The notes beneath the pieces are model-generated. The model was given only the letters and a program-made list of their open reading frames with translations, was not told the DNA's origin and did no database searches. A stretch of 59,745 nt of DNA, from assembly GCA_964422195.1 (NCBI GenBank), contig CAYRAF010000002.1:3513-63257 (forward strand), written 5' to 3'. A program made the position numbers and the translations under genes. The DNA comes from an uncultured Muribaculaceae bacterium. Lineage in GTDB: Bacteria; Bacillota_I; Bacilli_A; RF39; UBA660. Shown piece after piece: positions 1 to 59,745 of the stretch (its first letter is position 1; each line of letters opens with the position of its first letter).

Positions 1-152
1 TCATCATTAGCTAAATCTCCTCTTAAGATTTTTATAGCCACTTTTCTATCTAAAATGATATCTTGAGCAAGATAAACATTGGCCATACCACCTTCACCAA
101 TTTGCCTTAAGATTTCATATCTTTCGCTTATGATTTGCCCCTTTCCTATCAT
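1..152 (-). CDS. prkC: Ser/Thr protein kinase, N-terminal fragment (gene continues beyond window)
   Basis: My translation of the reverse strand gives [47 protein letters not shown]. It has the glycine-rich loop GEGGMANV and the VAIK lysine of Hanks kinases. Its start overlaps the stop of the upstream PP2C gene, the usual prpC-prkC arrangement. Confidence 0.8.
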
Positions 153-895
153 TAGTTTTCACCCTCTTCATTCATTGTTAAATACGCAATAGAGATATTA
201 TCAGTTCCACCCCTATTATTACTTTTTCTAATTAATTTAACTACTTTTTCTTCTATACTTAATTCGCTATTTAATACTTCAATGATTTGTTCTTGATCTA
301 ACATATTAGTAAGTCCATCACTACACAACATAATTGCTTCTATATCCATATCACAATCAAATATATCTATATCTATTGGATCATTAGCACCAAGTGCCTT
401 CATTAAAACATTTTTCTTTGGATGATCTTTTGCTTCATCTTCAGATAATTCTCCTGCAGATACTAATAGATTTACTAATGTATGATCGTATGTCACTTTA
501 TGTAATTCTTTATTTTTAACAACAAATCCTGAAGAATCACCAATATTTCCAAATAATATATAATCTTTAGAAATTATAGATACTACTAATGTTGTTCCCA
601 TTCCCTTAGCCTCAGGATGTTCCTTCACATGCCTAAATATTAAACTATTTATTTCCGTAACAGCATCCCTTAACCAATTAATAGCTTGTTCTTTATTCAG
701 TTTATAAAATGTTTCTTTGAAATGATTACCCAAATAACTGATGGCAATACTACTAGCAACTTCTCCAGCAGAATGCCCTCCCATTCCATCAGCTACAGCC
801 ATTAAATATATATCTTCTAAACTTTTTAATATAATTACACTATCTTCATTATGATCTCTAACTTTACCTGAATCAGTTAAATAATATGAATTCAT
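152..895 (-). CDS. prpC: PP2C-family Ser/Thr protein phosphatase
   Basis: Carries RDHNEDS, the ADGMGGH metal-binding motif and a C-terminal GGTDNIS motif. Adjacent to the kinase gene. Confidence 0.9.
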
Positions 896-1914
896 AATTC
901 CTCCTTTTTAGATCTAAGTTGCCCACATGCCGCAGATATTTTAGATCCAAATTCTCTACGTTTTGTAACATTGATATTCTCTTTTTTAAGTATATCATAA
1001 AATGTATTAATTTGTACACTATTACTTCTCTTAAAATCAATATTATTTGTTTCATTATAAGGAATTAAGTTAATATAACAATTGATTCCTTTAACTAATT
1101 TTGCAAGTTCTAAAGCACACTCCTTACTATCATTAACACCATTTAATAAAATATACTCAAAAGTAACTCTCCTATTAGTCTTATTTACATATTCTTTTAT
1201 ACATGGTATTAATTCTTCTAAAGGATATACCTTATTAATAGGCATAATCTTATTTCTTATCTCATTATTAGGTGCATGTAAACTAATCGCAAGATTTACT
1301 TGTAATGGGAAATCACTAAATTCTTTAATTTTAGGAACAATTCCACAAGTTGATACTGTAATATGACGGGATCCTAAAGCAATTCCCTTTGGATTATTTA
1401 TTATTTCAAAGAATCTAATTAAATTATCATATTTATCAAAAGGTTCACCTATTCCCATAACTACTATATGAGAAATTCTTTTCTTTATATCTTCCTCTAT
1501 TTTTAATATTTGAAGAACCATCTCACTAGTTTCTAAATTACGTACTCTTTTTCTACGACCACTTTCACAGAACTTACATCCCATATTACAACCAACTTGT
1601 GAAGATATACACAAACTATTACCATAATCATGATTCATAAGCACTGCTTCTATTAACTCTCCATCCTGAAGTCTAAATAAATACTTATTAACATCCTTAT
1701 CTTCTTCTTTACCAATAATTTCTAAATTATCAATAATAAAATCATCGCTTATCTGTTTTAATAATTCTTTCTTTATATTAGTCATTTTATTATAAGAATC
1801 TACTCTTTTTTGATATAGCCACTCAAATATTTGAGTAGCCTTAAATTTCTTTTCACCATTTTTTAAAAAATACTCTTCTAGTTCTTTAAGTGTTTTATTA
1901 TATATACTTTCCAT
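892..1914 (-). CDS. rlmN: 23S rRNA/tRNA adenine-C2 methyltransferase RlmN (radical SAM)
   Basis: CNMGCKFC radical-SAM cysteine triad, a C-terminal ISAACGQL motif, and the rlmN-prpC-prkC synteny typical of Firmicutes. Confidence 0.9.
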   Translation of the reverse strand: MESIYNKTLKELEEYFLKNGEKKFKATQIFEWLYQKRVDSYNKMTNIKKELLKQISDDFIIDNLEIIGKEEDKDVNKYLFRLQDGELIEAVLMNHDYGNSLCISSQVGCNMGCKFCESGRRKRVRNLETSEMVLQILKIEEDIKKRISHIVVMGIGEPFDKYDNLIRFFEIINNPKGIALGSRHITVSTCGIVPKIKEFSDFPLQVNLAISLHAPNNEIRNKIMPINKVYPLEELIPCIKEYVNKTNRRVTFEYILLNGVNDSKECALELAKLVKGINCYINLIPYNETNNIDFKRSNSVQINTFYDILKKENINVTKRREFGSKISAACGQLRSKKEEL

Positions 1915-2005
1915 ATTACCACCACTACTTAAATTATATCATAACTTCCTTATAATTGCTTTTTTTTTATTTTAAGTATATAATCTTATGCAAGGAGATT
2001 TGCTT

Positions 2006-3154
2006 ATGGATGTTATTGGTATAATAGTTGAATATAATCCATTTCATAATGGTCATAAATATCAAATAGAAATGATTAAAAAAATGTATCCTAATTCTAT
2101 TATAATAGTAGTAATGAATGGTAATTTTTCTCAAAGAGGAGAACCTACTATTGTTGATAAATGGAAAAGATGTGAAATGGCTTTAATAAATGGTGTTGAT
2201 TTAGTAGTTGAATTACCTTTTGTATTTGGTACACAAAGTGCTGATATATTTGCACATGGAGCTTTATCTATATTAAATTATTTAAAAATAAACAAACTAG
2301 TATTTGGAAGTGAAACCAATGATATTAATTTATTTAATGAACTTGCCGATATTCAAATAAATAATAAAAAGTATGATAAACTAGTTAATGACTATTTAAA
2401 TAAGGGATATAACTATCCCACTAGCATGTCTAAAGCCTTGAAAGATATAAGTAATTTTAAAATAGAAAACTCTAATGACTTACTAGCATTAAGTTATATA
2501 AAAGAAATAAAGAAAAATAAATATAATATAGAAGCTATATCCATTAAAAGAACTAATGACTATAAATCCAATGATTTAAATACAAATATTATCAATGCTA
2601 CCACTTTAAGAAATATTATTAAAGAAAATAAAGATATTAAAAAGTATATACCTATCTATAAAAAAGATTTATATAGTAATTATGTCAATATAGAAGATTA
2701 TTTTAAATTATTAAAGTATAAAATATTAACAGAAAAGGACTTAACTATATATCAAACTGTTGACGAAGGTATAGAAAATAGAATAAATAAATATATTGTT
2801 AAATCTAATACTTATGAGGAATTAATAAACTTGATTAAAACAAAAAGGTATACTTATAACAAAATAAGTAGAATGTTATGCCATATACTTTGTAATTTCA
2901 CAAAGGAAGAAGCTAAAAGATTAAAAGAAGTTGAGTATATTAGAATATTAGGGTTTACTAATTCAGGCAAAAAGTACTTAAACAAAATAAAAAAAGAAAT
3001 AAGTATTCCTTTAATATCTAGATTTGCCTCATTAAAAAATAATGAAATGCTCAATATTGAATATAGAGCCACTAAAGTATATAATTCAATATTTGATAAT
3101 AACAAAGATTATATTGAAGAAGAATATAAAAAAACTCCTATTTATTTTAAATAG
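2006..3154 (+). CDS. tmcAL: tRNA(Met) cytidine acetate ligase (YlbM/TmcAL family nucleotidyltransferase)
   Basis: N-terminal GIIVEYNPFHNGH HxGH-like motif and a length of about 380 aa. I chose the ATG at 2006 because AAGGAG lies 8 nt upstream. The ORF-track start at 1988 has no RBS. Confidence 0.7.
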   Translation: MDVIGIIVEYNPFHNGHKYQIEMIKKMYPNSIIIVVMNGNFSQRGEPTIVDKWKRCEMALINGVDLVVELPFVFGTQSADIFAHGALSILNYLKINKLVFGSETNDINLFNELADIQINNKKYDKLVNDYLNKGYNYPTSMSKALKDISNFKIENSNDLLALSYIKEIKKNKYNIEAISIKRTNDYKSNDLNTNIINATTLRNIIKENKDIKKYIPIYKKDLYSNYVNIEDYFKLLKYKILTEKDLTIYQTVDEGIENRINKYIVKSNTYEELINLIKTKRYTYNKISRMLCHILCNFTKEEAKRLKEVEYIRILGFTNSGKKYLNKIKKEISIPLISRFASLKNNEMLNIEYRATKVYNSIFDNNKDYIEEEYKKTPIYFK

Positions 3155-3157
3155 GAG

Positions 3158-3466
3158 TTATTTTCTTTTCTTAGAAAAAATCTTAATAATTAAATAATCA
3201 AAAATGATATATAAAACAACTATTATCCAAAGTAATACTAATGTAATTACTCCTGATGTATACTTTTCTGCTAAATATGCAATAGATTCTGGTAAATAAG
3301 CTAATATATCTTTAATAACCGCAACCGGAATATTTTCTTTAATAAATGCTAATACTCTAAAAGCAATATCAACAATTCCAAAAGCAAAAACATAGCTAGT
3401 AAATTTTTTGAATCTCACTAAACAAAAAATTACAATTAATATAAATATAATTAAGTCAATATACAT
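3158..3466 (-). CDS. small hypothetical membrane protein (3 predicted TM helices)
   Basis: Hydrophobic 102-aa ORF in the same orientation as its neighbours. No recognisable motif. Confidence 0.5.
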   Translation of the reverse strand: MYIDLIIFILIVIFCLVRFKKFTSYVFAFGIVDIAFRVLAFIKENIPVAVIKDILAYLPESIAYLAEKYTSGVITLVLLWIIVVLYIIFDYLIIKIFSKKRK

Positions 3467-3519
3467 ACTACCACTACCTTCTATTAAATATTAACATAAA
3501 ATATAAAAAAAAGAAATAA

Positions 3520-4797
3520 TTATTTCTTTTTTTTAGGCTCTATTACAGCTAAAGATGAATTATTAAAATCAATATTCTCTACAATTTTATCTAAATCTTT
3601 TTTATTTAAACTTTTTATTTTATCTATCCTATCCGTAATTATAGTATCATATTTTAAATAATCACTTATTACATTATTTAAAGTAGCTTCTATATTATCA
3701 GTAATTTGTACCTCAGAAGCTCTCCATACTTTCTTTATTCTCTCAATATCTTCTTCCTTTATATCATTTTTTTGAAATTCCGATCTAATTTTATCTATTA
3801 ATTTATCTGGTTTTTCGCTATCAGCATAAAAACTTAACGTTGTATGATTATTAATAGTAAATATTTCTGTATAAAATGAAGTATACAGTTTTTCTAATTT
3901 AGCTTCTTCTCTAAATTTTGATGTAAGCCCAAATTTTAAAGTTAAAAATAAATTTAAATAATAATCTAAAAATTCTAAATTACAATCAAACTTAGTATTA
4001 TTAAGTTTTATAGAATACGCTACTTTTGGAATAACAACATTCATTTTTAATCTTTGTTCTTTTTTATAAACTTCATCTGGCTCTTCATAGTCTTTTGTAA
4101 CTATATCATACCTTTTAGATTTATATTTTTGATCATAATTATCTAATATACTTTCCATTTTTTCTATATCCATTTTCCCACTAGCAAAAACTGCCATATT
4201 AGAAGGATTATAGAAAGTATAATAGCATTCATATAATATTTCTTTAGTAATCTTATTTATTTCTTCTACAGTACCCGCTATATCATTTCTAGATGGTTCG
4301 TTCTTAAATACTCCAAGTCTTAAAACATCATCTATCTTGAATTCTGGCATATCATCGTACATTTTTATTTCTTGTTCTATAATACCCTGCTCTTTTTTTA
4401 CGTTTTCATCTGTAAAATATGGAGAAGATACATATTCAAGCAAAAATTCTAAATTATCATATATAGCATTATTACCATAACAAATATATTGTGTCCTAGT
4501 AAACCAAGTATTAGCATTAGCACCTGTACCACTCTTAGCAAAATAACCAAAAGGATCAGTACCATCTTCTTGTTCAAACATTTTATGTTCTAAAAAATGA
4601 GCAACTCCTTGAGGAATATGTAGAAATTCTTTCTTATTTTTTGGAATAAAATCATCTACAGAAGAACCATACTTAGTCAAAAAAGATAAAAAGTAATTAT
4701 TCTTATTTTCATAAGGAATTAAAAAGACATCTAACCCATTTTTTAATTTTTTAGTATAAATAGTTACATCTAAATCTTTTAACTTAATCTTCTTCAT
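3520..4797 (-). CDS. M16-family zinc peptidase (active subunit, YmfH-like)
   Basis: Inverted zincin motif HFLEH near the N-terminus. Its start overlaps the stop of the partner M16 gene. Confidence 0.85.
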   Translation of the reverse strand: MKKIKLKDLDVTIYTKKLKNGLDVFLIPYENKNNYFLSFLTKYGSSVDDFIPKNKKEFLHIPQGVAHFLEHKMFEQEDGTDPFGYFAKSGTGANANTWFTRTQYICYGNNAIYDNLEFLLEYVSSPYFTDENVKKEQGIIEQEIKMYDDMPEFKIDDVLRLGVFKNEPSRNDIAGTVEEINKITKEILYECYYTFYNPSNMAVFASGKMDIEKMESILDNYDQKYKSKRYDIVTKDYEEPDEVYKKEQRLKMNVVIPKVAYSIKLNNTKFDCNLEFLDYYLNLFLTLKFGLTSKFREEAKLEKLYTSFYTEIFTINNHTTLSFYADSEKPDKLIDKIRSEFQKNDIKEEDIERIKKVWRASEVQITDNIEATLNNVISDYLKYDTIITDRIDKIKSLNKKDLDKIVENIDFNNSSLAVIEPKKKK

Positions 4798-6055
4798 TTT
4801 CTCTAGCTCCCTTTAATAAATAAATAGTATCTATTTTTATCTTTTTAGCAACTCTAATAATATCTTCCTTCTTAACTTCTTTTATTTTTTTCTTTCTTGT
4901 TTCTATATCATCTATACCAAGTATCTGCATAGCTACATAGTTTTCTAATATTTCATATTCACTATCTTCTAATTGTTCTAATGATGCAATAAAGAAAGTA
5001 GATGCTTTATTCATATCTTCTTCTGTAAAATTACCTTTCTTCATATCATTCATCAATTCTTCTACAAGTTTAACTGTTTTATTAAAATTTTTGCCTTCAA
5101 TACCAGAAATAACTAATAATAGATTATCTAGTTTACTAGCTCTAGAATAAACATAATATGCTAGAGAGTTCTTTTCTCTAACTATTCTAAATAATTTTGA
5201 ATCTGTTGATACTCCTAGTAATATATTATACATAGTTAAACTGTATTTTAAATCAAATTCATCTAATTTACTATATTTACATCCTATAGCTAACTTAGAT
5301 TGAGATAAATCATCAGTTTCAATTACTTTCTTAACTTTATTTCGTGCTTTAGTAATTGGTAAATATGGATTATCTTCACTATTCAATTTATAAAATTTAA
5401 AGTTATCCGTAATTACTTTTTCCATTGTATCAAAGTCAAAATTACCAATAACATATACATCAACAACACTGTTTCTAATAAAATCTTTATAATAAGTATA
5501 CAAGTTAGTACTATTTATTTTTTTTAAATCTTCTAAACTACCAACTAATCTATAGGCATATGGAGCATCTTTATCCATTTCTTCATACATCCTACTAAGA
5601 CTATAAGCATCTGTATTTTCTTTAAAACTTTTAATTTCTCCTTCAATCATTTTTTTAACTATATCAAATGAATCATTATCAAACTTTTGCATTTCGACAT
5701 TAGGATTAAAAATAACTTCTGAAAGTAATTTAACACATTCTTCTAAATTTCCTTTCTCTGTATACTTTTCTTCCAAGGCATTTAAATTAAAAATACTAAG
5801 AAAATAATTTCCCAGTCTCATGTTTCTATCACTAATATTAACCCCATATAATTCTTGAGATTTAATCATTAATTCCCTTTTTGTTTTATATTTTTTAGTA
5901 GAATAAGTAAGTAATGATGTCAAAAAATTTCTTTTAGTAATTTCATTATTATTAATCTTATTCCTTAAAGATATTCTGATATTAACATTTTTAAACTTAT
6001 CAGTTTTAATAAAATGAATTTTAAAAGTTCTTTTATCAATTGTCTTTATTTCCAT
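4784..6055 (-). CDS. M16-family peptidase-like protein lacking the HxxEH motif (YmfF-like inactive partner)
   Basis: Same length class and pairing as the downstream M16 gene. No HxxEH is visible in the translation. Confidence 0.7.
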   Translation of the reverse strand: MEIKTIDKRTFKIHFIKTDKFKNVNIRISLRNKINNNEITKRNFLTSLLTYSTKKYKTKRELMIKSQELYGVNISDRNMRLGNYFLSIFNLNALEEKYTEKGNLEECVKLLSEVIFNPNVEMQKFDNDSFDIVKKMIEGEIKSFKENTDAYSLSRMYEEMDKDAPYAYRLVGSLEDLKKINSTNLYTYYKDFIRNSVVDVYVIGNFDFDTMEKVITDNFKFYKLNSEDNPYLPITKARNKVKKVIETDDLSQSKLAIGCKYSKLDEFDLKYSLTMYNILLGVSTDSKLFRIVREKNSLAYYVYSRASKLDNLLLVISGIEGKNFNKTVKLVEELMNDMKKGNFTEEDMNKASTFFIASLEQLEDSEYEILENYVAMQILGIDDIETRKKKIKEVKKEDIIRVAKKIKIDTIYLLKGARENEED

Positions 6056-6087
6056 AATATCACCTTTCTTATTATATGCACTTTTTA

Positions 6088-6801
6088 TTAGTTTATAAGT
6101 GATTCAAGTGCTAAAACAATCATATCATCTAAACTTCTTTCCCTTTCTTTTGCAGATACTTCTTTAGTTTCATATTTAGAATCAACAATAGTCATTAAAG
6201 ATGCTGTTTCTCTCTTAAATCTCTCGCCTAAGTAAAATAGCCCAAAAGCTTCCATCTCAACTGCTAAAAAATTAACCTTTGGATAATTAGATTTAAATTT
6301 TTCTTGATCTACATAAACATCAAAAACATCACTAGTCATTGTAAGCCCTGAAACTACTGGTCTATGTAATTTTTGTGCTGTTCTTAATATTTTCTCGTTT
6401 AATGTATGTGAGCTTCTTACAATATTCTTATCTTTACCATCTAACAGTTTGTCATAATAACTTAACGAATATGCTCCTACAGATAAGATAATATCTTTAA
6501 TTCTTACATCTTTATGTTGACTTCCTGCACTACCAATCCTAATAATTCTTTTAACATTGTAAAATTCAAATAATTCATAAGCATAAATACCAATGCTAGG
6601 AATACCCATACCTGATGCAAAAACTGTTACTCTCTTTCCTTTATAATATCCAGTGTAAGCGAACATATTACGTACTCTATTAACTAATTTAGCATCATCT
6701 AAAAACTTTTCTGCAATATATTTAGCACGTAATGGATCACCTGGCATTAATACATCTTCTGCTATTTGATTTTTTTTACTTTCAATATGTGGCGTTGGCA
6801 T
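6088..6801 (-). CDS. deoD: purine nucleoside phosphorylase DeoD-type
   Basis: MPTPHI...GDPLRAKYIAE...FASGMGIPS...VEMEA signature blocks of hexameric PNP. Confidence 0.85.
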   Translation of the reverse strand: MPTPHIESKKNQIAEDVLMPGDPLRAKYIAEKFLDDAKLVNRVRNMFAYTGYYKGKRVTVFASGMGIPSIGIYAYELFEFYNVKRIIRIGSAGSQHKDVRIKDIILSVGAYSLSYYDKLLDGKDKNIVRSSHTLNEKILRTAQKLHRPVVSGLTMTSDVFDVYVDQEKFKSNYPKVNFLAVEMEAFGLFYLGERFKRETASLMTIVDSKYETKEVSAKERERSLDDMIVLALESLIN

Positions 6802-6825
6802 ATTATCACTCCCTTTATTCTTTTA

Positions 6826-7626
6826 TTATTTTATTATTTCTATTTTTTGATAAGGTATATCAATATGTTTTAAATCATGTTCTTCCTTTATAATACCATT
6901 TATATCTCTTTCTATTTGCCATCTATTAGAAGTATTACAAGAAACACTTATAGTATATACTACTGAACTATCTTCAAACTTTGATATCCCTATATATTTA
7001 GATCCTTTTACACCTTCAATTTCCCCTATTTTAGTAATAATTTTATCAATTACCTTTTCCATATCTTTTTTCTTAGTTTCATATGATATAGGTATATTTA
7101 CAATGATATTTGCTTTTTCTTGAGATAAATTAACAACTTCAGAAACATTTCTATTTGCTAGTACTAATACTTTACTTTCTAAACTCTTTACTTTAGTTGT
7201 TCTAAAACCAATTCTAATTACTTCTCCTTGAAAATCATTATATTTAATAGTATCTCCAACTACAAAGAAATTATCAGTTATTATGAATACTCCTCCAATA
7301 AAATCTTTGATAGTATCTTGTAAAGCAAGTCCTAATACTACTGATGCTATTCCTAAAGAAGCAACTACAGCTTTTACATTAACTCCAAAAATACTTAGAA
7401 TTATAACACCTATTATTACATAAAAAATATAAGTAATAATACTACGCATAAGATTAAAAACTGTTAATCTTCTTTTCTTTTCAAAACCATCTTTTCCTTT
7501 CATTAAAAGATTATGAATAATTCTCATTAATAACTTATAAACAATATATCCAAGTATAATAGTAATTATAGGACCATATACTTCCTTTTTAGAAATAATA
7601 TCCCATAAAAAATCTAAATAATCCAT
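6826..7626 (-). CDS. small-conductance mechanosensitive channel (MscS family)
   Basis: Three N-terminal TM helices followed by an MscS beta-domain block (GDTIKYNDFQGEVIRIGFRTTKV). Confidence 0.8.
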   Translation of the reverse strand: MDYLDFLWDIISKKEVYGPIITIILGYIVYKLLMRIIHNLLMKGKDGFEKKRRLTVFNLMRSIITYIFYVIIGVIILSIFGVNVKAVVASLGIASVVLGLALQDTIKDFIGGVFIITDNFFVVGDTIKYNDFQGEVIRIGFRTTKVKSLESKVLVLANRNVSEVVNLSQEKANIIVNIPISYETKKKDMEKVIDKIITKIGEIEGVKGSKYIGISKFEDSSVVYTISVSCNTSNRWQIERDINGIIKEEHDLKHIDIPYQKIEIIK

Positions 7627-7683
7627 ACCATCACCTTAACACGATTATAACATATTTAAAAAAAATAATGAATAATACTTTCA

Positions 7684-9861
7684 TTATTTTTTACTTTTTA
7701 CTTTTTCATTAGAATTATAAGGATACTTTTGTTTTAAATATTCATCACTTACTCCACATTTTAATTCTAAATCATTACGTGAATATGCAATGAGTGGATT
7801 AATACGTATTTTGCCATTATTGCAATTAATTAATAAAGGCTCCTCTATATCCTTTAGATACTCTATTCTAGCAAAAACAGTTGCTGGAGATTGTCTCAAA
7901 ATCCTTGTATTTATATATGGAACAATGCTATTTTCTTTGATTATTTCATACATTTTTTCTATATATTCCTTCTTACTTTGAATTATGACATAACTTTTTA
8001 ACAAATCTGGACGTTCTACAAAAATTTTAAGATTAACAATATCTGTAATATCCTTTGCACTCTTTTTGAATGTCTGTTTTTCTAAGAGACTAGCATTATC
8101 TTTGAATACTTTAAGACTCGATATTTTCTTAATTTCTGATAATGGACACTTATATAAAATATCCGGAAAAAATTCAAGGTGATCTTCAAAAACTTCCATT
8201 TTTCTTGCTTCTTGTAATTCTTCCTCGGTATAATCAAGAATAGCAAGTCCTTTACTGTTATCACGTTTAAGTTTTTTCAAGTAATTATTAATACAAAAAT
8301 TATCTAGTTTTTGTATGGTTTCCTCTAACAACTCACAATCATTAGGATTTATTCCAATTTTTCTAACTACTTGTCTATAAAAATCTAATCTTTTCTTTAA
8401 TGATATATATGCAATATCAAAAGCATTAGCCATCTCATAAGGAGAATAGTGAAATAATACCAAGCTATTGATTTCTGTAAACGTAAGAGGTAAACTATAC
8501 TCTATTCTAAGATGATGCAAATTGTTATCATCCAAAAACATATTAACTATGCTGTTAATATTATCCCTTGTTATCTTATATTTTAATTCTAATTCTTCAT
8601 AACTAATCCCATCAATCCAATCAAGTATTAACTCTTTTTTATTATCAACTAAGCTATCTATTCTATTTCTTTCTTTTTCTTTGTTAACATTTTTTCTAAA
8701 TTTAATAACATCTTTTGCATTTTTTTGCTTAGGGTCACCTAAATTATTGCAATAATCATTAACAATTTGAGAAACTCTTTGAGCAGTAATATTATATTTT
8801 TTTGCAATATCACATGTAGAATACCCTTCTAACAACAAATTATAAAATTCAAATTTTCGTTTATATAATTTATACTTAGTTGCATTGTTTACTTTAATAT
8901 ATTCTAAAATACCTTCTTCTACATCCTTTAAAGACATATTGAATAATCTACAAATATTTATAGCACTTACACCATTCTTATAAAGAAAAAAGCAAGTCTT
9001 ATTAGTATCTAAGATACTATAATCATATAAGTTTTTATCAATCAAGCTCTTATATATCATATATAAGGCATCTATATGGTTTTGTTGATTCATAATCTCA
9101 TCAATACTTTCTTTAGAAAATATAAAATTCAATCCTAACTTAGATAAATTATTATGTCTATAACTATTTATAGTAAAACTTCTACATTCAATTTTTCTAA
9201 TAAGCGCTAATGCTTTAGAAGCTATTTTTCTATTAATATCTTCTAAAATAGTTTTTGATTTATTATTAAAAATTTCAAGTATATCTTCATTAGTAAAACT
9301 ATTTGCTTCTAAGAATAATATGGAGTTTCGTAATAATTCTTCATTACCTATATCATATAATGATTTATTAATTAAATACTTATATACATCTGCAACTCTT
9401 TTTTTATCTTTTATTATATCTATATCATCTATCATAGGTAAGTTATGTTTTTGTATAAATGCATTTAATTCAAAAAATTTCTTATTATTATTTATACTCT
9501 TTTCTTTATTAACACCTTCAAAATAAATTATATATTTCTTAGCAAGAGCAATATCCTTATTATAATCTAATTCATAGCCATCATTTAATACTTCACCATA
9601 ATACTCATCTAATTTCTTATTTATAGTTTCTACACTTATACCATATTTCTCAGATATTTTACTTATAGGAACATTATTCTCATATTCTTCTACAAACTTA
9701 TATGTATACCAAGTAGTTTTATTAGCTTTATGTAGTTTGAAAAAATCTTGAATATAAGATTCAATATCATCTACTGAAATATTAAGTTCATTACTAATAA
9801 ACGCTTTAGGTTTATTTATGAAATAATAATATACTAATTTATAACTATCTTGTATATTCAT
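7684..9861 (-). CDS. large hypothetical protein with at least six helix-turn-helix-like repeats
   Basis: Repeated modules such as ISKISEKYGISVETINKKL, CDIAKKYNITAQRVSQIVNDY and SYEELELKYKITRDNINSIVNMF. I chose the start at the ATG preceded by GGGAG (MNIQDSY...), not the ORF-track start at 9876. Confidence 0.6.
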   Translation of the reverse strand: MNIQDSYKLVYYYFINKPKAFISNELNISVDDIESYIQDFFKLHKANKTTWYTYKFVEEYENNVPISKISEKYGISVETINKKLDEYYGEVLNDGYELDYNKDIALAKKYIIYFEGVNKEKSINNNKKFFELNAFIQKHNLPMIDDIDIIKDKKRVADVYKYLINKSLYDIGNEELLRNSILFLEANSFTNEDILEIFNNKSKTILEDINRKIASKALALIRKIECRSFTINSYRHNNLSKLGLNFIFSKESIDEIMNQQNHIDALYMIYKSLIDKNLYDYSILDTNKTCFFLYKNGVSAINICRLFNMSLKDVEEGILEYIKVNNATKYKLYKRKFEFYNLLLEGYSTCDIAKKYNITAQRVSQIVNDYCNNLGDPKQKNAKDVIKFRKNVNKEKERNRIDSLVDNKKELILDWIDGISYEELELKYKITRDNINSIVNMFLDDNNLHHLRIEYSLPLTFTEINSLVLFHYSPYEMANAFDIAYISLKKRLDFYRQVVRKIGINPNDCELLEETIQKLDNFCINNYLKKLKRDNSKGLAILDYTEEELQEARKMEVFEDHLEFFPDILYKCPLSEIKKISSLKVFKDNASLLEKQTFKKSAKDITDIVNLKIFVERPDLLKSYVIIQSKKEYIEKMYEIIKENSIVPYINTRILRQSPATVFARIEYLKDIEEPLLINCNNGKIRINPLIAYSRNDLELKCGVSDEYLKQKYPYNSNEKVKSKK

Positions 9862-9982
9862 ATTACCAGCTCCCACTAGCGCATATTATATCATATTTTT
9901 TAATTTTATTCAAGAACATGCATATTTCTCTTCTTTTTTTTATATAAAAGTGATAAAATTATAATGATTATGGAGGATAGAT

Positions 9983-12289
9983 ATGTTAGAAATTAAAAAT
10001 ATAAAGAAAAGTTATAAAACTGGTGATTTTATACAACATGCTTTAAATGGCGTAAGTTTGAAATTTAGAAAGAATGAGTTTGTCGCCATTCTTGGTCCTA
10101 GTGGTTCAGGTAAGACTACTCTATTAAATGTTATAGGTGGACTAGATAGATATGATAGTGGTGATTTAATTATTAATGATCATAGTACTAAAAAATATAA
10201 GAGTGTACAATGGGATTATTATAGGAATAACTGTATAGGTTTTATATTTCAATCTTATAATCTAATTAACCATATTAATATTCTTTCAAATGTCGAAATG
10301 TCTATGACCTTAAGTGGATATAGTAAAAAGAAAAGAAAAAAACTAGCAAAAGAAGCTTTATCTAAAGTTGGTTTATTAGAACATGCTTATAAGAATCCTA
10401 ACCAGTTATCTGGTGGACAAATGCAAAGAGTTGCTATTGCAAGAGCTCTTTCTAATAATCCAAATATAATACTTGCAGATGAACCTACAGGTGCCCTTGA
10501 TTCTAAAACTAGTGAACAGATTATGAAACTTATTAAGAAAATATCAGAAGATAAATTAGTAATCATGGTTACTCATAATAGAAAAATCGCAGAAGAATAT
10601 GCAGATAGAATTATTGAAATACAAGATGGAAAAATAATAAATGATTCTAAACCTTATGAAGAAAAAGAAACAAAAAAAGAAAAATTAAATATCAAAAAAA
10701 CAGCAATGAATTATGTTAGTGCTTTAGGTTTATCATTTCATAATATTAGAACAAAAAAATGGCGCACTTTTATAACTTCATTTGCGGCATCTATTGGAAT
10801 TATTGGAATAGCGCTTATTCTTTCTCTATCAAATGGATTTAAAAATAAAATTGATGAGTTTGAAAAAGATTCATTATCACAAATGCCTATTACTATTACT
10901 GAACAAAGTATGCAATTAGATGAAAAACAATTTACTAATAAAACAGATAGAAACTTAAAAGAATATCCAAACGATAAAAAAGCTTTTACTAAAAAAGATA
11001 GTTTTGAAAATATGGTGCATATCAATAAATTAACAAAAGACTATATAGACTATATTGATAAAATAAATAAAAAATATATAGGAAGTATTACTTATTTAAG
11101 AACTACTGCTATTAATTTAGTAACAAAAGTCGATAACAATAATTATAAATTAATACAAACCACTGAGGATATAAAAAATAATTACTATTATGCCCTATCT
11201 GAACTTCCAGAAATAAATGCTAATAAAAATGATATGATATCAACTAATTTCGATGTAATATATGGCAATATTAATGACAATGAACCAGGATTAGTATTAA
11301 TTCTTGATTCTAAAAATCAAATTAGTGACTCTATTCTTAAAAACCTTGGTTTTGCAAATAAAGATCTTTCATTTGAAGAACTAACAAAGAAAGAATTCAA
11401 ACTAATTCATAATGATGATTACTATAAAAAGAATAATTATATTTATACAATAAATAAAGACTATAAAAAGCTTTACAATACAGAAAAAAGTAAAACAATA
11501 AAAATACAAGCTATTCTTAGAGGAAAAGAAGATAAAAAAGTTTTAACAGAATCCAGTGGAGGAATTTATTATACAAAAGAATTTATGAATTACGTAATAG
11601 ATAGCAATAATAATTCTAAAATTGTAAAAGAACAAAAACAAAAAAATTATAATGTACTTACTACAGAAAAATTCGAAAACAATGATGAAAAAAGCAAAAT
11701 TCTAGGATACCTAGGTGCTGAAGTTGAACCTATAGGTATTTATATCTATCCTAATAGTTTTGAATCTAAAGAAAAAATAGTTGAATATTTAGATAAATAT
11801 AATAAAAATAAAGATAACAAAGATAAAATAATATATACTGATATGGCTAATTTAATGAGTAGCTTAACTAGTAATATAATGGATGCAATTACAATCGTTT
11901 TAATTGCTTTCTCATCAGTTTCATTAATAGTATCTAGTATAATGATAGGAATTATTACTTATACATCAGTATTAGAAAGAACAAAAGAAATTGGTATATT
12001 AAGAGCTCTTGGAGCAAGAAAAAAAGACATATCTAGAGTATTTAATGCTGAAGTTTTAATTATTGGTCTATTTAGCGGTATCTTAGGTATCGTTGTTGCC
12101 ATACTATTTACAATACCTATAAATCATATATTATTTAGTTTGACCGGATTAAAAGGTATTGCTAAATTAAAATTATCACATGCTATTACTCTTATAGTCA
12201 TTAGTTCTATTACTACTTTAATTGGAGGATTTATTCCTGCTAAAATAGCTAGTAAAAAAGATCCAGTAATTGCACTTAGAAGTATGTAA
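9983..12289 (+). CDS. fused ABC ATPase / FtsX-type permease (MacB-like)
   Basis: Walker [10 protein letters not shown], signature LSGGQMQR and Walker B ILADEPT. These are followed by a large extracytoplasmic region and a C-terminal FtsX 3-TM block. Confidence 0.85.
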
Positions 12290-12343
12290 AAAAATTTGAA
12301 CTTATAAAATTTTTATGATAGAATAATTTTATAAGTTTTTCAT

Positions 12344-12420
12344 GGCCCGTTGGTGAAGTGGCTTAACACATTGCCCTCTCAAGGCAACATTCACGGATTC
12401 GAATTCCGTACGGGCTACCA
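12344..12420 (+). tRNA. tRNA-Glu (anticodon CUC)
   Basis: Hand-folded cloverleaf. The acceptor GGCCCGU pairs with ACGGGCU (G1-U72). The anticodon stem is TTGCC/GGCAA with loop C-T-CTC-A-A. The T arm is ACGGA-TTCGAAT-TCCGT, and the 3' CCA is encoded. A TTGAAC-17-TAGAAT promoter lies just upstream. Confidence 0.85.
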
Positions 12421-12453
12421 AATAAAAATAACTAGGAATGAGTTTCCTAGTTT

Positions 12454-13218
12454 TTATTTTACTGGATTATATCCATAAAGATAAAACTTATCATCTTTAT
12501 CTTTTTTTAATATATATTTATATACCTGTAATTTATGTATTTCTTTATCAGTAATATTTTCAAATAAATCACTACTACTATTTATATCTTCTTCATACAC
12601 TTTATCATCAGATAAAAAATCATGCAATTCATATTTACCATCTTTATTCAAATAATAATATCCTTGATATACATAAAAATTATATTCATCTTTAGTTTTT
12701 TTAAAGTAATTAAATGCAGTATATGTTTGATATTTATTATTTTCCTTTAAAACTCCCCTATAAACATCTTTATCTTTATATAAAACATTAGATCCATAAT
12801 CATCTATGTATACATTTATTTTATCCGATTTAAAATTAGTTTTTGAAGCAAATCTAGTTAATACTTGGGCATCTTTTAATTCAGATGTTTTTATACATAC
12901 TTCATCCTCATTATCTTCACAACTATCTACTAAATTATTCTTTAAATGATAACTTAATAATATAGATTCTTTATATTCTTGTTTTAGTGAATCAAAACTT
13001 CTAAAAGCTTGATTAGAAATATTAAAATATATAGGTAACTTTCTAATAAATTTTAAACCATCATCAACATTACTATATTCATAGTTATCCGTATATTTGT
13101 AGTTTTTTATATTACTATTTATACTATAATAAACTAAAAATGTTAAAGCAAAAACTACAGTTAATGATATAAATATTATCATTAATTTTTCATCCTTTTT
13201 ACTCTTCACTAATTTCAC
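12454..13218 (-). CDS. hypothetical membrane-anchored extracytoplasmic protein
   Basis: Single N-terminal TM helix followed by a Tyr/Asp/Lys-rich domain. Located directly downstream of the LtaS-like gene. Confidence 0.55.
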   Translation of the reverse strand: MKLVKSKKDEKLMIIFISLTVVFALTFLVYYSINSNIKNYKYTDNYEYSNVDDGLKFIRKLPIYFNISNQAFRSFDSLKQEYKESILLSYHLKNNLVDSCEDNEDEVCIKTSELKDAQVLTRFASKTNFKSDKINVYIDDYGSNVLYKDKDVYRGVLKENNKYQTYTAFNYFKKTKDEYNFYVYQGYYYLNKDGKYELHDFLSDDKVYEEDINSSSDLFENITDKEIHKLQVYKYILKKDKDDKFYLYGYNPVK

Positions 13219-13222
13219 ATCC

Positions 13223-15148
13223 TTACTTTAAATGCTTGTAATAATTATTATATTGAATAGACTTAGAGTACTTAAATCTATCCGCTATATCATTATTAAT
13301 AATATCCACATAGTTATCTGAAATGTTTTCCTTAGTAGTTTTTATAAATTTATTATTTGAAGAATTATACTTCCCCTTACTCGTTATAAAACTTCTATCA
13401 GATAATATTACTAAGCCTTCACTATCACTCATTAAATCTTGACCTGTTAATAATCTAGAATCATAATCAAACCCCATCAAATTATAAACAGTAGCAGGAA
13501 CATCCATATTCATGCCATATTTATCAATAGCTCCTTTTTTGTCTTTATCTGTTGAATACACAAAGAAAATTCCTTTATTTTTAGAAAACTTATTAATTGA
13601 AGTATTGTAACCAACTTTTAAATCATTATCAGATAAAAAGTATGGTGAATGATCAGATGATATAACTATAATCGTATCATCTAATTTTTGGGCCTCTTCT
13701 AATTTTTGCAATAACACTTGCATAGCTCTATCAAATTCTATGTTAGAAGCAATATACCCTTTTAACTTATCTGAATATTTTAAGTTTTTAACTAAACTCC
13801 AATTCTTTTTAGCCATAGTATTATTAGATGGTTCGTAATCACCATGCCCACTTAAAGAAATATAGTATGTAAAGAATTTATCATCATTTATAAAATCATC
13901 AACAGACTTATTTATTAAATCAACATCACTAGCATGATAGTTTTTAGTACAACTAATATTCATATCTGTTGAAAACTTATAACTATCAAAATCTAAAGTT
14001 TTGAAATACTTATTCCTATAATTATAATAACCATAGTAATTATGATAAGCATGTGTTTTATAACCATTATTTTTAAACATAGTAGCTATATTCAAAGGAT
14101 GATCGATATATACTAAGTCTATTAAACTATAATCATTTCCAATAACAGGAATTAATCCCCATTCTAGCATATATTCTCCATCCGCAGTACCTGCAGGATA
14201 CTTAGGAGAATAATAATTAGGAAAGTTATATCCATCATTATACATTTTATATAAAGTTGGAGTTAATTCTTTATCAATAGCCATTGTACTTAATGACTCT
14301 GCTAGAATATATATAACGTTTTTTCCTTTAAATATACCCGTATATTCATTTTGTTTAGTAGGTGTTTTAGAAGAAATGTATTCATGAATCTCTCTTATTT
14401 TTTTATTATTTTCAGTTTTAATCAACTTATCAAAATCTATATTTGAGGTATTATACTTAATATTAACTTTTTTTAGTAAAGAAGTTACTTCATTAGTATA
14501 TATATCCTCACTAGAAGTCTCCTTTTCTTCAAAATTTAACATACCCCTTTGAAAGCTTAATCTTAAATAAGTAAGTAATCCAAAATCTTTTGTGCTATAT
14601 ACAGGAATATCTAATCTATAGTATAGATTATATAAACTATATCGATTATCTTTATCTAATGTATTTATAGAAAATACCCCATATATATAAAACAACATAG
14701 CAAAAATTAAAAAAACTGATGAATCTCTTAAATTAATTCTTTCTATATCTTTTCCATACTTAAACATTATAAATACAGAAGGAATTAAAATAATTATAAT
14801 ACCAACTATATTTTCTAAAATAGTTTGTAATACTTTTAATATTCCTCCTTTAACAGCCATTAAATAAACAAAACTATTATAAGTAAAGAATGAATCATAT
14901 AATTTAAAATAAATAATTTGAGATATATAAATAATAACAATAACTAAGCATAATATTTTTAAGATAATGCTATTAATCTTTTTATTTTTAAATAAGCTGC
15001 ATAAAAAAGTAAAGATTATAGATATTGGAACAACAAATAATACTGTCATAATAATATTTTCTATACTGATACTATTAAAACATAATATATGAAATACTAT
15101 TTCTATATAAAATAAAAATAATGAAAGTATAGTAAAAGTCTTCTTCAT
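13223..15148 (-). CDS. LtaS-family sulfatase-domain protein (lipoteichoic acid synthase-like)
   Basis: Five N-terminal TM helices plus an extracellular sulfatase/alkaline-phosphatase-fold domain (ESLS...TADGE...SSDHSP). Confidence 0.75.
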   Translation of the reverse strand: MKKTFTILSLFLFYIEIVFHILCFNSISIENIIMTVLFVVPISIIFTFLCSLFKNKKINSIILKILCLVIVIIYISQIIYFKLYDSFFTYNSFVYLMAVKGGILKVLQTILENIVGIIIILIPSVFIMFKYGKDIERINLRDSSVFLIFAMLFYIYGVFSINTLDKDNRYSLYNLYYRLDIPVYSTKDFGLLTYLRLSFQRGMLNFEEKETSSEDIYTNEVTSLLKKVNIKYNTSNIDFDKLIKTENNKKIREIHEYISSKTPTKQNEYTGIFKGKNVIYILAESLSTMAIDKELTPTLYKMYNDGYNFPNYYSPKYPAGTADGEYMLEWGLIPVIGNDYSLIDLVYIDHPLNIATMFKNNGYKTHAYHNYYGYYNYRNKYFKTLDFDSYKFSTDMNISCTKNYHASDVDLINKSVDDFINDDKFFTYYISLSGHGDYEPSNNTMAKKNWSLVKNLKYSDKLKGYIASNIEFDRAMQVLLQKLEEAQKLDDTIIVISSDHSPYFLSDNDLKVGYNTSINKFSKNKGIFFVYSTDKDKKGAIDKYGMNMDVPATVYNLMGFDYDSRLLTGQDLMSDSEGLVILSDRSFITSKGKYNSSNNKFIKTTKENISDNYVDIINNDIADRFKYSKSIQYNNYYKHLK

Positions 15149-15201
15149 ATCTATTCTCCAATCATAAAAATTATATCATGAAAAAAAGACTATTACTAGT
15201 C

Positions 15202-15810
15202 TTAATCTACAACTTTTATTGAATTTATGACAGGTTGTTTTTCATATTCAATTGTTCCATTCTGATCAATTGGAGTAGCATTTTCTACTATTTTATCTAC
15301 AACTTCCATACCTTCAGTAACATGACCAAATGCAGCATAATCACCATCTAAGTGTAAACTATCTTCATGAACAATAAAGAATTGTGAGCTAGCTGTATCA
15401 TAGCCTTGTGCTCTAGCCATAGATATTACTCCCCTTTTGTGAGAAATTTTATTCTTTACTCCATTATTCTCAAATTCACCTTTTATAGTTACTTTGCTAC
15501 CTCCAGTACCATTATGATTAGGATCTCCTCCTTGAATCATAAAATCTTTTATAATTCTATGAAAAGTAAGTCCATCGTAAAACTTATCATTTACTAAATT
15601 AATAAAATTAGTAACTGTTATAGGGGCAGTATCAGCATCTAATTCTAATGATATAGTACCATAATCTTTAACATCTATAACAACATAATGCTTACCCGAT
15701 AAATATTGATCATTTTTTATTTTTTCTGATTCCTTTTCTATATTTTCGCATCCACATATGATAAATATAGAAGTTAATAAAATTAAAAATAGTTTAAAAT
15801 ATCTTTTCAT
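15202..15810 (-). CDS. ppiB: cyclophilin-type peptidyl-prolyl isomerase, lipoprotein
   Basis: Motifs FHRIIKDFMIQGGDP and SMAR...SQFFIV. I chose the start at MKRYFKLF, which is preceded by AGAGGTG. A signal peptide with Cys (IICGC) is present. Confidence 0.85.
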   Translation of the reverse strand: MKRYFKLFLILLTSIFIICGCENIEKESEKIKNDQYLSGKHYVVIDVKDYGTISLELDADTAPITVTNFINLVNDKFYDGLTFHRIIKDFMIQGGDPNHNGTGGSKVTIKGEFENNGVKNKISHKRGVISMARAQGYDTASSQFFIVHEDSLHLDGDYAAFGHVTEGMEVVDKIVENATPIDQNGTIEYEKQPVINSIKVVD

Positions 15811-15865
15811 ATTACACCTCTTATTAATAATACCATAAAAAAACATAATATGTAATATTTTTAAA

Positions 15866-16429
15866 CTATTTTGTACTTAATGTTTTTATTTTATTATTTA
15901 TTTGCTCTATAGTTATAGGCTCTAACGTAAAAGTATCATATCTAGGAATCATACTATAATTGTTTTCTAAAAATTCTATACACTCCCTATATATACATAA
16001 ATTACTAATTTCATCATTTATATTGACACTACTAAAGTCTTTCCTTTCTATTGGAAAGATTATACCTTTAAAGTTAGACATAAATATATCACTTTTACAT
16101 CTTACCTCATCTAACATATCACTAACAGAATTATCATTAGTTTCTTCTTCAGTAAAGTATGGAGTATATACCTCTATATCTCTAGATACTAATATAGATG
16201 GAGAATATAATACAAAATGTTCAAATGAAGATAAATATGATGGAATTGATTTTATTCTAGGATCACATAGACATATTTCATTTACAGGAGATCTATCATA
16301 ATTATAATTATAGGTATTATCTTTTGATATCTTACCTAATTTAAATATATCTATAAGTGCATGAGCATTGTTTTTATTACCATGATAACCACCAGTCGCA
16401 TGTAAATAATAATTATCTAAATTCATCAT
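15866..16429 (-). CDS. hypothetical protein, paralog A of a tandem pair (possible H-Y-E ADP-ribosyltransferase-like fold)
   Basis: Shares NLDNYY[LI]HATGG, F.[HF]FVLYSP..L.SRD.E and [DA]EVR.K.D blocks with the upstream paralog. No family was recognised with certainty. Confidence 0.55.
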   Translation of the reverse strand: MMNLDNYYLHATGGYHGNKNNAHALIDIFKLGKISKDNTYNYNYDRSPVNEICLCDPRIKSIPSYLSSFEHFVLYSPSILVSRDIEVYTPYFTEEETNDNSVSDMLDEVRCKSDIFMSNFKGIIFPIERKDFSSVNINDEISNLCIYRECIEFLENNYSMIPRYDTFTLEPITIEQINNKIKTLSTK

Positions 16430-16433
16430 TTTA

Positions 16434-17087
16434 CTACATTCCCTTTAAATATATGATATGTCCATTCACTTCTCCTGAGGTAATTGTTCTTCCAGAATAT
16501 AAATCTAATACTGGAATATTAGAAAAATTATTTTCAATAAACTCAATATTATTTTTAAATATTTCTAAATGCCTTATTTTTCTATCTTGTGATGTATTTG
16601 TTCTTCCACCAATTCTTAAATCTTCATAAGCTGAATGAATGGGAAAAGTAATGGCTTGCAGTTTATCCAAAGATAAATCTCCTTTATATCTTACTTCTGC
16701 CTCCATATCCGCTACCATATCACCTTTTCCTTTGTCATGAGAAAGTCTTGGGATATGTATCTCTAAATCTCTACTAAATAATAAACATGGGGAATATAGA
16801 ACAAAAAAATCAAAAGCTGATAAGAATCTACTTTTAGAATATGGATTATGTCTTCTTGTATCTACTAAACAAACATATTCAGCTGGACTGTTAATATAGT
16901 TTCTGTTTTTACCTTTATTCTTATTTACTAAAATTTTTCCATCTTCCAATATTTTTATAATTCTATTCTCATCATTTGTTTGACCTAGTATTCCACCAGT
17001 TGCATGTATATAATAATTATCCAAATTCATAAGAGAATGTTTTGCGTGATTGCCACTTGATTCTATATATGTTTTTCTATCAACCAT
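16434..17087 (-). CDS. hypothetical protein, paralog B of the tandem pair
   Basis: Contains the same conserved blocks as 15866..16429. A good RBS (AAGGGG) precedes the ATG at 17087. Confidence 0.55.
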   Translation of the reverse strand: MVDRKTYIESSGNHAKHSLMNLDNYYIHATGGILGQTNDENRIIKILEDGKILVNKNKGKNRNYINSPAEYVCLVDTRRHNPYSKSRFLSAFDFFVLYSPCLLFSRDLEIHIPRLSHDKGKGDMVADMEAEVRYKGDLSLDKLQAITFPIHSAYEDLRIGGRTNTSQDRKIRHLEIFKNNIEFIENNFSNIPVLDLYSGRTITSGEVNGHIIYLKGM

Positions 17088-17187
17088 ATAATCCCCTTCT
17101 TTTTAAAAACTTGCTATATTATACCATAAAATACTTAAAAAGTAAAGTTTAACAAAAGAAAAGAGCACTTTTATAAGTGCCTCATGT

Positions 17188-18066
17188 TTAGTGTATTCTT
17201 CTAAAAAATGATAATACTTTTTGTTTTTTCATCTCTTTTCTTCTTGCTTTTTTCTCTTCATCTGTATTACTATAGTATTCCCTAGGCTTTTCCTTATATT
17301 GAAACTTAAACTCTTCTGGAATAACTCTATTAAGTTCATCTTCCAATTTTTTACTTTTTCTAAAGTAGTAACAGTTTCCATGTTTTGATAATATAGATGA
17401 GTGTTGTGGACAAAAATAACGATCAAAAGTCTTTCCGGCACTCCATTCTCCTGTTGGAAAATATCCTATTTTCTCTAAAGAAAGTCTAGCAAAAGTTGCA
17501 ATTTTATCTAATTCATTGAAACTAACTACTTCATTTTTTAAATTATATAAAACAATAGCTTTACACATTTCATCACTTACATATTTACGCTTGCTATCAA
17601 TAGATTTTTCTACTTTTTTGGTGAAATCAGCAATTTCTTCCTCCATTATAGAAGAAGATATTACTTTTGATTTTTCTTTTGGAATTCCAGTTAATGCTTT
17701 CTTTGTTCTTATATCACTATCTTCGCTAGTAAAATAAAGTTTCTTATATTCGTCCCCAAAATTATTTGGATTATAAAATTTATTAAAATATAAAGCTACC
17801 GCTTCATCCTGATAAATTAAATATGGTAATAATTTAAAGGGATTTATTTTTCTTCTTAAAACTTCATTGGAAATATAAAAAACCATTGCTTCATCACGAT
17901 ATTCTTTATTATGCACTGTCATATCATAAATACAATCTTCTCCACCAATAATATTTTCATAGAAAGTCGAAGAGACATATTGATTATTGTCTAATAATCT
18001 TGCTAATGTATCTACATCATTGTTATTTAAATACTCATCAATTACTTCTTTTTTTGCGATATTCAT
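17188..18066 (-). CDS. hypothetical protein
   Basis: Long ORF with a Lys-rich C-terminus. I moved the start to the second ATG (MNIAKKE) because the GAGGTGG RBS abuts the first ATG. Confidence 0.55.
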   Translation of the reverse strand: MNIAKKEVIDEYLNNNDVDTLARLLDNNQYVSSTFYENIIGGEDCIYDMTVHNKEYRDEAMVFYISNEVLRRKINPFKLLPYLIYQDEAVALYFNKFYNPNNFGDEYKKLYFTSEDSDIRTKKALTGIPKEKSKVISSSIMEEEIADFTKKVEKSIDSKRKYVSDEMCKAIVLYNLKNEVVSFNELDKIATFARLSLEKIGYFPTGEWSAGKTFDRYFCPQHSSILSKHGNCYYFRKSKKLEDELNRVIPEEFKFQYKEKPREYYSNTDEEKKARRKEMKKQKVLSFFRRIH

Positions 18067-18118
18067 ACCATCCACCTCGGTTAGTTATTATAATATAAAA
18101 CCCCAAAAAAGTAAAGGA

Positions 18119-19771
18119 TTAGTCTATTAAACTAATCCTTCTGATTACTTCTTCTTTTCCAAGTAATTTCATTATTTCATATAAATCTGGTGTCATTGAT
18201 CTTGTTGTAATTGCTACTCTAATAACTGTAGATACATCTGCGACATTGCCTTTAAAATTGTTTGGATTTTCTTTGTATTCTTTCATATTTGATGCATATC
18301 CAAGCTCATCACATAATTCTTTTACCTTATTAAACCATGTATCCTTATCATCAGATTCATCATAATACTTATCTAAGTATGTATGACAAATTGTCTTTAT
18401 TTCTTCTTTATCAGTTATATTACCAAAGTCATAAGTTTTATCTTCTTTATCAAATAGTTCTTTATACATATACCATACTTGGTTTTTAACATCAGAATAA
18501 TTAACGAAGTCTTTTCTTGGTTTCTTTTGTTCTCTTTCGATATTAAATAAACTTATAGAGAAATCTTTATACTTTTCTAATAATTCTTTAAACTCAGAGT
18601 CATATTCTTTTGTCCAATTATATACTTCATTATATACCTCTTCTGCTTTCATACGACTTATGATGTTTCTAGATATATTATCTAGTTTTTCTAAGTCAAA
18701 GAATGCCCCAGATGATGACATTTTCTTAGGTGAATACTGAAAATCAGTAAATTCCAAATCAGGATGAGCAGTATGCCACTCTTCATAGTTAGAGTTAATA
18801 ATAGTCATTAATGCTTCAATTACAGCTTTTGTTGGATATCCTTTTTCTTTGTAATAAGTCATAGTTGCTTCTGGATCTTTTCTTTTGCTTATTTTACGTA
18901 CACTTTCTCCTTCTTTTTTTATGATTAAAGGAGTATGAACATATTTAGGAGCTTTATATCCAAAAGCTCTAAATAATTCAATATGCTTAGGTACAGATGA
19001 TAACCATTCTTCTCCTCTCACTACATGAGTTGTTTTCATTAAATAATCATCTACTAAGTGAGCAAAATGATATGTTGGAAGTTTATTACCAGCTTTCATT
19101 ATAACGAAATCTTCATCATTTTCTGGAAGCTCTAATTTACCTTTAACTAAATCTTCATATTTAAACTTTCTATCAAAATTACCTTCTGATTTAAAACGAA
19201 TAACAAAACTTTCACCATTCTTTATTTTTTCTGCTTGTTCATCAAGTGTTAGTTTTCTACAGTGTGCCCATTGTCCATAGTATCCTGTTCTAAACTTTCT
19301 TGCCTCTTGTTTACTTCTCATTTCATCTAAATCTTCTTTAGAACAAAAACATGGATAAGCTCTACCTATCTCTATTAAGTATTTAATAAAAGTATGATAT
19401 ATTTCTTTTCTTTCACTTTGTACATATGGCCCATAATTTCCTATGATTTCTCCATCATTTTCATATTCATCAGGCATAATATTGTAATGTTTTAGTGTAT
19501 CAAAAATAAGTTGTTTAGCTTCCTTCACTTCCCTTTCTTGATCTGTATCTTCAATTCTTAAGAAAAATATTCCATCTGAGTTTTTTGCCATCATATAATC
19601 AATTAAAGATTGAAAGAAACCTCCTAGATGAAAGAATCCTGTTGGAGAAGGTGCAACTCTTGTTACCTTTGCTCCTTCCTTTATATTTCTTGGCTTATAC
19701 ATTTCATCATAATACGCAATATCATGTTTAACCTCTGGAAAGATTAAATCTGCTAAATCTTTATTTGTCAT
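18119..19771 (-). CDS. gltX: glutamate--tRNA ligase (long form)
   Basis: Class I synthetase motifs APSPTGFFHLGG (HIGH) and KISKRK (KMSKS). Preceded by a T-box leader. Confidence 0.85.
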   Translation of the reverse strand: MTNKDLADLIFPEVKHDIAYYDEMYKPRNIKEGAKVTRVAPSPTGFFHLGGFFQSLIDYMMAKNSDGIFFLRIEDTDQEREVKEAKQLIFDTLKHYNIMPDEYENDGEIIGNYGPYVQSERKEIYHTFIKYLIEIGRAYPCFCSKEDLDEMRSKQEARKFRTGYYGQWAHCRKLTLDEQAEKIKNGESFVIRFKSEGNFDRKFKYEDLVKGKLELPENDEDFVIMKAGNKLPTYHFAHLVDDYLMKTTHVVRGEEWLSSVPKHIELFRAFGYKAPKYVHTPLIIKKEGESVRKISKRKDPEATMTYYKEKGYPTKAVIEALMTIINSNYEEWHTAHPDLEFTDFQYSPKKMSSSGAFFDLEKLDNISRNIISRMKAEEVYNEVYNWTKEYDSEFKELLEKYKDFSISLFNIEREQKKPRKDFVNYSDVKNQVWYMYKELFDKEDKTYDFGNITDKEEIKTICHTYLDKYYDESDDKDTWFNKVKELCDELGYASNMKEYKENPNNFKGNVADVSTVIRVAITTRSMTPDLYEIMKLLGKEEVIRRISLID

Positions 19772-19788
19772 TTTTATTCCTCCTTTTC

Positions 19789-20005
19789 AAATAAAAAATC
19801 CCCTATCCATAAGGACGAGGATTCGTGGTACCACCTTAATTTATTACTTTTAGTAACCTTAATGCCTTAACGCGGGCAAACGAGATAATCTTTTATCAGA
19901 TATCTTGCTCCAAAGTTTCTTCAAATAGTATACTTATCTATTTACACCTACCATAGACTCTCTATAAAAGTAATCCTATTTTACTCCTCTTCTTCGTTGC
20001 TTTCG
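19789..20005 (-). promoter_or_regulatory. T-box riboswitch leader of gltX, with its own promoter just upstream
   Basis: The reverse strand reads ...AGAGAGUC...UAUUUGAAGAAAC...AAUUAAGGUGGUACCACGAAUCCUCGUCC UUAU GGAUAGGGGAUUUUUU. The T-box core GGUGGUACCACG lies at 19824..19835. A terminator hairpin plus U-run lies at 19792..19820. A TTGCGA-17-TATAAT promoter lies at 20040..20012. Confidence 0.8.
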
Positions 20006-20260
20006 CTTATGATTATATCACTATATCAATCATTTCGCAATTATTTTTACAATTTTTATTAAAAGTATGAATTTTACACATCAATAATTAATAAAACATT
20101 AATTGTTTAATTTTTATATATACAAATATATAAATTTTAGTTATACAACTATTAAATTTTTTAAATTGCTCGTTTGCATACCATTTCTATCTATGATAAT
20201 TTACTTATTGAGCATTCATTTAGGGTGTCTACCAAATCCTTATATGGAGGAGGTGTAATT

Positions 20261-20326
20261 ATGCTTAAGAAAGATTTATTAATCTTATTATTATTCATAA
20301 TTATTTTTATTCTAATCTTAAGATAG
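20261..20326 (+). CDS. 21-codon hydrophobic small ORF MLKKDLLILLLFIIIFILILR (candidate type I toxin-like peptide)
   Basis: GGAGGAGGTG lies 5 nt upstream of the ATG. The peptide has a charged N-terminus followed by one uninterrupted hydrophobic helix. It is embedded in a unit closed by long inverted repeats. Not in the ORF track because it is too short. Confidence 0.35.
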   Translation: MLKKDLLILLLFIIIFILILR

Positions 20327-20348
20327 GTTCCTATCAGGGGGTTAATTT

Positions 20349-20379
20349 AAAAAGACACCAGTTCTTATGAACTAGTGTC
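20349..20379 (-). terminator. rho-independent terminator (minus strand) downstream of murD
   Basis: The minus-strand RNA is GACACUAGUUC AUAA GAACUGGUGUC followed by UUUUU. On the minus strand the stem has a G-U wobble. On the plus strand the same position is a C-A mismatch, so the hairpin is oriented for minus-strand use. Confidence 0.65.
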
Positions 20380-20471
20380 CACCACAAAATGGTAGACATT
20401 CAAATAATGAATGCTCTTTTTCTACCTATTTATATTTTATCATATAATATTTAATTAATGCAAGATTACTT

Positions 20472-21812
20472 TTATAACTGTTTTACGTAATTCTTAAATT
20501 CATCTCCACGAACTTCACATTCTTTATATTGATCCCATGAAGCTGACGCTGGTGATAATAATACTACATCACCAGAAGTGGCAACTTCTACACATTTTGG
20601 AAATCCATCCTTTAAATATTCATATATATATGTCGGAATATTTAAAGATTCTCCAAATTCTTTGACTCTTTCTCGACACTGTCCAATTCCAATAATTGCT
20701 TTTACATTACTCATATATTCTTTTAATTCATAAAAATCTTGACCACGTTCTAATCCACCAAGTATTAAAACAATTGGATTATCAAAAGAAGATAAAGCAA
20801 TTTGAGTACATTTAATATTAGTAGCCTCTGTATCATTATAATACTCTACTCCATTTACTTCACCAGAAAACTCTAATCTATGAGCAACACCTGTAAATGT
20901 TGAAATTACCTCTTTAATTACTTCATTAGAAATATTTAAGTGTTTTGCTATAGCAATTGCACACATAGCATTTTCTATATTATGAACTCCTTTTATTTTC
21001 ATAATGGATGTATTTATTATTTCCTCATCTTTATAATAAATTATATTATTATCTAAATATATATCACTTTTTTGCTTACTAGAAAAATATTCTTTATGAG
21101 CTTTAATATTTTTAGTTTCTTCTAATACATCATTATTTTCTAAATTTAAAATAGCAACATCTTCTTCTCTTTGATTTTGAAATAATTTAGCTTTAACTTT
21201 TTTATAGTACTCAAAAGTTTCAAAGAAATCTATATGAGCTGGGAATAAATTTGTCATAACTGCAATGTCAGGTCTAAATGTTTTCATATTTTCCAATTGT
21301 TGACAAGATACTTCCATAACTAAAATATCTTTATTTTTTACTTTATCTACAATACTACATAAAGGATATCCAATATTTCCTACTAGGTATGTTCTATCAG
21401 GATATGCTTTTTTTACAATTTCATAAGTTAAAGATGTAGTTGTAGTTTTTCCGTTGGTACCAGTTATACCAATAATAGTAATATCTTTAGGCAAAAGATT
21501 ATAAGCAACTTCTACTTCATTTATAACTTCTATCCCTAAATCATTAGCTTTTAATACATATGGATGTTTAATAGGAACTCCAGGTGATTTAATTAAATAA
21601 TCATAATTATTATCTAATACGTCTAAAGATTGATCTCCTAAATGAAACTTTACACCCATTTCTTTTAGTTCATTATACTTATCTTTATCTAATTGTTCTT
21701 CTGTTTTTCCATCAACGATTAAAACTTCGTTTTTTCTTTTTATTAATACTTTAGCTGCATCATACCCACTTCTAGCAAAACCAAGTATTAATACTTTTTT
21801 ATTTTCAAACAT
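20472..21812 (-). CDS. murD: UDP-N-acetylmuramoylalanine--D-glutamate ligase
   Basis: N-terminal Rossmann motif VLILGFARSG and the Mur ligase P-loop GITGTNGKTTT. Length is typical at 446 aa. Confidence 0.9.
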   Translation of the reverse strand: MFENKKVLILGFARSGYDAAKVLIKRKNEVLIVDGKTEEQLDKDKYNELKEMGVKFHLGDQSLDVLDNNYDYLIKSPGVPIKHPYVLKANDLGIEVINEVEVAYNLLPKDITIIGITGTNGKTTTTSLTYEIVKKAYPDRTYLVGNIGYPLCSIVDKVKNKDILVMEVSCQQLENMKTFRPDIAVMTNLFPAHIDFFETFEYYKKVKAKLFQNQREEDVAILNLENNDVLEETKNIKAHKEYFSSKQKSDIYLDNNIIYYKDEEIINTSIMKIKGVHNIENAMCAIAIAKHLNISNEVIKEVISTFTGVAHRLEFSGEVNGVEYYNDTEATNIKCTQIALSSFDNPIVLILGGLERGQDFYELKEYMSNVKAIIGIGQCRERVKEFGESLNIPTYIYEYLKDGFPKCVEVATSGDVVLLSPASASWDQYKECEVRGDEFKNYVKQL

Positions 21813-21920
21813 AATAACCTCCTATATATTAACATATGTAGTATATGCATTTATTTTTATTAAGTACATACAATTACATTATAGCATATTTATTGCAAAG
21901 AAAAAAACCTAATATAGGTT

Positions 21921-22967
21921 TTATTTAACACTGCCTTGATGAAAATATTCTGGATTCTCTGTAGCTATTTTAACCTTTTTCTTTTGATTAGGTGTACCTT
22001 CATTAAAGAAAATAGCATCAACAACTTTATCAAAAGTTTCTTCATCTTTATGATTAAATCTTACTACATTAACTAAACCTGTTTTATCATCAAATGGTGT
22101 TTCTAAATATTCCTTAGTTTTAGCAACAAACTGTTCTTCAGTAATCGCTTTATCTGTACAAAAATATACTGCTTCAGTACGAGCATAACTAGAATCTGGT
22201 TCCATTACAAGAACAAATAGATCTTCATTTTTGTCATTTTTACCTATTGGGTATAAAAGTGACATATATGAAGTTACATTAACATCAATACTTTTTGCTT
22301 TTAATTTCATAATTGGTTCTAAACTTAATAATGCGGCATGTCTTTTAAATATAGACACTTCATCATGATTAGTTGTTGTAGGAGATGTTAAAGTGGATTT
22401 ACTATGCATTCTTGTCTCAGACTCTTGGGCATTATATGTAATTTCTTCTATACCATTTACTAATTCTTGCTCACGAGATAATTCTTTTTGTTTATCTAAT
22501 TTAACCTGCTCATCTCTTATTTTTTTTAACATTTCTATAAAGCCATCATTAATTCTTTTTCTATGACTTTCTATTTCATTAAATGGTTTTAAAAACATCG
22601 AAGCATTTAAATTGTTTTTTATATATTCATAGTAAACATAATCCATATATCCAGCTTCTTTTAAGAAATCATCTTCCATAACGTGAATAGCTTTTCCCGG
22701 AATATTAATATATTCATCACTAATAGCTATTCTTATATTAGATCTTGACATTAATTCTACATATAACTTACCATATCTATCTCTTTTAATATATCCATCA
22801 TTTCTCATCCATGCTAAATCAGGACCAAATTTTCTTTCTATAATAGACATAGCTGCATTTTTAAAAGAAGAATCAATATCATTTAAATCAAATTTATATT
22901 CTTCTAAAGTAATACTATTCTTTTTATAATACTCTCTAATATGATGCATAAAACTACAATTTACCAT
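21921..22967 (-). CDS. hypothetical protein (348 aa)
   Basis: Long ORF. I chose the start at MVNCSFMHH because AGGGGTGA lies 5 nt upstream. No motif recognised. A hairpin terminator AAACCTAATATAGGTTT follows the stop. Confidence 0.55.
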   Translation of the reverse strand: MVNCSFMHHIREYYKKNSITLEEYKFDLNDIDSSFKNAAMSIIERKFGPDLAWMRNDGYIKRDRYGKLYVELMSRSNIRIAISDEYINIPGKAIHVMEDDFLKEAGYMDYVYYEYIKNNLNASMFLKPFNEIESHRKRINDGFIEMLKKIRDEQVKLDKQKELSREQELVNGIEEITYNAQESETRMHSKSTLTSPTTTNHDEVSIFKRHAALLSLEPIMKLKAKSIDVNVTSYMSLLYPIGKNDKNEDLFVLVMEPDSSYARTEAVYFCTDKAITEEQFVAKTKEYLETPFDDKTGLVNVVRFNHKDEETFDKVVDAIFFNEGTPNQKKKVKIATENPEYFHQGSVK

Positions 22968-23059
22968 ATTATCACCCCTTGAACATGACAGATTATACCA
23001 CAAAATACGTTTTTTGTCAATTACAACAAAAAAACTCGTTTAACGAGTTTATTTATAAA

Positions 23060-23135
23060 TGGTGCCGAAAATAGGATTTGAACCTACGACCTACTGATTA
23101 CGAGACAGTTGCTCTACCAGCTGAGCTATTTCGGC
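23060..23135 (-). tRNA. tRNA-Thr (anticodon CGU)
   Basis: The reverse complement is GCCGAAAUAGCUCAGCUGGUAGAGCAACUGUCUCGUAAUCAGUAGGUCGUAGGUUCAAAUCCUAUUUUCGGCACCA. The anticodon loop is C-U-CGU-A-A. Confidence 0.85.
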
Positions 23136-23138
23136 ATA

Positions 23139-23212
23139 TGGCTGCCTCAGTTAGATTCGAACTAACGATCATGGAGTCAGAGTCCACTGCCTTACCGCTT
23201 GGCTATGAGGCA
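23139..23212 (-). tRNA. tRNA-Gln (anticodon CUG)
   Basis: The reverse complement is UGCCUCAUAGCCAAGCGGUAAGGCAGUGGACUCUGACUCCAU...GUUCGAAUCUAACUGAGGCAGCCA. It has the U1-A72 pair typical of tRNA-Gln, and the anticodon loop is C-U-CUG-A-C. Confidence 0.85.
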
Positions 23213-23268
23213 ATATAAAATGTATATAAATATATACATATATATTCTAACAAATATAAAACTTATTA

Positions 23269-23799
23269 TCAATTATTTTTTATTTTAAATCCTGTAAGCA
23301 ATTTACCAACTTTAAATACTATTTTATCTGCATTTTTAATAGCAATCTTCTTAAATATAGCTTTACCACCTACAGTTAATGCAGAAATGAATGCTGCGAT
23401 AACAATACTGACTAATGTATTATTATAACCTGTTGTTGTTGATAAACTAATAGCAAGTATAGCACCTATTGATCCTGATATAATTCCACAAATATCCCCG
23501 ACTATGTCATTACATAAAGATGATATTTTATTACTATTCTTTACTATAAAGATACATTCTTTTGCTCCTTTAATCTTTTTAGAATTTAAAGCATGAAAAC
23601 TTGATTCTTTTGCTGTGATTGATGCTGTACCTATAATATCAAATAATACACCTAAAGCAATAGTTAATATGAGTATTATAAATAAAACTATATTATTAAA
23701 ATGTGCTGCCATAGTATTAGAAATAGTACTAAATACTATTGACAAAACAAACGTTAATATAAATACTGTTATAATCCAACTATCTTTTTCTTTTTTCAT
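23269..23799 (-). CDS. small four-TM membrane protein, candidate OLE-associated protein A (OapA-like)
   Basis: 176 aa with four hydrophobic helices and an NDIVGD (D-x-x-x-D) motif before TM3. A strong RBS, AGGAGG, is present. The gene has no promoter of its own and lies directly behind the terminator of the large upstream ncRNA. I rate the ORF itself as real at high confidence. The confidence given here is for the OapA assignment. Confidence 0.45.
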   Translation of the reverse strand: MKKEKDSWIITVFILTFVLSIVFSTISNTMAAHFNNIVLFIILILTIALGVLFDIIGTASITAKESSFHALNSKKIKGAKECIFIVKNSNKISSLCNDIVGDICGIISGSIGAILAISLSTTTGYNNTLVSIVIAAFISALTVGGKAIFKKIAIKNADKIVFKVGKLLTGFKIKNN

Positions 23800-23807
23800 T
23801 TTTTCCT

Positions 23808-24317
23808 CCTAAAAACAAAAAACTTTAACAAAAGTTAAAGTTACATACTGTATGGTATATTACAAATCAACTTTACGGCTTTGGTCGAGTTGAATTTCTC
23901 TTTCTGATACTCTAGATTACTCTAAAAGCACTTTCGTTTTAAATCAGAAAACTAACTGTCGCCAGGATAGTTACTCGATTACCACTTAGTCCGCACTTTA
24001 ATACTTGCAATATATACACGCTAGAGGCTTTCCCTAACATAAGTGACTATTCTTATATGCTTTTGCATTTGATATTTCATTAATTAAAAATTAAATTCCA
24101 ACCAAACACTCACATCATGTACGTTATTATATTATTACTAGTGACGTGATAAAAGGAATTATCAGCCGCATGCCGTTGCGGTTATCCTTAAATCTAAAAT
24201 CCTACTTACACCCCAACTTGGGCAGAAGAAGCATAAGCAAGAAGTGTCATTCGACAATTGGTAGATTTTTAGCCCTACCTTCAAATAGTATAATGACTAG
24301 CATAATGCACCACACAT
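23808..24317 (-). ncRNA. large structured non-coding RNA of about 510 nt. Best guess is OLE RNA, but the class is unconfirmed
   Basis: The region is bounded by a consensus promoter and a hairpin+U terminator. It has no credible ORF. G+C-rich patches stand out from the AT-rich spacers, and it contains many local hairpins, for example GGUAG-GGCUAAAAAU-CUACC, CCGCA-ACGGCA-UGCGG and UCAACU-...-AGUUGA. Confidence 0.55.
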
Positions 24318-24323
24318 GTATGA

Positions 24324-24352
24324 ATTATAGCATATTTTTGAGTATATGTCAA
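24324..24352 (-). promoter_or_regulatory. sigmaA-type promoter TTGACA-17 nt-TATAAT driving the large ncRNA
   Basis: The reverse strand reads TTGACA tatactcaaaaatatgc TATAAT. Both hexamers are perfect consensus with a 17-nt spacer, and the promoter starts 9 nt after the dfx stop. Confidence 0.65.
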
Positions 24353-24360
24353 CTTGTCAG

Positions 24361-24738
24361 CTACTCTACTGTAGTTTCCCAAAGCCCATGTTTATTACAA
24401 TATGCATATAATTTACCAGTATTTACATCATCAAATACACCTGTTGCCTCAATTCCTGGTTCAAAATAAATATATTCTTCACGACTTTCTGTTATGAAAC
24501 AAATCCACTCTATATAATGATCATCATCCATTACATGGTTAACTTTTACTTCTAATTTGTTTTCTTTTCTTTCATAAGTTGGCACATGTTTTTCAAAGGC
24601 TGCATCTGTGCTATTAGGTTTTACTTCTTTCATAACTTCACCACAACAAGTAATACCACAATCATCACATGTACAGTCATTTAAAACTTTTACTAATGCA
24701 CCACATTTACTACATTTCTTTATAACTAATTCTTTCAT
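24361..24738 (-). CDS. dfx: desulfoferrodoxin (superoxide reductase, 2Fe type)
   Basis: N-terminal desulforedoxin-like cysteines CSKCG...CC, plus a neelaredoxin-domain block EKHVP...H...EW...C.KHGLW. Confidence 0.85.
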   Translation of the reverse strand: MKELVIKKCSKCGALVKVLNDCTCDDCGITCCGEVMKEVKPNSTDAAFEKHVPTYERKENKLEVKVNHVMDDDHYIEWICFITESREEYIYFEPGIEATGVFDDVNTGKLYAYCNKHGLWETTVE

Positions 24739-24784
24739 CTTTACCTCCTATTATTATTATAATATAAAATAAAGAAAAAAACTA

Positions 24785-25383
24785 CTACTTGTAGTTTTCA
24801 TTAGCATAAGAAAAATTTGCTACTTCAAAAAAGTTATCTAAATATTCTTTTTTATTGTTTTTATAATTTAAATAATATGCATGTTCCCACATATCTACAG
24901 TAAATAGCGGGGTATACCCAAACATATAAGGACTATCTTGATTTGCCGTATTTATGATATCTATACTTTTATCTTTTTTCTCTACTAAAAATGTATATCC
25001 TGATCCTTTTATACTTAAAGCCATATTTATAAATTCTTCTTTAAATTTTTCAAAAGAAGAATACTTATTCTTAATAACTTGTAGTAAATCTCCTTTTACT
25101 TCTTCTTATCATGAATATCAATACTTTTCCAATATAAATCATGATTTACTACTCCACCTAGATTAAATAATATATCATTTCTATCTTCAATATTAAAGCT
25201 TTCCATTTTCTTATATATTTCTTCTGGTGGATAGGAAAAAGAAAAGTTGTTTTTAATAAGTAACTTATTTAAATTGTTTAAGTAGTTTCTTTCATGTTTA
25301 TTATGATGTAATCCTAATATATGTGTATCAATATAAGGCTCTAAATCTTGATATAAAAAAGGTAATGGTTTTAATGTATACAT
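24785..25383 (-). pseudogene. sodA: Fe/Mn superoxide dismutase interrupted by a single frameshift
   Basis: The N-terminal domain ORF (LPFLYQDLEPYID...HHNKH...GGVVNHDLYW) stops at 25096. The C-terminal domain (KGDLLQVIKNKYSSFEKFKEEFI..GSGYTFLV...DMWEHAYYL) continues in the -1 frame from about 25097. The junction lies in the run aagaagaagtaaaagg. Confidence 0.75.
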
Positions 25384-25419
25384 AAATTCCTCCTATATAT
25401 AATACGTATATAATTATAC

Positions 25420-25983
25420 TTATTCACACCATTCCATAATTTTATTTAACTTTTTTCTAGGTGCTTGTTTTGGGGTTTCATTTGCATATCCAATTGCTAA
25501 GGTACAGTTTAATTCTAAATTATCATGATTAAGCATTTTAGCTACTTCTTCTGATACATATACTGTATCTCTTATCCAAAGTGTTCCAAGTCCTAAATCA
25601 ACTGCTCTTAAACACATATTTTCAACACATCCTCCTATTGATAGATTATCTCCCTCTGTCCAGATGCTATCTTTTTCCTTAAATATACAAACTAATACTG
25701 GTGCTTGCTTAATAACGTATGCTGTAGATTCTACACTACTAGGGGCTTTAATTCTCTTATCTTCTTCTCTTTCATCATTATTCTTTGTATAATTTATCAT
25801 TAAATCTGCGACTTGATCTTTTATTTTATTTTTCAAAACTACAAAATACCATGGTTGCCTGTTTTTGGCAGATGGAGCAAATCTTCCACAATTCAATATG
25901 TCCTCTATTATTTCATGAGTTACATCTGTTTCTTTAAAATTTCTAATACTTCTTCTATTTTCTATACTTTCTTTTAATTCCAT
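25420..25983 (-). CDS. nitroreductase-family oxidoreductase
   Basis: Motifs RRSIRNF...APSAKNRQPW and a C-terminal GYANE..K. Size is typical at 187 aa. Confidence 0.8.
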   Translation of the reverse strand: MELKESIENRRSIRNFKETDVTHEIIEDILNCGRFAPSAKNRQPWYFVVLKNKIKDQVADLMINYTKNNDEREEDKRIKAPSSVESTAYVIKQAPVLVCIFKEKDSIWTEGDNLSIGGCVENMCLRAVDLGLGTLWIRDTVYVSEEVAKMLNHDNLELNCTLAIGYANETPKQAPRKKLNKIMEWCE

Positions 25984-25999
25984 TTTTATTTATTCCTTT

Positions 26000-26554
26000 C
26001 TACCAACCAATAAGATCTCCTGAAGTCCAATGAGAAAAACTAGTTTTTTCCTCTTTTTTCAGTTTTTTAACATATTTACTATCATTATAATTTTCTACAT
26101 ATTCATTCCACATATCAATAGCATCATCAAAATTTGCATTATGATAATAATTACTTCTATTTAAAACAACATAATTATATTTAATAAAATCTTCAAACTC
26201 TGAATTATAACAATAAGTTTCACTATTAAAATTCGAATCTTCACCTTCTAATATTAAATATATATCTATGTAACTTAGATTATCATGTAATATGCTATTA
26301 CGATCAATTGATGACAAACTTTTATAATCATTTAGTTTCTCATATTTTCTTTTCCAAAGATTAACTTTTCTTTTGCTTATCAATTCTAACTTATATTTTC
26401 TTAACAATTCAATTACACTTCTTCTATTTTTAGGGTTTGATGAATTATAAGATAATAAAAAATCAATTGCATCATCTTCATCCATACTATTTGCTATACC
26501 AATAATAGAATCTGTTAATATATCGTTCACTTCTTTCTTATTTTCTTCAAACAT
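26000..26554 (-). CDS. hypothetical protein
   Basis: Long ORF, acidic and Asn/Tyr-rich. I moved the start to the second ATG for RBS spacing. Confidence 0.5.
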   Translation of the reverse strand: MFEENKKEVNDILTDSIIGIANSMDEDDAIDFLLSYNSSNPKNRRSVIELLRKYKLELISKRKVNLWKRKYEKLNDYKSLSSIDRNSILHDNLSYIDIYLILEGEDSNFNSETYCYNSEFEDFIKYNYVVLNRSNYYHNANFDDAIDMWNEYVENYNDSKYVKKLKKEEKTSFSHWTSGDLIGW

Positions 26555-26574
26555 AAATATCATCTCCTACAATC

Positions 26575-26994
26575 TCACTGTTTTATATAATGTATTTTTA
26601 TTTCTATATTTCCTTTGCCATCTATATATTCTAATTCATAGTCATAATACATATTATTACAATCAATATCTTTTTCATATATCATCCTTAAATTTGCTTC
26701 TTTTCCCTTGAAGCTCTTCCATTCTTTTAATTCCGGTAACTCTACCTCTAAATACTTAACTTTATATTTTGTTCTCTTAAAATCAATTTGTTTTAATTTT
26801 TCTAAAGTATCTTCATCATCAATTACACCTAAAAGATAATCAAAATATAAATAATCTTCTGACCAATTCATACCCAAACCAATTAAATTAGTATAACCAA
26901 TATGCTTAGAAACAAAGTTCCAATACGCTCCTAAATAGGATTCTTGTTCCCAATCTATACAGCGTACTCTTATTTTATATCCTTTAAATATCAT
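26575..26994 (-). CDS. hypothetical protein, possibly GyrI-like effector-binding fold
   Basis: 139 aa and translationally coupled (ATGA overlap) to the upstream amidotransferase gene. It has a weak resemblance to stand-alone effector-binding domains. The assignment is low-confidence. Confidence 0.4.
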   Translation of the reverse strand: MIFKGYKIRVRCIDWEQESYLGAYWNFVSKHIGYTNLIGLGMNWSEDYLYFDYLLGVIDDEDTLEKLKQIDFKRTKYKVKYLEVELPELKEWKSFKGKEANLRMIYEKDIDCNNMYYDYELEYIDGKGNIEIKIHYIKQ

Positions 26995-27680
26995 ATTTCT
27001 TTACTACACTCTTTTACAAATGCCTCAAAGATTGGATTCATACTTTCCATTAGTTCTAGATGCCATTTTATTCCCATTACAAATCTTTTGTTTTCAAGTT
27101 CAAATGCCTCTACTGTATTATCAATTGAACAAGTTGCAACTACTTTATACTTTTTTATTTCTTTTTCTGTTGTAATACATGTATGAATACTATTTACAAT
27201 TAACTTTTCTTTTTTCATTATCTTAAATAGTTTTGAGTTTTTTTCTATATTAACCTCGTGTGCTATTCTTTTTCCGAATTGATTATGAAAAGTACTTCCA
27301 TCAATATGCACTTTGCCACCTATTGCTCGAACTAAATTATTAAATCCTGAACAAATTCCTATAATAGGAATATCTTTTTCTATACAAATCTTAGCTATTT
27401 CTTCTTCATACTGATTACTTACTAATCCACCTTCTAAAATAACTCCATCTAATTTTTCAATTATTGCTTCTAAATCATTTTTTTCTTCTTTTGATAATTT
27501 ATAAGAATCTACTTCTTCATCTAATTTGAAATGAATATTTCTATCTGTTGGTAAAAGTCCTACTACTAAAGCATTATTTTTTATTAAAACATATCTAATA
27601 TCATCTACTATATCTAAATAATGCCACATATCACATTCCATATATGGTTTACTAACAATACCAATTATTGGTTTTTTCAT
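26991..27680 (-). CDS. class I glutamine amidotransferase / peptidase C26 (gamma-glutamyl hydrolase-like)
   Basis: Nucleophile elbow GICSG and a C-terminal KWHLE histidine block. Confidence 0.75.
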   Translation of the reverse strand: MKKPIIGIVSKPYMECDMWHYLDIVDDIRYVLIKNNALVVGLLPTDRNIHFKLDEEVDSYKLSKEEKNDLEAIIEKLDGVILEGGLVSNQYEEEIAKICIEKDIPIIGICSGFNNLVRAIGGKVHIDGSTFHNQFGKRIAHEVNIEKNSKLFKIMKKEKLIVNSIHTCITTEKEIKKYKVVATCSIDNTVEAFELENKRFVMGIKWHLELMESMNPIFEAFVKECSKEI

Positions 27681-27739
27681 TTTCTCACCTCAACAATATG
27701 TTATAAAATTATCAAAAAAAAAGATAAACAAATCTCGTT

Positions 27740-28546
27740 TTAGTTTTGTTTATCTTTTAATTTAAAATATATAAAACAATTATTTTTTTCATAAAACTCT
27801 ATTTCTGGCTCATCATCTATTTCATAATTAGTTGATTTTAACCATCTATCATATACAAAATCATATACTTTTACAATATCATTTTGTTCTTCTGATCCTA
27901 CTTCAAACACAACATATTTTCCTTTTTTTATTATTATTTTTTCTGTATCTTTTAATTCTAGACTACTTCCAACATAGTATTCAAATAATTCATTTTCATA
28001 GATAGATATACCATACATTCCTGCTTCATCAAGTTTTTTCCTTATACCGTTCTTACGTATCTTTTGATATAACTTTCTAATTTTATATAACAAGTCATCA
28101 TGATTTTTATCACATACTTTATAACAATATATTTTTATATCATCTATATCTTTAATTTCATAATGATATTCATCATCATTATTATCTTCATTTTTGAACT
28201 TGTAAATAGGAAATAATTTATAAGAATTATTACTTTTTCTACACTCGGTTGGGCTCATATTAAAATATTTTTTAAAGGCTCTAGCAAAAGATATTGATGA
28301 ATCATATCCATATTTTATAGCAACATCAATTACTTTTATATCTGTTGTCTTTAACTCCTCAAATGCTTTTGATAATCTTCTTCTACGAATATACTCCGAA
28401 AGTGAATAATTAGTTAAAAACATAAAGATTCTTTGTAAAGTATATTCAGACACTCCAACTATTCTCGCTAATTTTTTATAAGAAATTTCTTCTGTTAAAT
28501 TCTCTTCTATATAATCAATTGCTTCATTTAATAAATCATAATTCAT
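27740..28546 (-). CDS. AraC-family transcriptional regulator with C-terminal GyrI-like effector domain
   Basis: N-terminal double HTH (LARIVGVSEYTLQRIF ... GYDSSISFARAFKKYFNMSP) plus an effector domain of about 150 aa. Confidence 0.8.
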   Translation of the reverse strand: MNYDLLNEAIDYIEENLTEEISYKKLARIVGVSEYTLQRIFMFLTNYSLSEYIRRRRLSKAFEELKTTDIKVIDVAIKYGYDSSISFARAFKKYFNMSPTECRKSNNSYKLFPIYKFKNEDNNDDEYHYEIKDIDDIKIYCYKVCDKNHDDLLYKIRKLYQKIRKNGIRKKLDEAGMYGISIYENELFEYYVGSSLELKDTEKIIIKKGKYVVFEVGSEEQNDIVKVYDFVYDRWLKSTNYEIDDEPEIEFYEKNNCFIYFKLKDKQN

Positions 28547-28561
28547 ACATATAACTTCCTT

Positions 28562-29218
28562 TTATCTTACTTTTACAAATTCTCCTTTTGAATCTTCAAT
28601 TAATTCATTTACTTCTATATCAAGATCTTTTGTAGGTAAAACTGGTAATTTTATAAAATATCCATCAATCATAGAATATACCTCTTTTAAATTATCATCT
28701 AATTTCTTATAAGAAAGTTTAGATTTTCTTTGTAGTGAGTATCCATTATATAATTCTTGTTCAAACATTTTAGCACAATTACTCTCTGCAGTAACAATAA
28801 TATTTTCATTTTGACATTTTATCAATGAATAATTAGAGTAACGAATCAAAAAATCTGTAGCCACTTCTCCAAACTTCATTGCCTTAGTTTTTGCACTTTC
28901 TATATCACTAAAAATTGGGATTTTACTGAATGCTTTATCTGCGAAATCACTTTCTAAAACAACTGTTGCGACTGGATCATTTAAATCAAAATGAATCCAC
29001 TGATATTCTGGATGATACTCTATCATATACATTAAAAACTTATGAGCAATAGTAGGATCTTTTTTTATTTCTTCTTTATATAAAATATTTATAAATAACC
29101 ATTCGTGTGGCAAATATGATTGTTTGTTATTTTGAGCAATATGAGAAATATCATGATAAATGACTTTTTTATTCTCACTATAGTCAGTATATAATCCTGA
29201 GTTATCATATAGTTCCAT
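28562..29218 (-). CDS. hypothetical protein
   Basis: 218-aa ORF with no recognisable motif. Confidence 0.5.
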   Translation of the reverse strand: MELYDNSGLYTDYSENKKVIYHDISHIAQNNKQSYLPHEWLFINILYKEEIKKDPTIAHKFLMYMIEYHPEYQWIHFDLNDPVATVVLESDFADKAFSKIPIFSDIESAKTKAMKFGEVATDFLIRYSNYSLIKCQNENIIVTAESNCAKMFEQELYNGYSLQRKSKLSYKKLDDNLKEVYSMIDGYFIKLPVLPTKDLDIEVNELIEDSKGEFVKVR

Positions 29219-29306
29219 ACTATCGTCTCTCTTTCTTATTCCATATTATAATGCTTTTTATATTAAAACACAATAAAAAAAGTGATAGTATATATCGCTT
29301 TAATTT

Positions 29307-29942
29307 CTACCAATGATGGACATCAGAACAATCCCAATTTTTAAAATTTTTGCTTAGGCCTAATCTTTTAGCCCTACTTATTTGTCTTTCTTCTGTTACC
29401 GGTTTATATCTCATATTATCTAGAGCAATTTCAAAGTATACAGTTGTCGTATCATCATCAATATCAGGATGTGCTTCTTTTATTTTTTTATATATCGCTG
29501 TTGCTAATTCTAGATTACATGGTGTAGTTATATCAGGCTCTGCTATATTTAAAAATATATTATTATCATATAATTCTTTTAAATAATTATACATTATTTG
29601 CTGATCAGTTGATAAATCATTTATATCATAACCTTGTTCTATAACTTTACTCAAAATACTAGTATCCAAGCCACACTTTATACAACCACAAGAAGGATAA
29701 ACTCTGCCTTCATAACTATCGTGATTTATGTTATGACGAACAAATATATGATCACAATTTTCATATTTTTCCATTTGTAATTGTTCATATAATTCGTTTT
29801 GTTTTTCCTCTAAATTAGCATTTCGTCTTTTTAATTTATTGTACTTTTGAATTATTATAATTTTATGCATTTCATTAATTTCATCTAAAATTTTTTCTCT
29901 TTCTTTTAATAGCTCAAAATATTTTTTTTCTAATTCAGTCAT
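29307..29942 (-). CDS. hypothetical protein with N-terminal coiled coil and Cys/His cluster
   Basis: 211-aa ORF. A CDH...H..NH....C.C..C cluster suggests metal binding. Located next to tRNA-Leu. Confidence 0.5.
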   Translation of the reverse strand: MTELEKKYFELLKEREKILDEINEMHKIIIIQKYNKLKRRNANLEEKQNELYEQLQMEKYENCDHIFVRHNINHDSYEGRVYPSCGCIKCGLDTSILSKVIEQGYDINDLSTDQQIMYNYLKELYDNNIFLNIAEPDITTPCNLELATAIYKKIKEAHPDIDDDTTTVYFEIALDNMRYKPVTEERQISRAKRLGLSKNFKNWDCSDVHHW

Positions 29943-29970
29943 ATTAACCTTCCTCCCCCCAAAAAAAATA

Positions 29971-30054
29971 TGGTGCGGGAGATGGGAGTTGAACCCACAC
30001 GACTTTCATCAAAGGTGTTTGAGACCTTCGCGTCTACCATTCCGCCACTCCCGC
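29971..30054 (-). tRNA. tRNA-Leu (anticodon CAA)
   Basis: The reverse complement is GCGGGAGUGGCGGAAUGGUAGACGCGAAGGUCUCAAACACCUUUGAUGAAAGUCGUGUGGGUUCAACUCCCAUCUCCCGCACCA. It has a long variable arm, and the anticodon loop is C-U-CAA-A-C. Confidence 0.85.
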
Positions 30055-30094
30055 ATGTATTTACATTATACCATTAACTATAAAAAAAGAAAAG

Positions 30095-30676
30095 TTAAAT
30101 TTCTTCCTTTTCTTCTCTCTCTTGATACTTTGACAAATATAAATCTATTTCTTCATCATTTTGACCTTTGATTGTAATATCTTTCATTTCTGGAAGCTCC
30201 TCTATTGTTGAAAGTCCAAAATAATCTAAGAATTCTCTTGTAACTTCATATAGTATTGGTCTACCTGGAAGATCACTTCTACCACTTTCTTTAACTAATC
30301 CTTTTGCAACTAACTTCCTTATCATTTGACCGCTATAAACTCCTCTTATCTCATCAACCTGACCTCTAGTTATTTTTGGATTATATGCGATAATTGCAAG
30401 TGTCTCTAATGCTGATTGACTTAACATATTAGTAGAAGGTGCTTCTACTAATTTTTTATAATATTCTCTATGCTCTTTTTTTGTTGTTAATTTGAAAGTA
30501 TCACCTAAAAATTTTATTTGAATACCTCTATCATCCTTAGAATACTTATCTCTAAGCGATGTTAAAGCTACTTTAATATCTTCTTCAGAAAACTCAGTTA
30601 CTTCTTCTAATTGTTCTAAAGTTAAACCTTCATCACCTACTACAAATAATAAACCTTCAATAATTGCTTCTATCAT
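30095..30676 (-). CDS. scpB: segregation and condensation protein B
   Basis: Motifs IEGLLFVVGDEGL...ETLAIIAYNPKITRGQVDEIRGV. Overlaps scpA. Confidence 0.9.
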   Translation of the reverse strand: MIEAIIEGLLFVVGDEGLTLEQLEEVTEFSEEDIKVALTSLRDKYSKDDRGIQIKFLGDTFKLTTKKEHREYYKKLVEAPSTNMLSQSALETLAIIAYNPKITRGQVDEIRGVYSGQMIRKLVAKGLVKESGRSDLPGRPILYEVTREFLDYFGLSTIEELPEMKDITIKGQNDEEIDLYLSKYQEREEKEEI

Positions 30677-31404
30677 TCTATTACCTCACATACTATATTA
30701 TCAAAATTCTTTTCTTGTTTTATTAATAATTCACGCTTTTTAGCCATCTCAAGTATTGTTAAAAAAGTAACTACAATATATTCCTTTGTAACTTCTTCAA
30801 ATAAATCAAAAAAGTCTACTTTCTTCTTTTGTTTTAAAATATTCTTTATTTCCCTACTTCTCTTTTCTACTGATATTTCCCTAGTAGTAACATTAGTTTT
30901 TAATGGCTTATCAAACTCTTTTCTTTGTAATAATTTTTGAAAAGCTTCCATTAAATCATCCAATGATAAATCACTATTAATTACTACCCCATCCTCTTGA
31001 TACTCACGCAAACTCTCAGGTAATTTCGTATGAATATCTTTTCTTTTTGTTTCTAATTCTTTAAATTCTTTAGTTAAATCTTTATATTTTTGATATTCTA
31101 CTAATCTTTGAATTAAAGCTTCTCTAGGATCAATTTCCTCTTCTTCATTTTCTTCTTGCTTAGAATTTGGAAGTAATAACTTAGATTTTAACTCGATAAG
31201 TTCTGATGCCATAACTAAATAACTACTAGCAATATCTAGATTCATTTCTTTCATTGCCTCAATATAATTTAAATATTGTTCAATAATTTCTTCTATTTTT
31301 ACTTCCCATATATCTACCTTTGCTTCTTTAATTAAATGAAGAAGTAGATCAAGGGGCCCTTCAAACTCATTTATTTTTACTTTATATTCCATATTTAACA
31401 CCAT
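30673..31404 (-). CDS. scpA: segregation and condensation protein A (kleisin)
   Basis: FEGPLDLLLHLI motif. The start is ambiguous between 31404 and the ATG four codons downstream. Confidence 0.85.
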   Translation of the reverse strand: MVLNMEYKVKINEFEGPLDLLLHLIKEAKVDIWEVKIEEIIEQYLNYIEAMKEMNLDIASSYLVMASELIELKSKLLLPNSKQEENEEEEIDPREALIQRLVEYQKYKDLTKEFKELETKRKDIHTKLPESLREYQEDGVVINSDLSLDDLMEAFQKLLQRKEFDKPLKTNVTTREISVEKRSREIKNILKQKKKVDFFDLFEEVTKEYIVVTFLTILEMAKKRELLIKQEKNFDNIVCEVIE

Positions 31405-31479
31405 TTTAATTATACAAAATTATTTAATATTTGACAAATAGTTCTTGAAGATAACATTTTTTTTATTTATAATTAACTT

Positions 31480-31785
31480 ATGAAAAGATTTAATATGATT
31501 GAAGAAAACTTTATATGTGAACATTGTGGTAAAGAAGTTAGTACTTTAGGATATACTGCTAGAGACCATTGCCCTTATTGCTTATATTCAAAACATGTAG
31601 ATATATTACCTGGAGATAGAAAAAACGAATGTAAGGGATTATTAAGACCTATCGGTATTGAAAAATATAAAGATACATTTAAGATTTTATATCAATGTGA
31701 ACAATGTAGAATTAAGCATAAAAATATTATGGCAAATGATGATGATATGAGCAAAATAATAGAGTTATCTAATATAGATAGATAA
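31480..31785 (+). CDS. RNHCP-domain zinc-ribbon protein
   Basis: Motifs CEHCG...ARDHCPYC...CEQC. The R-[ND]-H-C-P signature is present as RDHCP. Confidence 0.7.
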   Translation: MKRFNMIEENFICEHCGKEVSTLGYTARDHCPYCLYSKHVDILPGDRKNECKGLLRPIGIEKYKDTFKILYQCEQCRIKHKNIMANDDDMSKIIELSNIDR

Positions 31786-31793
31786 CTCTTTTT

Positions 31794-32144
31794 TTAATCC
31801 TTTGCTTTAAAGAACAAAGAAAATATAAACGTAAAGATTATTGCCGCAGTAATTCCTGAAGCAGTTAAATTAAACATACCTGTAAGTAAGCCTATAAAAC
31901 CATATTTTTCTGCTTGAGCAAGTGCTCCATGTATGAGTAAATGTCCAAAACTAGTAATAGGTACCATAGCTCCTCCACCAACATATAAAACTATTTTATC
32001 ATATATATTAAATATATCTAAGAATGCTCCTACACATACAAATAAACTTGTTATATGCCCTGCGGTAAGTTTTGTGTTATCTAATATTATCTGTCCCAAC
32101 AAGCAAACAAAACCTGCGAATAAGAATGAATATAAATATATCAT
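31794..32144 (-). CDS. spoVAE: stage V sporulation protein AE (SpoVAEb-type)
   Basis: 116-aa polytopic membrane protein immediately after spoVAD. Paralogous to SpoVAC. Confidence 0.8.
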   Translation of the reverse strand: MIYLYSFLFAGFVCLLGQIILDNTKLTAGHITSLFVCVGAFLDIFNIYDKIVLYVGGGAMVPITSFGHLLIHGALAQAEKYGFIGLLTGMFNLTASGITAAIIFTFIFSLFFKAKD

Positions 32145-33136
32145 TTTACCATCTCCAAACTAATAGCATGAGCAGTAGCTAAAATATTTTGTTTTTGATA
32201 AACCATTGTAGGTGAAAACAAAGCTCCTGTAGCTACCAAAAGAACTCGTTTTAGTTTCCCCTCTTCCATCTTTTTTAATATATAACTATAATTTACTAAA
32301 GCACTACAAACAGGTCCTGACCCACCAGCTAAAACTTCCTTTTGTTCTTCTAAATCATAAAGCATAGTACCACAATCATCATAATTCTTATATATATCCA
32401 TCTTATATTCTCCTTGCATATAATCTACTAATATTTTTTTACCATATTGTCCTAAATCACCTGTCAATATTAAATCATAATAATCAGGATTTCTTTTCAA
32501 ATCACTTAAATGTCTATAAATTGTATCAGCTGCTGCTGGGGCCATAACTGCTCCCATATTAAAAGGATCTTTAACACCCATATCTATTATTTTACCAATA
32601 GTAGAACTTTCTACTCTTATATTGCTTTTTTCTCTTGATAGTAAAGCACTTGCTCCACCAGTCGATGTAAATGTCGCAGTTGATGGTTTAGGCGCCCCAT
32701 ACTCTGTAGGATTTCTAAATTGTTTTTCCGATGACATATTGTGTGAACTTACTGAAGTAATACAATTATCTATTTGTTTTGCCTCTATGAAGTTAGATGC
32801 TATAATCATTCCCTCAATACTCGTAGAACATGCACCATAAATTCCTAAGAATGGTAAGTTATATTTTTCAAGTCCATAACTGGATGAAGTTATTTGATTA
32901 AGTAAATCTCCAGAAATAAGTAAATCTATATTGTTTTTTTGTTTATTTGCTTTATCAAGAAGTATATCAACACTTTCTTCTAATAATTTTGCTTCTGCTT
33001 GTTCCCAAGATTTTTCTCCATTATACAAATCGTTGTAACTTTTATCAAAAAAACTTCCAAGTGGTCCTTTTTTTTCATAAGGACCTGCTACTGTTGCTGT
33101 ATTATTTATATATACATTATTATATTTAAATGTCAT
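32141..33136 (-). CDS. spoVAD: stage V sporulation protein AD
   Basis: Thiolase-like fold blocks (GIYGACSTS, GGSGPVCSA). Occupies the position between spoVAC and spoVAE. Confidence 0.85.
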   Translation of the reverse strand: MTFKYNNVYINNTATVAGPYEKKGPLGSFFDKSYNDLYNGEKSWEQAEAKLLEESVDILLDKANKQKNNIDLLISGDLLNQITSSSYGLEKYNLPFLGIYGACSTSIEGMIIASNFIEAKQIDNCITSVSSHNMSSEKQFRNPTEYGAPKPSTATFTSTGGASALLSREKSNIRVESSTIGKIIDMGVKDPFNMGAVMAPAAADTIYRHLSDLKRNPDYYDLILTGDLGQYGKKILVDYMQGEYKMDIYKNYDDCGTMLYDLEEQKEVLAGGSGPVCSALVNYSYILKKMEEGKLKRVLLVATGALFSPTMVYQKQNILATAHAISLEMVK

Positions 33137-33137
33137 A

Positions 33138-33578
33138 TTAACCTCCCATTATTAAAAATCTTATCATACCAAATATCCAAGCTGATACTACACCATATAG
33201 AATAACAGATCCAGATAGTTTAAAAATATTACTTCCTATTCCAAATATTGGACCTTCTGTTTTATATTCCATACCAGAACTCATCATTGAATGAGCAAAT
33301 CCTGTTATAGGAATAATAAGTCCGCATCTACAGAAAGTAACCCATTTGTCAAAAAAGCCTAATGCCGTAAACAAACAAGCAAAGAATATTAAAGTAACTG
33401 TTCCAAATATAGCAGCATCAGAAGCTGAAATATGCAAAAAATAAGAATATATATCAATTAACCCTTGTTCTATTACACCAACAATTCCTCCTGTTATAAA
33501 AGCAATAATACCATTTTTTATACGTTGTTCTTTCGGTTTATGCCTATCTACCAATTCGTTATAATCTTTTATTCTCAC
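33138..33578 (-). CDS. spoVAC: stage V sporulation protein AC
   Basis: 146-aa membrane protein with an N-terminal Y..LV..H.PK block and a conserved ITGFAHSM block. It is the first gene of the spoVAC-AD-AE triad. Confidence 0.85.
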   Translation of the reverse strand: MRIKDYNELVDRHKPKEQRIKNGIIAFITGGIVGVIEQGLIDIYSYFLHISASDAAIFGTVTLIFFACLFTALGFFDKWVTFCRCGLIIPITGFAHSMMSSGMEYKTEGPIFGIGSNIFKLSGSVILYGVVSAWIFGMIRFLIMGG

Positions 33579-33638
33579 ACTATCACCGTCCTAAAACTAT
33601 TATGGTAATAATTAGTAATTTTTATACAAAAGAAAAAA

Positions 33639-34133
33639 CTACTTTACGTAGTTCTGCATATTTGTACTCATTGATAGTTTTTTTGTTTTTGCTTTAAGTC
33701 CAGCTTTTTTAGCAGTAACACTTTCAAGTTTTTCTCTAAGCATTGCTTCTTCATTATCACAATCGTTTAATAATAATTCTGTTTCTATTGGTTCCCATAA
33801 AGTAAGTAATTCTTCTTTTCTAAGATAAGTTATATCTTTATAATCTATATTATGAGCTTCTAGGCAACTAGTAAAATCACTTTTACCTTTAGAACGACCA
33901 TATGGTTCATAAAGTGTTGCAATAGGTTCATCAGTAAAAACATCACAACGTTGTATTCTAGCAGCAGTATGACTAAATGCTCCACATGTAAGATCTATTC
34001 CATAACATAAATGATTGTTTACTATTCTCAAGTATCTAATATCATGAAACTCCTCACTTTTTTCTTTAGCAATTTTTACCTCTAAATCTGTTAATTCTTT
34101 ATATGAAAGCTTACTTAAATCAATTTTTTCCAT
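33639..34133 (-). CDS. hypothetical protein (164 aa), downstream partner of the PBECR-like gene
   Basis: ORF with an RBS and no recognisable motif. Its C-terminus is a Lys-rich helix. Confidence 0.5.
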   Translation of the reverse strand: MEKIDLSKLSYKELTDLEVKIAKEKSEEFHDIRYLRIVNNHLCYGIDLTCGAFSHTAARIQRCDVFTDEPIATLYEPYGRSKGKSDFTSCLEAHNIDYKDITYLRKEELLTLWEPIETELLLNDCDNEEAMLREKLESVTAKKAGLKAKTKKLSMSTNMQNYVK

Positions 34134-34215
34134 AGTATATACCTCCTTGACTACCTATTATATATATAAACTTTTTAAAAGTAAAGAAAAAAGATATTTT
34201 AATTATCAAAAATTT

Positions 34216-34599
34216 CTAAATCTTCATTTTTATACTTTTTATAGTTTCTTTTTTCTTTCTATTGTTTATTTTAGATTCTTTTACAGGATAAAAACTTTTT
34301 ACTTTTAATTCTTTACCATCATCAACTCTGACTGCGACTAAAATATATTCGTTTAATCTTTTATAATATTCTAATCCTTTCTTATTTTTATCATAAAACA
34401 CATAATCTGGTTTTCTTATTATTATACTTAACATTCTAACTGTATAATAGTAATCCTTTTTCCTTTTATATTGATGTAAATGTCTAGTTTTAGCATGAAT
34501 AATAGCACTATCATATATTACTATCTTTTTATCCTTATGAGATTGAATATCCCACTTTTTTATAATTTCATCACTAATAATACCTAATACTTTCTTCAT
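34216..34599 (-). CDS. small protein resembling PBECR (phage Barnase-EndoU-ColicinE5/D-RelE-like) nuclease family
   Basis: The layout I.IYDSAIIHAKTRH ... IIRKPDYVFYD ... LVAVRV ... matches my recollection of these small toxin-like nucleases (I..H...H, II..PDY, LVAVR). This was not verified by a search. Confidence 0.4.
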   Translation of the reverse strand: MKKVLGIISDEIIKKWDIQSHKDKKIVIYDSAIIHAKTRHLHQYKRKKDYYYTVRMLSIIIRKPDYVFYDKNKKGLEYYKRLNEYILVAVRVDDGKELKVKSFYPVKESKINNRKKKETIKSIKMKI

Positions 34600-34618
34600 T
34601 TATCACTTCCTTTAGAAT

Positions 34619-34797
34619 TAAAAAAAGCTTATACATAGAGTATAAACTTTTAATATTTGCAATAAGCCATGCATCACTTTGGCATCTCATCAGATATATT
34701 CATATCCTACACTTAAGACTTTATGTCCGCGATAGTCGATGTCTTTCTATCCTTTACTGCTATAATATATTATGCAACTAAATATAATCACACATGC
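34619..34797 (-). ncRNA. unclassified structured RNA / terminator-containing leader of about 180 nt
   Basis: A promoter TTGACT-17-TACAAT lies at 34832..34804. G+C-rich hairpins include GAUAG-11 nt-CUAUC and GGAUAU-GAAU-AUAUCU. A strong terminator, AAGUUUAUAC-UCUAU-GUAUAAGCUU followed by U7, lies at 34649..34619 and ends 10 nt before the RBS of the PBECR-like gene. Confidence 0.5.
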
Positions 34798-34855
34798 ATT
34801 AGTATTGTACTATTATTTTTATATAAAGTCAATTCAAAACATTTATTTATACTTT

Positions 34856-35518
34856 TTATGTTGATATATCATAAGTTAATCCTTTTTTTAATTTTTGTAA
34901 TATTTTTGTTTCTTTTCTAGAAACTTGCACTTGTGAAAGTCCAAGTTTGTTTGATGTCTCACTTTGAGTTAAATCATTAAAGTATCTTTCTTCTACAAGT
35001 TTCTTTTCTTCATCTGTTAAATTACTTAGTTCTGTTTTTAAGTCTTGTATATCTTCATTATAAGCTTTTTCTTCTGTAAATACCTTATTATATAATAGTT
35101 CTTCATCATCATCATTTTCATAATTTAAACTCATAATAAACTGATTAGCTTCCTCAACTTCCATTAACTTTTTTTCATCTATCTCTAAAAACAATGATAA
35201 TTCCGCTGTTGTTGGAGCACGCATTAATCTTTGAGATAATACTTCTTTTGCTTTATCTATTGATTGGTTTAGTTTTATATATTCACGAGATATTTTGATA
35301 TTCTTATCTTCTCTAACAAACTTTTTAACTTCACCTAATATAGAAAAATAGGCATATGTTGAAAATTTAACGTTTGCATTTTCATCAAAGTTTTCATGAG
35401 CTTTTAATAATCCTAGTATACCTGCCTGATATAAATCATCTTTATCATAAAATGAAGTATATTTTTTTATTACTGAATATATTAATTTTTCATAAACTAA
35501 AATATCGTCATTAGTCAT
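34856..35518 (-). CDS. sigF: sporulation sigma factor, SigF-like
   Basis: Blocks shared with B. subtilis SigF: FSTYA, GE(V/I)..F(V/I)R(E/D)D, (I/V)SR, RAPT, YENDDD and LGLSQVQVSR.E.KIL. At 220 aa its N-terminus is shorter than usual. Confidence 0.8.
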   Translation of the reverse strand: MTNDDILVYEKLIYSVIKKYTSFYDKDDLYQAGILGLLKAHENFDENANVKFSTYAYFSILGEVKKFVREDKNIKISREYIKLNQSIDKAKEVLSQRLMRAPTTAELSLFLEIDEKKLMEVEEANQFIMSLNYENDDDEELLYNKVFTEEKAYNEDIQDLKTELSNLTDEEKKLVEERYFNDLTQSETSNKLGLSQVQVSRKETKILQKLKKGLTYDIST

Positions 35519-35530
35519 AATATCACCCTT

Positions 35531-35866
35531 TTATATATTTATAATATTAAATGCTTGTAATTCATTGTCGCTTTTACTTAAGTTTTTAAAATATTTTTGT
35601 TTTATATTAGAATTATTATTTATTCCACATATTACAACTTTACCATCTACTTTAGCAATATATCTATATTCATTCATAATTAACTCAATACCAGTATTAT
35701 CAATGCTTTCTAAATTACTTAAGTTAATTACTAAATATTTTAATCCTTTACTTTCAACTAAGTTTGTTACTTCATTTTTAAAATATTTAGAAGTATTTTT
35801 ATCTAGATTACCAAACAACCTAATAAATAATATACCTCTTCTTACTTCCATATTTATATCTAACAA
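35531..35866 (-). CDS. spoIIAA: STAS-domain anti-sigma-factor antagonist (SpoIIAA-like) lacking the canonical phospho-serine
   Basis: The segment LKYLVINLSNLESIDNTGIELIMNEY...GKVVICGI aligns with B. subtilis [26 protein letters not shown]...GEMVVCAI. The DSSG motif is replaced by DNTG. Confidence 0.75.
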   Translation of the reverse strand: MLDINMEVRRGILFIRLFGNLDKNTSKYFKNEVTNLVESKGLKYLVINLSNLESIDNTGIELIMNEYRYIAKVDGKVVICGINNNSNIKQKYFKNLSKSDNELQAFNIINI

Positions 35867-35944
35867 AATATCACCTCGTTAATAAAATATAGAACAATTT
35901 TTATTTTTTTTATACACTTTCGACAAAGCATATCATTTTTTTCT

Positions 35945-37297
35945 CTAAATTTTTAAGACCCTCTTAATAATCATAATTAATGATAATGACATTACAGAAA
36001 AAACATCATTATTTTTATGTTCTTTATCTTTTTTTGCTTCTTGTTTATTGCCCTTAATAACACTTTCTTCAGTATCTATAGATATTTTTTCTAATTCTTT
36101 AATACGACTATTATTATTAATTCTATAACTTTCCATCATTTCTTCCAAATCTAAAGTAATATAAATAGAAACTACAAAATCATTATATGAATAAGTTATT
36201 TTATATAACCCATTTTTATTTATATTAATACTATCCTTTATCTTAATTTTACTTTTTTCTATATTGGTATCATTAATTACATCATATAAATTATAATCCC
36301 TTGATTTAATAACATAATTATCTTTAAAATTAATCATATATCTGTTCTTTACCTTATAATAAACTCTATATTTATTTTCATCTTTTATATATCCATCTTT
36401 TTCTACATAATAATCATCTAAATAATATCTTTCTTCCTTATAATACTTATATTTTATATCTTTATATGAGTATAAGCTATATGAATCTATTAATTGTAAT
36501 GACGGATCATCTATTTTCTCTTCTTTTGTAATAACGTTTTCATCATAATAAATATCTTTTAAATAATCCTTTAATAAAATATTTAATTTATAGCCATTAT
36601 CCTCATTATTATATATATTAGCATTCATAATAATATCAATATAATTTTTTAATTTATTCTTATTATTATCTAAAATATCTACACTAAAACTAGTATTATC
36701 AGTACCATAATTATCTGTTAAATATATTTCTATATTTATATTTTCTATATCATAATTATCTTTTAAATCTATAGTAAAATCCTGGCTTTTTGTTACTTCC
36801 ATAAAACCATTATTTAAAAAATTATCACTTATTTTTTCTTTATTTAAACAGTTTCTACAAATAAGTTCATAATCTATTTTTTCTTTATTATTAAAAATTT
36901 TTATCTCTAAAAATCTTAGTATATCTCTTGAACCATTGATATTATTAAAATTTAAATATCTTATTGGTAATCTATTTGCATATTCATATATAGTTTTAGT
37001 TTGTATAACTCTCCCTTTTTTTTCTTCTGGTTTTTCTTTACTCCATGAAGAGTATTCAGTTTCTATTGATTCTCCACTTTTATATGGATATTCATCTATA
37101 TTCTCATCTTCAATATAGTATTTATCACTGTAAATATTTTCTTTTCTATAAAATTTATATCTATATTCTTCTTCATAATTAATATTTGGTTTCGAAGATA
37201 AATATCTAATTCTTTCATTTCCATAATATGTAGCAGCATTAACCATATTTGGAATTATTATATTTAATATGATAAATAAACTAATTAATTTTTTCAT
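35945..37297 (-). CDS. hypothetical secreted protein with C-terminal membrane anchor
   Basis: N-terminal signal peptide (LFIILNIIIPNMVNA), a Tyr/Asn/Lys-rich body and a C-terminal hydrophobic helix. Confidence 0.55.
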   Translation of the reverse strand: MKKLISLFIILNIIIPNMVNAATYYGNERIRYLSSKPNINYEEEYRYKFYRKENIYSDKYYIEDENIDEYPYKSGESIETEYSSWSKEKPEEKKGRVIQTKTIYEYANRLPIRYLNFNNINGSRDILRFLEIKIFNNKEKIDYELICRNCLNKEKISDNFLNNGFMEVTKSQDFTIDLKDNYDIENINIEIYLTDNYGTDNTSFSVDILDNNKNKLKNYIDIIMNANIYNNEDNGYKLNILLKDYLKDIYYDENVITKEEKIDDPSLQLIDSYSLYSYKDIKYKYYKEERYYLDDYYVEKDGYIKDENKYRVYYKVKNRYMINFKDNYVIKSRDYNLYDVINDTNIEKSKIKIKDSININKNGLYKITYSYNDFVVSIYITLDLEEMMESYRINNNSRIKELEKISIDTEESVIKGNKQEAKKDKEHKNNDVFSVMSLSLIMIIKRVLKI

Positions 37298-37493
37298 ATT
37301 CCTCCTTATAATACTCCCCTTTTATTCCTAAATATTTTAAATCATAAACATCACATCCTTTACTTTCATATTCATATATATTAATTCTCTAATAATTAAG
37401 AATTCCCAATTTTTTTCTGTTAATAAAAATATATTGACATAATAATAAAAACATGTTAAATTATATGTGAATTTAAAGAGAAAGGAGTGGGAA

Positions 37494-37589
37494 AATGAAG
37501 ACAAGATTAAAAATATTTTTTAATAATCATTTTTTAGTAGTTGATAAGAATAAGAAGGAAATCTTACTTTGTTTTCCTACTTTTTCGTA
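37494..37589 (+). CDS. 31-codon leader peptide MKTRLKIFFNNHFLVVDKNKKEILLCFPTFS
   Basis: AAAGGAGTGGG lies 5 nt upstream of the ATG. A TTGACA-17-TAAATT promoter lies upstream at about 37434..37462. The ORF contains the antiterminator arm. Not in the ORF track because it is too short. Confidence 0.45.
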
Positions 37590-37602
37590 AAGAAAACTTT
37601 TC

Positions 37603-37626
37603 AACTACTATATAGTAGTTTTTTTT
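37603..37626 (+). terminator. attenuator terminator upstream of the ABC exporter
   Basis: Palindrome AACTACTATATAGTAGTT followed by TTTTTT, ending 4 nt before the AGGAGG RBS of the ABC gene. Confidence 0.6.
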
Positions 37627-37638
37627 AGGAGGTAATAT

Positions 37639-39378
37639 ATGAAAAAATTAAAAGAATATTTACCTCTATGGGATCTTATAAAAAAAGATAAAATTAAGTT
37701 GTTATTTGCCTCAATAATAATTTTCATTGCTGGATTAAGTAGTATCTTTACAGGGTATTTAAATGGTGCGGCAATAGAAGCAGTAACTAATAATTCTATA
37801 AAAAATGCCATAACATATTTAGGAATTTATTTCTTCATAGAATTGTTTGTTGAAGGATATTTATACTTATTAGGTCACAAAATGTTATTAAAAGTAGAAA
37901 GCAAACTAACTAGAACTATTAGTTTTGAAGCATATAAAAAATCACTAAATCTTCCTGCGGTGGCATATGAAAAATATTCATCTGGTGAAATTATAAACAG
38001 GATTACTAGTGATGCAGAAACATTAAGTTTTACTTTTAAACAATTACTTGAAATGGTAGCTCACCTAATTAGTACAATCATAATATTTATATATATTTTA
38101 TTTAACTCAATTATTATAAGCTTATATATTTTATTATTTATGTTAGTTCTAATAATTGTAGTAAAAAAATATACACCTATTATGAAAAAAGTTAATAAAG
38201 AAAGAAAAAAAGGTCAAGATAGGTTTGTAGCAATAACAACAGAATCCATAAGAGGTATAAGAGAAATAAAAACATTAGGAATTAAACATAATCTAATAAA
38301 AGACGTAAGAGATATTATAAAATACTTATTAAATAAGTCATATAAAGAAGTAGATGTTGATAATAAATTTAGAATAATTACTAAAACTTTAAGAGCCACT
38401 ATGGAAGTTGGTACATTTATACTTTGTGCCATATTAGTTTATTATCAACAAATATCTCTAACATTCTTTATAGCAATGACATACTATATATATAGATTTA
38501 TGTATTTAATTGATTCTATTGAAGGGTTAACACAAACATATCAGAGAGTATCAGTTGCCTTAGGTAGAGTTAATGAAATACTACAAAATAGATTATATAA
38601 TGATGTTAAATTTGGTAATAAAAAACTTGTTAATCCAAAAGGAATTATTGAGTTTAAAAATGTATCATTTGCTTATCCAAAAGAAAAGCAAACACTTAAT
38701 GATTTTAGCTTATCTATAGAGAGTAATAAAAAAATTGCTATTGTAGGTAAATCAGGTCAAGGAAAATCAACTTTATTTAATTTAATTACTAGAATATTTG
38801 ATGCTAAAAAAGGTAAAATTACTATTGATGGTATTAATATTAAAGAAATATGTGAAGATGATTTAAGAAAAGAAGTATCTATTATTAGGCAAGAACCATT
38901 TATTTTTAATAGATCAATCAAAGATAATTTTAAACTTATAAATCCAAAATTAACATTAGAACAAATAAGAAAATATACAAAGATGGCTTACTTAGATGAT
39001 TATATAATGTCCCTACCAAAAGGTTATGATACCCTTCTTGGTGAAGGAGGAGTCAATCTTTCTGGAGGACAAAAACAAAGACTTTCTATTGCAAGAACTC
39101 TTGCTAAAGAAAGTAAAATAATTTTATTTGATGAAGCAACAAGTGCCTTAGATAATGAATCACAAGAATATATCAAAAAATCAATTGATAATTTAATAAA
39201 GGATCATACTGTAGTAATTGTAGCTCACAGACTTTCAACTATCATAGATGCAGATATTATTCATGTTGTAGATCAAGGAAAAATAGTTGCTAGTGGTAAA
39301 CATGAAGAATTATTAAAAAATAGTAAAATCTATAAAAATTTATACGAAACTGAATCTTTAAATTCAAAAGAGATCTAA
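37639..39378 (+). CDS. ABC exporter, fused TMD-NBD half transporter (MsbA/LmrA/BmrCD class)
   Basis: A six-TM N-terminal domain, then Walker A GKSGQGKST, signature LSGGQKQR and Walker B ILFDEATSALD. Confidence 0.85.
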   Translation: MKKLKEYLPLWDLIKKDKIKLLFASIIIFIAGLSSIFTGYLNGAAIEAVTNNSIKNAITYLGIYFFIELFVEGYLYLLGHKMLLKVESKLTRTISFEAYKKSLNLPAVAYEKYSSGEIINRITSDAETLSFTFKQLLEMVAHLISTIIIFIYILFNSIIISLYILLFMLVLIIVVKKYTPIMKKVNKERKKGQDRFVAITTESIRGIREIKTLGIKHNLIKDVRDIIKYLLNKSYKEVDVDNKFRIITKTLRATMEVGTFILCAILVYYQQISLTFFIAMTYYIYRFMYLIDSIEGLTQTYQRVSVALGRVNEILQNRLYNDVKFGNKKLVNPKGIIEFKNVSFAYPKEKQTLNDFSLSIESNKKIAIVGKSGQGKSTLFNLITRIFDAKKGKITIDGINIKEICEDDLRKEVSIIRQEPFIFNRSIKDNFKLINPKLTLEQIRKYTKMAYLDDYIMSLPKGYDTLLGEGGVNLSGGQKQRLSIARTLAKESKIILFDEATSALDNESQEYIKKSIDNLIKDHTVVIVAHRLSTIIDADIIHVVDQGKIVASGKHEELLKNSKIYKNLYETESLNSKEI

Positions 39379-39390
39379 ATAGATCTCTTT

Positions 39391-40548
39391 TTATATACTC
39401 GCAGTTAATACTTCCATAATATTCCTTATATATAATCCAAGTATATTAATTTTATCTAAATCTTCACTAACCGTTACTAATGATTTAGTAATAATATTAT
39501 TATTTTTATCTTTTAATAGTACCCTCCCTACAGTATCACCTTTTTTTATAGGAAGTTTTATATCATCTAGTCTTAATTCAGTACTATACTTAATATCTTT
39601 ATCAGTCTTTTTCTTAAATAAAGATATATCATCTTTTAAAATAATATCAACTTTATCTTTTACTGATTTATCTAAAGTTAATGTATCTATTTTTGTCTTA
39701 GCCTTTTTAATAACATTAACTTCATACAGATCAAACCCATAATCCAATAAACCCATAGTCTCAGCATTTCTAACTTTACTATTTTCTTCTCCTAATACTA
39801 TAGCAATTAATCTCATATTATTTCTATTTGCAGTTGCTGCTAAACAATAACCTGCGGCATCAGTATGTCCCGTTTTCAATCCATCAGCGCCATTATATTG
39901 CTTTATTAATTTGTTTGTATTAACTAACCAAAATTTATTATCAGTATCCTTTCTTAAATAATCTTCATAAATAGAGGAAAATTCTAATATTTCTTTATGA
40001 GATAATAATTCTCTAGCTATTATTGATAAATCTCTAGCTGTAGAATAATGATTATCTATATCCAATCCTGTTGCATTAGAAAAATGTGTGTTTTTAAGAC
40101 CCAAATCTTTTACTTTTTTATTCATTAATTTTACAAATTCATTCTCACTACCAGCAATTGTCTCAGCTAAAGCAACAGTTGCATCATTGGCACTTGCTAC
40201 TGACACACCTTTAAATAAATCTTTTACACTCATTTTTTCATTTGGTTGTAAATATATTTGTGATCCTCCAAATGAAGCAGCGTTTTCTGATACAGTTACT
40301 ATATCATCCCATTTTAATTTGCTATTCTCAATATTTTCTAATATTATTATTTGAGCAACCATTTTAGTAAGAGATGCAACTGCAACTTTTTTATCAGGAT
40401 TTTTTTCAAAAATAACAGTATTTGTTTTATTATCTATAAGTATCCCACTTTTTGCATTAACAATTAAATTAGCATCATTTGTTTGAGCACTTACAAATAA
40501 TGGCATAAATATAGATAAACAAAGCATTATAATAATAAATCTTTTCAT
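39391..40548 (-). CDS. dacF: D-alanyl-D-alanine carboxypeptidase (S11, PBP5/DacF-like)
   Basis: Signal peptide plus the SxxK (ASLTK), SxN (SAND) and KTG (KTGHT) motifs. The symbol is tentative and based on proximity to the spoIIA genes. Confidence 0.75.
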   Translation of the reverse strand: MKRFIIIMLCLSIFMPLFVSAQTNDANLIVNAKSGILIDNKTNTVIFEKNPDKKVAVASLTKMVAQIIILENIENSKLKWDDIVTVSENAASFGGSQIYLQPNEKMSVKDLFKGVSVASANDATVALAETIAGSENEFVKLMNKKVKDLGLKNTHFSNATGLDIDNHYSTARDLSIIARELLSHKEILEFSSIYEDYLRKDTDNKFWLVNTNKLIKQYNGADGLKTGHTDAAGYCLAATANRNNMRLIAIVLGEENSKVRNAETMGLLDYGFDLYEVNVIKKAKTKIDTLTLDKSVKDKVDIILKDDISLFKKKTDKDIKYSTELRLDDIKLPIKKGDTVGRVLLKDKNNNIITKSLVTVSEDLDKINILGLYIRNIMEVLTASI

Positions 40549-40610
40549 ATTTCCACCTCTATTAACTATTATGTAATATAGAATAAATTTATTAAAAAGG
40601 ATGATTAAAT

Positions 40611-41423
40611 ATGAAAAAATTAATTATTATTATATTAACAATTGTTATTATTTTGACTACTTATATAGCTAGTTTTAATAAAGATAAAGGTAAAGATAAT
40701 AGATATATATTAGATATTAAAAAGAATTATAAATACTATAAAGAAGAAAACAAAAATAGATATATAAAATATAAGCAATCACATTATAATTTAAAAGATG
40801 AAGATATTATTACTAGAGTTAATTTAAATCTAGATAAGGATTTTTATACTAATACAAGACCTAGTAAATATTTAAATAGTAGTTACATTCTAATAAATAA
40901 ATACTTATTTTTAGAAAAAAATTATGTCCCAGCTGATTTAAAAAAAATTGATATATGTACAAAAGGAAATATTTATTTAGTAAATGAAGCATTAATAGAG
41001 TTTCAAAAAATGTGCATTGATATGAAAAAAGAAAACTTAAGTATTAGAGCAATATCTGCATATAGAGATTATAATTATCAACTTAATTTATATAATAAAT
41101 ATTTAGTTCATGATAGTAAAAAAAATGTTGATACATATTCAGCTCGTCCAGGATTTTCAGAACATCAAAGTGGATTAGTCATTGATATTGATAATACTAT
41201 TACTAACTTTGATGATTTTGAATCAACTGATGAATTTATATGGATGCGTGATAATGCATATAAATATGGATATATATTAAGATACCCAAAAGGAAAAGAA
41301 AATATAACTGGATATCAATACGAAGCTTGGCACTATAGATATGTTGGTAAAAAAATAGCTACATACATAAAAAAACATAATATCACTTTCGATGAATATT
41401 ATGTTAGATTTATTGATTATTAA
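40611..41423 (+). CDS. M15B (VanY-type) D,D-carboxypeptidase
   Basis: N-terminal TM anchor. Motifs SAYRDY, SEHQSGLVIDI and EAWHYRYVG. Confidence 0.8.
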   Translation: MKKLIIIILTIVIILTTYIASFNKDKGKDNRYILDIKKNYKYYKEENKNRYIKYKQSHYNLKDEDIITRVNLNLDKDFYTNTRPSKYLNSSYILINKYLFLEKNYVPADLKKIDICTKGNIYLVNEALIEFQKMCIDMKKENLSIRAISAYRDYNYQLNLYNKYLVHDSKKNVDTYSARPGFSEHQSGLVIDIDNTITNFDDFESTDEFIWMRDNAYKYGYILRYPKGKENITGYQYEAWHYRYVGKKIATYIKKHNITFDEYYVRFIDY

Positions 41424-42252
41424 CTTCTTCTAATAACTTTTTATTTTTTTCATATTGATTAGCATTTAATGCCATTCCAATTACAAAAACATACGCTAAT
41501 AAATATATCCATAACATTAAGATTAAAATATTAGCAACACTACCATAGAATAAATCATATTTATTAAATACCCCAATATAGATTGAATATACTTCTGTTG
41601 CTAATATCCATATAATTGTTGTAAAGATTGATCCTTTAGTAGTTGTATGACTACCTATATTTTTATCTGGGGCCATAGTATATAGTAACTTTATACTTAT
41701 AAATATGAATATTAATGAAATTGGATATTTTAAAATACTATATATTATCTTTATTAAATTACTATCAGCAGATGTATTTAAAGCATCGCTTAATAAGTCT
41801 ATAATAAAATCACCAAAAATTGGAACAATAATCAAAAACATTAATAGAAATACTAGGATAATTGTCATAAGAAGTGCCTTTATTCTTCTTGATAAATAAT
41901 CCTTGTTTGGAAGTTTATATATTGAATTAGAAGCTACAATCATTGAATGTGTACCATTACTAGCAAGTAAGAAAGCTGAAAAATAGAATATCGCCATATT
42001 GGTACCAACGCTTTTTCCAACTGTTAATAAATCTATTGCTTCTTTAACTGCATCAGGTATAGTTATAGCAAATAAGTTTTCTAAAGTTAATAAAGACATA
42101 TCAAACGATGAAGCAATAGCTCCTATTAAAGCAATTAAAGGAATTAAAGACAGAAGAAAAAAGAATGATAATTGTCCTGGCAATACCTTCATTTCTGGTT
42201 TTTGAATAATCTTATATATGGATTTTAACATTCTTTTAGTTCTTTTTTTCAT
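41410..42252 (-). CDS. YihY/BrkB-family membrane protein
   Basis: Six-TM protein with an N-terminal LSFFFLLSLIPLI motif typical of YihY. Confidence 0.7.
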   Translation of the reverse strand: MKKRTKRMLKSIYKIIQKPEMKVLPGQLSFFFLLSLIPLIALIGAIASSFDMSLLTLENLFAITIPDAVKEAIDLLTVGKSVGTNMAIFYFSAFLLASNGTHSMIVASNSIYKLPNKDYLSRRIKALLMTIILVFLLMFLIIVPIFGDFIIDLLSDALNTSADSNLIKIIYSILKYPISLIFIFISIKLLYTMAPDKNIGSHTTTKGSIFTTIIWILATEVYSIYIGVFNKYDLFYGSVANILILMLWIYLLAYVFVIGMALNANQYEKNKKLLEEVNNQ

Positions 42253-42260
42253 ATACTCCC

Positions 42261-44300
42261 CTACTTATAATCTTCTTTTTTATTTTTCATTTCTAAAGTT
42301 GCTTCTGAAATAGCATCATCTATAGTTTTAATATCATCTTTAATCATACTATATCCTATAGAAGCACCAAACCCATATGGTAATTTTTTCAATTCTTTAG
42401 ATAACTTCTTAGTATAGTTTTCTATTTGTGACTCACTATACCCAATAGTATAAATTAAGAACTCATTACCATTTGTTCTAACAATTTCACTATTCTCAAG
42501 TTGAGTATTAACAAGTGTAGATGCTGCTTTTATTATTAATTCATCACCTGCATCATAACCATGATTATCATTAACATATTGCACGTTATTTAAATCAATC
42601 ATAATAATTGATTGAGGTAATACTTTACAATCATCCCATTTATTAATATTTAAATTTAGATAATTTCTATTTTTTAGTGCTGTTAGCATATCAGTATATT
42701 TAACTCTTTCTTCTTTTTTAACTTGTTTTACTTTACGTTTGTTTTTACCATAAGCAATTACACCTATAACTACAAATAATAATACAAGTAAACATATAAA
42801 TACAGTTATTAATACTTTAGAGAAAGATGAAGTATCAAATTTATGCTCTGTTAAACTAATTAATCCACTATTTCTATATTTATAATATGAGTTAGTATTG
42901 ATTATATAATTAAATAATTTATAGAACGTCTCATTATCATTATTAACTTTAAAATTATATTCACTAGTAATAACATCAGTATATAAAACTTCATACTTTT
43001 TAAATGTTGTGTTTTTATAATATGAATATAATTCTTTATCTATTGCAATCATACTTGATGATTTTTTATCAACTAGGTCTTTTATTTTGTCAACTGTTGT
43101 TATATTAGCTCTACTATTTTTTTCAAAATATTTTGTAATTAGTGAAGATTTTAACATTTTCACTTCTTCATTCTTAATACTCTCGAAAGAAGTTACAATA
43201 TGATCATCTTTAACTTTTCCTAATACTACATAACTCTCAATAAAAGGAGATACAGTAGAAGAATAATTAACATTACTAATACCATAATAATCAAAATATA
43301 CATCTACTTTTCCCTTACTAATAGCATCTTTAAGTTCATCAATATTTTTATATTTCTTATATTTAAATTCAATATCCGATAGTCTACTAATCCTATCGAT
43401 GTATTCCATGGCTATACCTTTTACTTTTTTACCCTTTGTAACCTCATATGGAGGGTTTTCAATATATCCATATACATATGATTTAGATATTAATTCTGTT
43501 TTTACTTTATCAGAAACATCATTCTTATCTAAATAATAATTAAGAAGTTCTGTATTATAATCAGTTACAAATTTATTATCTTTCCATTTTGTAAAATGTT
43601 TTTTTATAATACTGTTTAATATTTTATTATTATTAGATAAAGTTAATACAGCTTTCTTTGATAAATCTGTAAAATAATAATTAACGTAATATTTATCAGA
43701 TGAAATTATTTTTTCTAAATATCGCATATATGGTACAACAATCATATCTACTTTAGTATTATCTAATCCTTTATATAAAGAGCTTACATCATCATAAGAA
43801 ACATATGTTAAATTAGCACTACTTTTTAAATAATACCCAACTTCAGACATATCATCATCTAAAACACCAACTTTTAAATTGTTAATATCTGACTCCTTAG
43901 CTATTGTCATAGGACTAGTAGATATTGCTACATAGCTATCAGTAAATAATAATAAATCGTTTTTACCTAATTCTTCATCATTATTTAAAATATGAATACT
44001 ATAATCACTAGATGTTTTCTCAGTATCTAATAATGGCACTTTATTAAACGCTAGACCTGTTGTATTTTCTAAATTATTTATATAATTAAAAAATACACCT
44101 GTACCATCCATGCCATAAACTGGATAATTATTAACTATATCAAAATCAATTTTTGATGATTTATGATCTTCTATCCATTGTTTTTCTTTTAATGTAAAAT
44201 TAGTCTTTTTATTCTGGTTATTAAAGTACAAGAATACACCTAAAAAAGCAACTAAAAATACTAATATAGGTAATACTATAAAAATATACTTTTTTTTCAT
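42261..44300 (-). CDS. membrane sensor with two extracytoplasmic solute-binding-like domains and a degenerate GGDEF domain
   Basis: N-terminal TM helix, about 480 aa outside the membrane, a second TM helix, then LTALKNRNYL...IDLNN..YVNDNHGYDAGDELI...RTNGNEFLIY. The signature is NGNEF instead of GG[DE]EF. Confidence 0.7.
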   Translation of the reverse strand: MKKKYIFIVLPILVFLVAFLGVFLYFNNQNKKTNFTLKEKQWIEDHKSSKIDFDIVNNYPVYGMDGTGVFFNYINNLENTTGLAFNKVPLLDTEKTSSDYSIHILNNDEELGKNDLLLFTDSYVAISTSPMTIAKESDINNLKVGVLDDDMSEVGYYLKSSANLTYVSYDDVSSLYKGLDNTKVDMIVVPYMRYLEKIISSDKYYVNYYFTDLSKKAVLTLSNNNKILNSIIKKHFTKWKDNKFVTDYNTELLNYYLDKNDVSDKVKTELISKSYVYGYIENPPYEVTKGKKVKGIAMEYIDRISRLSDIEFKYKKYKNIDELKDAISKGKVDVYFDYYGISNVNYSSTVSPFIESYVVLGKVKDDHIVTSFESIKNEEVKMLKSSLITKYFEKNSRANITTVDKIKDLVDKKSSSMIAIDKELYSYYKNTTFKKYEVLYTDVITSEYNFKVNNDNETFYKLFNYIINTNSYYKYRNSGLISLTEHKFDTSSFSKVLITVFICLLVLLFVVIGVIAYGKNKRKVKQVKKEERVKYTDMLTALKNRNYLNLNINKWDDCKVLPQSIIMIDLNNVQYVNDNHGYDAGDELIIKAASTLVNTQLENSEIVRTNGNEFLIYTIGYSESQIENYTKKLSKELKKLPYGFGASIGYSMIKDDIKTIDDAISEATLEMKNKKEDYK

Positions 44301-44767
44301 TAATTGTCACCTCTATCTTTAGTATAACTAAAACTAGAAGATGAAGATTTTTTATATCCGATTATTGGAAAAGACTTTTTATTTTTATCCTCATTCTTTA
44401 CGAATACTTGAAAATCATAAAATGCCACCTGATCTTTTTCAAAGTAACTTGTTACTTTATTAGCTAACTCTTTAGCACCACTTACTGTAGTAGAACTATT
44501 AACAGTTATGGTTACATTAACTATTTTTCCTTGAATATTATAAGTAACATCCTTAACATTACTATTTTTCTTTATTTTATTCTTCATATCTTCAGTTTGT
44601 TTTTTTGAAATTTCAACCTCTTCTATACCATCTAATCTATTACCATAAGAAGGTTTCATAGAGTTATCCGTAAAAAATATAAACATACTTACTACCAATA
44701 TTATTATTAATATTAATATAATAGCTATTAATAATTTAACTTTATTTTTTAATATCTTATTTATCAT
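44300..44767 (-). CDS. hypothetical membrane-anchored protein
   Basis: N-terminal TM helix. Start and stop are coupled to the neighbouring genes. Confidence 0.5.
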   Translation of the reverse strand: MINKILKNKVKLLIAIILILIIILVVSMFIFFTDNSMKPSYGNRLDGIEEVEISKKQTEDMKNKIKKNSNVKDVTYNIQGKIVNVTITVNSSTTVSGAKELANKVTSYFEKDQVAFYDFQVFVKNEDKNKKSFPIIGYKKSSSSSFSYTKDRGDN

Positions 44768-44823
44768 ACTTATCTAACCACTCCTCGTATTATATTATAC
44801 AATAGTTTTTTCTAATAATCAAT

Positions 44824-45411
44824 TTATTTTATAAAGGCGTTTTTAACTATAACTTTATTAGGATTTTGCTTAAAATCTTTTACAATTCCTACAATAGTTA
44901 TATTATCACCAACTTGATATTTACTAAAATCTATTGTCTTATAAAAATATATATCCATTTTAATATCATATTTGCTACTTTCATCATCATAAGTAAACCT
45001 CATCATATTCTTATCTTTATCTATATATGATATTCTATCATTGATTAATATATACTTATCTCTAAAAGCATTGGTTGTATTTTTAGTATTATCAATATAT
45101 TCTACTGCCATATCAAACAAATCAATTCTTAATGGATCATTATCATATTTTAATGACCATGTTCCAAGCACAGTATCATATTTACCACCAATTTCCTTAT
45201 ATTTAATTACTTTATAGAAAAGGCCATAATATTCTTCTGTCCCTGTATCATATTTCTTAGTATTAATAGCAAACAACGGCCCTGTATTAAACTTTTTTAC
45301 TAACAAAGTATCAATAAAAGCTAAAGCAAACAATACTATTAACACAAGTAAAATAGTACTAACTATCCTATAAAATACATTTAAAGCTTTAGAATTATTA
45401 TACTTTTTCAT
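44824..45411 (-). CDS. hypothetical membrane-anchored protein
   Basis: N-terminal TM helix. Overlaps the ligA stop. Confidence 0.5.
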   Translation of the reverse strand: MKKYNNSKALNVFYRIVSTILLVLIVLFALAFIDTLLVKKFNTGPLFAINTKKYDTGTEEYYGLFYKVIKYKEIGGKYDTVLGTWSLKYDNDPLRIDLFDMAVEYIDNTKNTTNAFRDKYILINDRISYIDKDKNMMRFTYDDESSKYDIKMDIYFYKTIDFSKYQVGDNITIVGIVKDFKQNPNKVIVKNAFIK

Positions 45412-47404
45412 TTATATCACCAACCTTTTTTATAAACTCTTCTTCATCCCAAATAGTTATACCCAATTCTTTTGCTTTATCATACTTACTACCAGGATTA
45501 TCACCAACTACAACTACATCTGTATTTTTACTTACTGAAGAAGTTGTGGATCCTCCAAATTTACCAATTAAATCAGAAGCTTCTTTTCTGGTGATATTTG
45601 TTAATGATCCTGTTAAAACGAAAACCTTATTATGAAAATCTTCTTTAATATCCATTATTTCCTCATCTTGTTTCATATTCAAACCTAAATCTTTTAATCT
45701 GTTGATAAGTTCAATATTAGCATCATTTTTAAAGTATTCAACTACACTCTTAGCAATTATTTCCCCAATATCTCTATTATTCTTTAAATCATCATATGTA
45801 GCGTTCATAATATTATCAATATTTTTATATTTAACAGCTAATATTTTTGCCGTTTTTTTACCAACATATCTTATTCCTAAAGCAAACAATAAATTAGCTA
45901 GAGGCATGTTCTTAGAGTTTTCTATACTAGCAAGCAGATTATCTATACTCTTATTTCCAAATCCTTCTAACTCTATTAATTCTTCTCTATAGTCTTTTAA
46001 ATTATATATATCTGTTATTTCTTTTATAAAATTCATATTATAAAAATCTTCAATAATTCTTTCTCCCAATCCATCAATATTCATTGTATCCCTAGAAACA
46101 AAATGAACTAATCCTTCTATCTTTCTAGAATCACAATTTTCATTAGGGCAAAAATAATTAGCATCTTTCTTTACTAAATTAGTATTGCAGATAGGACAAT
46201 TATGAATCATATTAAATCCTTCTAACTCTTGTGTTCTTCTTTCCTTTTTTACTTCTACTACTTCAGGAATAACATCACCAGCTTTTCTAACAGATATTAC
46301 ATCACCTACTCTAATGTCTTTTTCCAATACATAATCTTCGTTATGTAAAGTTGCTTTAGAAATAATAGAACCAGCAACATGGACAGGATCAAAAATAGCA
46401 TTTGGTGTTATTTTACCTGTTCTTCCTACAGTAAATTTAATATCTTTTAAAGTAGTTAATACTTCCATAGCAGGAAATTTATAAGCAATACCCCATCTAG
46501 GAACTCTATTTGTAGTACCTAGCTCAACTTCATCCTTAACATCATTTACTTTTAATACCACTCCATCTATTTCAAATGGTAAGCCATCTCTTTTTGAACC
46601 TATTTCTTCAATATATTCAAGAACTTCCTTTATATTACTTGCGACTTTATTTAGCTTATAATTAGTCACAAAACCTAATTCTTTTAAATAATCTAAAGCT
46701 TCACTTTGTCTTTTTAAATTGTACTTATCACAGTTTTGAATAAAGTAAGCCATAAAATCCAAATTTCTTTTAGCTGCTACTTTACTATCTAATTGTCTTA
46801 CTGAACCAGCAGCCGCATTTCTAGGATTAGCAAATAATTTCTCCCCTTTATTTTTTCTTTCAATATTACATTTTTCAAAAGCTTTCTTACTCATATAGAT
46901 TTCTCCACGAACTTCTATATCTATTTTTTCACGTAATACTAAAGGTATAGATTTAATAGTTTTAATATTCTCAGTAATATCTTCTCCTACTATACCATCT
47001 CCTCTAGTTGCACCCCTAACTAATTTCCCATTTTTATATATTAATGATCCTGATAAACCATCCATTTTTGGTTCAACTGTATAAACTGGATGATTAACAG
47101 TTTTTCTTACTCTTTCATCAAACTTAACAATTTCATCTTCATTAAAAACATCATCATAAGAAAGCATAGGTTCTTCATGCTCTACTTTAGAAAAACTATC
47201 TAGTACCTTACCACCAACTCTTGTAGTTGGAGAATCTTCTCTCTTTAAATCAGGATAATTACTTTCTAGCTTTAAAAGCTCATTATAATAATCATCATAT
47301 TCTTGATCTGTTATAGTAGGCATATCTAGAACATAATATTCATAACTAGCTTGATTAATTTTCTCAATTAACTCATCCATTCTTTTTTCTATCACACTTA
47401 TCAC
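45398..47404 (-). CDS. ligA: NAD-dependent DNA ligase
   Basis: Adenylation motif KMDG, a four-Cys zinc finger (CPICN...CPNENC), and HhH and BRCT regions. Confidence 0.9.
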   Translation of the reverse strand: MISVIEKRMDELIEKINQASYEYYVLDMPTITDQEYDDYYNELLKLESNYPDLKREDSPTTRVGGKVLDSFSKVEHEEPMLSYDDVFNEDEIVKFDERVRKTVNHPVYTVEPKMDGLSGSLIYKNGKLVRGATRGDGIVGEDITENIKTIKSIPLVLREKIDIEVRGEIYMSKKAFEKCNIERKNKGEKLFANPRNAAAGSVRQLDSKVAAKRNLDFMAYFIQNCDKYNLKRQSEALDYLKELGFVTNYKLNKVASNIKEVLEYIEEIGSKRDGLPFEIDGVVLKVNDVKDEVELGTTNRVPRWGIAYKFPAMEVLTTLKDIKFTVGRTGKITPNAIFDPVHVAGSIISKATLHNEDYVLEKDIRVGDVISVRKAGDVIPEVVEVKKERRTQELEGFNMIHNCPICNTNLVKKDANYFCPNENCDSRKIEGLVHFVSRDTMNIDGLGERIIEDFYNMNFIKEITDIYNLKDYREELIELEGFGNKSIDNLLASIENSKNMPLANLLFALGIRYVGKKTAKILAVKYKNIDNIMNATYDDLKNNRDIGEIIAKSVVEYFKNDANIELINRLKDLGLNMKQDEEIMDIKEDFHNKVFVLTGSLTNITRKEASDLIGKFGGSTTSSVSKNTDVVVVGDNPGSKYDKAKELGITIWDEEEFIKKVGDINEKV

Positions 47405-47491
47405 CTATAAATATTATACCAAATATAATTGCAAAAGAAAAAGAATAATACTATTTTATTCTTATCTTTTGATAATACATTTATATAATTA

Positions 47492-48052
47492 TTAATCCTT
47501 GGTTTTTAAATAAACTTTTTCTTTTTCTAATTTATTCAAATTATTATTTTTAAAATCATCTCTGGCTTTTTGATAAATAGCATCCATAGCAGTTTTAGAA
47601 TAATATTCTCTTATAATATGATCTTTTGGTTGCTTTTTATCATAATAATCCAAATAATCTGTTAGTTTTAATGCAAATAAAATATCAGGACCTGTTCTTG
47701 ATAATACTTTATTTGTATTTTTATCTATATAAACAGTACCCATAACTTCATTTTCATTAATTTCTGTATAACAATACTCATATCGTTGATCTCCATACTC
47801 TTCTCTATCTGCAAGCGTAATTCTTTTAACTATAAATATACTTTCTCCATATTTTACACCATCTAAACAAATAATATAATAATCATACATTTCTAAATCT
47901 TTATAACTTACTGCGTTAGGATCTTCTGGTAATGTTTCTACTACTGATGGTATTATTTGTTTCTGTGTACAACCAGTAAAAGATGTTAATACAACTAATC
48001 CTAATGATACTTCAAATACCCTTTTTGCAATTTTTAAGTTTTTTATTGCCAT
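47492..48052 (-). CDS. hypothetical lipoprotein
   Basis: Signal peptide with lipobox LTSFTGC. Confidence 0.6.
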   Translation of the reverse strand: MAIKNLKIAKRVFEVSLGLVVLTSFTGCTQKQIIPSVVETLPEDPNAVSYKDLEMYDYYIICLDGVKYGESIFIVKRITLADREEYGDQRYEYCYTEINENEVMGTVYIDKNTNKVLSRTGPDILFALKLTDYLDYYDKKQPKDHIIREYYSKTAMDAIYQKARDDFKNNNLNKLEKEKVYLKTKD

Positions 48053-48130
48053 ATTCTCACCTTTTCTTTCTTTGGCAGCTTCATTAGTATAACAAAAACT
48101 TTTTTTATGTGCAATAAAAAAGAAAATATT

Positions 48131-50215
48131 TTATATTTTCTTTAATGCTTTATGATTCTTCATTAATTTCTTTATTCCATAAGGATGTTTAAATGCTATT
48201 GTAATTAATGTATTTGTTACTTCTAATACCCTACCATTTCCAAATACATCATGATATACAAAATCATTTACTTGATAATCAACATCTTCATCATAAAATT
48301 TATCTTCTTTAACAAAAGTTTTATCTGCCTCTTTTTCTATTGGAGTATTTAAAAGATTACTATCTATTTCTTTTACAAATCTACTTGGTAGATTGACTTG
48401 TACTTGTCCAAATAGCATTCTACTTCTAGCATTAACTAAATATAATTTTTCTCTAGCTCTTGTAATAGCTACATAGCACAATCTTCTTTCTTCCTCTAAT
48501 TCTGAGGAATCCATCATAGAATTCATGTGAGGAAATATACCTTCTTCCAAGCCAACTACAAATACGTAATCAAATTCTAATCCTTTAACCGAATGTACTG
48601 TCATTAGACTTACTCTATTAGTATCATCCTTATACTCTTCTACATCAGATATTAAACTTATTTCTAATAAAAAATCTTCTAGTGATACTAATCCTTCTCT
48701 TTCTTCAAAGGCTCTTGTAATAGACTTAAACTCTTCTAAGTTTTCTAATCTAATATCAGCTTCTAATGATTTTTCATCCTCAAGTTCTTTTTTTAATCCG
48801 CTTGCTTCTAATGTTTTATCAATTAATTCAGTTAAAGTAGCATTATCACTAAATTTTCTTAATTTTTCTATTAATTCTTTGAATTCTAATTCTTTAGAAC
48901 CTTCTATTGCTTCATAATAACTAGTATTATTTATCTCAGCTTTATCAATAATATTTTGAATAGTTCTTAAACCTATTCCCCTTTTTGGAGTATTAATAAC
49001 TCTAAGTAGACTAACATTATCTTTAGGATTATGAATTAATCTAAGATATGCGATTAAATCTTTTATTTCTTTTCTACTATAGAAATAAAAACTACCTACT
49101 ACTCTATAGGGCATATTCTCTTGTAAGAAAGCTTCTTCTAGATTTCTTGATTGAGCATTAGTACGATAAAGAATTGCGATTTCATCATAGTTTTTACCAT
49201 TACTAATAATTTTCTTTATTTCGTTAATAACGTATCTAGCTTCATCTTTTTCATCATTTGCTTTATGATACTCTATCTTTTCACCATCACCCTTTTGAGA
49301 CCATAAATTTTTTTCTTTTCTATTCTTATTATTTCTAATAACACAATTAGCAGCATCTAATATATTTTTAGTTGAACGATAATTTTCCTCTAATAATATA
49401 ACCTTACTATTAGGATAATCTCTTTCAAAGTTTAATATATTTTTATAATTAGCACCTCTAAATCCATAAATAGCTTGATCATTATCTCCAACACAACAAA
49501 TATTTTGATATTTACTAGAAATCATTTTTGTTAATATATATTGCGCTTCATTTGTATCTTGATATTCATCTATTAAAATATATTTATATCTTTCCTGATA
49601 TTTTTCCAATACTTCTTTATTTTCTTTAAATAATTTTATAGGTAATATAAGCAAATCATCAAAATCAACAGAATTGTTTTCTTTTAAAGTTTGTTCATAT
49701 TTAGTAAAAACTTTATGAACAACTTCTTCAAATTCACTAACTACAAATTTAGTATAAGCATCAGGAGTAATGAGTTCATTCTTACAGCTACTTATTTTAT
49801 TTCTTATAGCTTTAGGATTATAAATTTTAGGATCAAGTCCCATATTCTTTAATATTTTTTTAACAATAGTTAACGAATCATCACTATCCATAATACTAAA
49901 ATTAGATTCATATCCTAAATATTTATAGTTTTCCCTTAATAATTTCAAACCAAAACTATGAAATGTAGATATTTGAATATTTTTAGATAAAGAACCTACT
50001 AAAGCATTAATTCTTTCTTTCATCTCTTTAGCAGCTTTATTAGTAAAAGTGATAGCTAGTATATTATATGGGCTAACATCTTTTTCTGAAATTAAATACG
50101 CTATTTTAGTAGTTAATACTTTAGTTTTACCCGAACCTGCTCCTGCTAATATTAAAAGAGGTCCTTCGTTATATAAAACAGCCTCTTTTTGTTTTTCATT
50201 TAATTCCTCTATCAT
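48131..50215 (-). CDS. pcrA: ATP-dependent DNA helicase PcrA (UvrD family)
   Basis: Motifs GAGSGKT, DEYQDT and VHSVKGLEF. Shows the pcrA-ligA synteny. Confidence 0.9.
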   Translation of the reverse strand: MIEELNEKQKEAVLYNEGPLLILAGAGSGKTKVLTTKIAYLISEKDVSPYNILAITFTNKAAKEMKERINALVGSLSKNIQISTFHSFGLKLLRENYKYLGYESNFSIMDSDDSLTIVKKILKNMGLDPKIYNPKAIRNKISSCKNELITPDAYTKFVVSEFEEVVHKVFTKYEQTLKENNSVDFDDLLILPIKLFKENKEVLEKYQERYKYILIDEYQDTNEAQYILTKMISSKYQNICCVGDNDQAIYGFRGANYKNILNFERDYPNSKVILLEENYRSTKNILDAANCVIRNNKNRKEKNLWSQKGDGEKIEYHKANDEKDEARYVINEIKKIISNGKNYDEIAILYRTNAQSRNLEEAFLQENMPYRVVGSFYFYSRKEIKDLIAYLRLIHNPKDNVSLLRVINTPKRGIGLRTIQNIIDKAEINNTSYYEAIEGSKELEFKELIEKLRKFSDNATLTELIDKTLEASGLKKELEDEKSLEADIRLENLEEFKSITRAFEEREGLVSLEDFLLEISLISDVEEYKDDTNRVSLMTVHSVKGLEFDYVFVVGLEEGIFPHMNSMMDSSELEEERRLCYVAITRAREKLYLVNARSRMLFGQVQVNLPSRFVKEIDSNLLNTPIEKEADKTFVKEDKFYDEDVDYQVNDFVYHDVFGNGRVLEVTNTLITIAFKHPYGIKKLMKNHKALKKI

Positions 50216-50235
50216 GTTATCACTACCTTCATATG

Positions 50236-50595
50236 TTATATTTCTTTTACTAATTTTTTAGTGTTTACAAAAGTTTTATCACGATTTATTTTACCAAATA
50301 TACCGTATAAGTCTATACCCGTAATAGTTAAATCAATATTACTAAAAGATATATTAATCTCTTTATCACTTAATATAATCATGGGGCTTATTTTTTTATT
50401 TTGATTTTTATATGCATGATATATATGTTTTAAAAATGGTATTATTATATTATCATTATCTACCACTATAGTTCTATCAAAATCAAAAGTAAATACTGCA
50501 ATCTCATGATCATAATCTATTTTAATATTATGATTAGTATTTGAAACAATATATTTATTACTTGCTGTTGTTAATTTTTCAAAACTATCATTCAT
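50236..50595 (-). CDS. hypothetical protein
   Basis: 119-aa ORF with no motif. Confidence 0.45.
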   Translation of the reverse strand: MNDSFEKLTTASNKYIVSNTNHNIKIDYDHEIAVFTFDFDRTIVVDNDNIIIPFLKHIYHAYKNQNKKISPMIILSDKEINISFSNIDLTITGIDLYGIFGKINRDKTFVNTKKLVKEI

Positions 50596-50605
50596 TAATA
50601 CTACC

Positions 50606-50782
50606 TCAATTTTTGTTTATCATTTTTATCTTTAATGTTCCCGCTTTAATTGGATGACAAAGTCTAACACTTATTTCATATCCATCAGTTCTAGTTATTG
50701 TAACTTCACCATTTTCCATTAAAGAAGTCAATTCTTTGAAATTTAAGTAAACATTTACATGTTTTCTATGCTCATTATCCAT
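50606..50782 (-). CDS. small hypothetical protein (58 aa)
   Basis: I chose the start at MDNEHRK, which is preceded by AGGAGTGG. No motif. Confidence 0.4.
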   Translation of the reverse strand: MDNEHRKHVNVYLNFKELTSLMENGEVTITRTDGYEISVRLCHPIKAGTLKIKMINKN

Positions 50783-50837
50783 CCAAACCACTCCTATAAT
50801 AATCATATCAAATATACTAAATTATGACAATTATTTT

Positions 50838-51119
50838 TTATCTAAATAAATTAGCATGACTACCAGTCCTAGTTAATATTAATTCCAAAGTATTATTTTT
50901 AATTTTATATATAAGTAACCAATCTGGTTCTATATGACATTCTCTTAATCCTTCATATTTTCCATGTAAGGTATGATCTTTATAAGATATATCTAATATT
51001 TCCCTATTTGCAAGCATATCAACAACCTTTTCCAATTTTGTAATATCATTACCTTGTTTTCTTATCTTTACATAATCTTTCTTATATTGTTTAGTAACAA
51101 CTATATCTAATCTGTCCAT
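50838..51119 (-). CDS. yafQ: type II toxin, YafQ/RelE-family mRNA interferase
   Basis: Motifs KQYKKDYVK...L...YKDH.L.G.....ECHI.PDWLLIY......L.L.RTGSH. The C-terminal catalytic histidine region is present. Overlaps the antitoxin stop. Confidence 0.8.
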   Translation of the reverse strand: MDRLDIVVTKQYKKDYVKIRKQGNDITKLEKVVDMLANREILDISYKDHTLHGKYEGLRECHIEPDWLLIYKIKNNTLELILTRTGSHANLFR

Positions 51120-51382
51120 TTTTCTGCATCCTCAAATAACTCTTTTGTTGATTTATATCTAACAGCATCTTCACCAATTGAATAAGCTTCTTCTATGGCT
51201 TTTTTTGTCTCTTCATTATAATCATCAAAGCCAAGTTTAAAAGGAAGGCCATTTTCAATACATACTCTTTTTAAAAACATATTAACTGCGACACTCATAT
51301 TAATTCCTAAATCAGCAAGTATTTCTTCTGCTTGTAGTTTAATATCACTATTTACTCTTACATGTAATACAACATCTTTCAT
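51107..51382 (-). CDS. dinJ: type II antitoxin, RelB/DinJ family
   Basis: N-terminal ribbon-helix-helix (V.VR.D...K..AE.IL..LG...S.A...FL). Positioned upstream of yafQ. Confidence 0.8.
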   Translation of the reverse strand: MKDVVLHVRVNSDIKLQAEEILADLGINMSVAVNMFLKRVCIENGLPFKLGFDDYNEETKKAIEEAYSIGEDAVRYKSTKELFEDAEKWTD

Positions 51383-51404
51383 AATATCACCTCATAATAA
51401 AATC

Positions 51405-51422
51405 GTATCACATATGTGATAC
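51405..51422. promoter_or_regulatory. perfect 18-bp palindrome GTATCACATATGTGATAC, probable DinJ-YafQ operator
   Basis: Lies 23 nt upstream of the dinJ start codon and overlaps a plausible TTGTAA-17-TACGAT promoter. Confidence 0.55.
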
Positions 51423-51456
51423 AATTACAATATTTTTATTTTATTGTTATATTTAA

Positions 51457-52065
51457 TTAAGCATTTGCTTTTTGTTTTACAAGCTTTAATGCTTTATCTG
51501 GTTCTTTTACAGATAATTCATAATTATCTTTCCAACAGTTTCCTACAATGTGTTCCTCTAATAATGTTTCTTCAAATTCTTTACCCATATTATTTTTTAC
51601 AATTATACTAATATCTCTTTCACGTTTTAATACAGGAATTTTTTTATCGTTAACTCTTATTTTATATCTTGTCCTAATAAGTTTTGATTTTTTTAATAGT
51701 TCTACATTAGTATTAACATTTAATCTTTTTAGAGCTATTGATAACTTGGATAAATTTTCTTCGGAATCTATTTTGTTTTTATTCTTCCAATGATATTGTG
51801 CAAAGAATTCTATGGAAGTTCCAAGCATAAAACATGGCACTCCAAAAAACAAACCGGAAAGTATAAGTATATTTGGTATATTCTGAGTTAACTCACTTAA
51901 ATTAGTTGTCCCTGAAGAAAGATTAGTAATCCCAAGTAAACTAGGAAATCCTATAAATGCACCTGTTCCTGTAAAACGTCCAATATCCAAACATTTCTTT
52001 AAACAAACACCATTATTAGCGTAATCTATTTCTTCCATTAAATCACGATCATATTTAATTTTCAT
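51457..52065 (-). CDS. hypothetical membrane protein
   Basis: Two central hydrophobic helices and a charged C-terminal domain. Confidence 0.5.
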   Translation of the reverse strand: MKIKYDRDLMEEIDYANNGVCLKKCLDIGRFTGTGAFIGFPSLLGITNLSSGTTNLSELTQNIPNILILSGLFFGVPCFMLGTSIEFFAQYHWKNKNKIDSEENLSKLSIALKRLNVNTNVELLKKSKLIRTRYKIRVNDKKIPVLKRERDISIIVKNNMGKEFEETLLEEHIVGNCWKDNYELSVKEPDKALKLVKQKANA

Positions 52066-52092
52066 ACTATCACCTCCAAGTGTTTATTATTA

Positions 52093-52122
52093 TACATAAA
52101 AAAAAGACTTGTATCAAGTCTT
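52093..52122 (-). terminator. rho-independent terminator of the rpoA-rplQ operon
   Basis: The minus-strand RNA is AAGACUUG-AUA-CAAGUCUU followed by U8. The stem overlaps the rplQ stop codon. Confidence 0.7.
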
Positions 52123-52564
52123 ACTTTGCAGCTTTAGTAGCCTTTTTTTCAGTTTTCTTTTCTTCCTTTACAGGTTTCTTTTCAACTTTTTTTGTTTCTT
52201 TTTTTTCTTTTGCTTCAGCTTTTTCTACTAATTCTAAAATAACCATTAAAGCATCGTCTCCACGTCTTTCAGTTAATTTTAAAATTCTAGTATATCCACC
52301 ATTTCTTTTTTCAAATCTTTTAGCTAAGTCATTGAATATTTTATTCATAACTTCTTTGTCATTACGTACAATTGCTAAAGCTTTACGTCTAGCAACTAAA
52401 CTACCATCTTTACCATAAGTAATTAATTTATCAACTAATTTTCTAGTTTCTTTAGCTCTAGTTTGTGTAGTTGTAATAGTTTCGTTCATAATAACATCAA
52501 TAGCTTGGTTAGCAAGTAAACTTTTTCTATGTTTACAAGTTCTTCCTAGTTTTCTATATGCCAT
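52121..52564 (-). CDS. rplQ: 50S ribosomal protein L17 with Lys/Glu-rich C-terminal extension
   Basis: MAYRKLGR...H.. start and the position after rpoA. The last 35 or so residues are KE-rich. Confidence 0.9.
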
Positions 52565-52582
52565 GTTAATTCCTCCTTACTA

Positions 52583-53533
52583 TTAATCATCTTCACGTAA
52601 TTCTAAACCTAATTCTTTAACTTTATCAAGTACTTCTTTTAAAGACTTTCTTCCTAAATTACGTATTTTCATCATTTCTGATTCACTCTTATTTACTAAA
52701 TCTTGTAAATTATGAATTCCAGCACGTTTTAAACAGTTATAAGCACGAACTGAGAAGTCTAAATCTTCAATTGTAGTTACTAATGCTTTTGTTTTTGGAT
52801 CTTCTGTTTTTTCAACCATCATTCCAGTTACATCAGCAATTTTATTAGTATCTGCAACTAAATTGAAGTGTTCAATTAAGATTCTTGCTCCTAAAGCAAT
52901 AGCTTCTTCTGGTTTCATTGAACCATCTGTCCATACTTCTAAGATTAATTTATCATAACTTTCATCTTGTCCAACACGAGCACTTTCTACATCATAAGAT
53001 ACTCTCTCAATTGGAGAATATAATGAATCTATAGCAATTACTCCGTTTTTTCTAGTTTCTATTTTCTTTTTATTCTCTTCACTTCTTACATATCCACGAC
53101 CATTAGTAACAGTCATTTCCATGTTTAATTTTCCACCTTTAGCAATATGAGCAATTACTTTATCAGGATTTAATATTTCAATATCAGCATCTCTGTCAAT
53201 ATCTCCTGCAGTAACAACCCCTTCTTCAGTGGCATTAATTCTAATAACTCTTGGTTCATTTGAATGATTTTTTACAACTACTCCTTTTAAGTTAAGAATA
53301 ATGCTTGTAACATCTTCTCTTACACCTTCAATTGTTTGAAATTCATGTTGAACTCCATCAATTTTAATACTACTAATAGCAGATCCTGGTAATGAAGATA
53401 ATAGTACTCTTCTAAGTGCATTTCCAATTGTAGTTCCAAAACCTCTTTCTAAAGGTTCTAATTCAAACTTTCCATAAAAATTACTTTCAATACTATCTGT
53501 GATTTTATAATTTGGTTTTTCAAATTCTATCAT
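52583..53533 (-). CDS. rpoA: DNA-directed RNA polymerase subunit alpha
   Basis: Motifs LERGFGTTIGNALRRVLLSSLPG and the C-terminal-domain block SVRAYNCLKRAGI. Confidence 0.95.
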   Translation of the reverse strand: MIEFEKPNYKITDSIESNFYGKFELEPLERGFGTTIGNALRRVLLSSLPGSAISSIKIDGVQHEFQTIEGVREDVTSIILNLKGVVVKNHSNEPRVIRINATEEGVVTAGDIDRDADIEILNPDKVIAHIAKGGKLNMEMTVTNGRGYVRSEENKKKIETRKNGVIAIDSLYSPIERVSYDVESARVGQDESYDKLILEVWTDGSMKPEEAIALGARILIEHFNLVADTNKIADVTGMMVEKTEDPKTKALVTTIEDLDFSVRAYNCLKRAGIHNLQDLVNKSESEMMKIRNLGRKSLKEVLDKVKELGLELREDD

Positions 53534-53549
53534 AAACTAACCTCCTATT

Positions 53550-53933
53550 TTATCCACGTGGACGCTTTGGTGGGCGACATCCGTTATGTGGGATTGGTGT
53601 TACATCACTAATTGTAGTTACTTCTAATCCTGCAGTTTGTAATGAACGAATCGCAGTTTCACGTCCTGGACCTAATCCTTTAACCTTAACTTCTACTTTA
53701 CGCATTCCTAAATCATAAGCAGCTTTACCAGCAGCTTCTGCGGCAATTCCTGCAGCAAAAGGTGTTGATTTTTTACTACCTTTATATCCGATTGCTCCAC
53801 TTGATGCCCAAGCTACTACATTTCCATCTTTATCAGTAAGTGTAGTAATTGTATTATTAAATGTTGAATGAATATGTGCTATTCCTTCTGGAACATTCTT
53901 TTTTACTTTTCTTTTTCTTGTTTTATAAGCCAT
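53550..53933 (-). CDS. rpsK: 30S ribosomal protein S11
   Basis: Motifs [13 protein letters not shown]...[12 protein letters not shown]. Confidence 0.95.
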
Positions 53934-53965
53934 AGTTTAACCTCCTTTTTCATATATTAAACTTT

Positions 53966-54331
53966 CTATTTCTTTTTGTTTGCTACAGTCTTACCTTTAC
54001 CTTTACGAGTACGTGCGTTTCTATTAGTTCTTTGTCCTCTTACAGGTAATCCTTTTTTATGACGAGTTCCTTCATATGAATTGATTTCCATCTTAGTTTT
54101 AATATTCATATTTACTTCACGTCTTAAATCACCTTCTATTAACTCATGATCTAAGCCTTCACGAATTTTTGCTAACTCATCTTCTGTTAAATCCTTAACT
54201 TTTGTATCTGGATTTACTTTTGCATTTTTAAGTATTTTGTTTGATAAAGATCTACCTACTCCATAAATATAAGTTAATGATATTTCAACTCTTTTATTAT
54301 CAGGTACATCTACACCTTTAATACGTGCCAT
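53966..54331 (-). CDS. rpsM: 30S ribosomal protein S13
   Basis: MARI.GVD.P start, the SLTYIYGVG block and a basic C-terminus. Confidence 0.95.
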
Positions 54332-54346
54332 TTAATACACCTCCTA

Positions 54347-54460
54347 TTAACCTTGTCTTTGTTTGTGTTTTGGATTTTCACAAATTACCATAACTCTTCC
54401 GTTACGTCTAATGATTTTGCACTTTGCGCACATCTTTTTTACTGATGGTTTAACTTTCAT
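54347..54460 (-). CDS. rpmJ: 50S ribosomal protein L36
   Basis: My translation is [37 protein letters not shown] (37 aa). It was missed by the ORF track because of its length. Confidence 0.9.
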
Positions 54461-54474
54461 TTTTATCCCTCCTA

Positions 54475-54690
54475 TTATTTCCTATAGGTTATTCGCCCAC
54501 GTGTTAAATCATAAGGCGATAATTCTAGCATTACTGTATCTCCCGGTAAGATGCGAATGTAATTCATTCGGATTTTACCAGAAACGTGAGCTTCTACTTC
54601 ATGTCCATTTTCCAGTTGGACTTTAAATTTTCCACCTGGTATAATTTCTAGAACTTTTCCTTCTACTTCAATTGTATCACTTTTGGCCAT
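54475..54690 (-). CDS. infA: translation initiation factor IF-1
   Basis: Motifs MAK.D.IE.EG.V......F.V.LENGH...AH.SGK.R...IRILPGD.V..E.SPYDL.RGRI.YR. Confidence 0.95.
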
Positions 54691-55441
54691 TTTTCCACTC
54701 TCCTGTCAAAATTTCATATCCATCTTTAGTTACTACTAAAGTATGTTCATAATGAGCAGCGTTTTTCTCATCAAATGTCTCTATAGTCCAATCATCATCT
54801 AACATACATATATCAGGATCACCAGCTGTTAACATTGGTTCTATAGCTATAACCATTCCTTCTCTAAGTAATGGTCCAGATCCCTTTCTTCCATAATTTG
54901 GAACTTCAGGATCTTCATGAACAGAAGTTCCTACACCATGTCCAACTAACTCTTTAACCACTCCTAAATTATGTTTGATTGCATATTGTTCTATAGCATA
55001 TCCGATATCACCAATTCGGTTTCCTGGTTTAACTTGCTTTAATCCCTCATATAAAGATTTTTCTGTATGCTCTAACAAGTATTTATCATCATCAGATATT
55101 TCTCCAACTGCATAACTCCAAGCTGAATCACCATGATAACCTTTATAACAAGCTCCAATATCAATAGATATTATATCGCCATTTTTCAATTTATAATCCC
55201 CTGGTATACCATGTACAACTTGTTGATTAACACTAGTACATAGAGTAGCAGGAAATCCATTGTATCCTTTAAAAGAAGGAGTAGCATCTTTAGATCTAAT
55301 AAAATCTTCTGCTAATTTATCCAACTCTTTTGTTGTAATACCTTCTTTTACATATGGTTCTAGATACTTATGTGTTTGATAAACAATATTACCAGCTATT
55401 CTAAGTAGCTCTATTTCTCTTTCACTCTTAATAGTAATCAT
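54677..55441 (-). CDS. map: type I methionine aminopeptidase
   Basis: Metal ligands are in context ([23 protein letters not shown]). Confidence 0.9.
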
Positions 55442-55451
55442 CGGCTACCTC

Positions 55452-56105
55452 TTATTTTTCCAATATTTCTAATGCTTGTTTTAATGTGTAACCTGGATCT
55501 TTAGAACTATCTATTTTAACAAGCACTCCTTTATCTTCATAAAACTTAATTAAAGGTTCTGTTTTCTCTAGGTAAGTAGCATATCTATTTTCAAATGATT
55601 CTTCATTATCATCACTTCTTTGATATAACTCTCCACCACAATTATCGCAAATACCTTCTACCTTAGGCATAATACCTGCGGATGAAATATGGAATATTGC
55701 TCCACAGTCTTTACAAATTCTTCTACCTGTTGCTCTTACTTTCAAGATTTCTTTATCTATTTGTAATTCCATTACACAACCTAAGTCCATATTTAATTTT
55801 TTAAGAATTTCATCATATTTCTTTGCTTGTTCAATATTTCTTGGAAATCCATCTAAGATATAACCATTTTTACAATCATCATCTTGTAACCTTCTTTCTA
55901 GAAGTTCATAGATAATTTCATCAGTAACTAATTCACCCTTTGCCATCATATCAGCAATTTTATTTCCTAATTCATCACCTTTTTTAGTTGCATCTCTAAG
56001 TAGATCTCCTGTTGAAATATGAGCATAACCAAACTTTTCTTTCAAAGTTTTAGCAAGTGTCCCCTTTCCTGCAGCTGGGGCAGCTAATAATATTAAATTC
56101 TTCAT
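55452..56105 (-). CDS. adk: adenylate kinase (zinc-lid type)
   Basis: P-loop AAGKGT and lid cysteines CKDCG...CDNCG. Confidence 0.9.
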   Translation of the reverse strand: MKNLILLAAPAAGKGTLAKTLKEKFGYAHISTGDLLRDATKKGDELGNKIADMMAKGELVTDEIIYELLERRLQDDDCKNGYILDGFPRNIEQAKKYDEILKKLNMDLGCVMELQIDKEILKVRATGRRICKDCGAIFHISSAGIMPKVEGICDNCGGELYQRSDDNEESFENRYATYLEKTEPLIKFYEDKGVLVKIDSSKDPGYTLKQALEILEK

Positions 56106-57367
56106 TATCTTCTTTGATATCCCTTCTTAAAATTTCTTGCCATTAAGCTTCCTTCTAATTGTTTATAAGTTTCAAGAGCAACTCCAACTACGATTAATAA
56201 TCCAGTACCTCCAATACTTACAGAATTATCAAGTTTAGTTACTGCACTAAATATAATTGGAAGTCCTGCAAGTATAACTAAGAATATTGCTCCAACTATT
56301 GTTATTCTAGATAATACTCTAGATATATATTTTTCGGTTTCTTTTCCTGGTCTAACTCCTGGAATATATCCACCATTATCTTGTAAATTCTTTGCCATTT
56401 CTTCTGGTTTTAATTGAATAAAAGTATAGAAGTATGAAAAGAATATTATAAATATTACATATAAACAGAATCCAACTGGTGTTGTATACATAATATAATT
56501 ATTTACAAAATCAGTAAATCCTTTATTTCCAATAAATTGTGCAATTGTTGCAGGTATAGCAATTAAACTTGATGCAAAAATTACTGGAATTACATTTGCT
56601 GAATTTAACTTGATAGGCATAAATTGGCCTCTCGCTAATGATATTGTTGATTTATTAGCATATTGAATAGGGATTCTTCTTTCAGCTTCTTGTACATATA
56701 TAACACCAATAACTATTAAGAAATATACTATTACAAATGCTGCAAATTTTAATATTCCTGTTATAGTTTCAGATGTAGTACCTATTGTAACTAATCCATT
56801 AAAAGCTGTTACAAACATATTAGGTAATGTTGCTACAATACCTGCCATGATTATAAGTGAAACTCCATTGCCAATTCCTATTTGAGTAATTTGATCACCT
56901 AACCATAATAGGAATGCTGTACCACCTGTTAATATTACAGCCATATATACATGTTCTAAAGTTGAATATCCTTTTAAATAAGCATATGAGAATGCAAATC
57001 CTTCAATAAAGGCAAATACTATACCCATATATCTTGTTATTTGATTTAACTTTTGTCTACCAACATGTCCTTGATCCTTTAACTCTGTAAAATATGGAAT
57101 AATGTCCATTTGTAAAAGTTGCATAATGATTGATGCAGTGATATAAGGCATAACACCTAAACCAAAGATTGAAAATCTCTTTAAGGCACCTCCACCCATC
57201 GCATTCATTAACTCTAAGAATCCAAGGTTTGTAGTTAAATCTGTTGTTCCTGGTACTCTAATTGTAGTACCTACTATAAATACTATTAATATAAAAAGTG
57301 TAAATAAGATTCTTTTTCTTAAATCTTTATTTTCTCTTTTAAATATTTGCTTTAAGGGTGCAAACAT
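56105..57367 (-). CDS. secY: preprotein translocase subunit SecY
   Basis: Ten-TM protein. Motifs FSIFGLGVMPYITASII and the position between rplO and adk. Confidence 0.95.
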   Translation of the reverse strand: MFAPLKQIFKRENKDLRKRILFTLFILIVFIVGTTIRVPGTTDLTTNLGFLELMNAMGGGALKRFSIFGLGVMPYITASIIMQLLQMDIIPYFTELKDQGHVGRQKLNQITRYMGIVFAFIEGFAFSYAYLKGYSTLEHVYMAVILTGGTAFLLWLGDQITQIGIGNGVSLIIMAGIVATLPNMFVTAFNGLVTIGTTSETITGILKFAAFVIVYFLIVIGVIYVQEAERRIPIQYANKSTISLARGQFMPIKLNSANVIPVIFASSLIAIPATIAQFIGNKGFTDFVNNYIMYTTPVGFCLYVIFIIFFSYFYTFIQLKPEEMAKNLQDNGGYIPGVRPGKETEKYISRVLSRITIVGAIFLVILAGLPIIFSAVTKLDNSVSIGGTGLLIVVGVALETYKQLEGSLMARNFKKGYQRR

Positions 57368-57368
57368 A

Positions 57369-57812
57369 CTAGATCACCTCAGCTTTACTTCCTGACTTTT
57401 CTATTTTCTCTAAAGCACTTTTAGAAAACTTATGTGCTTGTATAGTAAGTTTCTTATCTAGTTCTCCACTACCCAAAACTTTTATTCCATCTCTTTGTTG
57501 TTTAACAACTCCACACTCTTTTAATAGTGCTGGTGTTACTGTTGTTCCATCTTCAAATCTATTTAAATCTCCTACATTGATAACTGCATATCTTGTTGTA
57601 AACATTGCATTACTAAAACCTCTTTTTGGAAGTCTTCTATATAAAGGTAATTGTCCACCTTCAAATACAGGTCTAACTCCTCCACCTGATCTTGCATTTT
57701 GTCCTTTTTGTCCTCTACCACTTGTTTTTCCTAAACCACTACCTGAACCTCTACCAACTCTTTTTTTAGAATGAGTAGCTCCAGGATTTTTTACTAATTC
57801 ATGTAATTTCAT
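57369..57812 (-). CDS. rplO: 50S ribosomal protein L15
   Basis: Motifs [20 protein letters not shown]. Confidence 0.95.
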
Positions 57813-58321
57813 TATCCTAATATCTCCTCTACTGTTTTTCCTCTTAATTTAGCATATTCTTCAGGTGTTTTTATTTGTTGTAATGCATTTATTGTAGCAG
57901 CAGCCATATTAGCTGTTGTTCTAGATCCAAGTGATTTTGAAACAATGTCTTTAAATCCTGCAAGTTCTAATACTGCACGAACTGCACCACCAGCTATAAT
58001 TCCTTTACCTTCAACAGCAGGTTTAATCATAACTCTAGCAGCTCCGTTATTTCCAATTGCTTCATGTGCAATTGTTCTTCCATCAGTTATAGGTATAGTA
58101 ACAATATTCTTTGTTGCAGCTTGTATTGCTTTTTTTATTGCATCAGGTACTTCGTTTGCTTTTCCAATACCTAATCCAACTTTTCCTTTCTTATCTCCAA
58201 CTACAACAGTAGCAGAAAATCTACGTTGACGACCACCTTCTCTTACCTTAGTAACACCTTTGATCTCAACAACGATTTCTTCTAATGTTTTTTCTTTTGG
58301 AGCCATTTTTCTTTTTTGCAT
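57812..58321 (-). CDS. rpsE: 30S ribosomal protein S5
   Basis: Motifs V.KV..GGR...F.A.VVVGD..G.VG.G.GKA.EV. Its stop overlaps the rplO start, so there is no rpmD between them. Confidence 0.95.
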
Positions 58322-58334
58322 AAATACCCTCCTA

Positions 58335-58688
58335 TTAGAATTCTAATCCTTTTTCACGTGCGGCATCTGCTAATGCTTTTACACGTCCATGATATTGGTA
58401 TCCACCTCTATCAAATACTACCTTTTTAATTCCTGCTTTTAAAGCTTTTTCTGCAACTGTTTCTCCTACTTTAGTAGCAGTTTCAATTGTATTAGCTTTT
58501 AACTTTAATTCTAAAGATGAAGCAGAAACGATAGTATTACCATTTTCATCATCAATGATTTGAGCGTAAATATTAGTGTTAGATCTATAAACACTTAGTC
58601 TTGGTACTGCAGTAGTTCCAAAAACTTTTGTTCTTACTCTAGCATGTCTAATTTCACGCATACTATTACGAGATTCTTTTTTTATCAT
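58335..58688 (-). CDS. rplR: 50S ribosomal protein L18
   Basis: Motifs RLSV.RS...IYAQIIDD and [23 protein letters not shown]. Confidence 0.95.
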
Positions 58689-58706
58689 AAAAACTTCTCC
58701 CTTCTA

Positions 58707-59237
58707 TTAAGCAGCTTTCTTACCTTCTTTACGACGAATATATTCATCTTTGTAACGAATTCCTTTTCCTTTATAAGGTTCAGGTTTTCTTACTTTTCTT
58801 ATATTGGCAGCAAATTCTCCTACTTTTACTTTATCAATACCTTTTACAGTAATTTCAGTATTTCCATTTGCTTCTACAGTTAATCCATTAGGAATTTCTA
58901 TTTCAACTGGATGAGAATATCCTGCATTGATAACGATTTTGTTACCTTTAACTGCAAAACGATAACCTACACCAATGATTTCTAGTCCTTTTTCATAACC
59001 TTTAGTAACACCAATAATCATATTTTGAATATTTGCGTTCGTAGTTCCGTGCATTGCTTTTAATTGTTCATTATCTCTAGTTATTGTTAATCCATCCTCT
59101 TCAATGCTTAAGTTTAGTCCTTCTTTTAATGGAAGTTCTAAAGTTCCTTTAGGACCATTAACTTTAACTATACCATCATTATTTTCAATTGTAACACCAG
59201 CAGGTATTACAATTCTTCTCTTTCCGATACGACTCAT
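58707..59237 (-). CDS. rplF: 50S ribosomal protein L6
   Basis: MSRIGK..I..P.GV start and the KPEPYKGKGI.Y block. Confidence 0.95.
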   Translation of the reverse strand: MSRIGKRRIVIPAGVTIENNDGIVKVNGPKGTLELPLKEGLNLSIEEDGLTITRDNEQLKAMHGTTNANIQNMIIGVTKGYEKGLEIIGVGYRFAVKGNKIVINAGYSHPVEIEIPNGLTVEANGNTEITVKGIDKVKVGEFAANIRKVRKPEPYKGKGIRYKDEYIRRKEGKKAA

Positions 59238-59258
59238 ATTAACACCTCCTAATGTTTT

Positions 59259-59660
59259 TTACCAAATATAAGCTAATACTTCTCCACCTACGTTTTGTTT
59301 TCTTGCTTCCTTATCTGTCATAATTCCTTTAGATGTTGAAATAATTGCTATACCTAAACCATTTAATACCTTAGGTATTTCATCATTTTTAGCATAAACT
59401 CTTAAACCTGGTTTTGAAATACGTTTTAATCCTGTGATAACTCTCTCTTTATTTTCTCCATATTTTAATGTCAAAATAATAGTTCCTTGAGTGCTATCTT
59501 TTTCTAATTTATAATCTTTTATAAATCCTTCTTCTTTTAAAATTCTTGCAAGTTCTACTTTTAAGTTTGAAGCAGGTACTTTAACTTCTTTATATCGCAT
59601 TTGGTTTGCATTACGAATTCTTGTAAGCATATCAGCGATTGTATCAGTTACTACAGCCAT
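59259..59660 (-). CDS. rpsH: 30S ribosomal protein S8
   Basis: Motifs [13 protein letters not shown] and a C-terminal GGEVLAYIW. Confidence 0.95.
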
Positions 59661-59680
59661 ATTATTTCCTCCTTCCCAAA

Positions 59681-59745
59681 TTACCAGCTAGATTTTTTAA
59701 CCCCTGGTATTTGTCCTTTATAAGCTAATTCTCTAAAGCAAATAC
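59681..59745 (-). CDS. rpsN: 30S ribosomal protein S14 type Z, C-terminal fragment (gene continues beyond window)
   Basis: My translation of the reverse strand ends ...[20 protein letters not shown]. Confidence 0.85.

Follow-up and report, generated by a model that had tools for sequence, protein, structure and literature searches.

A shortened OLE RNA followed by oapA in a low-G+C genome fragment

Between dfx and the start codon of a gene for a 176-aa membrane protein lies a spacer of about 560 nt without a credible open reading frame, which raises the question of what this part of the chromosome encodes. The stretch of DNA analysed here (the window, 59,745 nt) probably belongs to an uncultured gut or rumen Bacillota of the class Bacilli with a G+C content of about 25%. 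A preliminary description had proposed an ole-oapA-type locus at this position, and the spacer is indeed a shortened yet intact OLE RNA followed by oapA, both belonging to an already described family and sub-type. OLE is, to our knowledge, among the largest bacterial non-coding RNAs without a known biochemical job in any species, and, to judge from recent structures, it may cross the membrane. It is very probable that the two genes form an ole-oapA module encoding the OLE ribonucleoprotein with its RNA in a natural shortened form. The sole long ORF between dfx and oapA (24146..24469, plus strand, 107 aa) is spurious, as had been suspected, and lies antisense to the conserved structured RNA. 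The G+C content of the RNA is 34% compared to about 25% for the window, in line with the G+C-richer patches that had been noted in the spacer.

The Rfam covariance model of OLE (RF01071) matches 24329..23836 on the minus strand with 245.8 bits (E 2.6e-68) and covers model positions 1-616, which is an end-to-end match at about five times the gathering score of 50. The compact form was recovered by nhmmer at 465-504 nt in about 35 related MAG loci, and a form of 482-504 nt precedes the oapA homologue at each of 11 loci from Bacilli MAGs. The relatives are MAGs with record titles that name Erysipelotrichaceae, Tenericutes, Mycoplasma sp. CAG:472 or Bacilli. Comparative alignment, which had been suggested as a check, revealed both conserved blocks and covariation. 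The mean column identity of the 11-sequence alignment is 78%, and RNAalifold predicts 128 pairs for the 11 relatives, with compensatory changes at 61. In the same number of relatives the Rfam structure, which was derived independently, is 88.5% paired, as opposed to 39-45% in controls with slid 3' partners; double (compensatory) changes occur in 56 of its 109 pairs and none of 500 shuffles reached any of the five structure measures.

Comparison with a full-length OLE match reveals which elements have been kept (P1-P6, the base of P9, P10 and P12-P15) and which have been lost (P7, P8, the P9 arch and P11). The kept elements are shared with the full-length OLE RNAs of H. halodurans, Clostridium acetobutylicum and C. 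botulinum, as are the dimerisation loops (A-rich in P4, kissing in P5.1/P6.1), the 12-bp P3/P3.1 and the position of oapA immediately downstream. Full-length OLE measures about 600 nt and includes P7, P8 and a long P9 arch, whereas the window RNA is 494 nt long and about 110-170 nt shorter. The conserved OLE blocks GUGGUGCA..CUAGUCA, CUAAAAAU, GCCCA, AAYGGCAU, GUGAGUG..UGAAA..UGCAAAAG, GGACUAAGUGGYAAUC, GACCAAAGCCGUAAA and ACCA are all present in the window and are invariant or nearly so in the alignment. P3 and P3.1 comprise 12 bp in total with compensatory changes at 6 pairs (RNAalifold, 11 relatives). P4, helix 1 of the Rfam structure, is 100% paired in the 11 relatives with 3 of 6 pairs compensatory, and its A-rich loop serves as an RNA-RNA dimerisation contact in OLE (PMC12265935). 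The bases G, C and C of the P5.1 loop are invariant in the alignment of relatives, and its UGCC can be read from the sequence as complementary to the GGCA of the P6.1 loop; a P5.1/P6.1 kissing-loop interaction has been described in OLE (PMC12265935).

The two hairpins P7 and P8 occupy about 80 nt in full-length OLE and are replaced by an A/U-rich linker, which in relatives is 24-36 nt long at this position. Two RF01071 segments of 44 and 36 positions in the P7/P8 region are reduced to 12 and 9 nt, and a third segment of 38 positions to 1 nt. The basal stem of P9 is preserved (GUGAGUG...UGAAA...UGCAAAAG) while its distal arch has given way to a 25-nt variable tip (24075..24099), and P11, the next element after P10 in full-length OLE, is absent. 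The J4a/5-P5-J5/6 region of the window RNA offers at best a non-canonical version of a k-turn, in which the bulge has 4 nt and the non-canonical helix is weak, and the G-A tandem varies among relatives in the clade alignment. The k-turn of the H. halodurans OLE is reportedly the binding element of OapC and bS21, and judging from the sequence it is doubtful that this element is preserved in the window RNA.

Table 1. Coordinates of the ole-oapA locus within the window.
Feature	Position	Strand	Basis or remark
dfx ORF	24361..24738	-	Pfam Desulfoferrodox
-35 hexamer TTGACA of the ole promoter	24347..24352	-	promoter scan
-10 hexamer TATAAT with TG ahead of it (extended -10)	24324..24329	-	promoter scan
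OLE RNA, compact	23836..24329	-	RF01071 boundaries, 494 nt
P1, P2 and P3/P3.1, 5' strands overall	24283..24314	-	RNAalifold, 11 relatives
P1	24309..24314, pairs with 23851..23856	-	RNAalifold, 11 relatives
P2	24297..24304, pairs with 24017..24024	-	RNAalifold, 11 relatives
P3/P3.1	24283..24295, pairs with 24038..24052	-	RNAalifold, 11 relatives
P4 hairpin, invariant A-rich loop GCUAAAAAUC	24260..24279	-	Rfam match, alignment
P5/P5.1 stem, GCCCA loop	24200..24242	-	Rfam match, RNAalifold
P6/P6.1 stem, loop CAACGGCAUG	24148..24194	-	Rfam match, covariation (helices 3, 4)
A/U-rich unstructured linker P6-P9, 32 nt, in place of P7 and P8	24116..24147	-	Rfam match
P9, truncated	24057..24115	-	Rfam match, full-length comparison, covariation (helices 5-7)
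P10 hairpin AGGGAAAGCCU	24025..24035	-	Rfam match; string earlier called M-box-like
3' domain P12-P15	23857..24013	-	Rfam match, covariation (helices 9-14)
P13, GCGA tetraloop and one-nucleotide bulge	23951..23971	-	within 3' domain
P14/P14.1, GUAA tetraloop	23901..23950	-	within 3' domain
Intrinsic-terminator-like hairpin, 9 bp, UUUU loop, then UUUUGUUUUU	23811..23842	-	fold, recurrence in relatives
AGGAGG ribosome-binding site of oapA	23805..23810	-	abuts the U-run directly
oapA, 176-aa four-helix membrane protein (OLE-associated protein A)	23269..23799	-	
Codons for D98-I-V-G-D102 (DxxxD motif)	23494..23508	-	alignment

A variant 2 form of OLE has been reported in reduced-genome gut Bacilli (RF39) (Fernando & Breaker 2024, PMC11332333). 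According to that report, variant 2 wholly lacks P7 and P8 yet keeps the conserved OLE nucleotides and occurs with oapA in uncultured low-G+C gut or rumen Bacilli, all of which is also seen here, and the 245.8 bits of the window RNA fall within its 235-310 band, which was set with the paper's own model and not with Rfam's. The text of the report (PMC11332333) reveals no difference between variant 2 and the window RNA, which by its sequence fits variant 2 and not the standard OLE of about 600 nt. In addition to P7 and P8 the window RNA is missing the distal P9 arch and P11, and it has kept the GNRA tetraloop and bulge of P13. In OLE the P13 tetraloop and bulge are determinants of OapB binding (PMC7936274). 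Variant-2 hosts of the RF39 clade are described as being without OapB and OapC (PMC11332333); OapB, OapC and MpfA were not found by Pfam among 47 scanned ORFs of the 60-kb window, which is only a part of the genome, nor was a KOW or L7Ae protein among the ORFs scanned there. The longest contig with this OapA measures 142.6 kb.

The protein encoded by oapA contains hydrophobic segments at residues 5-33, 29-64, 98-122 and 125-151 (hydropathy) and an NDIVGD motif at residues 97-102, which bears out the four hydrophobic helices and the motif that had been read from the ORF. OapA proteins are characterised by four predicted TM helices within about 170-210 aa, a range in which 176 aa lies at the short end, and by a DxxxD motif that marks the family according to the variant 2 report (PMC11332333). 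The octapeptide CNDIVGDI is invariant in 14 OapA sequences from Bacilli and Clostridia, including neighbours of full-length OLE, and the window protein also contains a TVGGKA motif and no proline at all. It thus shares with the OapA family the four TM helices, DxxxD, basic loops, the lack of proline, a distant CNNM-like fold and the position downstream of ole, whereas the basic N-terminal extension of several Clostridia homologues is absent. Homologues at 37-44% identity are encoded directly downstream of full-length OLE RNAs of 595-668 nt in Clostridia, which score 360-528 bits.

A CNNM/CorB-like membrane protein had been considered as well, and this holds in the distant sense published for OapA. 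The Pfam CNNM domain (PF01595) scores 26.1 bits over residues 41-171, just below the cut-off of 28.4, as OapA has been reported to do. AlphaFold predicts an all-helical structure (pLDDT 85), for which the best six PDB folds in Foldseek comprise four chains of MtCorB (7M1T, 7M1U) and two entries of the CorC TM domain (7CFF, 7CFG), matched with a probability of 0.9-1.0 and a TM-score of 0.42-0.49. NCBIfam returned no family for OapA, and a PDB sequence search with it gave no match at E<=1. The resemblance to MpfA, CorB and CorC is confined to the fold of the membrane domain (7M1T, 7M1U, 7CFF) and the weak CNNM match, whereas the window protein ends at residue 176 without CBS-pair or CorC_HlyC domains (Pfam), has four helices instead of three, carries DxxxD where those exporters have the CNNM signature, is devoid of the proline that CNNM domains conserve and stays under the Pfam threshold. 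It falls outside the MpfA/CorB/CorC exporter family; as judged from its sequence and modelled fold it is OapA.

Both edges of the RNA coincide with transcription signals that had been pointed out before. The promoter at 24352..24324 (minus strand) matches the TTGACA and TATAAT consensus at 12 of 12 positions with a 17-nt spacer and a TG extension, and a near-consensus promoter is found at the same distance from the conserved GUGGUGC in nearly all compact-OLE loci, with 6-11 nt between the end of the -10 hexamer and this motif in relatives. Transcription would start near 24317-24319, and the expected transcript of about 505 nt would extend from about 24317 down to about 23811. At the 3' edge, directly ahead of AGGAGG, the hairpin AACUUUAAC-UUUU-GUUAAAGUU (23842..23821) is followed by UUUUGUUUUU (23820..23811, minus strand). 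Its folding energy is -7.5 kcal/mol (z = -3.6), a value that none of 200 shuffles attained, and a hairpin and U-run are present at the equivalent position in 22 of 25 distinct relatives; the CAG:472 group has no hairpin there. A stable hairpin with a U-run at a conserved position is what is expected of a Rho-independent terminator, and termination here is predicted; a generic terminator scan missed the hairpin solely because it demands at least 3 G-C pairs. The ATG of oapA at 23799 lies 37 nt past the Rfam 3' boundary, and the promoter scan found no promoter-like site on the minus strand between the OLE promoter and this start codon, as had been claimed. The upstream dfx gene ends 8 nt ahead of the -35 box without a terminator, and some OLE may therefore come from longer transcripts. 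Promoter and terminator also set the locus apart from full-length OLE in large ispA/dxs-type operons, outside of which it is found. The idea that this bracket is unique to the compact clade was rejected, since some full-length Clostridia loci carry one or both signals.

It is proposed that the sigma-70-type promoter directly ahead drives OLE from a start near 24317 and that most transcripts stop at the terminator, yielding an abundant RNA of about 505 nt, whereas a minority read through. As no separate promoter serves oapA at this locus, this read-through would supply its message. The functional role of the window OLE is drawn by analogy from H. halodurans genetics and Clostridium cryo-EM. Two OLE RNAs would dimerise via the loop of P4 and the kissing of P5.1 with P6.1, for which the window RNA has kept all the loops, and an OapA dimer would bind the RNA and hold it at or across the membrane via the 12-bp P3 helix. 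Because the P9 kissing-loop contact is missing, the dimer architecture known from the literature may apply only in part. The particle may help the cell to withstand Mg2+, alcohol, cold and energy stress, and may partly replace the Mg2+ exporter MpfA.

Nearby tRNA genes are a frequent setting of ROOL, and the preliminary description had named ROOL or another large RNA class, as well as a Mg2+-sensing M-box, as alternatives. That the RNA belongs to a different class (ROOL, GOLLD, raiA) and merely resembles OLE has a negligible probability. A permissive scan of 23750..24400 with the Rfam models (E<=10) identified OLE over the full model at E 2.8e-70 but no ROOL, raiA or M-box (ykoK), and what remained was at chance level, namely Hairpin ribozyme, SNORD51, GOLLD (11.8 bits against a threshold of 150) and Fluoride (11.8 bits), with no other riboswitch. 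The strings likened to an M-box are parts of OLE: GUUAGGGAAAGCCUC corresponds to the P10 hairpin with its flanks and CCAUA to the 3' strand of P1. In a BLASTN search with the RNA no plasmid was matched, and hence there is no sign of a mobile origin. The shortage of about 120 nt relative to the consensus, together with a bit score roughly half that of full-length examples, could also point to a decaying, non-functional OLE remnant in a reduced genome. However, the same deletions are common to about 35 species-level loci, the column identity and the compensatory changes given above are those of a maintained structure, a near-consensus promoter and oapA are both retained, and neither P7 nor P8 contributes a dimer contact to the cryo-EM models (PMC12265935). 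A remnant is extremely improbable and effectively refuted by the covariation.

A further reading takes the RNA as a mainly cis-acting leader, for example a Mg2+-sensing attenuator with a terminator that gates the expression of a CorB-like Mg2+ transporter. It would be in keeping with the terminator-like hairpin between RNA and ribosome-binding site in 22 of 25 relatives, the CNNM/CorB-like protein downstream and the Mg2+ sensitivity of OLE knock-outs in H. halodurans (PMC12265935). It is nevertheless very unlikely, as no M-box or other riboswitch was matched beyond chance at E<=10, three loci (L003, L004, L077) have 1-3.5 kb of unrelated genes between the RNA and oapA, another (L005) has an oapA promoter of its own and the CAG:472 group lacks the hairpin altogether. 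Moreover, the conserved structure stops about 10 nt ahead of the hairpin with no alternative pairing between them (RNAalifold), and published work shows OLE to act in trans as an abundant RNP. With an OLE that acts in trans as the preferred reading, it may still be speculated, with a small chance of being right, that the conserved hairpin and U-run between ole and oapA form an attenuator under regulation, as opposed to a terminator with a constant leak. The extent of read-through into oapA would then be set by how the OLE 3' domain folds, by Mg2+ or by OapA bound to the nascent RNA, and the RNP would control how much of its membrane partner is made. Put forward with the same reserve is the related idea that this lineage has a naturally minimal particle, which would consist of RNA and OapA only, without the P7, P8, P9-arch and P11 elements.

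The locus adds no new kind of element and there is no evidence setting it apart from published OLE; it is a clear-cut representative of an RNP that is known but still enigmatic. Its value is that of a clean, well-bracketed case of a shortened natural OLE, in which promoter, 494-nt core, terminator and oapA are all in place. It illustrates that evolution keeps P1-P6, basal P9, P10, P12-P15, the P4 and P5.1/P6.1 dimer loops and the 12-bp P3 and drops P7, P8, the P9 arch and P11, which can guide the design of minimal constructs in structural or genetic studies. As to annotation, a spurious 107-aa ORF is removed and an 'empty' spacer of 560 nt is explained.

The neighbourhood had been called non-canonical, and dfx upstream with tRNA-Gln/Thr downstream is indeed present but specific to the species, being found only in same-species contigs (L081, L082), while different genes flank the locus in close relatives (L001, L003, L004, L005) and a divergent tRNA-Trp lies upstream in the CAG:472 group. 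A functional link of ole to oxidative-stress genes is unsupported, as the dfx neighbourhood is not kept in relatives. Elsewhere the window carries sporulation genes, comprising spoVAC-AD-AEB and a sigF-like sigma factor.

Apart from tRNA and T-box matches, searching the entire window against Rfam 15 returns a single strong match, to the large bacterial non-coding RNA OLE (RF01071), which spans model positions 1-616 and scores 245.8 bits (E 2.6e-68) against a gathering score of 50. It lies in the minus-strand spacer of about 560 nt between the desulfoferrodoxin gene dfx and a 176-aa ORF, which holds no credible ORF and has 34% G+C compared with a window mean of about 25%. The signals on which a preliminary description had relied, namely this ORF-free spacer with its higher G+C, a promoter, a hairpin with U-run (-7.5 kcal/mol, equalled by 0 of 200 shuffles) and a ribosome-binding site, are all present, and its proposal of an ole-oapA locus is borne out by the full-model match, by covariation and by the OapA-type protein. 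Its alternatives, a ROOL-type or other large RNA and an M-box Mg2+ riboswitch, find no support among the covariance models: in a permissive rescan of 23750..24400 (E<=10) nothing beyond noise appears besides OLE, with zero matches to M-box, ROOL and raiA, and GOLLD, whose threshold is 150, reaches 11.8 bits. The M-box-like strings are really the OLE P10 hairpin (AGGGAAAGCCU) and the 3' strand of P1 (ACCAUA).

Coordinates of features in the window
Feature	Position	Strand	Basis or remark
class-I Glu/Gln-tRNA synthetase gene	18119..19771		
T-box leader	19808..20006	-	124.8 bits
360-aa ORF	21921..23003	-	
promoter of 360-aa ORF	23020..22992		perfect TTGACA-17-TATAAT
terminator	23050..23032		
oapA (176-aa ORF)	23799..23269	-	ORF call
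9-bp hairpin	23842..23821	-	then UUUUGUUUUU, directly AGGAGG and ATG
OLE match	24329..23836	-	RF01071
linker replacing P7 and P8	24147..24116	-	32 nt, A/U-rich
sole long ORF inside dfx-oapA spacer	24146..24469	+	
ole promoter	24352..24324	-	TTGACA-17-TATAAT, perfect, TG-extended
dfx	24738..24361	-	Pfam Desulfoferrodox
SOD C-terminal domain ORF	24785..25024	-	
SOD N-terminal domain ORF	25096..25383	-	
spoVAC, spoVAD, spoVAEB	31794..33578	-	
PBECR3 barnase/EndoU-type nuclease ORF	34216..34599	-	inserted within sporulation cluster
sigF-like sigma factor	34856..35518	-	
STAS/SpoIIAA-like protein	35531..35866	-	
450-aa ORF	35945..37297	-	
YafQ-family toxin	50838..51119	-	overlaps antitoxin
RelB/DinJ-type antitoxin	51107..51382	-	

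The class had thus been named correctly; the RNA is a shortened form of 494 nt and not one of the standard length of about 600 nt. Alignment with the full-length OLE of locus L059 (595 nt, 523 bits) identifies the missing parts: hairpins P7 and P8 (model positions 198-241 and 249-277) are replaced by the linker, distal P9 has shrunk to a variable 25-nt tip and the small P11 hairpin is absent. Retained are P1, P2, the 12-bp P3/P3.1, P4 with its invariant A-rich loop, the P9 base and P10, as well as the loops of P5/P5.1 (GCCCA) and P6/P6.1 (ACGGCAU), with UGCC still complementary to GGCA. The P12-P15 domain is complete: P13 is capped by a GCGA tetraloop and has its one-nucleotide bulge, and P14.1 ends in a GUAA tetraloop. 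With P7 and P8 gone, the RNA matches the situation described for 'variant 2' OLE RNAs, which 'entirely lack P7 and P8' and are common in RF39, an uncultured gut clade; their hosts are largely without OapB and OapC (Fernando and Breaker 2024, PMC11332333). It is a member of a known family and of a published sub-type, and as such already known.

Relatives of OapA occur in 80 GTDB species genomes, the closest (50-78% identity) being MAGs titled Erysipelotrichaceae, Bacilli, Tenericutes or Mycoplasma sp. CAG:472. Rfam detects OLE in 11 of the 12 closest-relative loci scanned, all 482-504 nt long (204-252 bits), and searching with an nhmmer profile brings the compact form to about 35 loci. Eleven of these loci align with a mean column identity of 78%, and RNAalifold predicts 128 pairs with compensatory changes at 61. 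When the Rfam consensus structure, which is independent of these sequences, is transferred onto their alignment it is 88.5% paired, compared with 39-45% after a shift of the 3' partners by 1-3 columns; double changes occur at 56 of its 109 pairs, and all 500 shuffles fall short on every one of five measures. Judging from this conservation and covariation in relatives, the RNA is real, folded and under selection, and the same conservation and compensatory changes rule out a decaying OLE remnant.

The 176-aa protein contains four hydrophobic segments, zero proline, a conserved TVGGKA motif and the DxxxD motif that marks OapA, here D98-IVG-D102 inside an invariant CNDIVGDI. Its score against Pfam CNNM (PF01595), 26.1 bits, lies just below the 28.4-bit cut-off, as has been published for OapA, the next-best cluster on the CNNM HMM. 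In Clostridia MAGs, more remote homologues (37-44% identity) are encoded directly 3' of full-length OLE (595-668 nt, 360-528 bits), and this homology and synteny tie the protein to canonical OapA. A PDB search by sequence alone gives no match. Of the six best PDB fold matches of an AlphaFold model from 30 homologues (mean pLDDT 85), four are chains of MtCorB, an archaeal CNNM protein (7M1T, 7M1U), and two are CorC transmembrane-domain entries (7CFF, 7CFG), with probability 0.9-1.0 and TM-score 0.42-0.49; a CNNM/CorB-type structural relative of OapA has already been reported by the Breaker laboratory. HMM and structure searches therefore uphold the OapA relationship, and of the CNNM/CorB-like membrane protein that had also been considered, the distant fold likeness stands but not the Mg2+-transporter identity: the predicted fold is shared with MpfA/CorB, yet the CBS and CorC domains are missing and an MpfA/CorB transporter is rejected.

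Almost every compact-OLE locus has a near-consensus promoter, typically TTGACA-17-TGnTATAAT, that ends 6-11 nt 5' of a conserved GUGGUGC, and this places P1 at the extreme 5' end of the predicted transcript. A hairpin with U-run follows the P1 3' strand within about 20 nt in 22 of 25 distinct relatives, with stem sequences that vary between sub-clades, and in the window and most relatives the U-run continues straight into the oapA ribosome-binding site. As had been claimed, oapA in the window lacks its own promoter, no minus-strand promoter-like site being found between the ole promoter and oapA. Most transcripts would stop at the hairpin to give an RNA of about 505 nt, and the oapA message would be supplied by read-through. 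The layout of other loci indicates that this coupling is not obligatory. The CAG:472 group, a sub-clade of compact-OLE relatives, has only a 30-nt ole-oapA spacer and no hairpin, locus L005 has a separate oapA promoter and two terminators, and in L003 (2430-6000), L004 (3350-5328) and L077 the two genes lie 1-3.5 kb apart, separated by an unrelated DUF285 surface protein, a PDZ-domain protein and unknown ORFs. In L004, oapA is served by an extended -10 promoter of its own. A dedicated promoter or terminator is also present at some full-length Clostridia loci, so such bracketing is not confined to the compact clade. From its position the conserved terminator might be a regulated attenuator that sets OapA dosage, but this is improbable. 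Between the dfx stop and the -35 box there are 8 nt and no terminator, and longer transcripts entering OLE from that side are therefore possible.

The best-supported account of the particle is carried over from genetics in H. halodurans and cryo-EM in Clostridium. By analogy the RNA would dimerise and be bound by an OapA dimer that holds it at or through the membrane via P3, and the RNP would aid tolerance of Mg2+, alcohol, cold and poor carbon sources in a role overlapping that of the Mg2+ exporter MpfA. In the cryo-EM models P7 and P8 make no dimer contacts and the fourth contact is formed by P9 loops (Lyon and Breaker 2025, PMC12265935). The window lineage keeps the 12-bp P3 and the dimer contacts made by P4 and P5.1/P6.1, and the P9-loop contact appears to be lost. 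The OapB determinants on P13 are present in the window but lost in L003 (1948-2429) and L005 (5393-5885), where P13 is truncated to ACUAGAUAUCUAGU and GCUAGCAAUAGU without the one-nucleotide bulge for OapB binding; a GNRA-capped P13 is kept in the window and eight other relatives. For the OapC k-turn, the alignment of the window lineage gives no convincing sign of preservation.

The neighbourhood had rightly been called non-canonical, and oapA is the sole conserved partner of ole. The order nitroreductase, split SOD, dfx, OLE, oapA, tRNA-Gln, tRNA-Thr recurs in L081 and L082, independent metagenome contigs of the same species, but is not repeated in the nearest relatives and there is thus no evidence that the dfx/tRNA neighbourhood is significant. 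The CAG:472-like sub-clade carries a divergent tRNA-Trp just upstream of the OLE promoter (L006:3554-3627, L008:5083-5156, L016:5223-5296), whereas the tRNA genes in the window lie downstream. The Fe/Mn superoxide dismutase gene (24785..25383) is broken into two ORFs that differ in reading frame, and since L081 and L082 show the same break, it is a genuine frameshift or pseudogene rather than an artefact of assembly.

The 360-aa ORF, which closely follows the tRNA-Gln/tRNA-Thr pair and a terminator, has its own promoter and no Pfam or NCBIfam match. The T-box leader lies 5' of the tRNA synthetase gene. The 450-aa ORF, without a Pfam match, falls in the kilobase with the window's highest A+T content (17.8% G+C) and directly precedes the STAS/sigF genes. 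These belong to a sporulation gene cluster (31794..35866), from which the 25% G+C host appears to form spores. A type II toxin-antitoxin pair (50838..51382) adjoins the ribosomal-protein operon region.
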